From an uncultured Spirochaetota bacterium (GTDB lineage Bacteria > Spirochaetota > Spirochaetia > SZUA-6 > Fen-1364): a stretch of 64,000 nt of DNA. Below the pieces are notes generated by a model that worked only from the letters and a program-made list of their open reading frames with translations, did not search any database and was not told the origin of the DNA. The translations under genes were made by a program, and so were the position numbers. The stretch lies in contig CAVUXE010000099.1 of assembly GCA_963745235.1 (NCBI GenBank), positions 96,001 to 160,000 on the forward strand. Direction: 5' to 3'. This document shows positions 1 to 64,000 of the stretch, one piece after another; the stretch's first letter is position 1; every line of letters begins with the position of its first letter.

Positions 1-561
1 TTGAAGGACGACGACTGGAAGGTCCGGGAGCAGTGCGCCAAGGGCCTGACGGGCCGCATGTCAGGGAGCCAGGCGGATACCGCGCTCCCGATACTGGAGT
101 TCAAGGCGCGCTATGATCCGATCAGCCAGGTGCGCGTTGCCGCCATCCAGGCCATGGGGGGCATGGGCGGCACCCAGGGTGAGGAAACTTTGGCCGCGCT
201 CTACCAGGGGGCAGGCTATCCCCCGGAGACGCGTGAGACGGCTCTCAAGGCGCTTGTCGGCAGGTCCCTGTCCCGGGCAATCGAAGCAGTAAGAGCGGTC
301 CTGGCAGCGGAGGGGAAGGGCGTTGATCAGAGGCCCATCGAGGCAACGGCCCGAGTCCTCTCCGAAGCGCAGGGGGCCGGCTTGAAGGACATCTACAGCA
401 CCATGCTTGCAAGCCCCGACGCCGCCGTCCGTGCCTACGCGATCCGCGGAGTGGCGGCAAATGGCTTCAATGATCTCAAGGACAGGCTGAAGGACATGTC
501 GACCAGGGACCCATCACCCCTGGTGCAGAGGGAAGCGGAGAAGGCGCTGTCGAAGCTGTAG
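1..561 (+). CDS. HEAT-repeat protein, 5'-truncated by window edge
   Basis: Repeated HEAT motifs: DDDWKVREQCA, DPISQVRVAAIQA, SPDAAVRAYAIRG, DPSPLVQREAEKAL. Stop TAG at 559-561. Confidence 0.8.
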   Translation: MKDDDWKVREQCAKGLTGRMSGSQADTALPILEFKARYDPISQVRVAAIQAMGGMGGTQGEETLAALYQGAGYPPETRETALKALVGRSLSRAIEAVRAVLAAEGKGVDQRPIEATARVLSEAQGAGLKDIYSTMLASPDAAVRAYAIRGVAANGFNDLKDRLKDMSTRDPSPLVQREAEKALSKL

Positions 562-572
562 GTCCGCGGCGG

Positions 573-591
573 AAGCGCGGGACGCGCGCTT
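573..591. terminator. Short GC hairpin between convergent genes
   Basis: AAGCGCG-GGACG-CGCGCTT inverted repeat; no clear U-tract. Confidence 0.3.
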
Positions 592-609
592 GAGGCGCAC
601 GTTCCGCGC

Positions 610-2397
610 CTATTTGCCTTCGTGCTGGACGGACCGCATGATCCTGTTGATCTCCTCCAGCGGTGACACCCACTCCCTGAAATGAAGGCTCATTTCCCTG
701 CCGTGTGGTCCGACGAACGGGATCTCCACGCCAAGGCAGTCCTCGATGGGACCGCTCAGCCCGGGGAACATGTCCGCGCGCAAAGGGGTGAACACGTACT
801 TCCCATCCTGGTTCCTTATCTGGGCGATGGAAGAAGGGACGCGCACCAGGAAGATGAGGTACGATGAGAAGCCTCCCCCGACGCTGCGGCCGCCGCCTTT
901 GGGAATCCTGTGGACGTTCCTGAAGCCGACGTGCTGGTTCTGGAGGCTCACGCGCATCTCGATAAGAGGCGCCAGGGTTCCCTGCTGGAGCTCGGACCTG
1001 GGTAGTGACCGCTTGAGGCTCGTCATGGTGGGCCGGACGCGCTTGCGGCCGGGTACCGGGACAGGGGCTTCGCGCTCCAGTGGCGCGCCCGTGAGACGCC
1101 CGGCGGGACCGCCGATGGAGAGGAGCGGGACCCTCTTGCCGAACGCCGGGCGCGCGGCCTGCGCCTCCCGCGCGCCGGACACCCGAGTTTCCGCCTCTTC
1201 AGCAGCCGCCGCTCCTCTTCTCTGCCGAGGCCCGGCTTCACCGGCTGCCGGGAGCACCCGGGCCCGCGCAAAGCCGGTCACCGGAACTTCCTGCATCTTT
1301 TGTCGCAGGAAGAGGAAGAGACGCACCAGGCCATACAGGATTGCAAGGGCAATAAGGATATACACGACGTACAGGAATGTCAGGCGAGGGATGGGAAGAC
1401 CGCCTTTGCCCGTGTAGGTGAATGAGAGAGTTCCCGTAGTGGGCGATATTCGCAGGTCGCCGTCGAAGATCAGCTGAACGTTTGCGGCGTGGTCGCCCGT
1501 GGGGTAGGACAAGGGAAGGCGGATAACGACATCAAGGGGAGCTTCGGCGTTCGGGGCAACGGTGATGGAGACTTTCCTGTCCAGGAGGTCGGTCCCATCG
1601 CTCTGCACGCTGGAAAGCCTGACAATGATGGGCTCCGATTTCCAGTTCTTCACCCGGAATGGAGCGGTAAAACGGTTGCCGACCTTCCCAAGGGCGGGAG
1701 GGAAGATCAGGCTCGGGAAGCCCGTCGTCATGCCCGTCACGGTCTGCTTCTCATTCTTGTGGTACGGCACGATGGGCACGCCCAGGCCCTGGGCCAGGTC
1801 AGGGAGGTAGCTCTTCAACCCTTCCTCTCCCGGGGCAGGCTCGGGCGGGACCTTGAGGATGTTGACCGTCCAGCCCTCTTTCTTCATGGCGGCCGCAACG
1901 TCCGCAACAGCTTTGCGGACATCCGCCTCACTCAGCTTGCTGGTATCGCTTCCGGGAGGGGGGTCGTTGACGCCGTCGGTGATCAGGATGATCTGCTTCG
2001 GATTGGTCTCCGGCAGCTCCTTGGCGTACTTGTACAGGAACTGGAGCGCGGCAGGCAGATCCGTGTACCTGCCCAGCGGGTGCAGGAGGAGGATCCTCCC
2101 GAATGCCCGGTCCACGGCCTCAGAGCTGTTGATCTCCAGGGCGATCTCCACCTCCGGCGTGCTGTCAAAGCTGAGCAGGTGGAATGTGTCTCCCCGGTGC
2201 AGCCGCGTGGCGAGCAGGTCATGGATGAGGTAGTTCATCAGGTCGTCGAAATACGGAAACATGCTGGCCGAGGTGTCAACCATGACGATCAGGTCGATGT
2301 TCTCCGCTGCGGCCGGCATCACGGCAAGGAAGAATGCAAGGACGGCGACAGCGATCAGGAGGGCGCGCGGGGCGCCGTGTCTGCCATTTTTCCTCAT
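610..2397 (-). CDS. vWA (MIDAS) domain membrane protein: signal peptide, vWA, beta-rich domain, TM, cytoplasmic domain
   Basis: Start MRKNG at 2397 overlaps the greA stop (ATGA). MIDAS elements DTSASM, YTD and ITDG. TM segment FLYVVYILIALAILYGLVRLFLFL. Confidence 0.8.
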   Translation of the reverse strand: MRKNGRHGAPRALLIAVAVLAFFLAVMPAAAENIDLIVMVDTSASMFPYFDDLMNYLIHDLLATRLHRGDTFHLLSFDSTPEVEIALEINSSEAVDRAFGRILLLHPLGRYTDLPAALQFLYKYAKELPETNPKQIILITDGVNDPPPGSDTSKLSEADVRKAVADVAAAMKKEGWTVNILKVPPEPAPGEEGLKSYLPDLAQGLGVPIVPYHKNEKQTVTGMTTGFPSLIFPPALGKVGNRFTAPFRVKNWKSEPIIVRLSSVQSDGTDLLDRKVSITVAPNAEAPLDVVIRLPLSYPTGDHAANVQLIFDGDLRISPTTGTLSFTYTGKGGLPIPRLTFLYVVYILIALAILYGLVRLFLFLRQKMQEVPVTGFARARVLPAAGEAGPRQRRGAAAAEEAETRVSGAREAQAARPAFGKRVPLLSIGGPAGRLTGAPLEREAPVPVPGRKRVRPTMTSLKRSLPRSELQQGTLAPLIEMRVSLQNQHVGFRNVHRIPKGGGRSVGGGFSSYLIFLVRVPSSIAQIRNQDGKYVFTPLRADMFPGLSGPIEDCLGVEIPFVGPHGREMSLHFREWVSPLEEINRIMRSVQHEGK

Positions 2398-5093
2398 ATG
2401 TTTTTCAGATCCGCCTTCTCGATGTTCTCGACGATGTAGTGAAACTCGTTCTGGTTGATCGTGAATGCGAACTCTTCTCCCGGCTTGTGAGCCCAGAGCG
2501 CGGCCCCCAGCGGTGAAAGATACGAAATGACGTTCCTGCTCGGATTGGACTCCCACGGGCCCAGGATGACGTATTCTTCGATCTGGCTCGACTTGAGGTT
2601 CTTCAGGCGCGCCCGTGTCCCGAAGGAGATGCTTTCCGTCCTCACCTCGTTCTCGTTGAAGATCTGCGCCTGCTGGACCTCCTCCTTCAGGCGCGACGCG
2701 GTGACCTTGAGCATCTCCTGCTTCTCCAGGGCGGCCTTGTATTCCGCGTTCTCCCGCAGGTCTCCCTTGCTCATGGCCACGCCGATCTCCTTCGAGTTTT
2801 CGGGTATCTCCACGTCGATCACGCGTTTGAGGTCCTGCTGCTTCTTCTCGAAGCTCGCCCTCGTCACGAGGAGCCCCAGGCTGACCTTCTCCACCCCTGG
2901 CTCTCCCAGGAAGTGGAAATCCGGGAATCTCTCCTTGATCCGGTGCTTCAGCTGGATCTTCAGCGACGGGTCGAGCTCCTTGACGTCGTCCACGAGCGTG
3001 AACAAGCGGGTGATCGAATCCCTGTCAGCGGCCATGAGAAACTCCAGGAGCCTGCCCTCCTCAAAGAGGAACTCCTGGATCTGGCGGTTGGCCTTCCTGC
3101 CGACGCTTGCGTTCTGCTTGTTGGCAATATCGCGGAAGGTGATGTCCAGGAGGTGGATCATGCCGATGAAGACCTTCTCCCGTGAGATCGATATGCGCTC
3201 CTCGAGCCAGCGCTCCCGCAGGAGGTTCTTGGCAACCCAGACAAACGCCTCTCTCTGCTCGCGGTACCGGGAGACAACGGAGGAAAGCATGGTGCCCAGG
3301 ACGTCCCACTGCGCGTTTGCCACCAGCTCATCTACAATGAACTTGGATGGGAACATCACGAACAGACGCGTGAAGACGGACGGCCAGTCCGCGATGTTCT
3401 TCTTCACCGCCACCAGGAACTCCTTCTTCAGGTCCGGGTCTTCCAGCCGGGAGAACGTTTCCTCCAGGTTCTCGATCTTCCCGAACAGCTCCTCGAAGGT
3501 CAGCTGCACGCCGGTGGACAGGAAGGGATAGAAGGTGATGATCTTCTGGACCAGCAGCCAGCTTCCGATCACCGTTTCGGAGACCGCCGTATATCCCTTC
3601 AGGAACGACGTGAAGTAGGAGAACATCTCCGTGAACCAGTCAGAGTCCGGCTCCGCTCGTCCGCCCTGGATGTAGTCCTCCATGGTCTTCACCCGCTCGA
3701 AGAAGCCCTTTTCCGCCTTGAACTTGTTGTAGATCTTCTCCTCGAAGGATATCGGCTTGTCGCGCACCACGAACTGGTCCACCTTGTCCGGCAGGTTGCC
3801 GAAGGCGGAATCCTTTTTCAGGATGGAGCGGGCCTCGGTGCTCCATCGAGACCACTCCCCCGCGCCGAGCACGTCCGGAACCAGCTCCGCCTTGATCTTC
3901 TTCATGTCGGCCTGGTTGCCGAAGCTCCGGATGATGGTCCGCAGCGCCCACGCAGGCTCACCCTTGATCTTCTGGGCGAGCTCTTCCTTGGACATGGTCC
4001 TCTTGAGGACCCAGACATGCTCCGCGGAGAGGACCTCCAGGGCGCTCACCGCCATCTTGAGAGACATCTTGTGCTGCGACTTGTTGGAAAAGTCGATGGT
4101 GAAAGTGTCATCCTTGCTTGCCGAGATGCGGCCGATGCCCCACGTGCGGTGAAACACGTAGTTGCCGGTGTCGAAGGCGATGTGCTTCTCGAAATCCGCG
4201 ATAGCTTCATGCACGTTGCGCCAGTTCTGCGTGAGGTTGGAGATCTTTATGTACTCCTCCAGCTGGCTGTGCTTGGCGTATTTCTGCCGGTAGCACTCAA
4301 TGATGTCTTTCCGCGCGGGGCCGTTCTTCGAGTCGTAGGCAAGGATCTTTTTCAGGATCTCTATGGAGGTGTCCCAGTCTTCCTTCTCCTTGTAGTGCGG
4401 GATGAGCGTGCTCAGGAGAGCACCGGCGCGCTCGCCGCTGATTGCCCGCGCAATGCGCCCCTCGATGTGGAAAAAGAAGTCGATGTCTTCCGGGCTCAGG
4501 TGGATGAGCTTGTCCCACAGCTCCTTCACGCTGGCGAACTGTTTCTTGTTGATGAAACGGTGGATCGCCTTCTTGTAGTAGTCAACCGCGGCGGCGAGGT
4601 CCCCGTCCTGCTCCCGCTTTTCTCCGAGGATCTTGACGATGTCCGCTTCCTCGTAGTCCACGCGGATGAGCCGGTCCCACACCTCCAGCTTCTTTGCTTC
4701 GTCAGTGCGGTTTTCGTAGCATTCCCCCAGCGTGCGCAGGGCGTACTTGTTCTCACCGTATTCCAATATTCTTTCGGCCAGGAACTCCACGACGTTCCAC
4801 TTGTGGTTGTCCATGAATATGCTGATCAGCATGATCAGGTTGGTGTCATCCACCAGCTCGCGGGACAGCGCCAGCACGCCGGAGAGGTACAGGGCGATGA
4901 TGGAGTTGCTCGTGTGCTTGAGATGCTCACCGGCGAGCTCCCGCACCTCCTCCGCAATCCCTTCCTCCCGAGCCTGCTCGATGAGCGCGTCAAGGTCCTT
5001 GAAGTTGGTGATCGAGTAGCTGTTCAAAGTCGCACGGGTCCACTTCTCCTCATTGAGAAGGTCAGTAATCGTCTTCAGCAGTTCCGTTGCCAT
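2394..5093 (-). CDS. greA: Transcription elongation factor GreA, long spirochaete form (899 aa)
   Basis: C-terminal GreA motifs GDLRENAEYKAA and ILGPWES..ISYLSPLG, with a long helical N-terminal extension. Confidence 0.92.
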   Translation of the reverse strand: MATELLKTITDLLNEEKWTRATLNSYSITNFKDLDALIEQAREEGIAEEVRELAGEHLKHTSNSIIALYLSGVLALSRELVDDTNLIMLISIFMDNHKWNVVEFLAERILEYGENKYALRTLGECYENRTDEAKKLEVWDRLIRVDYEEADIVKILGEKREQDGDLAAAVDYYKKAIHRFINKKQFASVKELWDKLIHLSPEDIDFFFHIEGRIARAISGERAGALLSTLIPHYKEKEDWDTSIEILKKILAYDSKNGPARKDIIECYRQKYAKHSQLEEYIKISNLTQNWRNVHEAIADFEKHIAFDTGNYVFHRTWGIGRISASKDDTFTIDFSNKSQHKMSLKMAVSALEVLSAEHVWVLKRTMSKEELAQKIKGEPAWALRTIIRSFGNQADMKKIKAELVPDVLGAGEWSRWSTEARSILKKDSAFGNLPDKVDQFVVRDKPISFEEKIYNKFKAEKGFFERVKTMEDYIQGGRAEPDSDWFTEMFSYFTSFLKGYTAVSETVIGSWLLVQKIITFYPFLSTGVQLTFEELFGKIENLEETFSRLEDPDLKKEFLVAVKKNIADWPSVFTRLFVMFPSKFIVDELVANAQWDVLGTMLSSVVSRYREQREAFVWVAKNLLRERWLEERISISREKVFIGMIHLLDITFRDIANKQNASVGRKANRQIQEFLFEEGRLLEFLMAADRDSITRLFTLVDDVKELDPSLKIQLKHRIKERFPDFHFLGEPGVEKVSLGLLVTRASFEKKQQDLKRVIDVEIPENSKEIGVAMSKGDLRENAEYKAALEKQEMLKVTASRLKEEVQQAQIFNENEVRTESISFGTRARLKNLKSSQIEEYVILGPWESNPSRNVISYLSPLGAALWAHKPGEEFAFTINQNEFHYIVENIEKADLKNI

Positions 5094-5124
5094 TCTTCAC
5101 TCCTCCAAACCGGTTCCATTCTTC

Positions 5125-6066
5125 CTACGTCGTATATTCCCTGTGCACCTGGGGGTCCAGGTCCCGAATCTTCTCCAGGACCTCCTCGATGCGCTCTCTC
5201 TGCTCGCCGGCCGCCAGGTAGTGGTCGATGAGCCAGAAGTAGCGGTTGATCAGCCGGGGCACCAGGAGCTCGCGTTCGACCTCCTGCTCCTTTTCCAGCT
5301 GGTAGACGGCCTGCTTGAGCTTGCCCAGCTCCAGCGGCTTCAGCTCGCGCCGCACGTTGAACACCCCCCAGATGGCCCCCCACACGGGGACCCATTCGTT
5401 CAGCGCCGGGCCCGAGAGTCCCATGCCGCGCAGCTTTCCGCAAAGCCGCGCGATGAGCGGGGATTCGAGGCCGGCCAGATCGATGGCCTGGGCGTCTATG
5501 AAGAAGGCCTCGCGGAAAAAGACCTTCGCCGCCCGCGTCTCGTTCACCAGCGAATAGCAGTCCGCCAGCTCCGCCAGGATCTGCGCGTCTTCCTTCCTCT
5601 CCAGGTTGGCCCGCTCGAGGTGCTCGATGGCCTTCTCGTAGTTCCCGATGCCCTTGCAGCAGCGGCCGACTTGAAGGAGAAGGTCAGGGTCGGTCGGCTC
5701 CTGCTCCGCGGAGGCGCTGAGGTAGCTTGCGAGCGCGGAAGAGAAGACATACTGCTTGATGGCAAACAGGTACCTCTCCGGCACATCAGCGAGCCTCTGC
5801 TCAAAGGCCAGGAAAAGCTTCCAATAGGCGAGGAGCGTCTCTCCCCGCTCGAAGCCGTCCCGAGGGACAAGCTCTCTTTCCAGGCGCTCGCTCCAGAAGG
5901 AGGCGCACTTGAGCACGGAGGCGGCGCCAGGGTATTCCACGTCCATTTCCAGCACCTTCTCCAGCGCGTCGATTGCCTCAGAAAACGCTCCCTCTCTCAG
6001 ATTCTGGCAGGCGGTATTGAGAACCTGGTTGATCGTGTCGTCCGGAATGAGCCGCCTCTCTGTCAT
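5125..6066 (-). CDS. Tetratricopeptide repeat protein
   Basis: TPR motifs (LLLQVGRCCKGIGNYEKAIEHLERA; ILAELADCYSLV). ATG at 6066 preferred. Confidence 0.8.
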   Translation of the reverse strand: MTERRLIPDDTINQVLNTACQNLREGAFSEAIDALEKVLEMDVEYPGAASVLKCASFWSERLERELVPRDGFERGETLLAYWKLFLAFEQRLADVPERYLFAIKQYVFSSALASYLSASAEQEPTDPDLLLQVGRCCKGIGNYEKAIEHLERANLERKEDAQILAELADCYSLVNETRAAKVFFREAFFIDAQAIDLAGLESPLIARLCGKLRGMGLSGPALNEWVPVWGAIWGVFNVRRELKPLELGKLKQAVYQLEKEQEVERELLVPRLINRYFWLIDHYLAAGEQRERIEEVLEKIRDLDPQVHREYTT

Positions 6067-6239
6067 TCGGTTGGGAGATAGCGTAAACACTGCCGGAAAG
6101 AGCAATTACTGTCTATCACACCCCGCGATGAGTATCGCATTCCAGCTGTTTTTCGTCAATGAGGCATCACCAAACACCATGCGGTAGGTCCCAGCGTCTC
6201 GTTTGCAAACAAGGACGCTTTTGATACAATGGGAATGGT

Positions 6240-6908
6240 ATGGCTGCAGGCGAAAGGAAAATCCTCATTGCGCCCTCTGTTCTCTCCGCGGACTTCGGAT
6301 CGTTGGCGGACGCCGTCAGGCTGGTGGAGAAGTCCGGAGGGGATTTCGTGCACCTGGACGTCATGGACGGGTGCTTTGTCCCGCAGATCACCTTTGGCCA
6401 GAAGGCTGTCACCGACCTGCGCCCCGTCTCCCGCCTTCCCTTCGACACGCACCTGATGATCTGCCAGCCGGAGCACGCCATTGACGGATTCTGCGAGGCC
6501 GGCACGAACTACCTCACGGTCCACTGGGAGGCGGCCACACACATGCACAGGATCCTCACGGAGATCCGAAAGAAGGGGAGCCGGCCGGGAATCGCAATCG
6601 TGCCATCCACGCCCGCGGAAGCCCTTGTCGAGGTGCTTCCCCTGGTCGACATGGTGCTCGTCATGACGGTCAACCCGGGGTTCGGGGGCCAGGAGCTGAT
6701 ACCCCGGTGCCTGCGAAAGGTGGAGGCGCTGGACAGGATGAGGCGCTCGGGGGGACATCAGTTCCTGATCGAGGTGGACGGTGGGATCAACAGGGGCACC
6801 GTCCAGTCCGCGCTGAACGCGGGAGCGGACGTCATTGTCGCGGGCTCCGCGGTTTTCAACGCGCCTGATCCCTCGGAGGAAGTAGCCCTCCTGAGAGGCA
6901 AATGGTAG
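6240..6908 (+). CDS. rpe: Ribulose-phosphate 3-epimerase
   Basis: IAPSVLSADF, HLDVMDG, DTHLM, MTVNPGFGGQ and EVDGGI motifs. Confidence 0.97.
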   Translation: MAAGERKILIAPSVLSADFGSLADAVRLVEKSGGDFVHLDVMDGCFVPQITFGQKAVTDLRPVSRLPFDTHLMICQPEHAIDGFCEAGTNYLTVHWEAATHMHRILTEIRKKGSRPGIAIVPSTPAEALVEVLPLVDMVLVMTVNPGFGGQELIPRCLRKVEALDRMRRSGGHQFLIEVDGGINRGTVQSALNAGADVIVAGSAVFNAPDPSEEVALLRGKW

Positions 6909-6911
6909 AAT
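6903..6911 (+). promoter_or_regulatory. Putative extended -10 promoter for the TPR-dtd-mutY gene string
   Basis: TGG-TAGAAT overlapping the rpe stop; SD AAGGAGGT before ATG 7003. Confidence 0.45.
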
Positions 6912-7002
6912 CTCCGACGGCCCGCCCGGGGCGCGGCGCCGCTGCTTTCGTTTCAGTTTGGCGCGCAGCCAGTCGAAAGTTTAAGGAGGTGCAAAAAAGC
7001 GC

Positions 7003-7974
7003 ATGAAGCATCCGAGCCTTTGCCTCCTCATTTCGGTGTTCGGCCTCAGTGCGCTCGTCATTTCCGCGCAGGCTCCCCTCTTGAACCAGGCCATCCAGCT
7101 CTTTCGAAACGGGCAATACGAGAAAGCGCTTCCCGTTCTTCGTGCCGTGATCGACGACCCGTCGGCCGCGGCCCAGAAGCCGGATGCATACCTGCTGATT
7201 GCGAAATCGTACATGGCCCTCGGCAAGCTGGATGAAGCAGACAAGAGCCTTGAGCTCTACCTGACAAGCTTCGTCGGAGCCGCAGACTATCCCGAGGCCC
7301 TTTACCAGAAGGGGAGGCTCCTGTTTCTCCAGGAGGAATACGAGCAGTCCATCCAGGCCCTTCAGCAGTTCATTACCACGTATCCGGCCTCCCCCTTCGT
7401 TTCCAACGCGTGGTTCTGGGTCGGAGAGAGCCTCTACAGCCTTGGCCACGTGGATGACGCCCAGAAGATCTATCAGAAGATCCTCACCGATTTCCCATCG
7501 AGCGTGAAAGTCGAAGCCGCGCAGTACAAGGTTTCCCTGATTCAGCTGCAGAAAAGAGAGATCGAGCTCGGCAAGCTCCTGAAGTGGAGCCATGAGGACT
7601 TCCTCAGAAGCCTGGAGGAGTTCCAGCGCCGGGAGAAAACGTATGAGCAGGCCATAGAGATTTATCAGAAAAAGCTCGGGGGCGGCGCCGACCAGGACCA
7701 GAAGACCATCTCTGACCTTCGCGCAGAGCTTGCCAGGAAAACGGCGGAGGCACAGGACCTGTCAGCGAAGCTTGCCCAGGCTGGAGCTTTGCCCGCTGCC
7801 GCAGGCGGCGCGGCCGCGCCGGCCACCGGCGCCCAGGGTCCCGGCTCAACCGCCGCGGCGTCCCAGCTGGCGCAGATCGAGCAGCGCGAGCGCCTGCTTG
7901 CAATCAAGGAAGAGGCCCTTGCGCTGAAGGAGAAGTACCTAGCGGCCCTCGAGTCTTCGGCAGGGGTGAAATGA
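7003..7974 (+). CDS. Exported TPR protein (CpoB/BamD-like repeats) with coiled-coil tail
   Basis: Signal peptide; TPRs (AIQLFRNGQYEKA; FITTYPASPFVSNAWFWVGES; ILTDFPSS). Confidence 0.8.
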   Translation: MKHPSLCLLISVFGLSALVISAQAPLLNQAIQLFRNGQYEKALPVLRAVIDDPSAAAQKPDAYLLIAKSYMALGKLDEADKSLELYLTSFVGAADYPEALYQKGRLLFLQEEYEQSIQALQQFITTYPASPFVSNAWFWVGESLYSLGHVDDAQKIYQKILTDFPSSVKVEAAQYKVSLIQLQKREIELGKLLKWSHEDFLRSLEEFQRREKTYEQAIEIYQKKLGGGADQDQKTISDLRAELARKTAEAQDLSAKLAQAGALPAAAGGAAAPATGAQGPGSTAAASQLAQIEQRERLLAIKEEALALKEKYLAALESSAGVK

Positions 7975-9032
7975 GCGTGCGCGCAGGGTCCCTGCTCGCG
8001 CTGCTCCTCCTTGCGGCCGCTCTCCCTGCCTCCGCGCTGGAGCTGAGCCAGGGAAGGATCAAGCTCACCCTCGTCGAAGGTACCGGCAGGTTCTCCCTTT
8101 CGTATCTCACCGCGGCGGGCTCGTACGTTCCCCTCCTTTCCCCGCAGGATCCGAGGACAACGATGTTGAGCATCGTCCTGAACAGCAGCATCTTCAGAAT
8201 GGGAGATTCAGCCAGTTTCACTGAGACAGTCGAGAAAACGGGCACCGGCGCGCAATTCGTCTGGAAGTCGGATTTCCTCACGGTTACCGAGGGTTTTTCT
8301 TTCATCTCCTCCGTCGGGGCAACGGCGGCAGACGGCATGCGCATCGATCTGACGCTGAAAAATACCTCCCGCCAGGACTTCACTGCCGGCGTGCGCTACC
8401 TCTTCGACACGTGGCTCGGTGAGACAGGACCGACGCCATTTGCAACGGACACAATGCCCGTGATCAAACGCGAAACAACCCTCTCCGGCCGCAGCCTTCC
8501 ACGCTGGTGGGTGTCCCCGCTCGCCGGTGATCCTGAGCAGCTGGGACTCCAGTGCATGGTGACGGAAGACGGAATCACGCAGCCGGACAGGATCGTGTTC
8601 GCCAACTGGAAAAGGCTGAGCGACGCGGCCTGGGCCTATGATTCATCCAGTGCCAGGGACTTCAGCCTCCTGCCGTACTCCAAGAACGATTCCGCCGTAG
8701 CCCAGTATTACGCGGCGCGCCCCCTGGGGCAGGGCAGCCAGTTTACCGTGACAATCGTGCTCGGCAAGTTCAATCCCGCCGGATTCCCGGCCACCACTGC
8801 CGTAGCCTTGGGAGATTTCGCGGGGGCGGTGCAGCAGTCCCTTGCGGCCGGGAAATCTGCGGCGGGAGGCGCCCCCGCGATGCGGGCGAACCTGGACACG
8901 GTGAACACCATTCTCTCACGCGTTGACGCCGCGCTTGCCCCCGGGGGTGCCGACGTCACGGAGAGCGAGCTCACCGTGATGGAGTCCGCCATCCGCGACC
9001 TGAAGGCCCGCGCTTCGACGAACAGCAAATGA
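7971..9032 (+). CDS. Exported hypothetical protein
   Basis: Signal peptide ending ASA-LE; ATGA coupling at both ends; beta-rich sequence. Confidence 0.75.
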   Translation: MSVRAGSLLALLLLAAALPASALELSQGRIKLTLVEGTGRFSLSYLTAAGSYVPLLSPQDPRTTMLSIVLNSSIFRMGDSASFTETVEKTGTGAQFVWKSDFLTVTEGFSFISSVGATAADGMRIDLTLKNTSRQDFTAGVRYLFDTWLGETGPTPFATDTMPVIKRETTLSGRSLPRWWVSPLAGDPEQLGLQCMVTEDGITQPDRIVFANWKRLSDAAWAYDSSSARDFSLLPYSKNDSAVAQYYAARPLGQGSQFTVTIVLGKFNPAGFPATTAVALGDFAGAVQQSLAAGKSAAGGAPAMRANLDTVNTILSRVDAALAPGGADVTESELTVMESAIRDLKARASTNSK

Positions 9033-10103
9033 AGGGGAAAGGCCTCGGCGAGGCGCGAAAACTCTTTCGAGCCCGCAAGTTCCCGGATGTCATACGAATC
9101 CTCGAGCCGGAGGTCTTCCGCTACCGGGAGAGCTTTGACTACTTTTCCCTGCTCGGATTCTCCTGCATGCACACGGGAGATTTGGGCGGCGCCTTCTCTT
9201 ACCTGAGCCGGGCCCGGCAGCTTTCTCGGGACAGCGTAAGCGCCCTCCTCGGACTTGCCGCAATCCATTTCCGGCGTCACGAGACCGAGGAAGCCATCAA
9301 GCGCTGGCTTGAAGTTCTCGAGTTGGAGCCGGGCAACAAGGTTGCCCGCCGGGGAATGGACCTGCTTCGTCGCGGTCTGTCGCCGGAGAAGCTCCAGGAA
9401 TACATAGACGCGGGGAAGGTGCGCGCGCTGTACCCGCCGCTCCCGGCACGGGGCAGGGCGGGGCTCATCGCCATCATCCTGCTGGGGGCAGTAGCGCTGG
9501 GCGCCGCCGGCTACCTGGGGGTGCGGTATTTCCCGCAGCGGACGGCCGAGCGACCAGGCGTTTCCGGTATCGACATTCCCAGCGACATCCCCCGGCTCAC
9601 TGACACGGGGTCGGATTTCACCTACATGATGACTGAAAACGACGTCCGCAACGCGTTCAGGAAGGCCAAGGGTTTCCTCCTGGCATATCGCGACAACATG
9701 GCAACCGTTGAGATAAACCGCATTCTCCTGTCGAACGCCGCTGTTCCCGTCAAGGAAAGGGCGCGAATGCTCAAGGGCTTCGTGACCCAACCGGACTTCC
9801 TGACCTTGAAGGATTCCTTCCCCTACCCGGACGGTTGCCGGGGAGCCTCCCCTCTATGACGGTTGCTCGGTGAGCTGGCGCGGGAAAATCGCGAACCTCA
9901 AGGTCGGAAAAAGCGCAATAACTTTCGACCTGCTCGTCGGCTATGACAAGGAAAAAGAGCTGGAGGGGATTGTCCCTGTCACCCTGGGCTTTGCCGCTGA
10001 TCTCGCCAACGGCGGCGGGATCGAGGTGCTGGGCCAGATAGCCTACGCTGCCGGCAAGCTCGGTCTGAACGCCATCTCCATTCACAAGCTGGCTGGAAAC
10101 TAG
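9029..10103 (+). CDS. TPR membrane protein, single +1 indel near 9829
   Basis: N-terminal TPRs and a TM segment. Removing one base joins FPYP to [19 protein letters not shown] and ORF 9870-10103. Confidence 0.75.
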
Positions 10104-10113
10104 GGGGGGCACG

Positions 10114-10563
10114 GTGCGCGCCGTCGTTCAGCGGGTCCGGGAGGCCGCCGTCAATGTCGGTGAGCGACAGGCGGGCAGAATCAGCTCCGGGCTGCTCGTG
10201 TACCTCGCGGTGGGCAGGGACGACACGGACCGGGATGTGCGCGCCATCTGCGACAAGATCGCGAACCTTCGGATTTTTCCCGACGAAAATGGAAAGATGA
10301 ACCTTTCCGTCACGGAGCTGCACGGAGAGATCCTGGTGGTTTCCCAGTTCACTCTCTTCGGGGACGCCCGCGAGGGAAGACGTCCGTCCTACACGGAGGC
10401 CGCGCCTCCTGAGCTTGCACGGACCCTGTACGAGAAGGCAGTTGAGGTCTTGCGGCTTGCGGGGTTCACGGTGGCCACCGGAGAGTTTCAAGCGTCCATG
10501 GAAGTCACCTACACCAACGTCGGGCCCGTGACCATCCTCCTGGATTCGGAGAAGAAGTTCTGA
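10114..10563 (+). CDS. dtd: D-aminoacyl-tRNA deacylase
   Basis: MRAVVQRV, SQFTL and NVGPVTI motifs. Confidence 0.97.
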
Positions 10564-10589
10564 TCCCCGGGCTTCGAAGCTTCCGGGCC

Positions 10590-11369
10590 TTGATCTGGGG
10601 ATACTACCTCAAGCACGGACGCCAAATGCCCTGGCGGCAGACGCGGATTCCCTACCGGGTGCTCGTCTCGGAGGTGATGCTCCAGCAGACCGGAGTGGGC
10701 CGCGTGATCCCCAAGTACCGGGAGTTCCTGCGCTCGTTCCCGAGCATGCGTTCCCTTGCCGAGTCCAGCGTGGAGGAGGTCCTGTCCGCCTGGAAGGGCC
10801 TGGGGTACAACCGGCGCGCCCTTTCCCTGCGAGAGGCTGCGCGAATCATCCGAGACGCGCACGGCGGCAGACTCCCCCGCACCGTGGATCAGCTGAGCGC
10901 GCTACCGGGCATCGGCCGCGCAACGGCATCGTCCATTCTCGTTTTCTCCTTCGACGTTCCCCTCGTGTTCATGGAGACGAACATCCGTCGCGTCTTCATC
11001 CACTTCTTTTTTCCGAAGGCGCGCAAGGTCACAGATGCGGAGATCCTTCCGCTCATCGAAAAGACCCTGGACAGGAAAAACCCGCGGGAGTGGTACTACG
11101 CGCTCATGGACTACGGAGCCCTTCTGCGTGGCGCAGTCCAGAACCCGAACCTGCGAAGCGCCTCCTACACGCGGCAAGCCCCTTTCGAGGGGTCTCTGCG
11201 GCAGCTGCGGGGGCGCGTGCTTGAGGCAATGCTTTCGCTTCGGGCGGCAGGGATGAAAGACATTGAGAAGGCGCTTCCCGAAAGCGATCCCCGGGTGCGC
11301 CGGGCGCTGGATCAGCTCGTCGCCGAGGGATTTCTGCGGGAGAAAAGCGGCCGCTATTTCTTCAGGTAG
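10590..11369 (+). CDS. mutY: A/G-specific adenine glycosylase, short form without the Fe-S cysteine motif
   Basis: PWR..PYRVLVSEVMLQQT, WKGLGYNRRA, LPGIGRATA (HhH) and ETNIRRV motifs. Exact start uncertain. Confidence 0.85.
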   Translation: MIWGYYLKHGRQMPWRQTRIPYRVLVSEVMLQQTGVGRVIPKYREFLRSFPSMRSLAESSVEEVLSAWKGLGYNRRALSLREAARIIRDAHGGRLPRTVDQLSALPGIGRATASSILVFSFDVPLVFMETNIRRVFIHFFFPKARKVTDAEILPLIEKTLDRKNPREWYYALMDYGALLRGAVQNPNLRSASYTRQAPFEGSLRQLRGRVLEAMLSLRAAGMKDIEKALPESDPRVRRALDQLVAEGFLREKSGRYFFR

Positions 11370-12440
11370 TCTTCCGCGTTGAACGGCGCGAGCAGGGGAG
11401 AAAGCGGAAGCTCGCTGTTGAGACGGAAAACGATCTCCGCGGCAAGAGACGTCGAAGGGATCACCTGGAGACAGGGCAGGGATTCCCGGATCTCGGGAGT
11501 GCAGGGGATGGTGTCTGTCACGAGGATGGACCCGACCAGTTTGTCATCGCAAAGCTCTTTCAGACGTTTCACGGCAGGAGACGAGAACACCGGGTGCACG
11601 ATTGCGATGTTCACGGATCCCGGCTGCATGGGGGCGAGCTCTCGCACCAGCTTGCACATGGAGTCCGCCGTGTCGATCATGTCGTCGATGATCCAGATGG
11701 TCTTTCCCTTGATCGGTTCCGCGGTCAGGATGGTTATCGATTCCACGGTATTGGCGGCGGAGTAGTCCCTCTGCTTGTGGGAGATCACGATTCCGGTCCC
11801 GAAAGACGCCGCAAACCTCTTGGACAACGCCTCGCCGCCGGCATCCACGGAGCAGAACAGCCACTCGTCGTGCACGACCGTGTGCAGGTTTTGCAGCGTC
11901 CCGATGACGTTGTCGCAGATGTAGCGTTCCAGGAGCGTCCGGCCGGGGATATCGTCCACGTCGCAGATCGCCGGGTCGATGAAAGTCTTGGACTTCTCCG
12001 AGTGGAGCTGAAACGTGACGTAGTGGTTGATGCCGAGGCTGAGCAGGACCTTGAAATGCAGCCACAGGCCGACGGAGTTTCTGCGGGTGAGCCTGTCGGA
12101 CCTCCCGGGGCTGCAGTACGGCTCGAACACGGTGATCCTGCCCGGCCTGCGCCCTGCGCAGCGCATCCACGGCGTGATAGGTTTCGATCTTGTTCTCTTC
12201 CGATGACAGGCCAAGCTCGTTGCGGGCCGCTCCGACGAAAAGGAACACATCACAGCCTCGGACAGAGGTGCCGACCTCGGCCTCCATTTCCCCGTCGGCA
12301 AACCGGGAGACCGAGAGATCACCGTGGATTTCCGCTTCCGTCCTTTCCTTGAAGCGCGGATAGGAAAGCAATCCGCGGGTGACCCGGCGGGCATATCCCG
12401 CCAGGGCCCGAGTTGAGAAGACCAGGAGCCGTCCGCGCAT
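11354..12440 (-). CDS. prs: Ribose-phosphate pyrophosphokinase family protein, indel near 12142
   Basis: N-terminal part FADGEMEAEVGTSVRGCDVFLF (ORF 11544-12440) joins C-terminal part with ITVFEPY..RSDR, LHS, DAGG and IIDDMIDT (ORF 11354-12394). Confidence 0.85.
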
Positions 12441-12446
12441 GGCTGG

Positions 12447-12475
12447 ACTCTACCAGAAAAGGCGGCCCCAGTCCA
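12447..12475 (-). promoter_or_regulatory. sigma70-type promoter of prs, probably leaderless
   Basis: TGGACT-17 bp-TAGAGT with a TG extension, 6 nt upstream of the ATG. Confidence 0.5.
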
Positions 12476-12505
12476 CGCGAGCGCGCCGTCGTGTGCGCCG
12501 GCGTT

Positions 12506-13195
12506 CTAACGAGGACGGGAGGCCAGAAGCAGTGATGCCTGGCGCGCCTTCTGGACCACGGCCTGGTCACGGGAAAAGCGGGAAATTGAAAGACAGGGTT
12601 CCATGAAGTCGGCGTTCCCGATTTCCTGCACTACGTCGAGGTAGTCGAGGGCAAGGCCCGTGTCCGAGGGGGACAGTATTCCGCCGGTCTGCCGCAGGTG
12701 GTCGAGAATCCCGGCCCCGACTTTCATCAGGGCGGAGAGCCGGTCCGGCTCCCCGAGGCGCGGCAGCAACCGGACGATGAGCCCCCTGAGCTGGGGATCA
12801 CGGAAACCGTCGATCCCACGAACAAGGTCGCTCACGACGGCAGCGTTCGCATCCAGCCGACCCCGCAGCTGCTGGTCACCTTGAGCGGGGTCAAACAGCG
12901 ACGCCAGGGCCAGGCGGATGAGGTGCTCTGTCTTGTACTCACCGGTTCTGGAAAAGCCGGCAAGAAGCCACGAAAGGATGTCGGCAGCGTAAGGATCACT
13001 TCGAGACCCGATGGCCAGGCATATCTCCGAGCTTGTCTGGAAGTCGGCGTCCTTGAGAATGTCCAGGATCAGGCCGTCATCCGCGCGATTGCTCGCTGCC
13101 ACGAATGTGCTCCAGTCAGCGGCATACGCCGCGGCGGCGCACGCGGCGGCCGCGCAGGCACCGAGGAATGCGAGGAGGATCGTTCTACTGGACAT
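12506..13195 (-). CDS. Exported helical-repeat hypothetical protein
   Basis: Ala-rich signal peptide from ATG 13195; HEAT-like end (SRDQAVVQKARQA). Confidence 0.65.
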   Translation of the reverse strand: MSSRTILLAFLGACAAAACAAAAYAADWSTFVAASNRADDGLILDILKDADFQTSSEICLAIGSRSDPYAADILSWLLAGFSRTGEYKTEHLIRLALASLFDPAQGDQQLRGRLDANAAVVSDLVRGIDGFRDPQLRGLIVRLLPRLGEPDRLSALMKVGAGILDHLRQTGGILSPSDTGLALDYLDVVQEIGNADFMEPCLSISRFSRDQAVVQKARQASLLLASRPR

Positions 13196-13308
13196 ACCCG
13201 GGCTTCCGGTTATACTTATCGGCACCAGAAGACGCAATCGCCGTGGTGTTTCCCGCGTATTGAAGGTGAGAAAGCGCCCCCAGGCGCGAAAAGCGAGGCA
13301 TAGAACGG

Positions 13309-14508
13309 ATGGCTAAAAAGGAAGTCCCCGCCCCTGAGAAGAAGTCAGCCGCGCAGGAGGAGAAGATCAAGGCCCTCGACGCGGCGCGGCTGCAGATCGA
13401 GAAGCAGTTCGGCAAGGGATCCCTCATGAAGCTTGGGGAGAACGCCGGTCATAACGAGGTGGATATCATTCCTTCGGGCTCCATCCTTCTTGATGCCGCC
13501 CTGGGAGTGGGCGGATACCCGCGGGGAAGGGTGATAGAGATCTACGGCCCTGAATCATCGGGGAAGACAACCCTCGCCCTCCACGCCATTGCGGAATCCC
13601 AGAAGCTCGGAGGCATCGCTGCATTCGTCGACGCGGAGCATGCGCTGGACCCCGTCTATGCAAAGAACCTCGGCGTGAACGTGGACGAGCTGTGGGTCTC
13701 ACAGCCGGACACGGGTGAGCAGGCCCTTGAGATCGTCGAGTCCCTGGTTCGTTCGGGCGCCATGGACATCATCGTGGTGGACTCGGTGGCCGCCCTGACC
13801 CCCCGGGCGGAAATCGAGGGTGAGATGGGAGACTCCCACATGGGTCTCCAGGCCAGGCTGATGAGCCAGGCGCTGCGTAAGCTGACGGGCATCATCTCCA
13901 AGACGCGGACCTGCCTTATCTTCATCAACCAGATCCGGATGAAGATCGGGGTCATGTTCGGAAATCCAGAAACCACCACGGGCGGCTTTGCCTTGAAGTT
14001 CTATTCCACCATCCGCCTGGAAGTGCGGAAAGTCGAAAGCATCGCCCACGGTACTGATGAAGTCGTTGGAAACAAGGTGCGCGTCAAGGTGGTCAAGAAC
14101 AAGATAGCGCCTCCCTTCCGCAAGGCAGAGATGGACATCATGTTCGGGAAGGGAATCTCCGCGGTCGGCAGCCTCCTGGAGGCGGCCCTCCAGAACAACC
14201 TCGTGGAGAAAGCGGGAAGCTGGTATTCCTACGGCAAGGAGCGCATCGGCCAGGGGGTGGAAAACGCCCGCCTGTTCCTGGAGTCAAACCCCGCGGTGTA
14301 CGCGGAGCTGGAAAAGAAAGTGCGGGGAGCGCTCTTTCCCCAGAAAGGGCAAGGCGCCGGCCAGGATGCAAAGCCAACAGCGACCGCGGAGCCGGCCGCC
14401 AGGCCCGCTCCCGCACCAGCCCGTCCCAGAACCGAGCCGCCGCAAGCGACTGAGGGAGAAGAGCCTGTCGGGGAGGACCGCGCAGACTCGGACAAAGAGC
14501 TTTTCTGA
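13309..14508 (+). CDS. recA: Recombinase RecA with a Pro/acidic C-terminal extension
   Basis: GPESSGKTT Walker [16 protein letters not shown] and FINQIR motifs. Confidence 0.99.
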
Positions 14509-14510
14509 GA

Positions 14511-14999
14511 GTGGCGCACACCTACTACATCGCCCTCGGCTCCAACGTCGGTGACAGGGAGCGGAACCTTCGTCGGGCATGGGACCAGATGCAGGCCCAG
14601 GGAAAAGAGGGCAAGCTGTCCAGCCTGTACGAGTCAGAGCCCATGTATGTCACAAGCCAGCCCCTTTTCCTGAATGCGGCGGGAAGATTGAGCTCGAACC
14701 TTACACCGAAAGACATGCTGGCCGCCATTCACAAGATAGAGAAGGACCTGGGACGGGACAGAAGCCTGGAGGTTCGGATGGGGCCCCGCACCGTGGACCT
14801 GGACATTCTTCTTTGTGACGACCTTGTGATGGAGGAGCCGGACCTCATCATTCCCCACCCGCGAATGTCCGAAAGGGGCTTTGTCCTTGTGCCCCTCCGG
14901 GAGCTCGCCCCCCAGCTGCGTGATCCCCGAACCGGCCTCCTGTACGCGGAGCTCCCGGCCGCCAGCGGTCAGGGTGTTTACTCTTATCCCCGCCGGTAG
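14511..14999 (+). CDS. folK: 2-amino-4-hydroxy-6-hydroxymethyldihydropteridine diphosphokinase
   Basis: YIALGSNVGDR, FLNAA, GPRTVDLDILL and IPHPRM.ERGFVL motifs. Confidence 0.95.
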   Translation: MAHTYYIALGSNVGDRERNLRRAWDQMQAQGKEGKLSSLYESEPMYVTSQPLFLNAAGRLSSNLTPKDMLAAIHKIEKDLGRDRSLEVRMGPRTVDLDILLCDDLVMEEPDLIIPHPRMSERGFVLVPLRELAPQLRDPRTGLLYAELPAASGQGVYSYPRR

Positions 15000-15005
15000 T
15001 ATAAT
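14977..15005 (+). promoter_or_regulatory. sigma70 promoter for scpA-scpB-rluB-cmk-rpsA
   Basis: TTTACT (14977-82), 17 bp, TATAAT (15000-05) at the folK 3' end. Confidence 0.6.
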
Positions 15006-15084
15006 TTCGTGTCGATACAGAACAGTGCCAACGATACCACCCCTCAACGACACCCAAACCGACGGGAGCCTCGTCACTGAACCC

Positions 15085-15852
15085 ATGTCCGACTCCAGCG
15101 TGAGCCAGAAGCAGCATTTTCACCTCGGAGACTTCGATGGGCCGCTCGATCTCCTGCTCTTTCTCATCCGAAAATCCGAGGTCAACATCTACGACATTCC
15201 CATCGCGTCCATCACTGAGCAGTACCTGGGGTACCTGAACTTCGCCACACGGGTGGACCTGGACACCATGACGGAGTTCTACCTGATGGCGGCAACCCTC
15301 CTGTACATCAAGAGCAAGATGCTTCTTCCCGTGGAGCTGAACCTGGATGACGAGCTGGAGGACCCCCGGCGGGACCTCGTGGAAAAGCTCATCGAGTACC
15401 AGAAGTTTCGCAAGCTCTCCGACCTGATGGCCCAGAGGGAAGGGGAGGTCGAGTGGATCATCGAGCGAACCCGCAGCCAGCGGATTCTTCCCTTTTCCGA
15501 CGAGGGAATCTGGGAGCAGGTAAGCGTCTGGGACCTCCTGCAGACTTTCTCATCGCTTTTGACCACCCTGTCCTCGGAAAGGATCATCGACCTCTACGAG
15601 GAGGTCAGCGTCAACGAAAAGATCACGTTGATCTCCGAGCTCCTGGAGGAGAAGGAAGAGTTCCTCTTCACGGAGCTGGTGAAGCGCCGCAGCATCCTGG
15701 AGATCGTCTGCGCGTTCTGGGCGGTGCTGGAGCTGGTCAAGGAGAGGCGCATCACGGTAATGCAGAACAGGCTTTTTGGAGACATCAGGGTCCGGGCGCG
15801 CACGGTGGAACCATTGGCGGCGGAGGGAGCAGGCGGGAATGGAGCTGAGTAA
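15085..15852 (+). CDS. scpA: Segregation and condensation protein A
   Basis: FDGPLDLLLFLIRK..IYDIPIA.IT.QYL, MAATLLYIKSKMLLP and FWAVLELVK motifs. Alternative GTG start at 15025. Confidence 0.93.
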   Translation: MSDSSVSQKQHFHLGDFDGPLDLLLFLIRKSEVNIYDIPIASITEQYLGYLNFATRVDLDTMTEFYLMAATLLYIKSKMLLPVELNLDDELEDPRRDLVEKLIEYQKFRKLSDLMAQREGEVEWIIERTRSQRILPFSDEGIWEQVSVWDLLQTFSSLLTTLSSERIIDLYEEVSVNEKITLISELLEEKEEFLFTELVKRRSILEIVCAFWAVLELVKERRITVMQNRLFGDIRVRARTVEPLAAEGAGGNGAE

Positions 15853-16375
15853 AGACGCGGCGCTCATCGAAGCCATTCTCCTCCTGGAAAGCGATCCCGT
15901 GGAGCCGCGCAGGCTGTCTTCCATCAGCGGGCTCTCCGCGGAGGCCACGCAGGAAGCCATCGAGCAGCTTCGGCAGGGGCTGGAGGCGGACGGCCACGGG
16001 CTGGAGATCGTGGAGATCGGAGGAGGGCTGGCGTTCGCACCGCGCAAGGCCTACTGGGAAAAACTGCGCGAGCGCTACGGCAAGACCGCTGAGAATCACC
16101 TCTCGAAGGCGGCCCTGGAGACCCTCGCAATCGTCGCATACTCCCAGCCCATCACGCGCGGGGAGATTGAAAGCATACGCGGAGTGGCCGCTGATGGAAT
16201 GATCAAGCTTCTCATGAGCAGGAACTTCATCCGGGAAGTCGGCAAGAAGGACGCTCCTGGAAAACCGGTGCAGTACGGCACAACCAGGGAGTTTCTCAAG
16301 GCATTCCGGCTCAGCACCATCTCTGACCTTCCGAAGCTCGACGGGCTTGAAAGGGAGCGCTTTGAGCAGGAATAG
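15839..16375 (+). CDS. scpB: Segregation and condensation protein B
   Basis: LSKAALETLAIVAYSQPITRGEIESIRGV and PGKPVQYGTT.EFL motifs. Confidence 0.95.
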   Translation: MELSKDAALIEAILLLESDPVEPRRLSSISGLSAEATQEAIEQLRQGLEADGHGLEIVEIGGGLAFAPRKAYWEKLRERYGKTAENHLSKAALETLAIVAYSQPITRGEIESIRGVAADGMIKLLMSRNFIREVGKKDAPGKPVQYGTTREFLKAFRLSTISDLPKLDGLERERFEQE

Positions 16376-17136
16376 CGCCGAGCCCCGCAAGAGCACCGGC
16401 CCGCAGAACATTCCACCCAAGGACGCAATCCGCCTCCAGGTCTTCCTTGCGCGCTGCGGCCTGGGCTCCCGCCGCAACTGCGAGACTTTCATCAGCCATG
16501 GCCGGGTCACCGTCAACGGCGTGCCCGTGACGCAGCTGGGAACAAAAGTGGCCCTCACGGACTCGGTAACGCTGGACGGTCGCGCGGTGGTCCCCTCAGC
16601 CCGCAAGATATACATCGCGGTGCACAAGCCTCGGGAATACCTGTGCGCCAACAGCGATCCGGAGCGAAGACCTCTTGTCAGCGAGCTGTTCTCCTCCGCA
16701 ATTCGCGGCCGCCTCTTTCACGTCGGGAGGCTGGACTTCCTGTCAACGGGCCTCATCCTCTACACCAACGACGGAGAGTTCGCCAAGCTCGTGACCCATC
16801 CCGGGTCGGGGATCGAGAAGGAATACCTGGTGGAGACGGGCAGGGCCATCGATGACGAGTTTCTCCGCAGGTACTCCAAGGGAATCCGCGTCGGTGAGCA
16901 GCTCTACAGGTGCAAGAGCGTACACGCTTCGAGGCCCGCACTCCGCGCTGATCACCCTGACGGAAGGAAAAAACCGTGAAATCAGAAACGTCTTCACGAG
17001 CCGGAATATCCGGCTCAAGAGGGTGCATCGGCTCCGTGTGGGCCCCATAACGCTGAAAGGGATTCCGACCGGCCACTTTCGCAGGCTGACCGAACGGGAG
17101 ATCAGGTGGTTTTTCGACCATGGTAGCGGCGATTGA
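16362..17136 (+). CDS. rluB: RsuA-family rRNA pseudouridine synthase (RluB-like), +1 indel near 16920
   Basis: S4 domain RLQVFLARCGLGSRR and catalytic VGRLD; continues in the other frame as LTEGKNREIR. Confidence 0.85.
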
Positions 17137-17785
17137 CGGTCCGGCGGGAGTCGGGAAGAGCACGGTTGCCAGGAGGAGCGCGGAAGCAGCGGGGCTTCTG
17201 TACGTAAACTCGGGCAGCTTCTACCGCGCAATTACCTTCGCGGTCCTGGAGGCGGGAGAGCCCCCGCAGGACAACGACCGGGTGCTCGCGGTGGCGCGCG
17301 CAAGCCGTCTCGAGATGCGCGGATCCTGCCTGACTTTGAACGGCCGTCCCATTGAGGACCTCCTCCACACGGATGCCGTTGACGAATGGGTCGCGCTGCA
17401 CTCCGCGATTCCCGAGGTCAGAAAGATCGTGAACGAAAGACTCCGCCGCATCGCGGAGGGAAGAGACGTCCTGGTGGAGGGGAGGGACATCGGCACCGTG
17501 GTGTTCCCCCAGGCGGAGGTCAAGATCTTTCTGGATGCGGATGTCGCTACAAGGGCGGCGCGCAGGCACGCCCAGGGTGTGAGCCGGCTCCCCCTCCCGC
17601 AAGTGCAAAAGTCCATTGCCGCGCGTGACAGTGTTGACAGGAACAAGCCCACGGGAAGGCTCCAGGCAGCGCCGGATGCCATTCGCATCGACAGCTCTCA
17701 CTTGACCATAGATGAAGTTTGTGACAGAGTGATCGAAGCTATTCTCGTGAAACAAAATAACCCGGGAGACATACGCCGATTATGA
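17120..17785 (+). CDS. cmk: Cytidylate kinase
   Basis: IDGPAGVGKST and EGRDIGTVVFP.A.VKIFL motifs. Confidence 0.95.
   Translation: MVAAIDGPAGVGKSTVARRSAEAAGLLYVNSGSFYRAITFAVLEAGEPPQDNDRVLAVARASRLEMRGSCLTLNGRPIEDLLHTDAVDEWVALHSAIPEVRKIVNERLRRIAEGRDVLVEGRDIGTVVFPQAEVKIFLDADVATRAARRHAQGVSRLPLPQVQKSIAARDSVDRNKPTGRLQAAPDAIRIDSSHLTIDEVCDRVIEAILVKQNNPGDIRRL
17702..17730 (+). promoter_or_regulatory. Putative internal rpsA promoter within cmk
   Basis: TTGACC-17 bp-CAGAGT with a TG extension, about 50 nt upstream of the rpsA ATG. Confidence 0.4.
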
Positions 17786-19482
17786 GCACAGAAGACAAGA
17801 AGAAGCTCGCTCCGGAAGTCGAGACTCAGCTCCAGGAGCAGTACGTCCAGTCCCTTCAGCCCATCGAAGAGGGCCAGATGATACCCGGGCGGGTCATCGA
17901 AGTGGACGACGACTACGTCTATGTGGACGTGGGCTACAAGTCGGAAGGGAAGATTCCGGCGAACGAATTCGATGTCAAGCCGGCCATGGGAGAGACGGTC
18001 TACGTCATCCTGGTCCGCAAAGAGGGCCGTGAAGGCCAGGTCATCGTTTCCAAGCGCAAGGCTGATGAGAAGATATTCTGGAAAGACCTCCGGATCGCTT
18101 TCGACGACCACAAGCCCGTCCAGGGCACCATCGTTCACAAGATCAAGGGCGGCTACGAAGTCGACCTCGGAAACGACATCAGGGCGTTCCTCCCGCTGTC
18201 CAAGGTGGACGTGAAGCGTCCCAGCGAGAACTCTGACTATGTCGGTGTGAAGTCCTCTTTCTACATCGACCGCCTGTACGCAAAGGGCAAGACCAACATC
18301 GTTGTCTCCCGCCGGGACTGGATGGAAGAGGATATCCGCAAGCGCCGGGATGAGTTCTTCGGCCAGGTGAAGATCGGAGACGTGGTGGAAGGCGTGGTGA
18401 AGAGCTTCACCTCCTTTGGCGCCTTCGTGGACCTGGGAGGATTCGACGGCCTCCTGCACATCAACGACATGAGCTGGGGCCATGTCACCCGGCCCAAGGA
18501 CTTCGTGAAGCTGGGTGAAACCATTCAGCTCAAGGTGATCCGCCTGGAGCCGGAGGAAGGCCGCATCAACCTCAGCCTGAAGCATTTCACGGAGGACCCC
18601 TGGAACCACTTCGAGGAGAAGTATCACATCGGGGACGTCGTGAAGGGGAAGGTCACCAAGCTGGCGGATTTCGGGGCATTCATCGAGATAGAGGAAGGCA
18701 TCGAAGGCCTTGCCCACATCTCCGAGCTGTCATGGGTGCGGAAGGTGAAGCATCCCCGGGAGGTCCTCAAGGTTGGTGACGTGGTGGAGACCAAGATCCT
18801 CAACTACGACATCCAGCAGGGAAAGCTTTCCCTGGGCCTCAAGCAGGTGCTGCCCAATCCGTGGGACGACGTGGACCAGCGGTATCCCGTGGGCATGAGA
18901 CTGAACCGCAAGGTGGTGCGCGCCAGCCCCTACGCCCTGTTCTTCGAGATCGAGGAAGGGATTGACGGCGTCCTGCACGTGGACGACATGTCCTGGACCA
19001 AGAAGATCAGGAACGCTTCGTCGTTCGCAAAGGTGGACGATGAGGTGGACGTCATGGTGATCGGAATCGACAAGGAACGGGGCAAAGTGCAGCTGGGGGC
19101 CAAGCAGCTCTCCGAGGACCCCTGGGAGTCCATTGCCCGCGCCTACCCCCGGGGAAGCATCATCTCCGGTGAGATCACCAACATCACGGACTTCGGCTTC
19201 TTCGTGCGCGTGCAGGGCGGCATCGAAGGCCTCGTGCACAAGATGAACATCGTGGATGACCGGGTGGAGCCCATTGAAACGGCCATGGCGAAGTACAAGG
19301 TCGGTGACCAGGTCCAGGCCGTCGTGACGGAGGTGAGCCCGTCCAAGCAGAAGCTGTCCCTTTCCCTCAAGGATTACGTCAAGCGCGTGCAGCGGGAAGA
19401 AATGGACAAGTACATCCATGACGACTCGAAGCAGGAGACCGTCTCTCTCGGCGACATGCTCAAGGACAAGATAAAGGGCTAG
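17782..19482 (+). CDS. rpsA: 30S ribosomal protein S1
   Basis: Six S1 repeats (VDVGYKSEG; [16 protein letters not shown]; [19 protein letters not shown]). Confidence 0.98.
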
Positions 19483-19494
19483 CCGGCGAGGGGG

Positions 19495-21015
19495 ATGTTG
19501 AGATTCACCGCGGACCGCGAGAAGCTTGATATTCTTTTCGACATCTACGCGAGGATAAACTCAAATTACGCAGACCTGAAGGCTCTCCTGACCCAGATCG
19601 TGGACTCCGCGACCGAGCTCACCGAAGGTGAAGCCTCCTCCCTCATGCTGCTCAACCCGGAGAACAACAAGCTCTACTTCGAGATCGCCCTCGGTCCGAA
19701 GGGACCATTTCTCAAGCACTACTCACTGAACATGGGTGAAGGGATCGCCGGCTGGGTGGCGCAGAAGAACACCTCTTTGATCGTGAACGACGTGACGCAG
19801 GACCCGCGGTTCTATCCTGAAATCGCCCAGAAGATCGGCTTTCCGGCCACCTCCATCCTTGCGGTGCCCATGAGGGTCAAGGACAGGCTGGTCGGGGTGG
19901 TGGAGATCATCAACAAGAGGGGCGGCAAGAGGTTCAGTGAAGAGGACCTGCAGTGGCTGGAGGCATTCTCCACGCAGGCCGCGCTTGCCATCCAGAACGC
20001 GCAGAGCTACCAGAAGGTAAAGAACGAGCTTTCCGTGCTTCAAGACAAGGTCAGCACAGACCAGGGGTATCACACCTTCATTGCTGAAAGCAGAGTCATC
20101 CGGGAGAAGCTGGACATTGCCCGCAAGGCGGCTGCAACGGATTCCTCGGTCCTTCTCCTCGGGGAAAGCGGAGTCGGCAAGGAGCTTTTCGCGGAGCAGA
20201 TCCACCTGAACAGCCCGCGCAAGGGCAGGCCGTTCATTCGCGTCAACTGCGCGGCAATTCCCGAGCCGCTCCTGGAGAGCGAGCTCTTTGGTCATGTAAA
20301 AGGGGCTTTCACGGACGCGGTGGCCGACCGGAGGGGCAGGTTCGAGCTGGCGGACGGAGGAACCATTTTCCTGGATGAGGTGGCGGACATGCCCCTCTCC
20401 CTCCAGGCAAAGCTCCTTCGCGTGATCCAGAACAAGACCTTCGAGAGAGTCGGGTCCAGCGAATCGATGCACGTGGACGTGCGAATCATCGCGGCAACCA
20501 ACCGGAACCTGGAGACCCAGGTGACGGAGAAGAAGTTCCGCGCGGATCTCTTCTATCGCCTGAACGTGCTCCCTATCCATATCCCGCCCCTGCGGGAGCG
20601 CAGGGAGGACATCCCCCACCTGGCGGACTTCTTTCTCCGAAAGCACTCGCGGGAGACCAAGAAGCAGATCCAGGGCTTTTCGGATACGGCCATGGAGGAG
20701 CTCCTGTCGTATTCCTGGCCGGGGAACGTGCGGGAGCTGGAGAACTCGATCGAAAGGGCCGTTGTGTTCTCCCGGGACGACATGATACGTCCTGAGTTCC
20801 TCATCCTGAACGGCGGTCCCATCCAGGACGGGGACTCGTACTCCCAGAAGACACTCCGGGAGGCATTGAACATCTTCAAGAAACACTTTATCACCAAGGC
20901 CTTGGAAGCGAACGGGTGGCACCAGACCCGCACGGCGCAGGCGCTGGATATCCAGAGAAGCTACCTGTCCAAGCTGGTGAGAGAGCTGAACATCATGAGA
21001 GAAAGAGGAGCGTAG
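19495..21015 (+). CDS. GAF-domain sigma54-dependent transcriptional activator (NifA/FhlA-type)
   Basis: GAF domain (GEGIAGWVA..SILAVPM), AAA+ GESGVGKE, ESELFGHVKGAFTDA and WPGNVRELEN, and a Fis-type HTH. Confidence 0.93.
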   Translation: MLRFTADREKLDILFDIYARINSNYADLKALLTQIVDSATELTEGEASSLMLLNPENNKLYFEIALGPKGPFLKHYSLNMGEGIAGWVAQKNTSLIVNDVTQDPRFYPEIAQKIGFPATSILAVPMRVKDRLVGVVEIINKRGGKRFSEEDLQWLEAFSTQAALAIQNAQSYQKVKNELSVLQDKVSTDQGYHTFIAESRVIREKLDIARKAAATDSSVLLLGESGVGKELFAEQIHLNSPRKGRPFIRVNCAAIPEPLLESELFGHVKGAFTDAVADRRGRFELADGGTIFLDEVADMPLSLQAKLLRVIQNKTFERVGSSESMHVDVRIIAATNRNLETQVTEKKFRADLFYRLNVLPIHIPPLRERREDIPHLADFFLRKHSRETKKQIQGFSDTAMEELLSYSWPGNVRELENSIERAVVFSRDDMIRPEFLILNGGPIQDGDSYSQKTLREALNIFKKHFITKALEANGWHQTRTAQALDIQRSYLSKLVRELNIMRERGA

Positions 21016-21020
21016 AGCGA

Positions 21021-21746
21021 ATGCAGCCAGTGCAGCAGGCGCCTGACAGGCGCCAGGGAGCGACAGACCAGCCCATACGACATCGAATCAGGAACTTTCT
21101 TGCGGCAACCGTCAGCAGGTTCCGTATCATCCTGCTCGCGATCCTTATCGCGGCCGCCGTCTTCCTGGTGGCGTACTTCATCTACACGGAGATCTCCCGG
21201 AAGCTTACCAACGACTCCACGGTCCTTGCTGAAAGCGCCCAGGACCTCTATGACAAGTGGCAGGGTGAGTCTGACATCGCGAAGAAGGGCGCCCTGGAGA
21301 AGCAGCTGACGGACCAGCTGGGCGTCCTCACCACCCGCTACGCGCGGCAGTACGGCGGAGAGCGCGGCTTCTTCATCCGCGCCAACCTGTCCTACCAGAA
21401 GAAAGCGTGGGATGACGCAGCGAAGGATTACCAGGCACTGGCGGCGCGGTTTCCGAACAGCTACCTCGCCCCCATCTCGCTCTTTGACGCGGGAGTGTGC
21501 CTGGAGGAGAAGGGTGATTCAGATGGAGCGCTGAAGCTGTACACCCGGGTCTCCCAGGCCTACCAGGATTCACCGGTTGCCCCTCGCGCCATGTTCGACA
21601 CGGCGCGCCTCGACGAGCAGAAAGAGTCCTTCGATGACGCGCACAAGATGTATGACCAGATCGACACCCTGTTTCCGTCCAGCACCTGGGACAAGCTTGC
21701 CAAGAACAGGCTGATCGAGCTGCGGGTGCTGGGGAAGATAAAGTAG
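21021..21746 (+). CDS. Single-TM TPR protein (YfgM-like)
   Basis: N-terminal TM then TPRs (FPNSYLAPISLFDAGVCLEE; YQDSPVAPRAMF). Confidence 0.8.
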   Translation: MQPVQQAPDRRQGATDQPIRHRIRNFLAATVSRFRIILLAILIAAAVFLVAYFIYTEISRKLTNDSTVLAESAQDLYDKWQGESDIAKKGALEKQLTDQLGVLTTRYARQYGGERGFFIRANLSYQKKAWDDAAKDYQALAARFPNSYLAPISLFDAGVCLEEKGDSDGALKLYTRVSQAYQDSPVAPRAMFDTARLDEQKESFDDAHKMYDQIDTLFPSSTWDKLAKNRLIELRVLGKIK

Positions 21747-21807
21747 AAAAGGCACGGGACAACGGCGGAGGCGCAGTCGGGGGACGCGCCATGAGGAGGG
21801 TGCTCGC

Positions 21808-24253
21808 GTGGCAGAGAAGAAAGGCACGTCGAAGTTCCTGGAGACGCGCTACTTCGGGCTCATCATCGGCGTTTTTGTATTCTGTCTGCTCTTTGCCCTG
21901 AACTTCGGCACCATCCTCATCACGCAGATCGATCAGAAGATGCTGGACTTCAACTTCCGCCTGAAGAACACCGTCACTGCGACCAACGTCCAGGAGGGTG
22001 TCTCGTTCGTCCAGCCCAACCCGAAGATCTCCCCCGACATCCTGATCATCGGGATCGACGACAAAGCCCTTGCGCGGTTCGGCAGATGGCCCTTCCCGCG
22101 CCGGCGGCATGCGGACCTCGTGAACGCCTTCTCCCGTATCAAGAACCAGGCCGACCGCGAGCGCGCGCTGTTTCTTGACGTGTTCTTCATCGAGCCGTCG
22201 GAAACCGCCGAAGACGACGCCCTGCTGGTCTCCTCCATCAAGAACAATGGCCGCGTATTCCTGGAGACGGTCCTCACGCTGGATGAGAACCCGCCGGGAA
22301 CCGCAAAGGAGTTCTTCGGCCGGCAGCAGGCTCTTTACGACAACGCGGGCAAGATCACGAATATCACGGGAGACTGGCTCAAGGTCAGCACGTTCCTCGG
22401 GACTGACTCACCGCTGAAGCCCTACGCAATCGCAACGCACGGGTACGGGCACGCAAACTTCCTTGCAGACCAGGACCAGGTGTACCGCAGGCAGCCCCTG
22501 GTGGCGAAGCTCTCCGAGCTGGAGGAAGAGATCCCCCTGGACCAGCTTACCGTGGACCAGCGCCTGGACAGGGCCAACTTCGAGCGGCTGGCCTGGATCG
22601 ACAAGTCCAACATTTCCCACGATATCCCGTACCCGCTCACCGCCGGGGTGCTGGACAACCTCAAGCGGCAGATGCAGACGAGCGCTCCGCAGAAAGTGGA
22701 GGAGTCCGCGGACGGCAAGACCAGGAAGTCCTTCTACGTGGTTCGCGAGTACCGTGACACCTTCATGCCTTCCATCACGCTTGCCCTTGCCCTCGAATAC
22801 ATGCACAAGACCACGTCTGACGTGGAGGTGGTCCTTGGGAAGTACATCCGCATCCCCAATCCCCAGATGTTCAACCTGGACACGCAGCAATGGGAGCCCT
22901 TCAAGCTCACCGTGCGTCCGGCGCAGTACGACAAGGATGGCAACCTGGTGAAGGATGGCGTCTTCAAGACCCTTCCCGAGCTTCGCATTCCCATCGACGA
23001 AACCGGCGCCATGGCCATCAACTTCATGGGCCCGAGGTCCAGCGCGAACCCGGAGGAGCACCAGACGTTCCCCATACGTTCCTACGCCGGCTACGCGGGA
23101 ACCATCACGTCGCCGGACCCCGCAAAATGGCCTGCCACGAAGAAAGTGGGGAACATGATCCTCATGGTGGGGCCCTTCGCGCAGGGAATGGCGGAGGATG
23201 AGAAGCCGACCCCGTTCGGGCTGATGTACGGCGTGGAGATCCATGCAAATGCGCTCAATACGATTCTCATGAGCAATTTCCTCCAGTTCGCGGAACCGTG
23301 GCTGCAGACGCTGATCCTTTTCGTCATTATCCTGCTCACCGCCCTCATGGTGTCCCGGCTTTCTACAATCTGGTCCCTGGTCATTACCGTCTCGCCTGAT
23401 CCTGGTCTACTTCTTCGTCTACCTCATCGTCTTCGAGCAATACCAGACGGTGTTGAACTTCTTCGGTCCCGCCCTCGGCATCTTCCTCTGTTTCCTTGCG
23501 GTCATTGCGTACCGGACCGTCTTCGAGGAACGGGACAAGAGGCGCATCAGGGACATGTTCGGCAAATACGTCAGCCCGGCGGTCGTTGACGAGATCCTGC
23601 AGGCCCCTCCCGAGCTGGGCGGAGTGGACAAGGAGCTGACGGTCCTTTTCTCGGACATCCGCGGGTTCACCAGCATGTCGGAGCGCATGTCGTCCCAGGA
23701 GCTGGTCAACCACCTCAACCTGTACCTCACCGCAATGACTGACCTGATCCTCGAATACAAGGGCACCCTGGACAAGTACGTCGGAGACGAGATCATGTGC
23801 TTCTGGGGCGCCCCCGCGCCCCAGGAGGACCACGCGCTGCTGGCGTGCAAGTGCGCGCTCAGGCAGATGGAGGTGTTGAAAAGAATGAACGACGCGTGGC
23901 CCCGGGAGAGGCGGATCGACATCGGGATCGGCATCAATACCGGGATCATGACGGTTGGCAACATGGGATCCATCGGACGGATGAACTACACTTTGATGGG
24001 GGACCAGTGCAACCTCGGCGCCCGCCTGGAGGGCACGAACAAGCAGTACGCCACCTCGATCATCGTGAGCGAGTACACGTACGCGCAGGTCAAGGACAAG
24101 GTGGTGGCCCGAGAGCTGGATGTCATCAAGGTAAAGGGCAAGGACAGGCCGGTGGTGATCTACGAGCTGCTGGATGCGATTGACGGCCTGGAGCCTCCCA
24201 CGGGGGACGGCGGTCCGCGGAAGACGGCCGTCAAGGCGGGGGCGGGGGCATAG
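21808..24253 (+). CDS. CHASE2-domain class III adenylate cyclase, +1 indel near 23395
   Basis: CHASE2 motifs IIGIDDKAL..GRWPFPR and MYGVEIHANALNTIL; three TMs; cyclase motifs FSDIRGFT, LDKYVGD and YTLMGDQCNLGARLE (Lys/Thr ATP-specifying residues). Confidence 0.9.
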
Positions 24254-24262
24254 GGAAGGGTA

Positions 24263-24970
24263 GTGCGCTCGCTGAAGACTCTTCTTGCCGCGGCTTTCGT
24301 CATCGTGGAAGTGGGCTGCGGACTGCCAAACCCGTATTTCCTGACCTCCCCCGGAGTAGGAAGCTTTCCCGCGGGACTGAACACCACGTGCACATTCACA
24401 AGCCCCGGCTACGCGGCCGGGTCAAACTTTGTCGGATTCGAGGTGTACTACAAGATAATCAGCTCGAACCCTCCATCGACGAGCGACATCAACCTCGGAG
24501 GGAGCGGCGTCACCGGACCTTATGTCCTGCTGGCCAACGGGTTCTTTCCAATCACGCTGGCAACTGATTCCGCTCCGTTCTCAAGGACAATCCCGCGTCA
24601 TCCAGCCCGCTTCCACCGACATTCCCAACGCCCTCACTGTTACCCTGGATTTTCAACCTCTGACTACTTTTACACGGTTGGGGCAACAAGCACCACACCA
24701 ATCGGAATTGGGAGAGACCTTGCAAATATCTCCCCCGGCAACAGGGAGCAGGTCATTCGTGGTCAATGCCTCGCCGACCCTTAACTATACATCCGCGGAT
24801 ACCGATTTGGGTCCGGTGTCTATACCACCTGCGCCAACAACCACCAAGTCTTCATAATACTGTACGCTTTGAGCTACGGCCTCAACGGAACGACAATCGA
24901 ATATTCCACGCCAGTCTACCTGGGCTTCGTGGGGTCTGACGCCATTTCCTTGATGAAGGGGATTTCCTGA
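24263..24970 (+). CDS. Putative lipoprotein with several indels
   Basis: Lipobox-like EVGC. Reading moves through ORFs 24263 and 24522, then a frame ending ILYALSYG..YSTPVYLG..KGIS* at 24970 (TGATG coupling). Confidence 0.6.
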
Positions 24971-25248
24971 TGTGGTTCTACTATTTCAACGTCGGGCTTA
25001 CGTATGTGACAATCGGAGTTGCCTCAGCGGTGTTCTTTTTCTTCGTGATCAAGAAGCCGGTGCTGGGGAAGCTGTGGGGCGCCATCATCGTAGGGCTGGT
25101 AGGCTCCTTCCTTGGCGGCCTGATCGACCAGATCTTTTCCAAGGTCATCCAGTACCTCTCCGACTTCAACTCGGTGAACGTGTTCTCCGCGCTGACTACG
25201 TCCCTCCTCATGATCTGGCTTCTCTCGAAGGCGAGCTATCCTCGATGA
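24970..25248 (+). CDS. Small membrane protein (GlsB/YeaQ/YmgE-like)
   Basis: Three hydrophobic segments; IIVGLVGSFLGG motif. Confidence 0.7.
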   Translation: MWFYYFNVGLTYVTIGVASAVFFFFVIKKPVLGKLWGAIIVGLVGSFLGGLIDQIFSKVIQYLSDFNSVNVFSALTTSLLMIWLLSKASYPR

Positions 25249-25454
25249 GCCCCGTTACCTCCGACGGAAGCGTCCGCGCCAACATCCACCCGGGCAGCCG
25301 GGTGACAATCGTGCAGAAGCAGGACCAGCGGACAGGCCGGCTTACCGAAGGGGTTGTCCGGGACATCCTGACGAGCTCTCCGACGCACCCTCACGGGATA
25401 AAGGTCAGGCTGGAATCCGGCGAGGTGGGTCGCGTCAAGGAGGTGCTGCCGTGA
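25245..25454 (+). CDS. YwbE family protein (DUF2196)
   Basis: IVQKQDQRTGRLTEGVVRDILT.S..HPHGIKVRLESG.VGRV signature; ATG at 25245. Confidence 0.88.
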   Translation: MSPVTSDGSVRANIHPGSRVTIVQKQDQRTGRLTEGVVRDILTSSPTHPHGIKVRLESGEVGRVKEVLP

Positions 25455-25476
25455 GGAAATGCGAACGCCGCCTCAG

Positions 25477-25821
25477 CTACTGCTCCAGGGCGATATAAGT
25501 CGAATAGGTGAGGTTGCCTGTCGTGCTGTCTGCTGAGAAAATAATTGTATAGCTATATCCCGCCGCAATTGACTGTTGCGCCGGCCACTGGTACCAGATT
25601 CCGTCAATCCCTTTCGTATACAGGTAATAGGAACCCTGGCCAATGGGCGTAAAAGACGTCTGCTGGTTGGGAGTGAGGGGGGTCTCATCGTCCACGGAGC
25701 CTATCTTGATTGCCAGGAAGGTATAGCTGGAGGTACTATTCTCAAAGCTGACCTGCGTCTGGAAAAAGAAATTACAGGAGGCGAGGAACGCGATCATGAT
25801 GGCGAGTGCAATCTTCCCCAT
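25477..25821 (-). CDS. Small lipoprotein
   Basis: MGKIALAIMIAFLASC lipobox; beta-rich 114 aa. Confidence 0.7.
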   Translation of the reverse strand: MGKIALAIMIAFLASCNFFFQTQVSFENSTSSYTFLAIKIGSVDDETPLTPNQQTSFTPIGQGSYYLYTKGIDGIWYQWPAQQSIAAGYSYTIIFSADSTTGNLTYSTYIALEQ

Positions 25822-25851
25822 AGTTGCTGCCGGTTTGCAAAACGATTTTCG

Positions 25852-26800
25852 TTGAAGCCCGGGGGTCTGTCAACCGCCGTTCTTCTGTATCTTGCCGCCA
25901 TTCTGAGCGGCTGCTCGCTGGCCAATCTGCCTGGCGCTGGCGGCCCTGGCTCGACGACTCTGTACGCCGCAACCGCCGCGGGGGTTTCCGCCTCACTCAC
26001 GGGCGGCTCTTCCTGGAAAACAATCGGGTCACTTGCCAACGTCAACAGCGTGGAGGCGGTTTCTTCAGGGACCTACATTTCCGTGTACGCAGCCGCGACC
26101 AGCGGCCTTTCCGTTTCAACTGACGGCACGACATGGTCGGCTTTACAGCGGCCTGGCCGGCCCCGTGTATGATGCAATTGTGTCCGGGTTGACAATCTAC
26201 GCAGCGACAGGAGCAGGTGTCTACTTCTCCGCTTCCCTGGACCCGGGAACCACCTGGACCAGCACGAGCATCCCGGGAAGCGCTTCCGTGGGCATCTTCC
26301 TCGTTGGAACGACCATTTACGCAGCCACGGGCAACGCCGGCCTGTCCGTCTATAATGGGAGCGTGGTCTTCCTACACGACACTAAGGGTCTTCCCAGCGC
26401 CAACGTTGTATGCGTGTTCGACGACGGTACGAATGTCTACGCTGGGACTTCAGACGCGGGGCTGGCGGTGGCCGCGAACACGTCCCTGTCGACGTGGACG
26501 GTCTACAATACAAGCAACACCGGCAACGGCCTCGCCAGCAATGACGTCCAGGGGATCTCTGTTTACAGCGGGCTGATCTACGCCGCCACGGCTGCCGGGC
26601 TCTCCGTCTACAACGGCTCGACGTGGACCACGTACCTTCCCGGAGTCTCTGTCAACAACGTGTACGTCTCCGGATCCTCCCTCTATGCCGCAACTGCTTC
26701 GGGCGTCTGGGTCTCACTCAACGGCGGCACATCGTGGAGCAACGCGACCATCGCCCAGGGTCTGGCGAGCAACACCGTAAGCAGCATTTCCGTGCAGTAG
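25852..26800 (+). CDS. Beta-propeller (Asp-box/Reg_prop-like repeat) lipoprotein, indel near 26148
   Basis: TTG start and lipobox LSGC; about 7 repeats of (I/L/V)YAAT..G(L/V)SV with SxxGGxSW boxes. Confidence 0.75.
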
Positions 26801-26833
26801 GGGTTATATTTCATGCGGACAAGGAGGAAGAAC

Positions 26834-27622
26834 ATGAGGAGACTCGGTCTCGCGGCCTTGCTATTCGTCGTTACACTCCCGGTGATCGCCCAGGGTCTCC
26901 CGAGGGATTCGAAGGACTATCTGAGCTTCCTGCCGCCGGAGGGGCTGGACCGCCTCTTCTCATCCGGCGAGCTCACGAACATTGCCGGCAAGATAGACGA
27001 GCTGCCCCTCTGGCAGAAGAGTCCCTTCGCTGACACCATCAAGGCGGCTCTCCAGGGCTTTGAGAGCACGATTGCCGCGGAGGGCTTCTTCCTGATCGAC
27101 CTCCCTGCCGCGGCCCCTGATGGAATTGACCCCCGGATCTTCAACTCCTTCACGGCTTTCTCCACCCTGAAGGGTCTGCAGGTCTATTCCGTCTCCCAGG
27201 GAAAAATGGAAACCTTCCTGTTCGACGCCTCCCGCGTGGATGAAGCGGACCACACAAAGCGTCTTCAGGATCAGCCCGTCACGGAGGTCCCGGCTCAGTC
27301 GGACTTTGTCGTCTATGAGAAGGAGGAGCAGACCGGCGACTCCTACGCAAAGTTTCACATAGACTTCGACCAGGCAGGCGAAAGCTTTGCCGTCGCGGTG
27401 ACCAACCTCACGAAAATGAACTATCTCTTCTTCACGCTGGTCGATCCGGGCAATCTTCACACCTTCTTCTTTGTGGTGCCCTGCCAGGACAAGATCGTCC
27501 TGTACGGCCTGACCGTGGTGAAAACGGGCCATTTCCTGGGCCTGGAACGGGCGAAGGAAAAGTCCTTCTACTACCGCATGAGGGCTCTTGTTTCGTGGTT
27601 CGCCGCAAATGTCAAACAGTAG
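26834..27622 (+). CDS. Exported spirochaete conserved protein (DUF6675-like)
   Basis: SD AGGAGG and signal peptide MRRLGLAALLFVVTLPVIA; motifs FSTLKGLQVYS and SFYYRMRALVSWF. Confidence 0.65.
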   Translation: MRRLGLAALLFVVTLPVIAQGLPRDSKDYLSFLPPEGLDRLFSSGELTNIAGKIDELPLWQKSPFADTIKAALQGFESTIAAEGFFLIDLPAAAPDGIDPRIFNSFTAFSTLKGLQVYSVSQGKMETFLFDASRVDEADHTKRLQDQPVTEVPAQSDFVVYEKEEQTGDSYAKFHIDFDQAGESFAVAVTNLTKMNYLFFTLVDPGNLHTFFFVVPCQDKIVLYGLTVVKTGHFLGLERAKEKSFYYRMRALVSWFAANVKQ

Positions 27623-27634
27623 GAGTCAAAAGAC

Positions 27635-28513
27635 ATGCTGAGTTATTTTCAGGCCGTCGTCATGGGTCTCCTGCAGGGAGTGAGCGAGCTTTTCCCGATC
27701 TCCAGCCTCGGCCACTCGGTCCTGCTTCCGACCCTGTTCGGCTGGGATAACCTGGTCCGCGCGCAGTCGGACACCGAGTCATTCTTCCTTGCCTTCCTTG
27801 TCGGTCTGCACGTCGCGACGGCCCTGGCGCTGATCATCTTCTACCGGCAGGAGTGGGGCCGGATCGTGGTGGGGTTTTTCACCTCGATCGGAAAGGGGAA
27901 GGCAGACACTCCCGACGAGCGCCTGGCCTGGCTCCTGATTGTGGCGACCATACCGGCAGGACTGGTAGGGGTCATATTCGAGCACTCGCTGCGCACCCTT
28001 TTCGCGAAGCCGCTCTCCGCTTCACTCTTCATGGTCGTGAACGGCGGGGTGCTCTGGTTCGCGGAGCTTCTGAGGCGCCGCCCGGATGCGGCCCGAACTG
28101 ACCGCAGCCTCGCGGCGACGGCCCAGAACCTCAAGATCATGAAGTACCGTGACGCGGGCCTCATTGGCGTGTCACAGATCCTTGCGCTCTTCGCCGGCAT
28201 CAGCCGCTCAGGGATAACAATGATTGGAGGTCTCCTTCGCGGATTGGACCACCAGGACGCCGCGCGCTTTTCGTTCCTCCTTGCAACGCCAATCATCCTG
28301 GCCGCGGGAGTCTACAAGGTGCCTGACCTTCTGGGGCACAACGGAGACGGTGTGCGCGCCCAGGTCCTGGCGGGGAGCATCGCCGCCGGGGTGGCCGCCT
28401 ATCTGGCAGTACGCTTCCTGGACCGGTACTTTCGCACCAGGAGGCTCACGCCATTCGCCATCTATTGCGCCGTTGTCGGAGCCGCCATGGCAGTGAAGCT
28501 GCTTCTGTTTTGA
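27635..28513 (+). CDS. uppP: Undecaprenyl-diphosphate phosphatase
   Basis: GLLQGVSELFPISSLGH, GISRSGITM and AARFSFLLATP motifs. Confidence 0.95.
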   Translation: MLSYFQAVVMGLLQGVSELFPISSLGHSVLLPTLFGWDNLVRAQSDTESFFLAFLVGLHVATALALIIFYRQEWGRIVVGFFTSIGKGKADTPDERLAWLLIVATIPAGLVGVIFEHSLRTLFAKPLSASLFMVVNGGVLWFAELLRRRPDAARTDRSLAATAQNLKIMKYRDAGLIGVSQILALFAGISRSGITMIGGLLRGLDHQDAARFSFLLATPIILAAGVYKVPDLLGHNGDGVRAQVLAGSIAAGVAAYLAVRFLDRYFRTRRLTPFAIYCAVVGAAMAVKLLLF

Positions 28514-28548
28514 GCCGGGCCTGGAGCGCTGCCCGGGTCCGGGCGCAC

Positions 28549-29721
28549 TCAGAAATCAAGAGAGAAGTGAAAGCTTATGGCGAATGACGCGCCGTCCACG
28601 CGGTGGCCATAGAGAGGGAAGGCCAGGTAGGCGGTCACATTCGCCAGGTCGAAGGCGTCCCCGTACACACCGACACCCGTGGAGGCCAGAAAGCCCCCCG
28701 GGGTGTTCGTTGGGTCCCCCACGAAGCCGTTGTAGTAGCCCTGGTCCGTGAAGACATAAAAGCCAGGAAGCGTTGACGGCCAGATCATCGAGGGCCCCTG
28801 GAAGCGGATGTCGAAGTTGTTGACCGCCTTGAAAGTGGTGCCATACGAGCCCGTCTCGAAGCCGCGCACCCAGTCATCCGTGGTTGCCCGGGGAGCCAGC
28901 CCGCCGGTGCTCTCCTGAACGTAGAAGGGGATGGAGCCTCCTCCCGCATAGTCCACGGAAACAAAGTCTCCCACGTAGATGCTGAACAGGTTCCACTCAC
29001 CTGTGGATGGGGCGGCATACAATGTGCGAAACGCCTTGAAGGTTGCATTCAGGCGGTAGAAGTCCGCGTTGCCGATGCCGTTGAAGAGGAAGGAAGGGCC
29101 CCATTGCACGGACGCCTCTCCGTAAAGGCCGTCCCATGTCCTATGGAGGTCATCCTTCACGAGTGTGCTGGCGGAAACTCCGGCGAGCACTGAGCTGCTG
29201 AGGATCTGAGCGCGGTCAGGCGCGGAGGATTGCGAAACAAGGGAGGCAGTCGAGGCGTAGTTCTTATCGTAATGAAGCCTGTAGAAAAGGAAACCCTCCA
29301 GGAGATTTCGATTGCGTTCGTGGTCCCAGAGAATTCCCTGCCTGATCCCAAGGCCATCGACAATCTCCAGTCGATCGAAGGTCACCGCTGACCCGTTTCC
29401 GGAAGGCCCCGAATAAAGGCTGCCATCGGTGTTTCGGTAGTAATTGTCCGTCTCATAGCCGGCGCCGAAATCGTTCTCGACAATCGTGTCGAGCCCCGGC
29501 ACAAGCTTGAAGCCGTTGTAGAGTGCGGAGAAGTCTCCTCCCGTAGGCACGATGCCCCACCAGTACGTGCGCAGGTCGAAGTTGGTAAGCGTGAAGACAC
29601 CCGAGGGCGCTTCCATATCCGGGGTTGCAATCTGCGCCCCGGCGGTCCCTGCAACGGAGAGCATTGCAGCCAGTACGATCGCCGCACACCACGCAAGGTT
29701 TGGAGTTGTCGAGCTTTTCAT
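28549..29721 (-). CDS. Outer-membrane beta-barrel protein, Omp85/BamA-barrel-like, no POTRA
   Basis: Signal peptide, amphipathic beta strands, WVRGF (VRGF lid-like) motif and C-terminal ISFHFSLDF beta-signal. Confidence 0.7.
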   Translation of the reverse strand: MKSSTTPNLAWCAAIVLAAMLSVAGTAGAQIATPDMEAPSGVFTLTNFDLRTYWWGIVPTGGDFSALYNGFKLVPGLDTIVENDFGAGYETDNYYRNTDGSLYSGPSGNGSAVTFDRLEIVDGLGIRQGILWDHERNRNLLEGFLFYRLHYDKNYASTASLVSQSSAPDRAQILSSSVLAGVSASTLVKDDLHRTWDGLYGEASVQWGPSFLFNGIGNADFYRLNATFKAFRTLYAAPSTGEWNLFSIYVGDFVSVDYAGGGSIPFYVQESTGGLAPRATTDDWVRGFETGSYGTTFKAVNNFDIRFQGPSMIWPSTLPGFYVFTDQGYYNGFVGDPTNTPGGFLASTGVGVYGDAFDLANVTAYLAFPLYGHRVDGASFAISFHFSLDF

Positions 29722-29807
29722 GTAGGCACTAATATAACACATGGTCACCGGTTTCTCTGTTGACTACTTTTCCATGATACTCTTGGAACCAGAGAGGGGG
29801 GTGTCCG

Positions 29808-30327
29808 ATGAAATGGCAAAAGGCTCCCGAAGAGCTGAAGGTCCTGCTTGAAAGGGTGATGACGGGGATCGACTGCGAGAAGAGATCGATGTTCGGATAC
29901 CCGGCGTACTTCATCAACCAGAACATGTTCGCCGGCTTGTTTCAAAGCGCGGTCTTCATGAGGCTTTCGCCGGAGCAGCTTTCCACGCTGACGAAGACTT
30001 CACCCATCGATATCTCAGCTTGAGCCCATGCCGGGAAGGCCCATGAAGAACCACTATGCTATTCCCGAGGACCTCTATAGGAACGAGGACGCATTCAGAA
30101 AGGTAGCCGCGGAGGCGGCGGTGCACGCTCACACGCTGGCCCCCAAAGAGAAGTCTGCGGCCAAGAAGGCGCCAGCCGCCAAGAAGAAGGCGGCCCCGAC
30201 GGCTGCCGGCGCGTCTGCCCGGGCGCCAGCCCGTGCGCCTGCAGCTGTGCCCGCCACCAAAAAGTCCCCCGCAAAGAAGGCTGCAGCAGGCAAGTCTTCC
30301 GCAAAGAAGCGCTCCCGGGGCTCATGA
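29808..30327 (+). CDS. TfoX N-terminal domain protein with Lys/Ala-rich tail, indel near 30005
   Basis: EKRSMFGYPAYFINQNMFAGLF..VFMRL continues into (L)EPMPGRPMKNHY; tail AKKAPAAKKKAAP..KKSPAKKAAA. Confidence 0.8.
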
Positions 30328-30536
30328 CAAGCTCCCGCCAGGCTTCGCTCTGACTGCGGACAGCCTCGGCCCGATCCGTCGCGGCCTAGTCGCCTTGTTT
30401 CTTTTTGAGCGCAAATCAATATTCTTATTACTTCCGATAATAGATATTCTGTCTACTTGCAATGACAAGGAGCAAAACAGGCAATGCCGCCAATGCAGGC
30501 CTACCGGCAGACCTCATCAAAATCAGCCTCATGAAA

Positions 30537-31460
30537 TCAGCTTCCTTTGCGAGGCGGCCTGATCAGCCTCTCGGTCCACGGGGCCTTCAGTTGTCGCGCG
30601 GAAAGCGAAGCGTATGTCCCCGCGATTTTCGATGATGCTATGATCTTCCAGATCTGAACTGCGTGCGTCGGAAGTCCCGAGGCGTATGACGAGCCAGCCA
30701 GGTAGTACAGATCAGCAAACAGGCCGCTGGTGGAGACGAACGACGCCAGCTCCTTGTGGCCCTCAACGGCAGCCAGCATGTCGGGCAGCGTCTTGAATTG
30801 GTAGTCGACGTCCATGTCGTGGAGAGCTCCGTTCAGCTCCGCAGTGCGATAGATCAGCGCGTAGAGAAGCTGCTGGACCGATTGCCCGTACCTTCCCGAC
30901 CTGTAGTAGAACAGTCCGAGCCTGGAGTGAGCTGCCTGGGCAAAGGGGACGCTGAACTGATAGAGGAACAGCATGTGATCAATCCCCTTCTCCCGGTAGT
31001 TCTTTTCAACCTGGTTCTTCAGCTTGTCATTTGCTGGGTTAGAGAACATTTTGTCGTCAGCGACTATCTTGAGAAGGGCATCCTCCATCTGGCTGTACAT
31101 TTCACGGCTCTGATACAGGTCAGAAAGCCGGTAAAGAACCTGGTATTGCGTCTCGGGGACGGTAAAGCCACTTCTCAGGTTGTAAGCTTTTTCGTACTGG
31201 TCTCTTGCAAGATCGAATTCCCCTTCTTCGAAGAATACGTCGCCAATGCCAAGCTCCGCTTCGGGAAATATCCCAGCCGACGAAACCGCCTCCTTGTACA
31301 ACTGAAGCGCCTGCCCGAACTCGCGTTGGGCGATCATCGCATTCGCTCTTTCGTAGAGAATCCAATACTCCGGCTTGATTGCCGGTGCCTGCGACCAGGA
31401 GGCGACCGAGTTGCAAGCATAAAGGAGGATCACTAAAAAAACCCGGATAGCCCTGGGCAT
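30537..31460 (-). CDS. Exported TPR protein
   Basis: Signal peptide from ATG 31460; TPRs (FGQALQLYKEA..FPEAELGIGDVFFEEGEFDLARDQYEKA). Confidence 0.78.
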   Translation of the reverse strand: MPRAIRVFLVILLYACNSVASWSQAPAIKPEYWILYERANAMIAQREFGQALQLYKEAVSSAGIFPEAELGIGDVFFEEGEFDLARDQYEKAYNLRSGFTVPETQYQVLYRLSDLYQSREMYSQMEDALLKIVADDKMFSNPANDKLKNQVEKNYREKGIDHMLFLYQFSVPFAQAAHSRLGLFYYRSGRYGQSVQQLLYALIYRTAELNGALHDMDVDYQFKTLPDMLAAVEGHKELASFVSTSGLFADLYYLAGSSYASGLPTHAVQIWKIIASSKIAGTYASLSARQLKAPWTERLIRPPRKGS

Positions 31461-31580
31461 CTGGCTACGACCGCAACCGTCAGAGTGAACCTGGAATAAA
31501 AAAGTGCATATCCTCAGAAAACGCTTCACTATCAATTCTGGCCTCGAGCGCAACCCGCCGAACCTCTCAATCAACCTCCC

Positions 31581-32195
31581 CTACCAGCTCATGGACAGGA
31601 TGACATCGCTCTTTGTCCTGACGAGGTCCTTCACGCTGGTCTTGTAGGTCAAGACTCGTTTGTCCGGCGAAAGGGTCCCAAGGGTGTTCGTCTTTACCGG
31701 CTGCGGCACCTCGATGGTGAACGCGAGGTCGTAGTCTCCAAAGAAAGCATCCACCATGCGCAGCGAGTCCTCTGTGATCGGTTCATGGGGCGCCTTTGCA
31801 ATCAGCTGGGAAAACGAGTGGCCCCCGCCGTCGCTTGAAAGGTGGATCTGGGCGCTTTGAAACGCATCCAGCTTCGCGAGCGCGTCAAGGGAATCAAAGG
31901 CGAGCTCCACCCGTATCGTGACGTCTTTCTGATCCTCCGACCGGTCGAAGGACGTCAGCCGAACCATGCCCTGCGAGCCTGCAACAGATCTCTCGAAGTC
32001 CGCTTTTGCGAGCGGGAGAGGAATGATACCCTTTCCATCCACTGGATTGCCGAGGTTGACGACCAGTTGAGAAACCCGGTAGGTCAAAGCGAGAGTCCCG
32101 GACCCGTCCTGATGGATGGTGAGGCGGCTGCCCACCCCGACGCATGAGCTGAGCAGCACAGCTGCAACGATGCACAGAAAACCGGCCTTCTTCAT
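31581..32195 (-). CDS. Lipoprotein (LppM-like N-terminus)
   Basis: MKKAGFLCIVAAVLLSSC lipobox; LTIHQDGSGTL motif. Confidence 0.75.
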   Translation of the reverse strand: MKKAGFLCIVAAVLLSSCVGVGSRLTIHQDGSGTLALTYRVSQLVVNLGNPVDGKGIIPLPLAKADFERSVAGSQGMVRLTSFDRSEDQKDVTIRVELAFDSLDALAKLDAFQSAQIHLSSDGGGHSFSQLIAKAPHEPITEDSLRMVDAFFGDYDLAFTIEVPQPVKTNTLGTLSPDKRVLTYKTSVKDLVRTKSDVILSMSW

Positions 32196-32213
32196 TTGGG
32201 AATCCTTTGTGGG

Positions 32214-32242
32214 ACTATAGTTGATTCTGGGGCGAATATCCA
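32214..32242 (-). promoter_or_regulatory. sigma70 promoter of the 31581-32195 lipoprotein gene
   Basis: TGGATA-17 bp-TATAGT on the minus strand. Confidence 0.5.
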
Positions 32243-32244
32243 GT

Positions 32245-32302
32245 GCGGGTTGAACGGACGGGCAGCGGTCTGGCGGACAGGGGGCGGTTGGACGGACAGG
32301 GA
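32245..32302. repeat. Three imperfect 19-20 bp direct repeats
   Basis: gcgggttgaacggacgggca / gcggtctggcggacagggg / gcggttggacggacaggga. Confidence 0.65.
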
Positions 32303-32311
32303 GCGCAGCAG

Positions 32312-32709
32312 CTACGACTTGACGCTCTTTCGGTTGTACCAGTTCTTGGCCTTCCGCTTGGAAAGCTGTTCTTCCCGATGAGACCAGTAGTACTGGAGAG
32401 TCCTGGAGTTCTCGCACGAATGGCAGATTGCCTTCCCCGGCGGAACTCTCCCTGCGGCAGCCATTTCCCGCATCTCTCGCACTTCCGTTCGTTCGAGTGA
32501 GGGTCTCGAGAGTCATGCAGGAAATAGAAGCTGGATCGTATCTTCATCAAGTTGCGATGGGAAACCTGTCCTGTGGTAAGCCAGTGATGGATGGTGGACT
32601 GGGTCCTCTGGAACATCCGGGCGAGGTCCGACTTTGTCATGCCCCAGGTAGACATGAGCCATTCGAGCATTTCTCGCACGGAAGGGTCTTCCGGCAGTTC
32701 GCCTGGCAT
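32312..32709 (-). CDS. XRE/Cro-like HTH protein with C4 zinc finger, one missing base near 32433
   Basis: SD AGGAG/GAGGTG; HTH GMTKSDLARMFQRTQSTIHHWLTTG. Restoring one A gives CERC..GEFRRGKAICHSCE..YYWSHREEQLSKRK..KS* (about 132 aa). Confidence 0.7.
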
Positions 32710-32784
32710 TCTCTCACCTCTCCTGACACTATATCGGTAACGTACAGCCATTTCCTAAAGTGGCAGGCTTCCCCTGCCGATGGT

Positions 32785-34338
32785 CTATTCCCACTCGATT
32801 GTCGCGGGCGGTTTGCTGGAAATGTCGTAGACGACGCGCCCGATGTCGGGGACCCTGTTCGTGATGATGGAGGAGATCTCCAGAAGGTCCTGCATGGGGA
32901 GTGGGTACACGTCTGCCGTGATGGCGTCCAGCGAAGCGACAGCCCGGAGCGCAAGCACGTGGCCGTACCTGCGCATGTCTCCGGAGACTCCAACGGACCG
33001 CACGGGAAGCAGGACACAGAATGCCTGCCAGATCTTGTCGTAGAATCCCCGGCTTCGAAGCTCAGAAATGAACAAGGCGTCTGCTTTTCGAAGCAGCTCG
33101 CACTTTTCCGGGGTGACCTCACCGATGATTCTCACCGCGAGCCCCGGGCCGGGAAACGGATGGCGCTTCACGACAGCGGGGGGCAGGCCAAGGGCAGTCC
33201 CGAGCTCACGGACTTCGTCCTTGTACAACGAGGAAAGGGGCTCAATGATCAGCCCCTCTGCCCTCTTTGCCTCCACCAGCGGGGAGTGCACATTGTGGTG
33301 AGACTTGATCACCTTGGCTTTGTTTCCCACGCCCTTGCCTGATTCCACGAGGTCCGTGTACAACGTGCCCTGGGCAAGGAACGACCGGCTGATCCCCAGC
33401 GAATCGATCTCGGTTTCCTGGACGTTCATGAAGAGGTCTCCGATGACGCGCCGCTTCTCCTCGGGGTCCGTCACCCCCGAAAGACGAGAAAAGAACCTTT
33501 GTGAGGCATCGATCATGTGGAGATGCCGGGCTCCCAGGCCGGCGAGAGTCCGGGCCACCTCTTCCGACTCTCCCTCACGCATGAGACCGGTGTCGACGTA
33601 CATGAGGTGGACGCGCTCCGGGTCGAGGCTTCGCAGGAGAAGCCCTGCAACGACGCAGGAATCCACCCCTCCCGAAATGAGGAGCACCACGTCCCTTTCC
33701 CCGACTTTCTGTTTCAGCAGCTCCTTTTCCCGGCGCAGGTACGATTCGATGCTCCACTCGGGCCGCGCGCGGCAGATGTCCAGCGCAAATGCCGCAAGAA
33801 TGTCCTGTCCGTGCTCGCAGTGGCTTGCCTCCGGATGAAACTGCACGCCCCACATCCGCCGCTCCTCGTTCACAAAAGCAGCGGCAAGGCCATTCTCCGA
33901 GCGCCCGATCACGCGAAATCCGGTTGGAGCTTCGGTGACCGAGTCTCCGTGGCTCATCCACGACTCAAAAGAGCCTCCGGGGATCCGAGAAAAAAGGTCG
34001 GTCTTCTCTTCCAGGATTATCCTCGCTCTGCCGTACTCCCGGGTCCCCAGTGACGCGACCTCTCCGCCGTGATCCGCGCTCATGCTCTGGAATCCGTAGC
34101 AGATCCCGAGCAGGGGAAGGCCTTTTTCGTAGATTCGTTTGTCCGCCCGCGGAGCCCCGGGTTCGTAGACCGAGTAAGGAGATCCCGAGAGGATGATCCC
34201 CTTCACGCGGGTAAGATCAATTCCGTCCGTGCGCGAGTCTCCGGGAACGATCTCGCTGTAGACGCCGAGCTGCCTGATCCTGCGTCCGATGAGCTGTGTG
34301 CTCTGGCTCCCAAAGTCGAGAATCAGGATCGTGTCCAT
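32785..34338 (-). CDS. guaA: GMP synthase (glutamine-hydrolysing)
   Basis: ILDFGSQ, LGICYG, QFHPE, SGGVDS, IKSHHNV and SKPPATIEWE motifs. Confidence 0.98.
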   Translation of the reverse strand: MDTILILDFGSQSTQLIGRRIRQLGVYSEIVPGDSRTDGIDLTRVKGIILSGSPYSVYEPGAPRADKRIYEKGLPLLGICYGFQSMSADHGGEVASLGTREYGRARIILEEKTDLFSRIPGGSFESWMSHGDSVTEAPTGFRVIGRSENGLAAAFVNEERRMWGVQFHPEASHCEHGQDILAAFALDICRARPEWSIESYLRREKELLKQKVGERDVVLLISGGVDSCVVAGLLLRSLDPERVHLMYVDTGLMREGESEEVARTLAGLGARHLHMIDASQRFFSRLSGVTDPEEKRRVIGDLFMNVQETEIDSLGISRSFLAQGTLYTDLVESGKGVGNKAKVIKSHHNVHSPLVEAKRAEGLIIEPLSSLYKDEVRELGTALGLPPAVVKRHPFPGPGLAVRIIGEVTPEKCELLRKADALFISELRSRGFYDKIWQAFCVLLPVRSVGVSGDMRRYGHVLALRAVASLDAITADVYPLPMQDLLEISSIITNRVPDIGRVVYDISSKPPATIEWE

Positions 34339-35777
34339 CAACCCGCAAGCTCCTTTCTCATCCGCGCGCAGACACCTGCATACTTTTCCGCCAGCGCCCG
34401 CGCCTGCTCCGCCGCCATTCCCTTGTAGTTTGCCGGGTCACTGAAGAATGCATCCGCATCCTGGCCCCGGACCTGGGAAAGCTGGCGAGTCAGAGTGTCC
34501 CACACTGCCCTGTCCTGGCGAAGCCCCTGCCTGAGGCGCTCTCCAGACTGCTCGCTCCTGACAGTCGCCCTTCGCACGGCTTCATGCGCATCCGGGTGCC
34601 CGCCGAGGGCCATCAGAATATAAACGGGCTCCGAGAAGATGCCGTCACCTGCCCGGGCAAGGTTCTCAGCCATGCGGGCGCGATCCACTCCCAGGGACCG
34701 GACCACCGCCCCCATTCGGGCGGCAGCGGAAGCCAGGCCGGCCAGGTACTCCGCGATGAAGCGAGACGAGGCGGAATTGGTGAGGTCCCGCTGGTGCTCC
34801 GAGATCTGGTCCATGAAGAACGTGACGACGCGAGGGCAGAACTCCTTCCAGAGGCTCTTCACGTGCTCCGAGTTCCATGGGTTGCGCTTCTGCGGCATGG
34901 TCGAAGAGCCGACCTGGGTCGCGGTGAACTCCTCCCTGACCTCCCCGATCTCTGACCTCTGCAGGTGGCGCAGGTCGTCTGCGAGGTTGGCCATGATTCC
35001 AAACGCGGTATTCAGCTCCAGAAGGAGCTCCAGGAGGTATTCCGGTTCAACCAGCTGCGTGGAGTGTTCTGATGCCTGCAGCCCGAGGAGCTCCAGGAAA
35101 TCCTTCTCCAGGGACCTCGGGTCTCCCACCACCAGGGAGGTGGCATTGTATGCGCCGACCGCTCCCGCGAGCTTGCCCCGCAGGTCTGCTCCCTTTTTCT
35201 CGATCCTCTCGATGCTCTTGCCCAGACGCGACACGTACTCCGCCATTGCAAACCCGAACGTGATAGGCACGGCGTGCTGGCCGTGTGTTCGACCGACCTG
35301 GGGGGTATCCGCCTCATCCCGCGCCAGGCGGACAAGGCCCTCTTCCAGGTCGAGCAGGAGCGGGAGAATGATCCCCCGAACGGCCTCGCGGTAGCGAAGT
35401 GCGGAGGCCGTATCAAGGATGTCGGCGGAGGTCGCTCCCAGGTGCACGTACGGCTGCACCTCGGGCGGAAGATGACGCTTCATGACATTCACGAGGGCGC
35501 GGATATTGTGATGAGTCTTCTCTTCCTCCTGGTAGACTTCTCCGGGCGAAATGGCCTCAACCGCTACGTCCAGTTGGCGGCCGCCCTCCTCCGTCCAGGT
35601 GCGGCCCTTCAGGCGTGACAGCAGCGTCTTCAGGAGCGCGAGCTCCACGCGAAGACACGAGCGGACAGATGCCTCCTCGCTCAGAGATGCAGAGAGTCGT
35701 TTGAAGAGATCAGGATCTGAAAGAGAATATCTGTGGTCCAGCGGTGACAGGTTCTCGAAAATGTTCCGAGGTTCCAT
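34338..35777 (-). CDS. purB: Adenylosuccinate lyase
   Basis: HLGATSADI, GRTHGQHAVP and GSSTMPQKRNP fumarase-family signature. Confidence 0.95.
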   Translation of the reverse strand: MEPRNIFENLSPLDHRYSLSDPDLFKRLSASLSEEASVRSCLRVELALLKTLLSRLKGRTWTEEGGRQLDVAVEAISPGEVYQEEEKTHHNIRALVNVMKRHLPPEVQPYVHLGATSADILDTASALRYREAVRGIILPLLLDLEEGLVRLARDEADTPQVGRTHGQHAVPITFGFAMAEYVSRLGKSIERIEKKGADLRGKLAGAVGAYNATSLVVGDPRSLEKDFLELLGLQASEHSTQLVEPEYLLELLLELNTAFGIMANLADDLRHLQRSEIGEVREEFTATQVGSSTMPQKRNPWNSEHVKSLWKEFCPRVVTFFMDQISEHQRDLTNSASSRFIAEYLAGLASAAARMGAVVRSLGVDRARMAENLARAGDGIFSEPVYILMALGGHPDAHEAVRRATVRSEQSGERLRQGLRQDRAVWDTLTRQLSQVRGQDADAFFSDPANYKGMAAEQARALAEKYAGVCARMRKELAG

Positions 35778-35782
35778 GGGCC

Positions 35783-35812
35783 ATAGTGATACGATCAGGT
35801 GGGCTTTGTCAA
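35783..35812 (-). promoter_or_regulatory. Promoter of purB-guaA
   Basis: TTGACA-18 bp-CACTAT, 5 nt before the purB ATG; no SD. Confidence 0.45.
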
Positions 35813-35816
35813 AGGC

Positions 35817-35852
35817 GGTTACGCGGGATCCTGTGGGTTACGCGGGATCCTG
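35817..35852. repeat. Perfect 17-bp direct repeat, period 19
   Basis: ggttacgcgggatcctg at 35817-35833 and 35836-35852; the second copy contains the MCP stop codon. Confidence 0.8.
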
Positions 35853-37248
35853 GGCCCCGCGGTAGAGCTTCTCCACTTCATGGACTTTGTCGTCGACGAG
35901 GGACTCCAGCTTGAGCATCTCCCTACGCAGGTCACCGACGATCCGTGACACCGACTCCGCCATCTCCCGGTTGTCGTCCACGACGGAGCCGATGTTCTCC
36001 ATCGCCTCCGTGACCTCCCTGTTGGCGTCACGCTGCTCCTTGACAGACGCGGACAGGTGGTGGATGAAGCCGGCGTACACGCCAAGATCGCGGGCGATGG
36101 TGTCGAATATCTTCCCCGCCTCCCGGGATGACTCCCCTCCGGTCTGGATGACGCTCTCGATCTGCTTCACCCACTTGCTGACCTCGGTCGCCGTCCGCAT
36201 GGATTTCTCCGCGAGCTGGCGGATCTCATCAGCCACCACGGAGAAGCCGCTTTGCTCGTCACCGGCGCGGGAGGCCTCGATGGCGGCGTTGAGGGCCAGC
36301 AGGTTCGTCTGGTCGGCGATGTCGTTGATGCGGGCAAGAGCGGCGACCATCCTGTCCACCACGTCGTGGATCCCGAGGATCTCCGCGATGATCTTCTGCA
36401 TGATCGTGTTGCCGCTCTCGGAGAATTGCGCCGTGTTGCCGATGGACGTTGCGGATTTTTCCGTGGCCGTTGAGATGCTCTCCATGGCACCCTGCAGATG
36501 CTCGGCCGCGCTGGTGACCTTGTCGATGCCGGCGGCCTGGTTGCGCGCGCCGGAGGAGACCGTGGTGGATACCTCACCGAGCTTGTTGACGAGCTGGTGG
36601 AGGTTGAAAATGGAGGCAGCTACGATGTCCATGGTCATCTTCAGCCTCCGGCTCGCGCGCAGAAGATCTTCCGTGACCAGGTTGTCCTTGAGGGCGTTCG
36701 TGCTCTGAGTTGCAAAAACCCCTGAGAAGGCTGCGATGAGGACGTTCAGGACGGGCACCAGAAGCAGCGCCCTGACCCCGGAGTCCGGCTGCAGGATGAA
36801 GGATCCCAGGGAGACGACTCCGGGGGCGAGAACGGCGGCGCTTCCCGCCCAGATGACGTCCCGCGTGGAAAGGCGCAGGGCGGAAAGCAGGCCAACCGCG
36901 GCGCAGTAGCCCTCAAGGACGATGAGCATGGGCAGCGCCGAAACGAATCCGAACGACCGCACAACGGACAGTCCGTTCACCATGACAGCCAGCACAGTCC
37001 AGGACAAGGGACGGGATGAACAAGGGTGAGGGATCCATCTTCTGAGCGATCCGCACGCCGGCAACAAGAGAGAAAATCCCCAGGCCGAAGAAGACGGATG
37101 CGGCAACGATGGAAGGGATGGACTGCCCCGTGGCCAGGCAGAGCACGAGGACAATTCCGCTCGCGCCAAGGCGGACTCCGATGCCGAGCTTGTCCGCAAG
37201 CACCACCTGGGTGCTTCTTATCTGCGCGAGGTTCTGCACTGCCCGCAT
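35838..37248 (-). CDS. Methyl-accepting chemotaxis protein with multi-TM N-terminus, indel near 36990
   Basis: [37 protein letters not shown] signalling hairpin; the N-terminus lies in ORF 36913-37287. Confidence 0.88.
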
Positions 37249-37324
37249 GGACAATTTGTATTGCAAAGCCAACCCTTTGTAAAGCAATCCGGGGACGTGC
37301 TATACTTCGGGAAGGGTTCCAGCC

Positions 37325-39237
37325 GTGCCGGACAGGAAAAACTACGAGCAGCTTTTCGAGGAAGCGGTCGAGGCGGGGCGGAATCGCGACTATGCGAAGT
37401 CCGTGGAGATCCTTCTTCGGATTGTAGGAAGCACGGACAGGTTCCCTCAAGCGCTGCTCTACCTGGGCCGCAGCTATCATGCCCTGGGAGAGCATGCCCG
37501 CGCGGTCCAGTCCCTGAACTTCTACGTGCAGCAAAGGCCGTCGTCATCCGCGGGGCACTTCTTTCTCGGACGCGCATACATCGGCCTGGAAGCTTTCCCG
37601 TCCGCCATCCGGCACCTTCGCCGCGCCACTGAGCTGAATCCGAAGTTTGCCGCTGCTTTTGGCCTCCTGGGATTCGCGTGGCTGAAAGCCCGCAGGTCCG
37701 AGAAGGCAATCTGGTGCTTCGCGAAGGCGCTGGAGCTTGATCCGAACAATACCCGCCTCCAGGTGGGCTACCTGAACACGGCTCTCGTCCTTGCCATACG
37801 CCTGTTCTACCGGGGTCAGCTTCTGGATTCCGCGAGGCTCTTCAGCGAAGTCCTCGAGCAGCGGCAATCCAGCATCCTCCCCCACCTGTACCTGGCATCG
37901 ATCTACAAGGAGCTGGGAAAAAACAACGCTTCCCTGTACCACATAGACGCGGCCTCGCAGATGTCTCCCGAGGACCCTTTCCTTCATCTCCAGAAGGCGC
38001 TGGTCCTGCTCTCGCAGGACCAGAAAAAGGAGGCCGCGGAGGAGTTGCGCATTGGAACGCAGCTCCTGAAGAGCGCGGTCAGCCCGGAAGGCAACACGAA
38101 GGATGTCCTTCGATTCATCACGGTCAACCTGTTTCGTGAAAAGCGCTACCGGGAGACGATCCTCTACGGAACGCGGCTGCTCAAGGACGACTACGGGGAC
38201 CCTCACCTGCACATGCTCGTCGGTGAGTCCTACCGCAACCTGGGGGACCTGACCAAGGCGAAGAACCACTTTTTGCGCGCCTTGGAGAAGGACAAGGGCT
38301 CTCTCGAGATTCGTTACGGCCTGTTCGCCGTGCTGTGGGACCGCGGCGAGTTCCTGGAGCTCTTGAAGGAAACGGGGCACCTTCTCCAGAAGGATCCCGC
38401 GGATGAGACTGCCCGGTATTTCCACAGCCTCGCCCTCGCCCGCAGCGACGCCGCCCTGGAGCAGGTGCTCGGGGAGCTGCAGCAGCAGGTGCGGGCGCGT
38501 GGGCCGGAGCTCGCCCTCATGGCGGAGCTTGCCGCCGCGTACGTGCGGGCCGGGCTTCCCGAGCTTGCGGAGGGCTGGTACAAGCGCGTCCTTCGGATCT
38601 CCGAGGACGACATGGACGCGCTGCAGGCGCTGGCGGAGATCTACGAGGACATGGGCAAGGCGGAGCTGCAGCGCGACGCCCTCCTCCGCTACCTCATCCT
38701 GGATCCCGACGACAGGCGGCGCGCCGTCAGCTCGTGCGGCTCCTGCTGCGCATGCAGTCCTTCGCGGACGCGGCAGAGCACATTGCGAAGCTCCTTCCCC
38801 TCGAGCCGCGGAATGCAAGGCTGAAATCCACGCTGGCCCTCTGCTACCGGAGGTCCGGGAGGTATGCCGAAGCGCTTGTCATCCTCCGTGACCTGCTCAG
38901 CACGGACCACGACTCCGAAGACCTCATCAAGGCGGCAGTATACTGCCTGGACAAGATCGGGGCGCGGAAGGTCGGCATCAAGGCAATGGAGAGCTTCATG
39001 AAGGAGAACGGCGAGAGCCTTTCCCTCCTGCTCATGCTTGGCGTTCTCCACTACCAGGAGAACACCCTGGAGAAGTCCGCGGAGCTGTTCCGACGAGCTG
39101 TCTCGGTCTCCCCGAAGAGCTGGCGGGCAAACCGCAACCTGGGAATGGTGTATCGCCGGATGGGCAACACGGAGTACGCGGATAAGTTTCTTGCCAAGGC
39201 GGCTTCCCTTCGAAAGGCCGAGGCGGCGGCGCAGTAG
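37325..39237 (+). CDS. Large TPR protein, indel near 38720
   Basis: Many TPRs across ORFs 37325-38824 and 38734-39237; upstream TGC-TATACT extended -10. Confidence 0.82.
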
Positions 39238-39301
39238 CGCGTTGCAAGGCGCCGAAAAGCGTATATACTAGCCATGGAGAACGTTGCGAAGGGAGGATGA
39301 G

Positions 39302-39862
39302 ATGGCCGAGCAGAAGGCCGTGGACCTTTTCAAGGCGTACGCGGAGGGCAAGCTGCCGAGCGACGGAGGGTACATCGTTTCTTCCTTTCTCGATGAGCAC
39401 TCGGCGTATTCCCGCTACGAGGTTATCGCTTACAACGGGGTGAAAAGCATCGTCCTCACGAATGAGGGACTGACCTTTCAGACGGACGGGAACAAGATCT
39501 TCGTCCTTGCCGAGCCGCCGAACTACGCGCAGAAGCACCTCGAACCGTTCCGCAGGACGGCGAAGGATCAGATCCCGCACCGTTTTTCCGAGCTGGACAT
39601 CCTCACGACGAAGAACCAGACCAAGGTCATGGTGAGCAAGAGCCCCCATCATGACGTACGGCTCCTTCACCATCATCAAGCCCGACGGGAGAGAACGTCG
39701 CATTCCTCTTCTACAACCTGCCGGACGTCCTTGAAACCATCGGGAAGTTCTTCTCCACGGCCCTGAACAAGGAGGCCACGGTGGCGAAGGTTGACGCGGA
39801 AAAGGCAGGGGCGCTCGTGGTCGAGGGGCTCAGACAAGTTCACGATCTGGGGAAAGAAATAG
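39302..39862 (+). CDS. Spirochaete conserved hypothetical protein, three +1 indels (~39645, ~39683, ~39836)
   Basis: SD GGAGGA. Corrected reading: MAEQKAVDLF..SKSPIMTYGSFTIIKPTGENVAFLFYNLPD..GLRKFTIWGKK*. Confidence 0.72.
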
Positions 39863-39966
39863 AGCAACCGGCGGGCCGTTCGGGAGCCTTTGCGGACGGG
39901 CATGAAAAACGGCCGAGCGTCAGCCCCGGCCTGTTCTATTTCGGCTCGGCATCGCCTCTGGGCCGC

Positions 39967-42611
39967 CTACTTCCCGTTTCTCTCGATATTCAGCTGCGCG
40001 ATTGCCAGCTTGGAGAGGGGCACCTGGTAGGGCGAGCAGGAAACGTAGTCCAGTCCGGCCTCCATGCAGAACCTGATGTTCTCCGGGATGGCCCCATGCT
40101 CTCCGCAGAGCCCGACCTCCAGGTCCGGCCGCGTCATCTTGCCGCGCTTGACCGCCGTCGCAATCAGCTCCTTCACCTGCGGATTGAGGAGCTGGAAAGG
40201 GTTGCCTTCCAGAAGGTCGAACTGCGTGTAGTCAGGCATGAAGGAGTTGAAGTCGTCCCGCGAGAGTCCGATGGTCGTCTGGGTCAGGTCGTTCGTCCCG
40301 AAGGAGAAGAACTGCGCGTAATGCGCAAGATCTCCCGCCCCAAGAGCCGCGGCGGGCAACTCCACCATGGTGCCGATCTTGTAGGGAACGGTCCGTGCCT
40401 TGAAGCTTTCCCGCACTTCCCGCTCCACGTCCACGAGGCCGCGGATGTGCTTGCCCTCGATCTTCTTGCCGTAGATGATGAGCTTCAGCTCGCTCTCGTT
40501 CATGATGATGGGAATCATGATCTCAGGATCGACCTTGACTCCTTCCTTGCGGAGAGTGTAGACGGCCTCGAAGATCGCGCGCACCTGCATCTCGTAGATC
40601 TCCGGATATGACACCGCGATACGGCAACCCCGGTGCCCCAGCATCGGGTTGAACTCGTGCAGCGCCTCGCTTCGCGCGCGGACTTCCTTCTCCGAAACCC
40701 GATTGGCCCCGGTTTTCCCGGCGTTGAGGTAGTGCATGAACTTGTCGAGCTCCTGATCGTTGTGAGGCAGGAACTCGTGCAACGGGGCATCGAGCAGCCG
40801 GATGATGACCGGGTAGTCCTCCATGATCTTGAACAGCTTGTAAAAGTCCGTTTTCTGCATGGGCAGGAGCTTTGCCAGGGCCTTCCTGCGGTCCTCCACC
40901 GAGTCGGAAAGGACCATCTCTCGGAACACGTTGATCCGCTTCTCCTCGAAGAACATGTGCTCCGTGCGCACCAGCCCGATTCCATGCGCTCCGAACTTTC
41001 GGGCAAGCGCCGCGTCCCGGGGCTTGTCGGAGTTGGCCCGGACGGTGAAGTGGCCAACGAACTTGTCCACGAGCTTCAGGAAGTCAAGCATGCCCGGATT
41101 CCTCGGGGTCCGGCTCGATCAGCTCCGCCTTCCCCAGGTAGAGGGACGGCGCGCCGTAGAAGGGAACGTTGAGAGTGATGTAGTCCCCCTCCTTGATGGT
41201 ATGGCTGCCGATGGTCGCGCTGGTGTCCCTTGATCTTCATTTCCGGCTTCACCAGGGAAACCTTTCCGTACTGCCGGGCGACAACCGAGGCGTGCGCGGA
41301 GTATCCGCCCTCAGAGGAGAGCACTCCCGTGGCCACCTCAATGGCTTTCACGTCCTCCGCAAATGACGCCGGGAGACACAGGATCATCTTGGTGTCCGTG
41401 CCCTTCTGCTGCGCAAGCTTGTGCGCATCCAGGAGCCTTTCCGTGTTGAAGTAGATTCTTCCGATGGCGGCGCCCGGCGCCCCGTGATTCCGCCCGTGAG
41501 GGCGGTCAGCCCCTTCACCGAGGTGTAGTCGATGATGGGGTGGAGGATCTCGTTGAGCTGCCCCGGCTTGATCTTCTTCACGACGTACGCATCATCCACG
41601 ATCTTCCGCCCGTGCAGGTCCAGGAGGAGCCGAATGTCCGCCTGCGTGGACTTTGCCATCACGGATCTCTGGTCGATCAGCCACAGGCGCTTGTTTTCCA
41701 CGGTGAACCGTATGGAACGGGTCTCCTTGAAGTGGTCTTCCACCTTGCGGGCGATCTTCTCCAGCTCATCATGGTAGTTCTTGGCAACCTTGGAGATGTC
41801 CGCTCCGCTGGCGCCAATGGCGTTGAACTTGTTCTGGAAGTATTCCCCCTGGATCTCCTTGTTCCCGGTGACGATGTTGCGCGTAAAGAACTGGCCGTAG
41901 AATGCGTCCTTGCCGTAGTTGCCGTACACCATGGGCTGGATGATCAGCGCGGTGTCCTGCTGGTTCTGATCGTTGATGGCCAGGAGGTGGCTGATCCTCT
42001 TCAGGGCGATCTCCAGCTGGTCGAACGGGTCCTTGAAGAAACCCGGCGGGAAGCATGGCTTTGTAGCGCTCGAGGAACTCCTTGCGCTTTTTGGCGTCCA
42101 TGTCCGAGTCCAGACCCTTGCCGAGGTCCTTGATGGCCTGCTTGATTGTCTTGACGTCTTTCTCTTTCTCCTCCAGCTCGGCGATGGCCAGCTCGATCTC
42201 CAGGTTCCCCATGGTCAGGAACTGCTGCTCGTGCCAGCCGAAGTTCTCCCCCACGTAGCGAACGAACCCGGGAAGCGTCTTGTCGGTCAGGCCGAAATTG
42301 TGCAGCGTGGGATACTGGGCAATCACGAGGTTGGGGCTGATGACGATCTTCACCAGCATCGGGTTGTCGGCGTCTCCGAACGTCTTTCCCGTGAGCTTCG
42401 CCAGCTTGTCGAACCAGGGCCGCAGCGCGGCCCAGATATCGAAATCCTCCAGGTGCATGGCCACATCCGCATCGATGAGGAAACCGGGGAGGATGGGCAG
42501 GTCCAGGTCAGCCAGCTCCATGGCCAGCCGTCCGCGGATCCCGATACGATCCAGGATCTGCGGCTTCAGGTTTGCTTCCCCTTTTGCAAAGAAGTGGATG
42601 TTCTTCTTCAT
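39967..42611 (-). CDS. Pyruvate phosphate dikinase-like PEP-utilising enzyme with degenerate nucleotide-binding domain; indels near 42040, 41480, 41227, 41092
   Basis: PPDK architecture: QPMVYGN, His domain EGGYSAHASVVAR, PEP domain GIGLVRTEHMFF, IRLLD.PLHEF, NPMLGHRGCR, FSFGTNDLTQ and GLCGEHG. Confidence 0.88.
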
Positions 42612-42631
42612 GCTTCAACCTTCCCTTGTGG

Positions 42632-43714
42632 CTAGAACAGGTTCAGGACAGCGCCGACCTGTCCCTTGAGGAATGCTTCGAACATGTGGCTGGCGCCCTG
42701 CTTGAGGTAGCGCTGGAGCTTGGCCACGTCCTTGATGTCGTCCCCCGCAATGGCGATCATGATTGCGCTTCCGTGCTTGACCTTCCCCCATTTGAAAAGC
42801 GTGTTGATGTCGTGGATGCGCTCACCCTCGTAGAAGACGTAGACGTCCAGGCCCGGGTACTTGGTCGTGTAACTCTGGATGATCTTCTTCCACGCCTCGA
42901 CGTTTCCGTTATGGAAAAGCTCGTTCGTCACGGGGATGGAGTACATGGGTGTCATCCGTTTGGGAGCCGTGGTAGCGGCCGCAACGACGGGCCTGGCAGC
43001 CACCGGCGCCGCGGCGGCGGCGGTCTGTTGCGCAACGTAGGACTGGAGCGCCGGCGGCATGACGGGGGACGCTGCCGCGGCGGCGGCGGCCGCAAGGTCC
43101 ACCTTCGGTCTGCGCCCGCGCGGCTTCGGACCCCGAGTCGGTGCGGGGGCGGGAAGCATGGGAACCACTTTCTTCAGGGTGAAACTGCCCTTGGTGAATG
43201 CTGAAGGCGTCTTGATCTTCGACCCCTGGAGAATGGACAGGAGCAGGTTGATGCCTTCCTGATATTTCGGGTCACTGTCTGTATCCTGGAAAGCGCCGGC
43301 GAATATCGTTATCAGCTCATTTTTCTTGAGGCCACGGACGCTTTCCCAATGGGCGCGGTTTTTTGGATTGATGGTCATGACGCCCAGCTCTGGATGAAAA
43401 TAGGTCACCACGAGGTCCAGGGCCCGCCATTTTCCGACCTCCGCGGCAAGATAGTCAAAGTTTTCGAAGTTCTCCGTGAGATTGTAGGACCTGCATACGT
43501 AGCCGTACTTGTCCGCCAGGATGGCGCTTACGGCCGGCAGCACCTGGTCGGGCTCGATGGATTTCTCCACGAGGCACGCGCTGATGATCTCCGCCAGGTT
43601 TGTTTTTCTCTCGAAATCCGCAATGACCCGCATGATGAACTTGAAATGGGACAGTGAGCGGTTGAAGCCGGCCCTTGTGCTCAGCTCGTCAAACGCATGG
43701 AGTTGTTCTGCCAT
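42632..43714 (-). CDS. Conserved protein between cfpA and the PPDK-like gene, with a C-terminal HPr-like domain
   Basis: Intact 360-aa ORF with a Pro/Ala linker. Residues ~254-345 align by eye with HPr (VTNELFH; INTLFK; VKHGSAIMIAIAGDD). Confidence 0.75.
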   Translation of the reverse strand: MAEQLHAFDELSTRAGFNRSLSHFKFIMRVIADFERKTNLAEIISACLVEKSIEPDQVLPAVSAILADKYGYVCRSYNLTENFENFDYLAAEVGKWRALDLVVTYFHPELGVMTINPKNRAHWESVRGLKKNELITIFAGAFQDTDSDPKYQEGINLLLSILQGSKIKTPSAFTKGSFTLKKVVPMLPAPAPTRGPKPRGRRPKVDLAAAAAAAASPVMPPALQSYVAQQTAAAAAPVAARPVVAAATTAPKRMTPMYSIPVTNELFHNGNVEAWKKIIQSYTTKYPGLDVYVFYEGERIHDINTLFKWGKVKHGSAIMIAIAGDDIKDVAKLQRYLKQGASHMFEAFLKGQVGAVLNLF

Positions 43715-43763
43715 TTGATTTTCCCTTCGCTGTCACGGCGGTCCCCGTGACACGCACCGCCGT

Positions 43764-43798
43764 AAATGAAAATGGTGACCCCCGGAGGGGTCACCATT
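43764..43798 (-). terminator. Intrinsic terminator / stabilising hairpin after cfpA
   Basis: Perfect 12-bp stem AATGGTGACCCC-CGGA-GGGGTCACCATT, followed on the minus strand by TTCATTT. Confidence 0.75.
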
Positions 43799-43813
43799 CA
43801 ATTCCCCGTTTGC

Positions 43814-45832
43814 TCAGATCTCTCTCAGACCGACGTCCCCGCCCCTGCGCGGACGGCCCCTCCTGCCCGGCTTGCGGCCGCGCCGCGGAGCGACGTCCAC
43901 GACTCCCTGGGATGCCGTCTTGGCATCAGGTCCTGGAACGTTCAGCATATCAAGGTAGTCAGTCTTTTTGCCTTCACCTGCCGCTGCGGCAGTCTCCTCC
44001 GGCTGCGCCGCGAAGGACTGCGCAATGTCAGCGCGCACCGTGGAGCGCCTGCGGGAGAACGACGCGAATGCGGCGTCCTGGAACCCCTTGGATACGCCGT
44101 AGAGGAACTCGTTGAGCACGTTGGCCATGCCGTCCAGCGTCGCCTTCTTCCTCTTGATGGACGTGATGTTCACGTCGAGGAGCAGGCCCGGCTGGATGTG
44201 GTACGGGTTGATCATGTACTCGAACTTGAGGAAGTTGCCTTCCAGGAAAGCAAGCCGCTCCTCCAGGACTCTTCGCTGGATGGGATAACGGAAGCCGTAG
44301 AGCTTCTGCAGCTTGTCCTTCATCAGGATGAGGCGCTTCTTTACCTCGTCCTTCTCCGCGATGTAAGTCCTGTTCATCCGTTCGACGTCGGTATCACCGG
44401 CCCGCACGAACGTTACTTCGCTCCAGCTCTTCTCGATGTCCTCGTAGAGGGGATCCCCCGTCTTTGCCTTGATCCGCCTCTTGATCTTCCCGCGCATCTT
44501 CTTGGCAAGGTCGTTGAAGTCTACAACGCCCTTCAGGAACTTGGAGTCCTCATACACCATTTCGAGGATGTCCCATGCATGCTGCATTTCCACCTCGAAG
44601 CTCTTGGCCTGCACGTCGTACGACTTGCGCTCTTCCAGGAGCTGCGCCTGGTCGTAGTATTTCAGGCGGATTGCGTAGCGCTCATCAGGCAGGTGAGCTT
44701 CATCCGTGTCCTCATACTCGCGAAGGACCAGCTCGCGCGCGTTCTTGAGGTTTTCAACGTGCTGGTAGCCCATCTTGGAGGTGTCCAGGATGGAGGTGAT
44801 GGAGTTGATGGCAGTGTTGAACCCGCGGTTCCTGATGTTCTCCAGGTCGACGATTCGCTTCAGGTTCTCACGGATATTCACCGCGTCATACTCTTCCGGG
44901 TCGATCTCCGCGCGCAGGCCCTCGATCTTGTCCATGAGGCTCTTGGCAAAGTATGAGTACCTCTTGGACTTGGGGTCGTCCTTGTCGTCCGAGGTGAACT
45001 TCTCAACCCTCTTCATCTTCTCGAAGAGGATCTCTCCGTCGTTCAGCTCTTCCCGGCCCTCATCGATGACCTGATCCTTGAGCTTCTCGATCTCCTTGTC
45101 GATGAGGTCCATGATGTTCTTGGAGATGAGGTCCTTGATCAGGAACTCCACCGTGACCTGGTAGTGGAAGATGGGGCTGATGAGCTCCGAGTCCAGGATG
45201 TTGACCGAGAGCTTCACGTCCGTGACGGTCTTGGGCTTGTAGGCGCTGTCCTTGAAGGAGCACTTCACGATGGAGTACGCGTTCTCACCGCTGATGAACG
45301 CGCCGACATCCGTCTTCTGGCGCAGCAGGGAGTTGGTGAGGTTCTCCAGGTCGTTGACGCCGCGCTGGATGTGGCCCTGCAGGTGTCCGTACATGTTGAC
45401 GATGGATTTCTCGATCTCACCCGTGTTGAACTTGTCGATGCCGCCGATCTGGTCCAGCATGGCCGCGATCTCCTTCGGGGTGTAGCGGGCGAGGGACTTC
45501 ATCTCTTCCTTGTCGATGAAGTTCCTCACCTTCTTCACCATCTCGTCTTCCGAGGTGACCATGAAGCGGTTGAACATGTTCTGATAGTTCTGGTTGAAGT
45601 AGTTGTAGAGCTTCTCCTTGAAGCCACCCATGACGTCGAGCTTCTCGGTGACTTCCTTGGGCAGCTTGGAGGTGATATGATTCATCACCTTGTCGACTTC
45701 TTCGCTCATGAGCAGGTCGACTTCCGCCTGCTGATCCCGGAACTCCTGCGCGAGCGAGTTCCTGGAACCGACGGCGCTCGGCTTTTCCGGATGGAACACA
45801 TTCGGGCTTTTCGGAAGGTCAATAGCAGCCAT
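43814..45832 (-). CDS. cfpA: Cytoplasmic filament protein A
   Basis: N-terminus [25 protein letters not shown] and internal [22 protein letters not shown] and [21 protein letters not shown] match treponemal CfpA as recalled; 672 aa; SD AAGGAG. Confidence 0.93.
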
Positions 45833-45864
45833 AGCTGTCTCCTTTTCTCAGTTTAGTCGCGGCT

Positions 45865-45893
45865 AGTAGACCATAAAAGAACCACTCTGGCAA
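45865..45893 (-). promoter_or_regulatory. Putative cfpA operon promoter
   Basis: TTGCCA-17 bp-TCTACT with a TG extension on the minus strand. Confidence 0.5.
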
Positions 45894-45985
45894 GCACTTT
45901 TTTCCAGTGCCACCAATTTCTCTCTTCCATTTTATAGAATTATAGTGCATCCTACAAGCGATTTCAGGCAGGAACAGGAGGCAGC

Positions 45986-47529
45986 ATGAGTATTCGCAGA
46001 AGCCTTCCCGCGGCTTTGGTGGTGTGCCTCATTCTGGCGTCCCCTCTGCTTGCCGACACGCGGACGCAGAACATCGACATCATGATCGCCCTCGACAAGT
46101 CACTTTCCATGGAACATAAGATCGCCGCTGTCAAGGATTGGGTCAACTCATATCTGATCGACCAGGTGGTCATCCCGGGAGACTTCCTCGTCATCGTGGC
46201 GTTCTACGGGAAGGCGGACGTCATCGTGTCACAGGTCATCAAGGATGACGCCGACAGAGCGGCAGTGAAGAAGATCATTTCCGGGATTAGAGGGAATGGA
46301 AGGTTCACAGATATTGGCAACGCCCTGGATGTTTTGAAAGCGCAGATCGCGGAGAAGGAGAAGCGACGGTAGAGACAAGTACGTCCTCCTCCTGACGGAC
46401 GGGATCCAGGAAGCGCCGCCAACGAGCAAGTACTACTCCACGGACGGAAAGTTCAACCACGAGTTCCTCGCCAACACGAAGACCATCCAGGAGAAAGGCT
46501 GGAAGGTCATGATACTGGGGATCGGAACAGAGACCGCCGCAAAGGACCTGGCGACAACGGTCTCCGGTTCCTACACCGAGATCACCGGCAAGGTGAGCCG
46601 GGGGGCCCTCACCCAGTCCGCCGGCGGCCTGTTCGGCGCCGTGGCGCTCAAGGGCGGGGTCCAGGTGGCGCCCGTGGGCCCTGACGGGAGCAGCTCCCTT
46701 GCCTTCACGTTGAAGCCCTCGCTGCAGGGAGACACAAGCATCACGATCAACAGGATAGATGCCCGAATCGGGAACGCCCCTCCGTCCCCTGTGCTCTCCA
46801 CGCCCATGACCATTGCGGTCAAGAAAGGCGCTGATCAGGCGGCCAAGGTGGCGGTAAGGTTCCCTGCGGGCCTGCCCGGCAGGCTCCACCAAGGGCACGC
46901 TTTCATTTTCCTTCCCTCCCGGCCAGGGCTTCAGCCCTTCGGATGTCGAAGTGTCCATCCCTGTGAAAGGTTGGGCTGAAAACAACGAGATCCCGCTTGG
47001 CGCCGCCCTGGTCCTGGTAATCATCGTGATCGTCGCCCTGGTCCTTCTGCTCCGCAGGGTGTCAACGGGAGGAGCACTGTCCTTCGTCGTTCTGGTGGAC
47101 GACTCTCCTCTCAGCGAGGCTCCGGTGAGCCTGGCCTCGGGGCGCGAGCTTTTCCTGAATGAGCTGGAAGGATCTTTCAGTCTCGTCCCCAGGCGGAATG
47201 CCCGTTCACTCGCCCGATTCTTCGTCAAGGACAAGAAGCTCGGCATGGGCGTCCTGAAAACGGACAGGTTCCCGAAGCTGGCCGACGTGCCCGGGGACAT
47301 CCGGGGGGAATCATTTGTCCTGAAGGCGGAGGACGGAAGAAAGCTTGACCTGGAGATACAGGGCAAGTCCGCTGCCGGGGCAGCGCGGACAGGCGATATC
47401 CCCGCCCGGGAAGGCCGGTCCGCGGAGACTGCCTCCAAGCCAGCGCCCGAGCCCGCAGAACGCCCGGCGGCGAAACGAACCCCCCGGGCAACGGCGCCCG
47501 CGGCCAGGCCCAGGAAGAGGGCGAAGTAG
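45986..47529 (+). CDS. vWA (MIDAS) domain membrane protein, TP0750-like; indels near 46365 and 46870-46950
   Basis: Signal peptide, DKSLSM, FTDIGNALD, then LLLTDGIQEAPP in the shifted frame; TM LGAALVLVIIVIVALVLLL. Confidence 0.75.
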
Positions 47530-47536
47530 TCTGGCT

Positions 47537-48762
47537 GTGACCTCGGTCTACCTTTTCGACACGGGATCTTTCCAACCCCTGCCCGGGGATCGCGGAAGAT
47601 TTTCGATATTCCCTGCTCCCTTTCTGGGGGAACTACTGCCTTGTCGACTTCATGGTTGCCAATTTCTGGCGCGGGAATGGGAACGACGCGCGCGGAAACG
47701 GCGCGGGGCGCGACTCTGTTCCTCGGGAAACCGAGCTCACCATCGTGCTGGAGGAGTCACCCCGCACGGTCCCGATCGCTTTCTCCTCAAGGTGGAAGAA
47801 GCCCGTCGGGCGGGTCGTTGGGATGGAGGATCCGGTTTCAGAATTGATCCCCCTTCTCTCCGCGTCGCCGTCGGAGAACGTCATCATCGGCTCCCTCTCC
47901 TGTGTCTGCGTCCTTGATACCGCGGCACTCCTCGCGCTGGCGGCCGGTTCGTCGGGAAGGATCATCAAGGTCTCCGTGGCCCGGACGCCAATCGAGATGT
48001 ACGCGATGGGGAAGGAAACCATCGTTTCACTTCTGAAATCGGTGCTGCAGCGGCGGACAGACAGGAAGCCCCTTCGTGAAAGTCTCTTTGCGGGAGCGCT
48101 CCTGGCGTCCATGGATCTTATCGAAGAGGTGCCAGGAGAGATCCTCTTTCAGAACGACCTGATGGAGTACTACCACAGGAACCTCTGGGTCATCGGGAAT
48201 GCGGCGAGCAAGGGGTACCTGAAGATCGTGCACCCGGTTACCCGAGCTTTCCGAAAAAGGGGCGGAATCCCATATTGCAGAGAAAGGACTTGCCCGCAAC
48301 TCCTGGCTCGCTTCCGGTGTCGAGGTGGAAGGCGAGGTGGAAGACTCCATCCTGTTTCCAAACGTCCACATCAGGAAAAACGCCCGCGTCTCCCGGTCCA
48401 TCGTCATGAACGGGAACCGGGTGGGCGCGGGGGGAGACCTGCAGAACGCGCTGGTGCTGCCCTTCTCCGCGGAGCTTTCCCGAACCACGGCCAACATCGG
48501 TGACAACTGCTCCATAGGGTCCAAGTCATCGACGGCACGGAACGTGGACTTTCCGGATCAGATCCGTGACGGCTTGACGGTCATCGGAATGAACTCCGAG
48601 ATCCCTGCCGGGCTTCGCCTGGAGGCGGGCGTCTGCATCGGGCCGGGAGTGACGACCTCGATGCTGCGCAAGATGAAGCTCGTCAAGAAGGGCACGAGCG
48701 TGTTCAAGCCCCGGGCCCCTGAGGCGGAGCCGAGAGAAGAGGCGGAGAAAGGGCGCCGGTGA
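47537..48762 (+). CDS. Degenerate glucose-1-phosphate adenylyltransferase-like protein (GlgD-like); indels near 47612 and ~48235-48270
   Basis: LLPFWGNYCLVDFMVAN resembles GlgC/D PFGGxYRxIDFxLSN; left-handed beta-helix VEGEVEDSILFPNVHIRKNARVSRSIVM. Confidence 0.6.
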
Positions 48763-49739
48763 ACGAGCTCAAGGCAGCGGCAGATTTCCTCAAGCGAACT
48801 GAAAAGCTCATCATCACAGCCCATGAGACGCCGGATGGGGATGCCCTGGGCAGCGAGTGCGCCACCCGCAGGGCCCTGCTCAGCCTGGGAAAAGAGGCCA
48901 TCATTCTCAACTCCGATCCGACCCCCCGCAAGTTCGCGTTCCTGGATCCCGAGAACGCCATCATCGTTCTGCAGACCGAGGACCAGCTTCCTGATGAGGT
49001 TGAGACGTACGCCCTCCTCATGCTCGACACAAACGACATTCACAATATCGGGTCGGTCTCTTCCCTTGTTCTTCCCCGCGTCAGGGAGTACTTCATCATC
49101 GATCACCACGAGAATGAAGAAGACGTGCTGACCGGCAACCTCATCCTGAAGAGCGCCTCCTCGACGTGCGAAATCGTTTATCAACTCCTTCGCGAGATCC
49201 GCGTGGATATCGACGAGGCAATGGCGGAAGCGCTCTACACGGGCATCATCTACGACACGGGATGCTTCATCTATCCGAAAACGACCGAAATCACTTTTGC
49301 GATCGCGCGCGACCTTGTCCAGAAGGGCGTGCAGCCGAATGCCGTCTACGCTCACGTCTACGAAAGCAACTCCATCTCAGCCCTCCTGCTGCAATCGCGG
49401 GTTCTTTCCACCCTGGAGCTGGCAGAAGGAAACCACGTGGCGATCTTGACAATGAACAAGGAAATGCTCAGAGATTCCGGGTCGAATTACGAGGAAGCGG
49501 ACGGGCTCGTCAACATCCCGCTGAAAAGCGAGGACGTGCGGGTTTCTGTCTTCTTCAGGGAAAACATGGAAGGATTGTTTCGCTGCTCGCTGCGGTCAAA
49601 AGGCGGCATCAATGTGGCGGAGATCGCCCAGATGTTCGGCGGAGGCGGCCATAGAACCGCCGCCGGCTTCAAGTGTCGCATCTCACTGGAAAAAACCAAG
49701 CGGGCAGTGCTGGAAAGACTGAGGGTCCATTTCACATGA
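48759..49739 (+). CDS. nrnA: DHH/DHHA1 phosphoesterase (NrnA-type oligoribonuclease / pAp phosphatase)
   Basis: H..PDGDALGS, IIDHH, YTGIIYDTG and FGGGGHRTAAG motifs. Confidence 0.88.
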   Translation: MNELKAAADFLKRTEKLIITAHETPDGDALGSECATRRALLSLGKEAIILNSDPTPRKFAFLDPENAIIVLQTEDQLPDEVETYALLMLDTNDIHNIGSVSSLVLPRVREYFIIDHHENEEDVLTGNLILKSASSTCEIVYQLLREIRVDIDEAMAEALYTGIIYDTGCFIYPKTTEITFAIARDLVQKGVQPNAVYAHVYESNSISALLLQSRVLSTLELAEGNHVAILTMNKEMLRDSGSNYEEADGLVNIPLKSEDVRVSVFFRENMEGLFRCSLRSKGGINVAEIAQMFGGGGHRTAAGFKCRISLEKTKRAVLERLRVHFT

Positions 49740-51257
49740 ACAAGCTACTGCCTCTCGGGCTCCTGGCCGCCTGCGCGCTGCTCCTGGCGGGCTGTCAGCG
49801 CTCCGGCAACGGCAGGGTCGTCATTGTTCCGAAGGTGCCCGCGGATGCGGCGCGCGGCACCGCGCAGGCGGCTCCCTCGGGCATGCTGCTGGCCCCTGTC
49901 ATGCCTCAGCCGCGAATTACCATCGACCCTCGGGACACCGTCCTCCAGGTGATCAACGCCGCCTTGCGCAAAGGCACCCAGGAGGAGCAGCAGGTCATTG
50001 CCGTGAAACGGATGGATGAGGTCGACTCCCCCGTGCGGCTGCTCGTGGTCGACGTGGACCCTGAACGGGGCACGTACTATTTCCAGAGCTGGGAGTCTCC
50101 CACGAACGCTACCGACAACAGGATCTTCAGCCTGGCGGTGAAGGACCTTATCGGAGACCACGACGTGCAGATCGAGGCGAGCGGCATGAACAAGGACGGC
50201 AAGCTCACTCTGGACATCTTCCGCCGCGGCCAGGATCCCCACGGGACCGAGCTGGTCTATGTGCCCGTCTGCCAGATTGTCGCCGACGACATACACGTGG
50301 AAGAGTCGGACCGGCCTGACACCTACACGATGGACCAGAAAAACGGTGACAGCTTCCCGATCGACACGTTCGTTCGTGACCCGGATTCCGCAGGACGTCA
50401 TGGACCTCCTCAAGATCTCCTATCAATGGGTGCCAAAAGAGGGCCGGTACGTGCCAGGCTCTCCTGAGAAGGTCCCGGGAGAAAAAACTGCCCAGGCGCA
50501 GCTCAGCAAGCTCTTCAGCGACTTGACGCCCAGCCCGTTCGAGGACTTCCTCGCAGGATCGTGGATAGAGACGCCGGCTGACGGCGCTCGAACGGGTCCG
50601 AAGCTCACTCCCGCAGAGATCTCTTTCGACCCCAGATCCAGGGAGATCGTGCTTTCAAGCGGTGATACCGCGGAGGTCTATTCCTGGCAGGTCACTGCGC
50701 GGACCTTGTACAACAGCGCCCGTCTGGTCGGAAACAACGAGACGGTCCCTCAGATCAGCCGCACCTTTGAGATAACCGCCCTGTCGACGGTCACCCTCTC
50801 GATAACGGTGGTCGGGGATGACTCGGCGGACAGGGCCACGGTCAGCACCTACTCCCGGGTCTCCGATCAGGCTCAGACCGCGCCGGGCCGGATCCAGGGC
50901 GCCCCGGCCGCTCACGAGCTCCCGACGCTGGCGGGGCAATATTCAGACTCGAAGGGCATTTCCGTCGACTTCCAGTATCCGCGGATGCTCTGGAAGGAAT
51001 CCGGACGGCAGAGGGCGGCGGAGTACGTGCTCTTTCGCCTGGCGGGCAGATTCATCCTGAGCGTTCGCTTCCTCGGAGACAACGACGCCCCAGAAGAGGA
51101 TCGATCATGGGTGGCAGATTTCAGTGAAAGCAGGAATCCTGCGCGGATTTTGCGCACCCTCACTCTCGCTCCCGCCCAGTTGACGGTGCGAGGCTACGAC
51201 GATGCGGTGGGGGACACGATCTCACTCGAGCAGGAGATTACTCTTCGGCCTCGATAG
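49736..51257 (+). CDS. Pallilysin (TP0751)-related adhesin lipoprotein, long form; indel near 50390
   Basis: Lipobox LAGC; EQQVIAVK, DLIGDH, ESDRPDTY and YQW....GRYVPG..KVPG motifs match the pallilysin-related family as recalled; sits downstream of a vWA gene and near cfpA. Confidence 0.7.
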
Positions 51258-51261
51258 GATC

Positions 51262-52572
51262 TCACTGGTCATTCAGAAGGAAACCGCTGAAGCCCGCCTC
51301 GTGAAGCTTGTCCAGAAGAGCGCGTGCTTCGTCAACGGCGAGTCCGGTGCCCGCAAAAACTCTGTAAAGCGATTTGCCCTGGGAGCCGGGGGCGCTTCCC
51401 TGGGTGCCGGAGGCGCTTCCCTGGGTGCCGGAGGCGCTTCCCTGAGCGCCGGGCGCACTTCCCTCCAGTGCGTCGATGCGCAGTGTCGGTGAGAACCCCT
51501 TTTTCGTGAGCTCAGAGATGAGATCATCCGCGTTCTCCTTCATCTGGAAGGAGCCTGCCTGCACCGACAAGGTCTTTTGACTTGTCGGCGGCGCTGTGCT
51601 GGTCGCTGAATCGAGAGCAGCTTGCGAACCGGGCGCCCCGGCGGAGGAAGGCTCGACCGCGGGAGTGGTGGCAACGGCCGGGGGAGTCGTGGCGGCGGCA
51701 GTCGCCGCAGCAGGCGTCGGCGCCGCGGGTGGGACCGTGGACACGCCTGCAGGTGCAGGCGAAGAGGATGGAGGCTCGGGGGATGGAGATCCGCCTAAAA
51801 ACCTTCCCGGCAGCGCCATGAGAGACACATTTGCAGAATCCCGGGCTGTCGTGGAGCCTTCGGCCGCAACGATGGCATACTCCGGGGATTGCGGGAACTT
51901 TGCCTGCAGGCGCCGTGTCGCAAGAAGACGCGCAGCGGGATCGCCGGAGCGCACGGCAATCTGGTAGCTCATCCAGAGGGCCCTCAGGACCACAGACTGA
52001 TCCGTGGCCGAATCCGCAATCCGAGCGAGCTCCGCATTTGCCGGCCCGGAGTCTCCTTTCTGAAAGGAAACGCATGCCCTGAGAAAATCCACTCTCTCGG
52101 TCTCTGAGTCCTTCATCGAAGCAAGGCTGGATTGCAGCGCATCTACATCATTCATTTCCAGCGACAGGAGAAACGCGGACTCCAGGGCTGACGCAGGCGC
52201 CCCCTTGGCAAATGCAGCGAGATAGGCGTCCCTCGCCTCCTCTGTCTTTCCCGCCGCCTCGAACAACCGTGCCAGCCGGGCCATCGTTTCAGGAAGCGCG
52301 CCTCCCGCCCTGGCGCTCTGCAGGAACCTCTTTCCCACTTCGAGGAGCGAGGAAAGATTCTGCTCTTCGGCGAGGTACCGAAACATGACAACAGGCGCTT
52401 GCGCGGAGCCCGGGTTGGAATCCAGCCACGATGCGAGCATGTGGGCCGCCCCCTGGCGGTCCCCGGCCATCTCCTCGAGCCGCGCCTCCTGGAGGGCGGA
52501 GTCGAGCGCTGACGCGCTTGCTGGAATGGCGCACGATGCCAGAAGAATAGTGAGGAGTCGAGTCAGCCGCAT
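51262..52572 (-). CDS. Exported TPR + SPOR domain protein
   Basis: Signal peptide, helical repeats, Pro/Ala/Thr linker and SPOR motif SVQAGSFQMKENADDLISELTKKGF..YRVFAG. Confidence 0.85.
   Translation of the reverse strand: MRLTRLLTILLASCAIPASASALDSALQEARLEEMAGDRQGAAHMLASWLDSNPGSAQAPVVMFRYLAEEQNLSSLLEVGKRFLQSARAGGALPETMARLARLFEAAGKTEEARDAYLAAFAKGAPASALESAFLLSLEMNDVDALQSSLASMKDSETERVDFLRACVSFQKGDSGPANAELARIADSATDQSVVLRALWMSYQIAVRSGDPAARLLATRRLQAKFPQSPEYAIVAAEGSTTARDSANVSLMALPGRFLGGSPSPEPPSSSPAPAGVSTVPPAAPTPAAATAAATTPPAVATTPAVEPSSAGAPGSQAALDSATSTAPPTSQKTLSVQAGSFQMKENADDLISELTKKGFSPTLRIDALEGSAPGAQGSASGTQGSASGTQGSAPGSQGKSLYRVFAGTGLAVDEARALLDKLHEAGFSGFLLNDQ
51375..51464. repeat. In-frame 21-bp tandem repeat, about 4.3 copies
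   Basis: ttccctgggtgccggaggcgc units encoding GSA(S/P)G(T/A/S)Q inside the SPOR domain. Confidence 0.85.
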
Positions 52573-52610
52573 CACTCTGACTTGAATATCGGTCGGCGGG
52601 CCCCGCCTGA

Positions 52611-52973
52611 TCAGCTTCGCTTCCTGAGGTTTCCGAAGAAGCGGATAAGGGAGTAGATCCCTGTTCCAATCAGGACGATCCCCGTGGCCCTGATCACAAA
52701 GTCCGCGGCCCGCACGAACCACGAAAGAACCGGGATGTGGCCCAGGAGACCTGTGGCAAGGGCAACCCCCCCGACCACGGCGGTGACAACTCCCAGAGTC
52801 CTGTCTGATTTGGAGCCGCTGAGAGCAAGACCCGCAATCAAAAGGACGGCTCCCGCTATTGTCGCGAACCATGTGCCGCCGGCCAGGATCAGGAGCGCCA
52901 CGCCGCCGCCAGCCGCCATGACTCCATAAACGCCCTGCTTCGCCAATTGGTTCCGGGGAACTATATCACTCAC
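52611..52973 (-). CDS. Small multi-TM membrane protein
   Basis: GTG start with SD GGAGG; four Gly/Ala-rich hydrophobic segments. Confidence 0.7.
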   Translation of the reverse strand: MSDIVPRNQLAKQGVYGVMAAGGGVALLILAGGTWFATIAGAVLLIAGLALSGSKSDRTLGVVTAVVGGVALATGLLGHIPVLSWFVRAADFVIRATGIVLIGTGIYSLIRFFGNLRKRS

Positions 52974-53076
52974 TGCGTGCCTCCATGATCGCTCCCAATG
53001 TACCAGCGACTGACGTCCCCTGTCCACCTCGCCGCGGCCGGGGTCGGCCGGGGCGACGGGCCTGCTGCGGCGCGAG

Positions 53077-53106
53077 TTGACATGGCGCGCGGAAAATCCC
53101 CAGAAT
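53077..53106 (+). promoter_or_regulatory. Promoter of the 53113 gene, probably leaderless
   Basis: TTGACA-18 bp-CAGAAT, 6 nt before the ATG. Confidence 0.5.
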
Positions 53107-53112
53107 AGGGCG

Positions 53113-53967
53113 ATGCATCCCCTTGCCAAGCGAATATCGCTGCTCGTGTCCGTGTTCTCGCTGGTCCTGGGCCTCTTCCTGCTTGGCTACAACCTGCGCG
53201 TCATTTCGGATACAGCAAAATCGATCGCCTTGAGCCTCTGGCCCGTCCTGATGGTCCTTGCCGGGATCATGCTGGTCATTGATTCGGTGAAGAAGCGCAG
53301 GTTCACCCGCGTTTCAAGCACGACCACGCGGAAGTTCCCCATCCACATCGAGAAGGCATCGCGGGAGCTTTCCTGCCGGGTCCAGTTTTCCTACGGCAGG
53401 CTGGTGCTCGGGCCCGCACCGGGAGAACCGCTGCTTGTCACGGAGCACGCGGGTCCTGCCATCCCTCCCCAGATCTCGCAGGAGACCGTAGGGGGGCTGG
53501 CGGAAATATCCATCGCAATGAGCCAGCCGCTTTTTCCCCCGCATTTTCAACAGAAGAATGCGTGGCGGCTGGAGCTGTCCAGGTCGCTGCCCATCACGTT
53601 GTCGCTTCAGCTCCATGCCGCAGATCTGCACATGGACCTGCGCCAACTGGACGTGGAGTCACTGGACCTCTCAACGGACTCCGGGACGCAGGAGATCCTG
53701 TTCGGTGCGCCCCGCAAGAAGCTGACGGGACAGGTCTACTGCGCCAGCGGGGACCTTTCCCTGATACTCTGCCCCGGCGTCTTCACGTGGGTGCACCTGC
53801 TCAACCCGTTCTGCCGTGTCGAGTACCCGCAGGGGGACTTCGAAAAGAGAGAAGACGGTTCCCTTGTGACCCCGTCCGTGGCGGACAGCCAGGGCAGCGT
53901 GGAGCTGACCGTGGATGGTCCCATCCGGAGGCTCGCCCTCGACATCCAGGACGGGCAGGAAACTTGA
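53113..53967 (+). CDS. Membrane protein with LiaI/LiaF-like TM hairpin and beta-rich domain
   Basis: LGLFLLGYNL..LWPVLMVLAGI motif; WRLELSRSLPITLSL..MDLRQLDVESLDL. Confidence 0.6.
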   Translation: MHPLAKRISLLVSVFSLVLGLFLLGYNLRVISDTAKSIALSLWPVLMVLAGIMLVIDSVKKRRFTRVSSTTTRKFPIHIEKASRELSCRVQFSYGRLVLGPAPGEPLLVTEHAGPAIPPQISQETVGGLAEISIAMSQPLFPPHFQQKNAWRLELSRSLPITLSLQLHAADLHMDLRQLDVESLDLSTDSGTQEILFGAPRKKLTGQVYCASGDLSLILCPGVFTWVHLLNPFCRVEYPQGDFEKREDGSLVTPSVADSQGSVELTVDGPIRRLALDIQDGQET

Positions 53968-54014
53968 ACAAGACACCTTCGCGTGCTACCCTTCTGCCTA
54001 CACGGGAGAGTTCA

Positions 54015-54605
54015 GTGAAAAGATGTTTCATCATGACCTGCCTGTCCATGGCCCTGGTTCTTTGTGCGCTCTCACCGGTTTTCGCCGCCGACACCAGCGC
54101 GCCGTCCCAGTACTCCCTGGGGGACCAGACTCTCTCCCTCAACCTCGGAGGTTTCATTCCGCTCTTTCTTGTTGGCGGCAGTCCCCAGGTCGGAAACGCG
54201 AACCTCTCCCTTGGCGGCATGGGGTCGATCGACTGGGCCGCGTACCTCTCCGCGCATTGGAGAATCGGCGCTTCCCTTGGCGGAACCTTCACCTTTGATC
54301 CAAACTTCACCGCTCTCCTGATGGTGCCTATCATCGCGAAGGTTTCGTACCTCATCGATTTCTACCCCTGGGAGGTTCCTCTGACCTTCGGGGCCGGCAT
54401 GAACATCGTCAAGTACAGTGCGGACTCCACAATCGACCTGCTCTTGAAACCGGGCACCGGACTCTTCTGGACGTACAACTCATCCTGGTCTTTCGGATTC
54501 AACCTGAACTACTGGTGGGACATGCAATTCACAAACGCTTCCAACATGGGCTTCGTGGCCGGCAATTTCCTGGAGTTATCCTTCAGTGCGCTCTACCATT
54601 ACTAG
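54015..54605 (+). CDS. TP0733-family outer-membrane beta-barrel (OmpW-like)
   Basis: Signal peptide; GDQTLSLNLG.FIPLF, WEVPLTFGAG and C-terminal GNFLELSFSALYHY. Upstream TTGAAC-17-TACCCT promoter. Confidence 0.75.
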   Translation: MKRCFIMTCLSMALVLCALSPVFAADTSAPSQYSLGDQTLSLNLGGFIPLFLVGGSPQVGNANLSLGGMGSIDWAAYLSAHWRIGASLGGTFTFDPNFTALLMVPIIAKVSYLIDFYPWEVPLTFGAGMNIVKYSADSTIDLLLKPGTGLFWTYNSSWSFGFNLNYWWDMQFTNASNMGFVAGNFLELSFSALYHY

Positions 54606-54627
54606 AAGACTGATCGAGGTGATTCGA

Positions 54628-55797
54628 ATGAAGGCTCTTTCACGCCTCCTGATCGCGGCGATAGGTGCGGCGGCATTTGCCTCCTGTACGCAGAACGGCA
54701 GCCTCATCTACTTGAATATCCAGAAAGTGACGAAGACCAACACGAGCTCAAGCATTCCCTTGGACATCACGGTGTCGGAAATCGTTGGCATAGGAGCTGG
54801 AGGCACCGCACCGTATTACGTCGCGGCCGGCAAGATCTACAACGGCACTGTACCCAGCCCCGGGTCAACGAACTGGAACGCCATCGGCGTGCCCCAAGCT
54901 AACGGCAAGGATATGTTGTGCAACGCGCTTACCTGGGACGGCACAAACCTCTGGGGCGGTTTCTTTTCCTCGGATGGCTCGACGTTCGGGTTGTACTCAA
55001 TGATTCCCAGCGTGGGCACATGGACTCAGGTAACTTCGGGACCAACGGTTGGAAAGCAGATTACGTATCTGAATGCCATCGGGAGCATCCTGTTTGTCGT
55101 TGCCGCCACCGATTCCAGTGGCACTTTTACCTATGAGCTCGACGCGTGGAATGGCACATGGGCTGCCAAATCTTCTGAGCGGCCTTTCCAGGCCGATAAC
55201 AGGTGTTGCCGCAACCACAACCCCCACGTACTACGCGACTTCAGGCAATACCCTGTATGCTTCGACCGGGCCCTATCCTGCCCTTGCTTTCTCCCCTGTC
55301 GCCGCGTTGTCAAGCGGGATCAAACGATCTTTTCCAGGGCATTTTCATCGACCCGCTCTACAACGGCGGCAGCGCAACCCTTCTTGTCATCCCTGAGCTC
55401 AAACCAGCAGACCCAGACCAACGGTATCGGCAGCGTCTGGTTCTCTATCAACGGGGGCGCGGCATGGTCAAACGCCACGACAAACGCCAGCACGAGCTAC
55501 AACGTCGGGTTCCTTTGCGTTGCCGGCCCAGTGGACTCCGGCCACACCATGTACCTTCTGGGCACGGATTCCGGCCTCGGTGGGGCATTCGGCTTCTTCT
55601 CTTTCCAGCCCAGCAGCAATAGTCTCAACAGGTTCGGCGGCATCTCCTACAGTCTCTATGCCTCCGCAGTGAGAAGGATCCTTGTCGACTCGACGAACCA
55701 GTTTGTCCTCATGGGCACCATCAACAACGGTCTCTGGGTGACAAGCGGCGTGGATTCATCCGGCGGTTTCGGCAGCAACTCCTGGACCCAGGAATAA
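54628..55797 (+). CDS. Beta-propeller surface lipoprotein (TP0136-like); compensating indels ~55170-55400
   Basis: Lipobox FASC; YYVAAGKIY motif; Ser/Thr/Gly-rich beta repeats. The middle part reads better in the neighbouring frames. Confidence 0.6.
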   Translation: MKALSRLLIAAIGAAAFASCTQNGSLIYLNIQKVTKTNTSSSIPLDITVSEIVGIGAGGTAPYYVAAGKIYNGTVPSPGSTNWNAIGVPQANGKDMLCNALTWDGTNLWGGFFSSDGSTFGLYSMIPSVGTWTQVTSGPTVGKQITYLNAIGSILFVVAATDSSGTFTYELDAWNGTWAAKSSERPFQADNRCCRNHNPHVLRDFRQYPVCFDRALSCPCFLPCRRVVKRDQTIFSRAFSSTRSTTAAAQPFLSSLSSNQQTQTNGIGSVWFSINGGAAWSNATTNASTSYNVGFLCVAGPVDSGHTMYLLGTDSGLGGAFGFFSFQPSSNSLNRFGGISYSLYASAVRRILVDSTNQFVLMGTINNGLWVTSGVDSSGGFGSNSWTQE

Positions 55798-55800
55798 AAC

Positions 55801-55827
55801 AGAAAGGCCGCTTGCAGCGGCCTTTTT
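55801..55827. terminator. Bidirectional intrinsic terminator
   Basis: AGAAAGGCCGCT-TGC-AGCGGCCTTTTT between convergent genes. Confidence 0.85.
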
Positions 55828-55828
55828 C

Positions 55829-56422
55829 CTAGAAGACCCCGGTCAGCTCGGGATCTTCATTGTAGTAGTGCGCCTTTTTTTCTTCCTCGGTGAGACCGAC
55901 CAGCTCGTGGCTCATGTAGTGGATCCAGAAATCGTCAGCGGGCGTGGCAAGCTCGTGGAACCTGCACCAGTAGTCGGGCTGGACCGGAAGCTGCTTCGTC
56001 ACATACTTGCGGATCTTGTAGTCGTGGACCGCCACGCGCACGTCTTCCCGGGGGATCCCCTGCTCCATGATGATTTCCACGAGGTGATTCACCGTCCGTC
56101 CTGAATCGAAAATGTCGTCCACCAGCAGGACCTTGTCCCCGTTGCGCAGGTAGGCGGGATTGTATGTCCACCCGTCCACGCGCACCTTGTCCTGCGCGCC
56201 GATGTCCCGGTAGGACCGCGCCACCACGGCCGCGTAGTACGCGGGGCGCTTGTCCTTGCGCTTGATCTTGAAATACTCGCTGATGACGTTTCCCATGTAG
56301 GCCCCGCCGCGCAGGGAGACGTAGATCACGTCGGGGACGAATCCTTCGCGGTTGATGTGGTCCGCAAGCTTGATGGCATTATTGCGCACGGTCTGGTAGG
56401 GGAGAAATTCCTTATGCAACAT
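55829..56422 (-). CDS. Type I phosphoribosyltransferase
   Basis: PDVIYVSLRGG and PRPP-binding loop VLLVDDIFDSGRT. Confidence 0.88.
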   Translation of the reverse strand: MLHKEFLPYQTVRNNAIKLADHINREGFVPDVIYVSLRGGAYMGNVISEYFKIKRKDKRPAYYAAVVARSYRDIGAQDKVRVDGWTYNPAYLRNGDKVLLVDDIFDSGRTVNHLVEIIMEQGIPREDVRVAVHDYKIRKYVTKQLPVQPDYWCRFHELATPADDFWIHYMSHELVGLTEEEKKAHYYNEDPELTGVF

Positions 56423-56431
56423 CGACGCAGT

Positions 56432-57181
56432 CTAATCGAAACGGGTCAGAATTTCCATTCGGTCCTTGAGGACCACCACGGTGTGCTCGAAATGAGCCGA
56501 GTCGGATCCGTCCGCGGTGATGACGGTCCAGCCGTCCTCCAGGAGCTCCACATCGCCCGAGCCCGCGTTGATCATGGGCTCGATGGCAAGGACCATTCCT
56601 TCCTTCAGGCGCGGATTCGGTCCCCCGCCCACGTAGTTCGGCACCTGCGGGTCCTCGTGCGGCGCGAAGCCCACCCCGTGGCCGCAATAGTCCCGTACCA
56701 CCCCGCACGAGCTTCCCACGGCATGGTCGTAGACGGCGCGGGAGATGTCGCTGATCCTGTTTCCGGCGACTGCCTCCTCCACGGCGAGCTCCAGGCACTC
56801 CCGTGTCACGCGAAGGAGCGTTTCCCTTCTTCGGGAAACGGCGCCGACAGGCAGGGAGACCGCGGCATCAGAGAAGTAGCCGTTGAGGTTGACTCCCAGG
56901 TCAAGGCTGACAATGTCGCCGGCGCGCAGCCGCCGAGGGCCGGGGATTCCGTGGATGACCTCATTGTTGATGGAGACGCACAAGGATGCAGGGTAGTTCA
57001 TGTACCCGAGGAACCATGGCTTGCCGCCGTGACCCTCGATGTACGATTTCGCAAAGGAATCAAGCTCCCGGGTCGCCACGCCTTCGGTGACAAGCTGTTT
57101 CAGCTCCTGGAGGGTGCGCGAAAGCAGTCTGCCCGACTCCCGGATGCCCGCAATTTCTTTCTCGTTCTTGAGACGGATCAT
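56432..57181 (-). CDS. map: Methionine aminopeptidase type I
   Basis: SINNEVIHGIP, DLGV..GYFSD, GHGVG..HEDP, AIEPMI and SAHFEHT motifs. Confidence 0.97.
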   Translation of the reverse strand: MIRLKNEKEIAGIRESGRLLSRTLQELKQLVTEGVATRELDSFAKSYIEGHGGKPWFLGYMNYPASLCVSINNEVIHGIPGPRRLRAGDIVSLDLGVNLNGYFSDAAVSLPVGAVSRRRETLLRVTRECLELAVEEAVAGNRISDISRAVYDHAVGSSCGVVRDYCGHGVGFAPHEDPQVPNYVGGGPNPRLKEGMVLAIEPMINAGSGDVELLEDGWTVITADGSDSAHFEHTVVVLKDRMEILTRFD

Positions 57182-57188
57182 TCCAGGG

Positions 57189-57647
57189 CTATTTGCCCGC
57201 CTCCTCCTTGTCCTTTGCTTTTTCTTTCTTCTTTTCCTTCAGGAGGGAAGAAAAGGCCTCTTCCGTCTCCGCGCCGAAAGACTCTTCAATGATCTTGCGC
57301 GCCTCGTCGGACAATCCGGAGGTGATTGTGACCCTTCCCTCCGTAACGACCCCCGGCTCCATGGTGAGCTTCGGTGTGGAGATGTTGCCGAGCACTTTCC
57401 CGGTGTGGAGCAGGCTGACCTCTTCAGAGGCGGTGATGTTGCCGATCAGGGTCCCCGCAACCGTCACCCGCCGGGCAACGATGTCGGTCTTCACCTTCCC
57501 CGTTGGACCCACGACGAGCTGGTCATCAGTCCGGATGTCGCCCTGGAACTTTCCTTCTATCAGAATGGAGCCGTTCACGTAAAAGCGACCGTTGAAGACG
57601 GATCCCTCTCCAATGATGCAGTTGCTGTTCTCATTCTTATTCGGCAT
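57189..57647 (-). CDS. Bactofilin (polymer-forming cytoskeletal protein)
   Basis: IIGEGSVFNG..IEGKFQGDI..VGPTGKV..VAGTLIGNITA..GKVLGNI..MEPGVVTEG beta-helix pattern. Confidence 0.9.
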   Translation of the reverse strand: MPNKNENSNCIIGEGSVFNGRFYVNGSILIEGKFQGDIRTDDQLVVGPTGKVKTDIVARRVTVAGTLIGNITASEEVSLLHTGKVLGNISTPKLTMEPGVVTEGRVTITSGLSDEARKIIEESFGAETEEAFSSLLKEKKKEKAKDKEEAGK

Positions 57648-57718
57648 GCGGTCTCCTTGCCCACCTGGTTTCGCCTGCGCCTGATCCGACCGGGCGCCTC
57701 CGGGCCGTGCAAAAGATA

Positions 57719-59390
57719 TCATTGATCCCGCTGGGCTTCAAGTTTCCGCAGCTCCAATCCGGGCTCCAGCAGGTGCGGATCCAGCACGCGGGCGCGAAGA
57801 AAGGCATCGCGAGCGCCCGGGATGTCCCCCGTTGCAAGCAGGCATCTTCCCTTCAGCGTCTGGATTCGCGCCTGCACCTGGCGCCCTGCCGAGGCGCTTG
57901 CGGCGAGGGACACCCCGGCGGAAGACCCTGCTTCCGTCTCAGCGTTGCCGAGCTGCGCGAGGGCTTCCCGCGGATGCCCCGCGCGCAGCAGCAGGACAGC
58001 GAGGTCGTACCGGTACTTTCCGCCGCCGTCCTGGTTCGCAGCCTGGCTCAAGAGCCCCGCCGCCCGGTCCTCTTTCCCCTGCACGGCCTCCACAAGCCCG
58101 TGGATCGCAAGCCCGTCCGCGTCCTGCCCTCCCTGCGCAATTTCGTGCTGGTGGATGGCGATGCCGGCGCTTTCCCAATCGTGGGAGGTGACCAGCGCTG
58201 AAATCAAGGTCATGTACACTTTCTGGTCCGAGGGCAGACGGTCGAACAGCTTCCAAAGCGCTGCGCGGTACGCCTGCGGGGACAATCCGGGCGCCGCGAG
58301 AGCAAGCCGCAGAAGTGCGGCCTCTGCGTCGTCAGGCCTTTCCGCAACCAGCGCGTCCAGGAGTGAAAGCGCCGCGGCAGGGTTCCCCTGGCCTGCCTCC
58401 AGGCGCGCCGTGGCCAGCACGAGCTCGCGGGAACCGGGAAAAACAGCCCTCCCCTGCGCAAGAATGTCTCTGGCCAGAGACGGAGTTCCTTGCGTTTCGG
58501 CCAGGAGCGCGAGGTCTGCATATGGTGTCCAGGAAATCCTGGGATCCAACCTGATTGCCGCGTGGAGGGCATCCCCGTAGTCACTGCTCCTCCCCATGGC
58601 ATGGTAGCAGTCTGCCTGCAGCAGAGCGATATCCGCCCTCGGACCGCGGCGCGACTGGAGCCTGGTAAGCCTGGCGACCGCGGTCTGGAAATCCCCGGCA
58701 TCATAGGCAATCAGTGAGGCCGGCTCGTCGAACGCGCTGTCCTGCAGTGCGGTGGCGGCGATCTCCCGCGCGCTCGCGAGGTCACCGTTCGACAGTGACA
58801 GGAGCGCTGCGTCCAGACCGAGGCGCTTGTCGTCCACGCTCCGCGCCGCCTGCACGAAGTCCGACGCCTGCCGCGAGGTTTCCAGTTTGACGAGGTCCCT
58901 GGTGAGACTGTCCGAACCGAGCCAGCTGCCCCCTTTCCTGAGAAGTATCTCGCCGCGCACCAGCTCTCCGTTCCCCGCGGGCAGCCCCTTGCCGGGCAAC
59001 GGCCTCTGCGTCGGAGAGCCGCCCCGTCCGAAGCCATGAGTAGGCGGCCACGAGGCGAATAGCGGGGCTCGAGGAGAGGGAAATCTGGGCGCGGTCGCAC
59101 ATCACGGCCAGAAGGCCGAAGTCCCCTCCTTCCCGGCACAGCGCGTAGGCCCGTTTGAAGATGCGAAGCGCATCCCTTTCTCCGCGGGGGAAAGGCCGTA
59201 TTGCCAGCAGCTCCGCTCGCGCGGTGGAAAGGTATCCTCCCGAAAGTGCGGCATCTATGACTGCGAGCCGTGATGTGATATCCGGAGGCGGAAAAACGAT
59301 CGGAAGAACAAGGAAGTACCCACCCGCGATGATGACGCAGGAGCAAGCGATGATTGCTGCAACCAGGACCAAGGTCCGCCGCAGGCGCAT
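57719..59390 (-). CDS. Membrane-anchored TPR protein, indel near 58990
   Basis: N-terminal TM (ORF 58782-59390) continuing into the TPR-rich ORF 57719-58999. Confidence 0.72.
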
Positions 59391-59396
59391 GGGTTC

Positions 59397-59819
59397 CTAC
59401 TCTCCCAGGTACTTCTTGCGCACCCCGTCGAGCACACCGTTGACAAATCTGTAGGAATCAGAAGTCCCGAAGGTCTTCGATATGTCCACCGCTTCATCGA
59501 TGGTCACGGTTGCGGGGATATCCTTCTGATGGAGGAGGCAATAGACGCTCATCCGTAATATTGCCAGATCCACCTTGTTCAGCCGGGTAAAATCCCAGTT
59601 TTCGAGCTGGCCGCTTATCACCGTGTCGATCTGAGCAAGGTTCTCGATTGCGCCGTGGATCAGCAGGTGCGCAAAGGTGACTGTTTCACTGCCGAGCTTC
59701 TGGGTCTTTTCCCCGTCCAGCCAGGAGAAATCAAGAAGATCCTCCACGGCGGCGCCGGAAAGGTCGTAGCGGTACAGCGACTGGAAGGCAATGATCCTTC
59801 CCTTCCTTCTGGCACCCAT
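59397..59819 (-). CDS. nusB: Transcription antitermination factor NusB
   Basis: RRKGRIIAFQSLY, WDFTRLNKVDLAILR, IDEAV.ISK.F and FVNGVLD motifs. Confidence 0.96.
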   Translation of the reverse strand: MGARRKGRIIAFQSLYRYDLSGAAVEDLLDFSWLDGEKTQKLGSETVTFAHLLIHGAIENLAQIDTVISGQLENWDFTRLNKVDLAILRMSVYCLLHQKDIPATVTIDEAVDISKTFGTSDSYRFVNGVLDGVRKKYLGE

Positions 59820-59846
59820 GGCTCCCCGGTGTGGCCGCGCTCCCCT

Positions 59847-60902
59847 TTACCAGGACAGGTTGTCGTCGAACACCCGAACCTCTGCCTGCTTCTTCAGGTC
59901 GGCAACGATGGCGGTCAAGGCCGTCCCGAGCGCCTCGTTCTGGCGCTGGATGGTCAGATTGCCCCGGATGTATTCCCGAAGGGTGACCTGGAACTGCGGC
60001 GGGACCTTGTCATCCAGGGTGAGAAGCCGGGCATCCATGCGGTTGACCACCTGGACGATGTGGAAGCCGATGTTCGAGGGGATCACGTCGCTGGTTTGCC
60101 CCTTCGTCAGCTTGAATATCTCGTCAATGAAGTCCTTGCCGAAGAACTGCAGCCGCTGGGGATCCGAGCGAACGAACGTCCCGATATCCCCGCCCTTGTA
60201 CTTCGAGACAGTATCCTCCGAGTATTTCATGACGAGGTCTCCGAAGGAGGCTCCCCCCTTGAGCTCCTTGAGGATGTCATCCGCGCGTTTGCGCGCCCTG
60301 TCCTTGTCCTCTTTGGAAACAAGCGCCCGGGTGTCCACGAAGATGTGTCGTATCGTGACCATGTCATCCACGAAGAAGCTCTTCTTGTTCGAATCGTAAA
60401 AATCCTGGATGTCCGCGTCCTTGACGGGCTTGATTGATTCCAGGAGACCCTTGTTTTTGGCCCGCACGTAGTCGAACATCAGCAGCTGATCCTTGATCTG
60501 CTTCTGGAACTCGTCCCATGACATGCCGTTGTTGCGCACGTAGGCCTGCAGCTCCTGGTCCGTGAAGGGCCTCCCGAGGTTGGCGGCCGTCCCCAGGCTC
60601 TTCTGGTACTCCTGGACTCGGGCGGTGATCTCCGCGTCCGAGACGGCGATCTTGTCCCGGTCAGCCGCCTGCTCTATCAGGGCCGTTCCAATCAGCTGAT
60701 CCAGGACCTGCTTGCGCTCGTCCTTTGTCAGTGAGCGGCGGTACTGAGTCTCCAGCGGGCCGACAATTCTCTGCAGCTGGCTGACGGTGACGGACTGCGT
60801 CCGCGTGAGCCGGACGGTCGCGGCCGGCCTGTCCAGGACCTGCGCCCAGGCCCCCGACGCAACAAGGACAGCCAGCGCAGCCAACAGAATGGATCTTCTC
60901 AT
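59847..60902 (-). CDS. Exported parvulin-type peptidyl-prolyl isomerase (SurA/PrsA-like)
   Basis: Signal peptide; IRHIFV, F.DLVMKYSED..SKYKGGDIG and SNIGFHIVQV motifs. Confidence 0.88.
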   Translation of the reverse strand: MRRSILLAALAVLVASGAWAQVLDRPAATVRLTRTQSVTVSQLQRIVGPLETQYRRSLTKDERKQVLDQLIGTALIEQAADRDKIAVSDAEITARVQEYQKSLGTAANLGRPFTDQELQAYVRNNGMSWDEFQKQIKDQLLMFDYVRAKNKGLLESIKPVKDADIQDFYDSNKKSFFVDDMVTIRHIFVDTRALVSKEDKDRARKRADDILKELKGGASFGDLVMKYSEDTVSKYKGGDIGTFVRSDPQRLQFFGKDFIDEIFKLTKGQTSDVIPSNIGFHIVQVVNRMDARLLTLDDKVPPQFQVTLREYIRGNLTIQRQNEALGTALTAIVADLKKQAEVRVFDDNLSW

Positions 60903-60969
60903 GATGGATTATGCTCCTCTGTGTGTGCAGTCGGGCGAGCCGAGAGCGAAGGTCAGTAAACTCAAGTGA

Positions 60970-61779
60970 TCAGGGATTGTCAAGGCACACCGGACGGCCG
61001 ATGCGTTCCATGAGCTTTTTCACGCCCGAGAGCTTCCGGTCCAATTGTAATCCCTTCCGCAGGCAATGCAAAGCCGTCTCCTGGTTGCCGTTGGCGGCGT
61101 AGACCTCCGCAAGCTTCTTGTAGAAGAAGGCGTTGTCCTTGCGGGAAAAGTTGAAGCGGACCATTTCCTTGAGCCGCGCAATCGAGTCCGCCGGCTCGAG
61201 CTGGGGCAGCATCTTGAAGCAGAGCAGCGCGCGGAGCCTGTCGATGACCTCGTCTACGAAATGGTGGAAGTACGGCTTCTCTCTTTCGTAGCGGCAGAGC
61301 TTGGTGTACAGCTGGTAGGCTTCCACGAATCTTTCCCGGGACTCGAACACCTCTGCCAGGAGAAACGCGCAGTCCATGTAGTCCTCGCGGGAAAGGTACC
61401 TCTCGAGCTCGAAGCTGCCCGCGAGGGTCAGGCTCTGGTAGAGCTCGATTGCGTCATCCGGCATGTTGGCGAGGAGGTCATGAAAGATCAACTTGGACTG
61501 GCTGAAGGGGTCGTCACGCCTTCTTCGAAGGAACTCTCGGTAGTCGAAGCCTCGAACGCGGGCAAGAGACCGCAGCGCACGGTCGTACTCATCTCTTTTT
61601 CCAATGTCGCTCAGGACCTCGTAGGCGGTCAACAGGAGGCGCATGTCCTCCTGCGCCTGCACGCCGTCTTCCTGCCTGAGGTCAGGGTGCATCTCTTTTG
61701 CCCGGCGCCGGAATGATTTCTTGATTTCCTGGGTCGTCGAGTTCTGCGTGATGCCCAGTACTTCGTAGTAATTGATCAT
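60970..61779 (-). CDS. DnaJ-domain protein with C-terminal TPR
   Basis: NYYEVLGI..EIKKSFRRRAKEMHPD..AYEVLSD..R.EYD J-domain. Upstream TTGACA-17-TACGAT promoter. Confidence 0.88.
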   Translation of the reverse strand: MINYYEVLGITQNSTTQEIKKSFRRRAKEMHPDLRQEDGVQAQEDMRLLLTAYEVLSDIGKRDEYDRALRSLARVRGFDYREFLRRRRDDPFSQSKLIFHDLLANMPDDAIELYQSLTLAGSFELERYLSREDYMDCAFLLAEVFESRERFVEAYQLYTKLCRYEREKPYFHHFVDEVIDRLRALLCFKMLPQLEPADSIARLKEMVRFNFSRKDNAFFYKKLAEVYAANGNQETALHCLRKGLQLDRKLSGVKKLMERIGRPVCLDNP

Positions 61780-61914
61780 CGCCAACCCTGATTACATCGT
61801 AGCCGCTCGCCAAGCGAATGTCAAGGCAACGTGGACAAAGTGACCCAGTTGATGGGCGGTGGCGGCCACCTGGCGCCTGTGGCGCTTCATCCAGCGGCAT
61901 GATAGAGTGAGCTC

Positions 61915-62688
61915 ATGTTCGGCTTCCTCGTAAAGAAGGCATTTTTCGACATGTGGGACAACCTGTTCCGCATCCTGATCATGAACCTCGGTTACATCGC
62001 CATCCTGGCCGTATTCTTCCTGCTCGCGCCTCTGTTCATTTCCCTTCCGGCCCTCTTTGTCGGCACGATCATCCTGGGCGTGGCGCTTTTTGCTGTGTAC
62101 ACCGGCGCAGTCAGCAGGATGTGCGCTGAGATAGCTGATTATCGCCAGCCGGGCTTCGCGGATTTTTTCCGTTTCCTGCGGGAGAGCTTTCCGTCCAGCC
62201 TTCTCTTTGCCCTGACTGTCTGCGCGTACGGGCTGATTGTCTCAGTTGCTTTCCGCTTTTACGGGGGAATGAAAAGCATCGCGGGTCCCCTTGCGGTTGC
62301 ATTGCTTTTCTGGGTCACCGTGGCCGGGCTCCTTGCCGCGCAATTCTACTTTCCCATCCAGTCCCGCCTGGACAGGAAATATCGCAAGATTACGAGAAAA
62401 AGCTTCCTTGTTTTTTTCGACAATCCGGGCTTCTCGATCGGCCTGGCAATCTGCGTGCTGATTGTCCTGGTCGCGTCCCTGTTCACCGCGCTCCTGTTGC
62501 CAGGGCTGACGACAGTTCTCCTGTGGTGGAATGTCGCCTTCAAGCTGCGCCTTTACAAGTACGACTGGATTGAGCAGAACCCGGGTGAAAACAGGCGCCG
62601 CGTGCCCTGGGATGCACTGCTCGTCGAGGACCGGGAGCGCGTCGGAAAGAGAACCCTGCGCGGAATGATCTTCCCCTGGCGGGAATAA
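61915..62688 (+). CDS. Conserved multi-TM membrane protein
   Basis: About six hydrophobic segments; intact 257-aa ORF; TGA-TAGAGT -10 six nt before the ATG. Confidence 0.75.
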   Translation: MFGFLVKKAFFDMWDNLFRILIMNLGYIAILAVFFLLAPLFISLPALFVGTIILGVALFAVYTGAVSRMCAEIADYRQPGFADFFRFLRESFPSSLLFALTVCAYGLIVSVAFRFYGGMKSIAGPLAVALLFWVTVAGLLAAQFYFPIQSRLDRKYRKITRKSFLVFFDNPGFSIGLAICVLIVLVASLFTALLLPGLTTVLLWWNVAFKLRLYKYDWIEQNPGENRRRVPWDALLVEDRERVGKRTLRGMIFPWRE

Positions 62689-62726
62689 TCGAGCCGGGAG
62701 GAAGGACCTCGACACCCCTCCGCGGC

Positions 62727-63141
62727 TCAGCTGATGTGCAGCCGCTTGCCTATCTCTTCGGCCTCTACCGTGGAGCGAAGGACGTCGGAGCTCTTGAGGA
62801 ACATCCCCTCACCTTCCATGCTGCGCATCAGGTTGGTGAGCGACTTGGCTGTTCCAAAAGTGGACCTGCACACGAAGGCATAACTCTTTTTTCCCGAGAC
62901 CACTCCGGAGCCTGCAAGGAAAGCCCGCACCGAATCCGGCACCTTTCCCTGAGAACGAGCCGGAAGGCTCCATCCCGATGACGATGTACTGGTAGATGGT
63001 GAGCTTCACATTGGTGTCCCGCCCGCCGTCGAAGACATCCACCTGGTTCCCCTGCTTCCCGATCCCCCGCGCGAGGCCGTTCGCCAGGTCCCTGATTTTT
63101 TCACGATTCCTGCCAGAGAAGAAGACTACCGCCACTCTCAT
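62727..63141 (-). CDS. Flavodoxin-like fold protein, indel near 62947
   Basis: MRVAVVFFS..LANGLARGI..GNQVDVF..YQYIVIG, then VPDSVRAFL..GKKSYAF..EEIGKRL; no canonical TGNT FMN loop. Confidence 0.7.
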
Positions 63142-63895
63142 TGTTCGTTTTCCCTTCCCGTTTTGGTTCACTGAAAAGAGCACGCAGGATCATGCGGGCG
63201 CGGCTCACGCAGAAATACGCGGTGAGCTGGGCCGCCGCGCTGCCGGAGAACCCGGCCGAGGAAAGGCCCTGCTTCTCTTCCGTGTCCGGAGCATCATTCT
63301 CAAGCGCGTTGCCTCCCCCTTCGAGGAGCGCCTTGACCTCGTTCTTTTCCAGGAGGACGCGCGCATAGCGGACCCTGCCCTTCCTGCTCTTTGCCACCGT
63401 CAGCTCGAGGAACCTGTCGTCCCGCGCCCGGAAGACCGGGATCTTCTCATGGACAACCATGTTCCTGATCCAGCGGATCTCGTGGGCCAGGAGGAGAGTC
63501 CTTCCCTCGGTGATGATTCCCTCTGCCCTGGCCAGGTCCAGCATGTCGACCAGCTCCAGCTCCAGGAGATCCGCTTTTGTCTGCAGCCATCTCTTGTCCC
63601 CGCCCCGCGTGAACGGCAGCGGTCCCTTGCGCGCCAGCCACCCCCCGAGCCGATGGATCAGCGCCTGCTCCAGCACCGTGCCTGCAAGAATGCAGGCGCT
63701 TTCCGAGAACCCGAAGTAGTAGGTCTGGTGCATCTGCGCCAGGAGGAACTTCACCCGCCCGCTGCCCGGCCCGTCGCCGACATGGATCCTCTGGTAGTTG
63801 AGATGCTCGCGGCGGACGGCCGCTTCGCACAGCCTCTTTTCCCCGTAGCGCTGCCGGAGCGTCGCAAGATGCTTCTCTGTACACCCCCCGAGCAT
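63101..63895 (-). CDS. DUF4145/HEPN-like domain protein
   Basis: SACILAGTVLEQAL, LVDMLDLARAEGII and AHEIRWIRNMVVH (RxxxxH). ATG 63895 preferred. Confidence 0.55.
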   Translation of the reverse strand: MLGGCTEKHLATLRQRYGEKRLCEAAVRREHLNYQRIHVGDGPGSGRVKFLLAQMHQTYYFGFSESACILAGTVLEQALIHRLGGWLARKGPLPFTRGGDKRWLQTKADLLELELVDMLDLARAEGIITEGRTLLLAHEIRWIRNMVVHEKIPVFRARDDRFLELTVAKSRKGRVRYARVLLEKNEVKALLEGGGNALENDAPDTEEKQGLSSAGFSGSAAAQLTAYFCVSRARMILRALFSEPKREGKTNNESGGSLLLWQES

Positions 63896-63923
63896 TCCTG
63901 TACTATAGGTTTTCCTGAAAACC

Positions 63924-64000
63924 ATGGTCAAGACAAGAGTTCTCATCCTGGTCGGATTTCTCGTCATGCTCGCCGGCTGCGGCTTCATGAGCCGCACGGA
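63924..64000 (+). CDS. Lipoprotein N-terminus, 3'-truncated by window edge
   Basis: MVKTRVLILVGFLVMLAGC lipobox; not listed in the ORF track. Confidence 0.6.
   Translation, partial: MVKTRVLILVGFLVMLAGCGFMSRT

What the first reader, a model, noticed from the sequence alone, without database searches (positions are those of the whole stretch)
39967..42611. PPDK-like enzyme with a dead ATP-grasp domain but intact phospho-His and PEP sites
Compared with canonical PPDK (C. symbiosum numbering): GGKG(K22) reads GIRG; SVRSG(R92) reads KIVIS; NAQGEDVV reads NKFNAIG; D321-x-E323 (QDIEFT) reads RSIRFT; LQTR(Q335) reads IDQR. In contrast His455 (GGYSAH, with Ser for the regulatory Thr453) and R561, R617, E745, N768 and C831 (RTEHMFF, IRLLD, MVELP, GTNDL, GLCGEH) are all present. 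These motifs lie within in-frame segments, so the assembly indels do not explain the changes. Selective loss points to a new phospho-acceptor, and the old nucleotide domain may serve as a docking site.
Basis: partly seen in the sequence, partly recalled or inferred. Interest (0 to 1): 0.7.

Follow-up and report, generated by a model that had tools for sequence, protein, structure and literature searches.

The report
Rewired PPDK paralogue beside spirochaete cfpA
This gene is a spirochaete-wide copy of the enzyme pyruvate phosphate dikinase that keeps its PEP and phospho-histidine machinery but has a rebuilt nucleotide site, always sits next to a small HPr-like protein and usually the cytoplasmic-filament gene cfpA, and seems to be the only "PPDK" in a syphilis-type treponeme genome.

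Summary
The gene at window 39967-42611 (- strand) is colinear with PPDK. His455 and the PEP-site residues are kept. R92, D321, E323, Q335 and the NAQGEDVV motif are replaced. The four frameshifts are assembly errors: public contigs and intact 877-883-aa orthologues restore the frame.

The changes define a conserved paralogue family, not a decaying domain. In 48 members K22 is R (44), S90 is K (45), R92 is V (42), Q320 is R (46), E323 is R/K (40) and Q335 is D/E (42). The N-domain is about as conserved as that of canonical PPDKs in the same genomes.

In a sample of 301 Spirochaetota genomes, 105 carry both this family and cfpA. At least 94 of the 106 genomes with the family also keep a canonical PPDK.

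Best reading (0.45): a PEP-charged His phosphotransferase with a new acceptor, working in the CfpA module. Main rival (0.25): a divergent but working PPDK.

The parts
39967..42611 (-). PPDK-like gene. It is about 880 aa once four 1-nt assembly indels are allowed for (near 42038-42044, 41479-41484, 41225-41229 and 41093-41097).
   Evidence: ORFs, frames; colinear with maize and C. symbiosum PPDK, E 2e-150; TIGR01828 634-689 bits, cut-off 843; indels.
41576..42611 (-). Remodelled N-terminal domain derived from the ATP-grasp domain (about aa 1-345). Motifs: IGIRGR, NPMLVKIVISP, QPMVYGNYG, IRSIRFT, WLIDQR.
   Evidence: Pfam PPDK_N matches only a stretch of about 50 residues (19.5-28.7 bits, cut-off 27). 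The family-specific invariant set is listed.
41111..41503 (-). Swivel phospho-histidine domain (about aa 370-500). The catalytic His codon is at 41292-41294 (GGYSAH).
   Evidence: Pfam PEP-utilizers E 3e-07 and 6.6e-08. His is kept in 47/48 members. The T453 position is S in 26 and A in 20.
39967..41067 (-). PEP/pyruvate-binding TIM-barrel domain with RTEHMFF, IRLLD, ELP, GTNDL and CGEHG.
   Evidence: Pfam PEP-utilizers_C E 8.5e-71; PDB 1kbl E 1.3e-100; R561 44/48, R617 47/48, E745 48/48, N768 44/48, C831 45/48.
42632..43714 (-). The upstream gene, here called 'up1' (360 aa, TP0747-like). It ends 20 nt before the PPDK-like start. Layout: helical part 7-72, HPr-fold domain 72-166, disordered linker about 190-250, and a very conserved C-terminal domain 252-350 with invariant NELFH268NGNVEAW.
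43814..45832 (-). cfpA, the cytoplasmic filament protein A gene, first gene of the cluster.
   Evidence: NCBIfam NF040882 1166 bits, cut-off 500. Found upstream in 86/100 loci; the 14 misses all have contig ends less than 1.5 kb upstream.
39911..39931 (-). Terminator-like hairpin (7 pairs, 6 G-C) followed by GTTTTTC, 36 nt after the stop codon.
   Evidence: This is a consensus match only; the number of such sites is not above that in shuffles.
45939..45967 (-). Sigma-70-like promoter match (CTGAAA-17-TATAAT) upstream of cfpA. No terminator-like site was found on the - strand between the three genes.
   Evidence: This is a consensus match only.

Best explanation
The gene is intact in nature and belongs to an old, spirochaete-wide paralogue family of PPDK. 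The PEP/pyruvate barrel and the swivel histidine are kept, so PEP very likely still phosphorylates His440 (His455 in C. symbiosum numbering) and releases pyruvate. The former ATP-grasp site has been rebuilt rather than lost: the Mg ligands and R92 are gone, the Gly-rich loop is one residue shorter, and a conserved cluster of Arg/Lys has replaced them. I therefore read the protein as a PEP-charged histidine phosphotransferase, like Enzyme I in logic, that no longer uses AMP/PPi as acceptor. It most likely passes or presents the phosphoryl group at the rebuilt N-domain to another partner. The best candidate is the co-operonic TP0747-like protein, which has an HPr-fold domain and a C-terminal domain with an invariant His. 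The pair would work in the CfpA cytoplasmic-filament module and couple PEP/pyruvate status to that structure.

Shown: the residue pattern, conservation, paralogy, synteny and co-occurrence, and the HPr-like fold in the model. Inferred: autophosphorylation by PEP, loss of the AMP/PPi reaction, the identity of the acceptor, and any link to filament function.
For: 1. The PEP site and His are kept in 44-48 of 48 members. R92, E323 and Q335 keep the canonical residue in 0 of 48, against 36-39 of 42 canonical PPDKs (numbering).
2. The family scores below the PPDK equivalog cut-off: 634-689 and 608-660 bits against 843.
3. The N-domain is under constraint: identity 0.627 against 0.683 for canonical N-domains in the same 14 genomes, and the family has its own invariant set.
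4. The family forms one clade (39 rows, SH-like support 100) apart from 29 canonical PPDKs.
5. It is not redundant with PPDK. At least 94 of 106 genomes with the paralogue also have a canonical PPDK above the cut-off, including this genome (C58, 942 bits).
6. Gene order is cfpA-up1-PPDK-like. In 301 Spirochaetota genomes 105 have both cfpA and the paralogue, 2 have cfpA only, and 1 has a clear paralogue without cfpA. They co-occur even where they are unlinked, in genus g45 and family f51.
8. In T. denticola, TDE0842 (cfpA), TDE0843 and TDE0844 ('PPDK, putative') are repressed together (PMC3914990 Table 5, passages).
Against: There is no biochemical evidence at all.

Basic residues remain at or beside the phosphate-binding positions (K22>R, S90>K two residues from R92, R337 kept in 34/48). 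A divergent nucleotide or PPi site is therefore not excluded. In rifampin phosphotransferase the Mg-ligand mutant E297A stays active (PMC4844700 passages), so loss of E323 alone proves little.

The HPr-like domain of up1 has no His at the His15 position, and its sequence shows no HPr signal (hhalign probability 1.7%; no Pfam hit in 45 members).

Genome G142 has this paralogue but neither canonical PPDK nor pyruvate kinase was found there. That fits the textbook view that this gene carries the PEP-to-pyruvate flux.

Co-occurrence counts come from related genomes, which are not independent.
Confidence: 0.45

Rival explanations
1. It is still a working PPDK (PEP + AMP + PPi <-> pyruvate + ATP + Pi) with a divergent nucleotide site. 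R26 would stand in for K22, K88 for R92, and D/E313 or other acidic residues would hold the metal.
For: It is colinear with PPDK over its full length (E 2e-150). Basic residues are kept or shifted. The N-domain is as conserved as a functional one. G142 (1.14 Mb) and G250 have only this paralogue, and in G142 no pyruvate kinase was found. The literature treats T. pallidum TP0746 as the PEP-to-pyruvate enzyme (PMC10013896 passages). RPH E297A remains active.
Against: At least 94 of 106 genomes keep a canonical PPDK beside it. There is a charge reversal at the Mg ligand (E323>R/K in 40/48). Q335, R92, Q277 and the NAQGEDVV motif are lost and the loop is shortened. It scores below the TIGR01828 cut-off. 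It co-occurs with cfpA. G142 has a GTP-type PEPCK (544 bits) and oxaloacetate decarboxylase beta (602 bits), an alternative PEP>OAA>pyruvate route.
Confidence: 0.25
2. It is a metabolic enzyme with a different small acceptor at the rebuilt, Mg-free basic pocket. Examples would be PEP + Pi -> pyruvate + PPi, another nucleotide, or a phosphorylated metabolite.
For: The PEP/His half is intact, and the N-domain pocket is conserved and strongly basic (R26, K88, R244, R298, R301, R315). It is kept in a 1.14-Mb genome. The link to PPi-dependent glycolysis in treponemes is recalled, not tested here.
Against: This reading does not explain the tight coupling to up1 and cfpA. No ligand could be inferred, because no model coordinates were available.
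Confidence: 0.12
3. It is a non-catalytic scaffold or regulator (pseudoenzyme) of the cytoplasmic filament that merely binds PEP/pyruvate or up1.
For: It co-occurs and is syntenic with cfpA. Four of 48 members (P0245, P0257, P0279, P0284) have also lost PEP-site motifs.
Against: The catalytic His (47/48), E745 (48/48), R617 (47/48) and C831 (45/48) are nearly invariant, and the His and PEP domains are more conserved than in canonical PPDKs (0.76 against 0.62-0.66).
Confidence: 0.08
4. The window's copy is a pseudogene that is decaying after duplication.
For: There are four frameshifts in 2.6 kb.
Against: All four are contradicted by public contigs of three studies and by three relatives. Single-base indels occur at about 1 per kb across the neighbourhood, and also split the canonical PPDK and PEPCK genes of this assembly. 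All 20 fetched orthologues have open frames of 877-883 aa.
Confidence: 0.03

Closest known systems
Canonical pyruvate, phosphate dikinase (C. symbiosum 1dik/1kbl, maize 1vbg; TIGR01828)
   Same: It has the same three-domain order and length and is colinear over residues 2-873. The swivel His and the whole PEP/pyruvate site are kept.
   Different: It scores below the equivalog cut-off. R92, D321, E323, Q335, Q277 and the Gly-rich loop are replaced by a different conserved set. It is a separate clade, coexists with a true PPDK in most genomes, and is tied to cfpA/up1.
PTS Enzyme I with HPr
   Same: PEP charges a His on a homologous swivel domain next to a homologous PEP barrel (TIGR01417 matches the C-terminal part). 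A gene with an HPr-fold domain lies beside it. This is the nearest analogy for how it may work.
   Different: There is no EIN helical HPr-binding subdomain; the N-terminus derives from an ATP-grasp domain. It scores 95-106 bits against a cut-off of 341.7. The HPr-like domain lacks His15 and has no sequence similarity to HPr. The genomes also encode an ordinary HPr.
VadK (Rv1127c) of Mycobacterium tuberculosis, a regulatory histidine kinase evolved from PPDK
   Same: It is a precedent that a PPDK paralogue can leave central metabolism and become an autophosphorylating regulator that binds other proteins (abstract of PMC13400623).
   Different: It is the opposite half. As I recall, and as the 534-position NF004531 model suggests, VadK keeps the nucleotide and His part and lacks the PEP barrel. 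Here the PEP barrel is kept and the nucleotide site is rebuilt. NF004531 scores 126-134 bits against a cut-off of 456.
Rifampin phosphotransferase (RPH)
   Same: It is another enzyme built from an ATP-grasp domain and a swivel His domain in which one substrate domain was exchanged for a new acceptor site (PMC4844700 passages).
   Different: RPH keeps a working ATP-grasp (K22 is essential) and replaces the PEP domain. Here the ATP-grasp site is the part that changed.

Membership tests
PPDK (TIGR01828 equivalog, EC 2.7.9.1) | Whole-protein score at or above the curated cut-off (843.45 bits) | tested here: not met
   Three orthologues score 634-689 bits. Five more genomes give 608-660 bits, while their canonical paralogues score 1276-1406.
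PPDK (TIGR01828 equivalog, EC 2.7.9.1) | Three-domain colinear architecture: N-terminal nucleotide domain, swivel His domain, PEP barrel | tested here: met
   Query residues 2-873 align to residues 3-874 of 1vbg, E 2.4e-150. The profile aligns to 1dik over 17-877 against 13-873.
PPDK (TIGR01828 equivalog, EC 2.7.9.1) | Catalytic His455 and PEP/pyruvate residues R561, R617, E745, N768, C831 | tested here: met
   H 47/48, R 44/48, R 47/48, E 48/48, N 44/48, C 45/48. All are present in the window's own translation.
PPDK (TIGR01828 equivalog, EC 2.7.9.1) | Nucleotide/Mg-site residues K22, R92, D321, E323, Q335, R337. Their roles are recalled from the C. symbiosum literature; only K22's role was seen in a passage. 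| tested here: not met
   K22 is R in 44/48. R92 is V in 42/48 (R in 0). D321 is S/Q/E/K. E323 is R/K in 40/48 (E in 0). Q335 is D/E in 42/48 (Q in 0). R337 is R/K in 34/48. Canonical rows keep them in 34-40 of 42.
PPDK (TIGR01828 equivalog, EC 2.7.9.1) | AMP/PPi-dependent interconversion of PEP and pyruvate | not testable with these tools
   This needs an enzyme assay.
Pfam PPDK_N (PF01326) | Domain match at the gathering score (27 bits) over the N-domain | tested here: inconclusive
   Scores are 19.5-28.7 bits on a stretch of about 50 residues (profile 259-317 of 328). Precomputed Pfam lists PF01326 for some members and not others.
PTS Enzyme I (TIGR01417) | Score above the cut-off (341.7 bits) and an N-terminal HPr-binding EIN domain | tested here: not met
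   It scores 95-106 bits, and only the C-terminal barrel matches.
HPr (PF00381), for the upstream protein up1 | HPr fold | tested here: met
HPr (PF00381), for the upstream protein up1 | Sequence membership and the phospho-acceptor His15 | tested here: not met
   There is no Pfam hit in 45 members. hhalign against the spirochaete HPr alignment gives probability 1.7%. The stretch facing His15 (about residues 80-87) is variable and has no His.
Pfam TP_0747_N (PF27497), for up1 | Match to the family model | tested here: inconclusive
   The model is not in the local Pfam copy. The three nearest Atlas clusters (scores 0.94-0.95) carry it in 94-98% of members. This is a lead, not an alignment.
CfpA (NF040882), for the gene at 43814-45832 | Score above the cut-off (500 bits) | tested here: met
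   1166 bits over positions 1-604 of 605.

The most novel reading that the evidence does not exclude
Spirochaetes with cytoplasmic filaments carry a previously unrecognised PEP:protein phosphorelay built on a PPDK scaffold. PEP charges the swivel His. The rebuilt, metal-free N-domain docks the TP0747-like protein (HPr-fold domain plus a C-terminal domain with an invariant His), and the signal controls the CfpA filament ribbon. As a corollary, the gene annotated as PPDK in T. pallidum-type genomes would not be a PPDK. PEP would then reach pyruvate through PEPCK and oxaloacetate decarboxylase.
Probability: 0.25. Interest if true: 0.85.

Novelty: new variant of a known kind. Interest (0 to 1): 0.72.

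Why it matters
Public sources name this family 'pyruvate, phosphate dikinase' or 'putative PEP-binding protein'. Papers on T. pallidum treat TP0746 as the enzyme that turns PEP into pyruvate and ATP. If the nucleotide half-reaction is gone, energy budgets for treponemes need revising. The function of CfpA filaments, open since the 1990s (recalled), would also gain two testable partners and a possible metabolic input (PEP). More generally it would be a second, mirror-image case, after VadK, of a PPDK turned into something else. All of this can be tested with one recombinant protein and [32P]PEP.

Tried and rejected
- **Complex prediction.** PPDK-like residues 1-510 with up1 gave score 0.00 and no verdict. 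This is evidence neither for nor against binding.
- **up1 against HPr by sequence.** Profile-profile comparison of up1 with a spirochaete HPr alignment gave probability 1.7%. A Pfam scan of all 45 up1 members at E up to 10 gave nothing consistent.
- **up1 profile against PDB sequences.** Only weak hits to the NusA N-terminal region appeared, E 0.013-0.022. I did not pursue them.
- **Full-length AlphaFold model of the PPDK-like protein.** Its pLDDT was 68.3 from 20 rows. I did not use it, and no coordinates were available to map the pocket.
- **Atlas search with the N-domain.** Uninformative.
- **Earlier scan notes.** No findings.
- **T. pallidum two-hybrid tables.** The tables of PMC2386257 are old .xls files that cannot be read here, and the one readable zip has no TP0746/0747/0748. 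They may bear on the binding claim.
- **RNA evidence.** Only two short contigs of one metatranscriptome run lie on the gene. This is too little to claim expression.
- **Pseudogene reading.** Rejected.
- **Literature searches.** None turned up a description of this family's altered site or of its link to cfpA. They covered cfpA + PPDK + Treponema, TP0746 (39), TDE0844 (40), PPDK + T. pallidum + pyruvate kinase (51), CfpA operon (52), PPDK + ATP-grasp (80) and TP0747/TDE0843 (84). The library lacks most subscription journals.
Full report
**What is in the window.** On the - strand between 39967 and 42611 the ORF list shows four consecutive pieces of one PPDK-like gene. A three-frame translation gives the frame path 0>1>0>1>2. 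The C-terminal piece is a strong PEP-utilizers_C domain (E 8.5e-71) and matches C. symbiosum PPDK at E 1.3e-100. The N-terminal 280-aa piece has no Pfam match, and the next piece matches PPDK_N only weakly (18 bits).

**The frame breaks are assembly errors.**
- Against three related genomes, the window has four private single-base indels in this gene: insertions near 42040, 41226 and 41096, and a deletion near 41480. It has similar ones in the neighbouring genes, roughly one per kb.
- Contigs of three public DNA runs (X1, X2, X4; pieces 90-99% alike) differ from the window by -1 at 41093, -1 at 41227, +C at 41479 and -1 at 42038. No other indel was listed.
- The canonical PPDK and a PEPCK gene elsewhere in this assembly are also split between frames.
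- All 20 fetched orthologues have open frames of 877-883 aa. The closest (L013) is 94% identical over the first 195 residues.
- I therefore used intact orthologues by reference and never joined the window's pieces.

**What the protein is by sequence.** The closest intact orthologue aligns over residues 2-873 with maize PPDK 3-874 (E 2.4e-150) and equally well with C. symbiosum PPDK. Against NCBIfam it hits the PPDK equivalog TIGR01828 with 634-689 bits, below the curated cut-off of 843.45. Pfam sees PEP-utilizers_C, the mobile His domain, and only a fragment of about 50 residues of PPDK_N.

**The site has been remodelled, not eroded.** A profile of 20 orthologues aligned to 1dik gives the residue map. 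I then counted residues in 48 family members and 42 canonical PPDKs.

| C. symbiosum position | Family members (n = 48) |
|---|---|
| K22 | R in 44 |
| S90 | K in 45 |
| R92 | V in 42, R in 0 |
| D104 | P in 39 |
| Q277 | F in 44 |
| Q320 | R in 46 |
| D321 | S 20, Q 6, E 6, K 6 |
| E323 | R 29, K 11, E in 0 |
| Q335 | D 31, E 11, Q in 0 |
| R337 | R 28, K 6 |
| T453 | S 26, A 20 |
| H455 | H in 47 |
| R561 / R617 / E745 / N768 / C831 | 44 / 47 / 48 / 44 / 45 |

The canonical rows keep the textbook residue in 28-42 of 42 at each of these positions. The roles of these residues in nucleotide and Mg binding are recalled from the C. symbiosum literature. Only K22's role was seen in a passage here (PMC4844700).

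**The N-domain is constrained.**
- The 20-sequence alignment has a mean column identity of 78% overall and 71% in the N-domain, with its own invariant set: IGxRG, LPIxPGF, NPMLxKxVxSP, HxxGL, QPMVYGNYG, ExRxxRF, LWxIxQ.
- In 14 genomes that hold both paralogues (91 pairs), mean identity of the rebuilt N-domain is 0.627 against 0.683 for the canonical N-domain. The medians are 0.594 and 0.591.
- The His and PEP domains are more conserved than in the canonical enzyme (0.761 and 0.764 against 0.618 and 0.663).
- A FastTree of 68 rows puts all 39 family rows on one side of a branch with SH-like support 100, apart from 29 canonical PPDKs. This was a quick method with midpoint rooting only.
- So 'dead' is the wrong word. 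The old catalytic set has been exchanged for a new, more basic set that lacks the canonical metal ligands.

**Distribution.**
- With the N-terminal piece as query, 40 of 41 related genomes match. Most have two hits: the orthologue (E down to 1e-123) and a weak hit to a second PPDK of about 890-1000 aa.
- A pattern scan of species genomes found 346 places encoding a relative. All 80 listed are Spirochaetota, including Breznakiella homolactica and Treponema spp..
- Sources name the proteins 'putative PEP-binding protein', 'pyruvate, phosphate dikinase' or 'PEP/pyruvate-binding domain-containing protein'.
- In the 50%-identity library the N-domain profile finds 69 clusters at E up to 1e-30. Four distant members (P0245, P0257, P0279, P0284) have also lost PEP-site motifs.

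**Neighbourhood.**
- The gene upstream on the same strand, 20 nt away, is a 360-aa protein without a family in the local libraries (window 42632-43714). I call it up1.
- The next gene (43814-45832) is cfpA (NF040882, 1166 bits against a cut-off of 500).
- In 100 fetched loci, which are 84 distinct places because 16 were fetched twice, tblastn finds up1 in 99, cfpA in 86, a small convergent gene in 66 and a TPR gene in 81.
- The 14 loci without cfpA all end less than 1.5 kb upstream of the gene.
- An ORF-based look finds up1 directly upstream in 108 of 116 loci. These include L121 (genome G051), where cfpA lies on another contig.
- A promoter-like match precedes cfpA and a terminator-like hairpin follows the PPDK-like stop, with none between the genes on that strand (consensus matches only).

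**Co-occurrence with cfpA.** This was counted in a sample of 301 Spirochaetota genomes.
- 114 genomes match the N-domain profile at E up to 1e-20. Seven of these are at the level of canonical PPDKs, and one (G069) was read and is canonical.
- 107 genomes have cfpA.
- 105 have both, 2 have cfpA only (G145, G318), and 1 has a clear paralogue without a cfpA match (G088).
- The two genes co-occur even where they lie on different contigs (genus g45, family f51).
- These genomes are related, so the counts overstate independence.

**Coexistence with canonical PPDK.** A canonical PPDK above the cut-off is present in 203 of 301 genomes. At least 94 of the 106 genomes with the paralogue have one. The exceptions are G142, G199, G250, G050, G057, G180, G188, G211, G215, G253 and G273, with G296 borderline.

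**The upstream protein up1.**
- An alignment of 45 members shows a moderately conserved N-terminal half, a disordered Ala/Pro/Lys-rich linker, and a C-terminal domain of about 105 aa. That domain has long invariant runs: VxNELFHNGNVEAW, LFKWGKVK, GASxxFExFL.
- The AlphaFold model (pLDDT 79.6; above 90 for residues 10-180) has three helices (7-72) followed by a beta-alpha-beta-beta-alpha-beta-alpha unit (72-166).
- Foldseek's top rows are likewise HPr chains (probability 0.87-0.99), but with weak E-values of 0.05-0.5.
- There is no His at the position facing His15. An invariant NPK (116-118) sits where the Ser46 loop of HPr would be (positional inference).
- Sequence methods see no HPr relationship. 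The same genomes have an ordinary 90-aa HPr.
- The protein atlas places up1 relatives in clusters that carry the recent Pfam family PF27497 'TP_0747_N'.

**Link to treponemes in the literature.**
- In T. denticola the order is TDE0842 cfpA, TDE0843 hypothetical, TDE0844 'pyruvate phosphate dikinase, putative'. All three are repressed together in co-culture (PMC3914990 Table 5, passages).
- In T. pallidum, TP0746 (Ppdk, 901 aa or 885 aa, reverse strand, SNVs at about 810.3-811.4 kb) lies close to TP0748 (CfpA, 678 aa, about 814.9 kb) (PMC3373638 and PMC10013896, passages).
- Handle G142 is a single contig of 1,139,633 bp. It has a 901-aa family member at about 810.7-813.4 kb on the - strand, up1 next to it, and a 678-aa cfpA at 814,710-816,533. 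I take it to be a T. pallidum-type genome; this is an inference.
- The G142 protein reads LGIRGR, LKVVLSP, IREVRFT and LIEQK, with intact His and PEP motifs.
- In G142 the family TIGR01828 finds only this gene (608 bits, below the cut-off) plus one hit to an Enzyme I-like gene of 113 bits. No pyruvate kinase is found.
- G142 does have a GTP-type PEPCK (544 bits) and the beta subunit of Na+-pumping oxaloacetate decarboxylase (602 bits). PEP can therefore in principle reach pyruvate without a PPDK.

**How it most likely works.**
- *Shown:* a conserved PEP barrel and swivel His; a rebuilt, conserved, basic N-domain site that lacks the canonical Mg ligands; non-redundancy with PPDK; obligatory pairing with a protein that contains an HPr-fold domain; phyletic coupling to cfpA.
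- *Inferred:* PEP phosphorylates the His. The His domain swivels to the rebuilt N-domain as in PPDK. There it meets a different acceptor or partner instead of AMP/PPi, most plausibly up1. The module serves the CfpA filament system.
- I put this at 0.45.
- The main rival is a divergent but working PPDK, at 0.25. The retained and shifted basic residues keep it alive, as do the fact that G142 has no other candidate enzyme of this kind and the finding that a Mg-ligand mutant of the related RPH stays active.
- A small-molecule acceptor such as Pi (0.12), a non-catalytic scaffold (0.08) and a pseudogene (0.03) follow.

**Comparison with what is known, and novelty.**
- The protein is a PEP-utilising enzyme of PPDK descent, but it fails the PPDK membership tests on score and on the nucleotide-site residues.
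- Its logic resembles Enzyme I with HPr, but it is not a member of that family either.
- VadK of M. tuberculosis (abstract only) is a precedent for a PPDK-derived regulator that keeps the other half of the enzyme.
- Seven literature searches found no description of this family's altered site or of its link to cfpA/TP0747. The library lacks most subscription journals, and the older cfpA papers could not be checked.
- I rate it a new variant of a known kind.

**Limits.**
- There is no biochemistry, and no model coordinates to inspect the pocket.
- The HPr-fold assignment rests on a predicted structure.
- The co-occurrence counts are not phylogenetically independent.
- The tree is a quick one.
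- The two-hybrid tables for T. pallidum could not be read.
- The complex prediction gave no verdict.

Noticed in passing
window 39284-39766 (+): A small gene converges on the PPDK-like gene. Only about the first 121 aa are real here, because two private 1-nt insertions near 39645 and 39683 extend the ORF. It is conserved at this position in 66 of 100 loci and has no Pfam or NCBIfam family.
   Followed up: partly
window 37325-39237 (+): A TPR-repeat protein is split by a 1-nt deletion near 38714. It is conserved downstream of the cluster in 81 of 100 loci.
   Followed up: partly
G000 contig C58:118725-121434 and C58:125290-126392: The canonical PPDK (942 bits) and a GTP-type PEPCK lie within 5 kb of each other. 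In this assembly the PPDK is split into two frames and the PEPCK into three, further signs of a high indel error rate.
   Followed up: no
G058, G072, G084, G096, G144, G159, G166, G194, G215 (e.g. L123): A subgroup of the family has open frames of 965-972 aa. In these the N-domain profile matches in two separate stretches, which suggests an insertion of about 90 aa inside the rebuilt N-domain.
   Followed up: no
proteins P0245, P0257, P0279, P0284: These distant family members keep the His motif but have also lost the PEP-site motifs (e.g. RTEHMFF and GTNDL are replaced). They may be fully non-catalytic derivatives.
   Followed up: no
G045 (contigs C97, C69, C102): One genome has three full-length cfpA matches (843-974 bits), only one of which is next to the PPDK-like gene.
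   Followed up: no
L147-L152, L161 (genus g1, G024 and G035 canonical PPDKs): The canonical PPDKs of the window's genus, of G024 and of G035 are 966-994 aa long. The G006 copy reads RFEH where RTEH is usual, and the window's own C58 copy reads RFEHMF. They are thus themselves slightly unusual, though above the equivalog cut-off.
   Followed up: no
window 39900-42700: Near-identical pieces of this gene (90-99% alike) occur in contigs of soil and peat metagenome runs X1, X2 and X4. Two short contigs of a peat metatranscriptome run, X13, also lie on it.
   Followed up: partly

Follow-up and report, generated by a model that had tools for sequence, protein, structure and literature searches.

The window, the whole stretch of DNA analysed here, comprises 64,000 nucleotides from an uncultured Spirochaetota bacterium. 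An earlier interpretation drawn from the letters alone (the sequence-only reading) had assigned a gene with a hidden HPr-like domain to positions 42632 to 43714, downstream of cfpA. Both placements held: the ORF is on the minus strand, encodes 360 amino acids, and is separated by 99 nt from cfpA, whose product scores far above the cut-off of its own protein family. The genes and signals at the locus are listed in the order in which they are read:

43814..45832, minus strand: cfpA, encoding cytoplasmic filament protein A, 672 aa (NCBIfam NF040882, 1166 bits; cut-off 500)
43764..43798, minus strand: terminator-like hairpin between cfpA and the ORF, read from the sequence, with a 9-bp G+C-rich stem, a 4-nt loop and a T-rich tail
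42632..43714, minus strand: the ORF (P0001), 360 aa, in three parts: an N-terminal domain, a disordered linker and a C-terminal domain with a predicted HPr fold
39967..42611, minus strand: gene for a PPDK-like, PEP-utilising enzyme, lying in four frames in the window and recognised by the Pfam matches PEP-utilizers and PEP-utilizers_C

Family membership and gene order

Scoring 8000 candidates identified 3085 homologues of the ORF product at E ≤ 0.001. All 120 homologues listed carry the precomputed match PF27497.1 and no other precomputed Pfam family; PF27497 bears the name TP_0747_N and, going by that name, models the N-terminal part of these proteins rather than the C-terminal domain. Membership of the ORF itself in PF27497 is by proxy, through homologues up to 85-91% identical that carry the precomputed match. 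Alignments with relatives 85-91% identical have 100% coverage, showing an intact ORF. Codons of the C-terminal domain have accumulated silent changes far in excess of amino acid changes (31 versus 3 for one related locus, L002, as an example), so this is a real, constrained coding sequence. The ORF is a typical TP_0747-family member, and nothing sets it apart from an uncharacterised family; the new point is how the C-terminal domain of that family is read. Literature searches for TP0747, TP_0747 or PF27497 found no paper, and none of the papers listed by a search for CfpA, spirochete and cryo concerned a TP_0747-family protein.

Locus counts are based on 80 kept related loci from a family held by at least 570 species, and all 80 come from Spirochaetota records. 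The PPDK-like gene is next downstream of the family gene in every one of them, while cfpA lies upstream in 73, the contig ending first in the other seven. The gap between the family gene and the PPDK-like gene is 20 nt in the window, with a median of 21 nt across loci (n = 70). The numbering TP0748, TP0747 and TP0746 in T. pallidum presumably reflects the same succession of cfpA, family gene and dikinase-like gene. TP0746 is the T. pallidum dikinase according to the published account.

The hairpin past cfpA, which was absent from the list of a simple scanner, has counterparts throughout the related loci: a hairpin with ΔG ≤ -10 kcal/mol falls within 110 nt past the cfpA stop codon in 64 of 65 loci, with a T-rich tail in 52 of these, compared with 9 of 70 loci when the sequence following the stop codon of the ORF served as control. 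We regard the PEP-utilising, PPDK-like gene immediately downstream as the most telling context of the ORF; it had no place in the sequence-only reading.

Predicted fold and conservation of the ORF product

Structure prediction and conservation among representatives of the family divide the ORF as follows:

43160..43714, minus strand: N-terminal domain, residues 1-185, for which the AF2 full-length model shows four helices followed by a beta-alpha-beta-beta-alpha-beta-alpha unit at residues 73-162
43223-43501, minus strand: residues 72-164, within the N-terminal domain, claimed in the sequence-only reading as a second HPr fold
42956..43159, minus strand: disordered linker rich in Pro and Ala, residues 186-253, opening with a basic patch and marked by low pLDDT and variable sequence
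42635..42955, minus strand: C-terminal domain, residues 254-360, hyper-conserved, with an HPr fold predicted by AF2 model, Foldseek and hhalign
42887-42925, minus strand: near-invariant block N264-K276 containing His268, defined by conservation among representatives
42911..42913, minus strand: codon of His268, which immediately precedes helix 1 and corresponds topologically to His15 of HPr

Modelled alone, the C-terminal domain reached a pLDDT of 92.1 and a pTM of 0.87. Its elements (b1 258-261, a1 269-285, b2 290-295, b3 298-300, a2 303-307, b4 317-323, a3 330-340 and a4 343-348) begin with the order beta-alpha-beta-beta-alpha-beta-alpha of HPr; the fold assignment is a prediction, made from the order of these elements along the chain. 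The best Foldseek matches in the PDB were mostly HPr and Crh, with probabilities up to 0.99 and TMt values of 0.49-0.64, at E values of 0.02-0.1, none being ≤ 0.001. MoaE, RCK-type (RCK-C) domains and a mutase domain were also matched and scored similarly. HPr-family entries nevertheless took most of the top ranks with two independent models, full-length and C-terminal domain alone; of the HPr matches to the full-length model, that to 1ptf was close to its counterpart in the domain-alone run, and those to 1cm3 and 1opd differed. An ESM Atlas search with residues 252-360 returned the family itself and one unnamed cluster below 0.9, and nothing else. We also considered a ubiquitin-like (beta-grasp) reading and rejected it: weak PF00240 hits occurred in 9 of 38 members, with E 0.085 at best, a single PDB chain was hit at E 2.4, and the listed Foldseek matches include no ubiquitin-family structure.

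Smith-Waterman alignment of residues 252-350 with E. coli HPr gave a score of 27 (z 0.95) that 88 of 500 shuffles reached, which is chance level. The PF00381 HMM matched neither the ORF protein nor any of 38 family members at E ≤ 10, as the sequence-only reading had anticipated in suggesting that standard HPr models could miss this domain, and PDB sequence and profile searches found no HPr at E ≤ 10. The outcome of profile-profile comparison varied with the HPr profile used. Against a diverse HPr profile, home-made from 18 sequences that include 12 plasmid-borne HPr genes, hhalign matched the C-terminal domain profile with Prob 80%, P 1.4e-5 and a score of 32.5, a value reached by none of 60 column-shuffled controls (mean 10.6, maximum 16.8). 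A second comparison, with the whole-protein profile, again placed its match in the C-terminal domain (Prob 52.9%, P 1.4e-4). With a narrow profile of enterobacterial HPr (Neff 1.7) the values fell to Prob 1.4% and P 0.036, and global-mode hhalign yielded end-to-end overlaps without meaning (Prob 0.1). The confident alignment is limited to strand 2 through helix 3 (residues 288-339), and the His loop aligned with HPr solely in the greedy, low-confidence mode. The claim that residues ~254-345 track HPr is supported for the predicted fold and, moderately, for the profile, whereas pairwise similarity is at chance. With structure prediction, fold search and profile-profile comparison all backing a hidden HPr-like domain in this region, we consider it likely that the ORF product is a TP_0747-family member whose last ~107 residues form a very divergent HPr-type domain.

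The candidate active site agrees with this assignment in part. Helix 1 (269-285) begins right after His268 in the C-domain model, and collinear alignments pair His268 with His15, within their low-confidence part; the proposed equivalence of the two residues was therefore upheld with that qualification. Position 268 is His in 65 of 68 representatives, with Ser, Gln and Asn once each, and in 212 of 215 motif-carrying family proteins. This answers the expectation that the residue would be conserved among orthologues. The residues next to His268 are, however, conserved to the same degree, the block 264-276 being near-invariant throughout, so conservation by itself gives His268 no special standing. 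The replacement of the HPr Arg17-Pro18 motif by Gly-Asn was likewise correctly noted: all 18 HPr sequences have Arg17, while in the family the corresponding position 270 holds Gly in 65 of 68 representatives, followed by an Asn at 271 in every one of the 68. The equation of Thr305 with Ser46, the regulatory site where helix 2 begins in those HPr proteins that HprK controls, fared worse. One alignment places Thr305 opposite Ser46 and another Ile303, and position 305 varies among Ser (29), Ala (20) and Thr (17) in the 68 representatives.

Conservation divides the protein sharply. Between representatives, the C-terminal domain is 50-76% identical, compared with 15-45% in the N-terminal domain, for which identity drops to 15-30%; in distant loci the C-terminal domain is 74-86% identical and CfpA 71-84%. 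The most conserved blocks of the C-terminal domain are 264-276, covering the His loop and the start of helix 1, and 304-311, covering helix 2 and the loop that follows. HPr meets its partners through the His loop and helix 1 start, and through helix 2 and the loop after it.

For the N-terminal domain, pLDDT in the full-length model was ~79-94 per block. The elements of its alpha/beta unit (E73-78, H86-93, E100-107, E111-115, H120-124, E134-140 and H149-162) do follow the HPr order, but its profile scored at chance level against HPr (P 0.03, reached by 2 of 60 shuffles), and the second, His-less HPr fold claimed for residues 72-164 is not confirmed. Comparing the C-terminal and N-terminal domain profiles with each other (P 0.09) gave no sign of internal duplication, and an ESM Atlas search with residues 66-170 produced nothing usable. 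The linker joining the two folded parts had a pLDDT of 31-37 across residues 191-250 and varies in both length and sequence, with a mean top-residue frequency of 0.27. It had been described as long, basic and rich in Pro and Ala; we find it Pro/Ala-rich as described, and basic at its start. An AT-hook in the linker was rejected as a family feature, the strict RGRP core occurring in 20 and a loose pattern in 48 of 190 members.

The PPDK-like enzyme encoded downstream

In the window, the enzyme gene is split by four single-base indels relative to locus L005 (near 42044, 41480, 41225 and 41097), while in most related loci its ORF is intact at 877-893 aa. The product resembles PPDK in its full-length alignment with the solved structures 1dik and 1vbg (510 bits) and in its similar length. 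The catalytic His is present in all 56 family members, and the motifs of the PEP/pyruvate domain are invariant. It differs from PPDK in scoring 665.1 bits with the equivalog model TIGR01828, under the cut-off of 843.45, and in matching only PEP-utilizers and PEP-utilizers_C among Pfam families at E ≤ 0.001, with no N-terminal nucleotide-domain family. The enzyme I model TIGR01417 matches residues 651-876 at E 4.7e-31. Enzyme I binds HPr through an inserted helical subdomain; the length of the enzyme here is that of an ordinary PPDK (880 versus 874 aa), and it thus has no such insertion.

The departures from PPDK extend to nucleotide-site residues common to bacterial and plant PPDKs, which are replaced in 55-56 of the 56 family members. 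Among positions identical in 1dik and 1vbg, K22 has become Arg (56/56), R92 Val (55/56), M103 Tyr (56/56), E323 Arg (55/56) and Q335 Asp or Glu (56/56), whereas D321 is never Asp (Ser in 43/56); E279 and D280 of the PPDK nucleotide site are also lost. We take the replaced ATP-grasp positions, R92, D321, E279/D280, E323 and Q335 among them, to be catalytic nucleotide-site residues; a literature search on the named ATP-grasp residues found no paper. The enzyme retains R337 and several motifs of the ATP-grasp framework, and its N-terminal domain, with numerous invariant positions, shows no decay. Judged by sequence, the enzyme seems to have lost its ATP site while keeping its catalytic His. The published record treats the T. 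pallidum homologue as a working glycolytic PPDK, with the wording "most likely". Complex prediction with the intact enzyme and the C-terminal domain scored 0.00 in both of two runs, which were made without controls, and speaks neither for nor against binding.

Possible roles of the C-terminal domain

The C-terminal domain shares with HPr, Crh and NPr (PF00381) its predicted fold and order of elements, the profile similarity over strand 2 to helix 3, and a His directly before helix 1, and it is encoded beside a PEP-utilising enzyme that has a swivelling His domain. It differs in escaping the family HMM, in reading H-N-G-N where HPr has H-x-R-P with its invariant Arg, in having no conserved equivalent of Ser46, in a helix 1 that is ~5 residues longer, and in an extra C-terminal helix and tail (343-360). 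HPr stands alone, whereas this domain follows, in one polypeptide, a 185-aa domain and a linker of ~68 aa. The logic that we propose parallels that of the enzyme I/HPr pair: the phosphoryl group of PEP would pass to a His on a swivelling domain and from there to a His on a small protein of HPr fold made from the adjacent gene. The PPDK-like enzyme has the same His domain and PEP-binding domain as enzyme I. In place of the enzyme I architecture it has that of PPDK, with a remodelled N-terminal ATP-grasp domain; and, unlike the setting of an enzyme I/HPr system, the 36 window ORFs scanned include no PTS permease or other PTS gene. A literature search linking HPr-like proteins with a dikinase found only unrelated papers.

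With its nucleotide site remodelled and its His and PEP domain kept, the enzyme could charge its own His from PEP, as enzyme I of the PTS does, and would then need an acceptor other than AMP/PPi. We consider it quite possible, and propose tentatively, that the C-terminal domain is an HPr-like phosphoryl acceptor, or at least a docking partner, of this enzyme; we infer the phosphotransfer, its direction and the anchoring. His268 would take the phosphoryl group from the enzyme, and the Ala/Pro-rich linker would let the small C-terminal domain swing from an anchoring N-terminal domain, for which the CfpA filament and the enzyme itself are candidate partners. To our knowledge, no partners of the CfpA filament have been described so far. 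An acceptor is favoured by the predicted fold and the profile similarity of the domain, by where its His lies and how well it is kept, by the linkage of the two genes and by the residue changes in the enzyme. Against it stand the missing HPr HMM and PDB sequence matches, pairwise similarity at chance, Foldseek E values above 0.001 with MoaE and RCK-type domains among the hits, the restriction of the confident profile alignment to residues 288-339, the absent Arg17, and the Ser, Gln or Asn at position 268 in 3 of 68 representatives, as well as a degree of conservation across the whole domain that the active site of a carrier would not call for, an enzyme without the enzyme I-type subdomain and the description of the T. 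pallidum homologue as a PPDK. The 8000 scored candidates of 631-2000 aa likewise contain no longer form of the family protein and none fused to the enzyme, which is weak evidence.

Several of the same observations can be read without an acceptor. The HPr-type fold might be reused as a protein-binding module in a non-catalytic adaptor, so that the two-domain protein links its partners without phosphotransfer, for example as a tether that holds the PPDK-like enzyme, or another partner, on the CfpA ribbon, or as a regulator of filament assembly; we regard this as conceivable but somewhat doubtful. Crh and Ser-P-HPr work by binding regulators. An adaptor would fit the order of cfpA, family gene and PPDK-like gene in every locus that reaches far enough, the origin of all 80 kept loci from Spirochaetota records, the missing Arg in the active-site loop, and the typical tether architecture of two folded domains joined by a long flexible linker. 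Conservation along the whole length of the C-terminal domain, about as strong as that of CfpA, would fit buried conserved contacts. The hairpin after cfpA and the short downstream gap, however, speak for a closer tie with the enzyme than with cfpA, and pure binding would leave unexplained both a remodelled nucleotide site beside an invariant catalytic His and the retention of a His exactly at the carrier position. In another reading, the C-terminal domain would be a look-alike that had converged on the common two-layer alpha/beta sandwich, unrelated to HPr, with its His kept for structural reasons. The modest Foldseek E values, the similar scores of MoaE, RCK-C and the mutase domain, the absence of HMM-level similarity, the lack of profile similarity in the His loop itself and the equal conservation of the residues around His268 are compatible with convergence. 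We nonetheless find convergence improbable, given a profile-profile score that no shuffle reached and that is collinear with the fold match, the predominance of HPr-family entries among the top Foldseek ranks in two independent models, and a neighbour from the enzyme superfamily that phosphorylates HPr.

The enzyme, for its part, could be a true PPDK, working though divergent, with the TP_0747-family protein as its modulator instead of an obligatory acceptor, for example as a sensor of the PEP/pyruvate ratio through binding or reversible acceptance of phosphate. The full-length alignment with solved PPDKs, the retained R337 and framework motifs, the numerous invariant residues of an N-terminal domain that is hence not decaying, and the glycolytic role ascribed to the T. 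pallidum homologue agree with a functional dikinase. The charge reversal at E323 and the loss of R92, D321, E279/D280 and Q335 are difficult to reconcile with canonical Mg-nucleotide chemistry, and the score under the PPDK equivalog cut-off points the same way, making such a regulator quite unlikely in our view.

Returning to the phosphoryl acceptor, its fullest form would be a previously unseen two-protein phosphorelay in the cfpA-bearing spirochaetes, including the family of the syphilis agent, in which a nucleotide-independent, PPDK-derived "enzyme I" passes a phosphoryl group from PEP to His268 of a tethered HPr-type domain. Perhaps attached to the filament, such a relay would connect the glycolytic state with the cytoskeleton or with cell division. 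Taken with all its parts, this scheme is speculative and rather unlikely. If a relay does operate, the gene annotated as the treponeme glycolytic PPDK would not be a PPDK in the usual sense, and the last step of glycolysis in treponemes, where the enzyme is taken to make ATP, could be read differently. HPr is among the best-studied bacterial signalling and transport proteins, and a divergent copy that every family HMM misses, built into a conserved protein confined to spirochaetes, would enlarge its family. The pairing matters more: an HPr-fold domain with a His, 20 nt away from a gene for a PEP enzyme with a kept His and an altered nucleotide site, could reveal a new phosphorelay, and it offers a first functional handle on the gene adjoining cfpA.

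A separate observation concerns the degree of constraint on the C-terminal domain, which is far more conserved than HPr over comparable distances.

A tight gene pair downstream of cfpA

The gene that the sequence-only reading had placed downstream of cfpA, and to which it had assigned a hidden HPr-like domain, is an intact 360-aa ORF (hereafter the ORF) at exactly the coordinates claimed, and its upstream neighbor is recognized by the NCBIfam cfpA model.

Principal features of the window
42632..43714, minus strand: the ORF, intact on translation
42911-42913, minus strand: codon of His268, the residue immediately before helix 1 in the structural model
about 43764-43798, minus strand: terminator-like hairpin just past the cfpA stop, missed in the window by a simple terminator scanner
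43814..45832, minus strand: cfpA, 99 nt upstream of the ORF (1166 bits, model cut-off 500)
39967..42611, minus strand: PPDK-like, PEP-utilizing gene (the enzyme), broken by four single-base indels relative to related locus L005, near 42044, 41480, 41225 and 41097

Pfam and NCBIfam HMMs gave only noise-level matches to the ORF. Scoring 8000 candidates identified 3085 homologues at E<=0.001; the 120 among the matches listed came from Spirochaetia bins, were nameless or 'hypothetical', and all carried a precomputed PF27497.1 assignment, named TP_0747_N in the Atlas output. This family is already catalogued, but uncharacterized. It is also narrow, since only 209 clusters matched its profile at E<=0.001 among 1.84 billion cluster representatives. 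When one genome per species was scanned, a relative of the ORF was encoded in at least 570 stretches, and the 80 related loci retained were all from Spirochaetota.

The PPDK-like gene directly follows the ORF in all 80 loci, at a median gap of 21 nt (n=70), while cfpA precedes it in 73 (median gap 72 nt, n=73) and the contig ends first in the remaining 7. Of 65 loci, 64 have a strong hairpin no more than 110 nt past the cfpA stop, and 52 of these hairpins carry a T-rich tail; the position is conserved across the family, but the sequence differs between loci. The hairpin of the window sits at about 43774-43795. The same scan past the ORF's own stop, as a control, found one in 9 of 70. The invariable presence of the PPDK-like gene, the 21-nt gap and the hairpin after cfpA therefore define the ORF and the enzyme gene as a tight pair, which, judging from this arrangement, is probably expressed by read-through and at a lower level than cfpA.

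A probable HPr-type fold in the C-terminal domain

Family alignments and a full-length AF2 model (mean pLDDT 68) divide the ORF protein into three parts, including the predicted basic Pro/Ala linker between two folded units.

Parts of the ORF protein
Residues about 9-165: N-terminal domain, well modelled (AF2 pLDDT ~79-94 per block)
Residues about 186-253: Pro/Ala-rich linker, basic at its start, pLDDT <40, variable in length and sequence
Residues 254-360: C-terminal domain (C-domain), from the AF2 model and alignments

The mean top-residue frequency is 0.65 in the C-domain, 0.39 in the N-domain and 0.27 in the linker, and cluster representatives whose N-domains share only 15-45% identity with the window's have C-domains 50-76% identical to it. 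Across 111 codons compared with related locus L002, the ORF shows 31 silent and 3 amino-acid changes, a pattern alike in nine further loci; these substitutions indicate that constraint on the C-domain acts at the protein level.

The residue-by-residue alignment to HPr originally proposed did not rise above chance: Smith-Waterman comparison of the C-domain with E. coli HPr gave a z of 0.95, a score reached by 88 of 500 shuffles. Standard HPr HMMs do miss the domain, as anticipated, with PF00381 matching none of 38 family members, and sequence and profile searches of the PDB returned no HPr at E<=10. Modelled alone from a 74-row alignment, the C-domain reached a pLDDT of 92.1 and pTM of 0.87, its elements being strand 258-261, helix 269-285, strands 290-295 and 298-300, helix 303-307, strand 317-323 and helix 330-340, with an extra helix at 343-348. 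Most of its best Foldseek matches in the PDB were HPr/Crh entries (prob up to 0.99; target-normalised TM 0.49-0.64; rmsd 3.1-5.8; E only 0.02-0.1), although none of the PDB matches attained E<=0.001 and they also included a mutase domain, MoaE and RCK-type domains. HPr likewise provided the top matches of the full-length model.

Against the C-domain, a narrow HPr profile of enterobacterial sequences reached no better than P 0.036. With a diverse profile of 18 sequences (E. coli ptsH, 12 plasmid-borne HPr genes and five others), hhalign returned Prob 80%, P 1.4e-5 and a score of 32.5, reached by none of 60 column-shuffled controls (mean 10.6, maximum 16.8). The whole-protein profile, compared separately, picked out the same stretch (Prob 52.9%, P 1.4e-4). 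The confident part pairs residues 288-339 with HPr 30-83; strand 1, the His loop and helix 1 aligned in greedy mode only. The HPr-like domain is thus supported by the model and moderately by the profile, but not by pairwise sequence: the C-domain very probably has an HPr-type fold, and it is probably a remote homologue of HPr, a reading of this family that appears to be new.

The second HPr fold suggested for the N-terminal unit fared less well; its secondary-structure order in the full-length AF2 model is that of HPr, but its score against the HPr profile is at chance level (P 0.03; 2 of 60 shuffles reach it). Profile comparison found no similarity between this unit and the C-domain (P 0.09).

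A candidate phosphotransfer partner

His268 occupies the place of HPr His15, as first read: it is the last residue before helix 1 and is matched to His15 by both collinear alignments, the His loop lying outside the confident profile part. Histidine is kept in 65 of 68 cluster representatives (the remaining three have S, Q and N) and in 212 of 215 family proteins with the motif, but the whole block N264-K276 is near-invariant, and conservation thus does not single out H268. A second near-invariant block spans N304-K311. The HPr Arg, invariant in the 18 HPr sequences, is indeed replaced by Gly. Thr305 could not be upheld as the Ser46 equivalent, since the two alignments match Ser46 to different residues, T305 and I303, and position 305 varies (S 29, A 20, T 17 of 68 representatives). 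The three His-less representatives, P0161, P0176 and P0193, also have a decayed surrounding motif and lower C-domain identity (38-51%); they may be a Crh-like offshoot.

The enzyme is intact in L005 and L002 (880 aa) and aligns over its whole length with the solved PPDKs 1dik and 1vbg, scoring 665 bits against TIGR01828, under the cut-off of 843. Its Pfam matches are PEP-utilizers and PEP-utilizers_C only, with no Pfam family matched by the N-terminal nucleotide domain. The catalytic His and PEP-domain motifs are invariant in 56 family members. Nucleotide-domain positions identical in clostridial and maize PPDK fare differently.

Nucleotide-domain positions in 56 family members (C. symbiosum numbering)
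K22: R in 56
R92: V in 55
M103: Y in 56
D321: D in 0, S in 43
E323: R in 55
Q335: D or E in 56
R337: kept in 54

According to mutagenesis work on clostridial PPDK, these residues make up the ATP-grasp active site. The enzyme's N-domain retains many invariant residues of its own, and therefore looks re-purposed rather than decaying. This degenerate nucleotide site appears to be a new observation.

The most economical reading, which we hold tentatively, is that the two proteins form a PTS-like pair. In it, PEP would phosphorylate the enzyme's own histidine, from which the phosphoryl group would move on to His268; the HPr-type domain that bears this residue would be tethered to an N-terminal anchor by the Ala/Pro-rich linker, working as a flexible arm. 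HPr meets its partners via its helix-1/helix-2 face, and conservation of the blocks at helices 1 and 2 favors such a pair, as do the HPr-type fold, the histidine in place, the close linkage of the two genes and the enzyme's loss of nucleotide residues. Against it stand the missing Arg, the hyper-conservation of the whole C-domain, the lack of an enzyme-I-style helical docking subdomain in the enzyme, and the three natural His-less variants.

The main rival, which we consider somewhat less likely, is a non-catalytic adaptor that would use the HPr fold for binding only and join the enzyme, or other partners, to the CfpA ribbon. The statement in print on the T. pallidum homologue, that it is 'most likely' a working PPDK, also speaks against a PTS-like pair; it would suit an ORF protein that regulates a true PPDK, an improbable alternative beside the replaced nucleotide-site residues. 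A mere look-alike of the HPr fold, compatible with the lack of HMM matches and the unrelated Foldseek matches, fits poorly with the shuffled-profile controls and seems to us equally improbable. Literature searches found no paper mentioning TP0747, TP_0747 or PF27497, and none tying an HPr-like protein to a dikinase in the manner of the PTS-like pair.

Other features of the neighborhood

Additional genes of the window
45986-47529, plus strand: VWA-domain gene, divergent from cfpA, spread over three frames; 513 aa when intact in L002
39284-39766, plus strand: small ORF, convergent with the PPDK-like gene and followed by the TPR-repeat gene
37325-39237, plus strand: TPR gene, spread over two frames
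2394-5093, minus strand: 899-aa ORF, with GreA/GreB domains in its last ~160 residues only (742-892)

In every locus whose contig extends far enough, the VWA-domain gene lies upstream of cfpA in divergent orientation, and it belongs to the conserved neighborhood. The small ORF matches nothing in Pfam or NCBIfam; homologues of about 120-185 aa (34-95% identity) adjoin the PPDK-like gene in most related loci. The ~740 residues ahead of the GreA/GreB part have no Pfam match at E<=1e-5. While cfpA and the ORF are intact, several window genes are frameshifted, with similar fragmentation in related loci L003, L004, L014, L018 and L020; assembly error looks a likelier cause than pseudogene formation. 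In 46 of 65 full-length relatives, some with several copies, AT-hook-like RGRP cores occur in the disordered C-terminal tail of CfpA (43814-44020, minus strand in the window), which closes with a short conserved G-L-K/R-E-I-type motif; such a tail could link the filament to DNA or act as a docking peptide.
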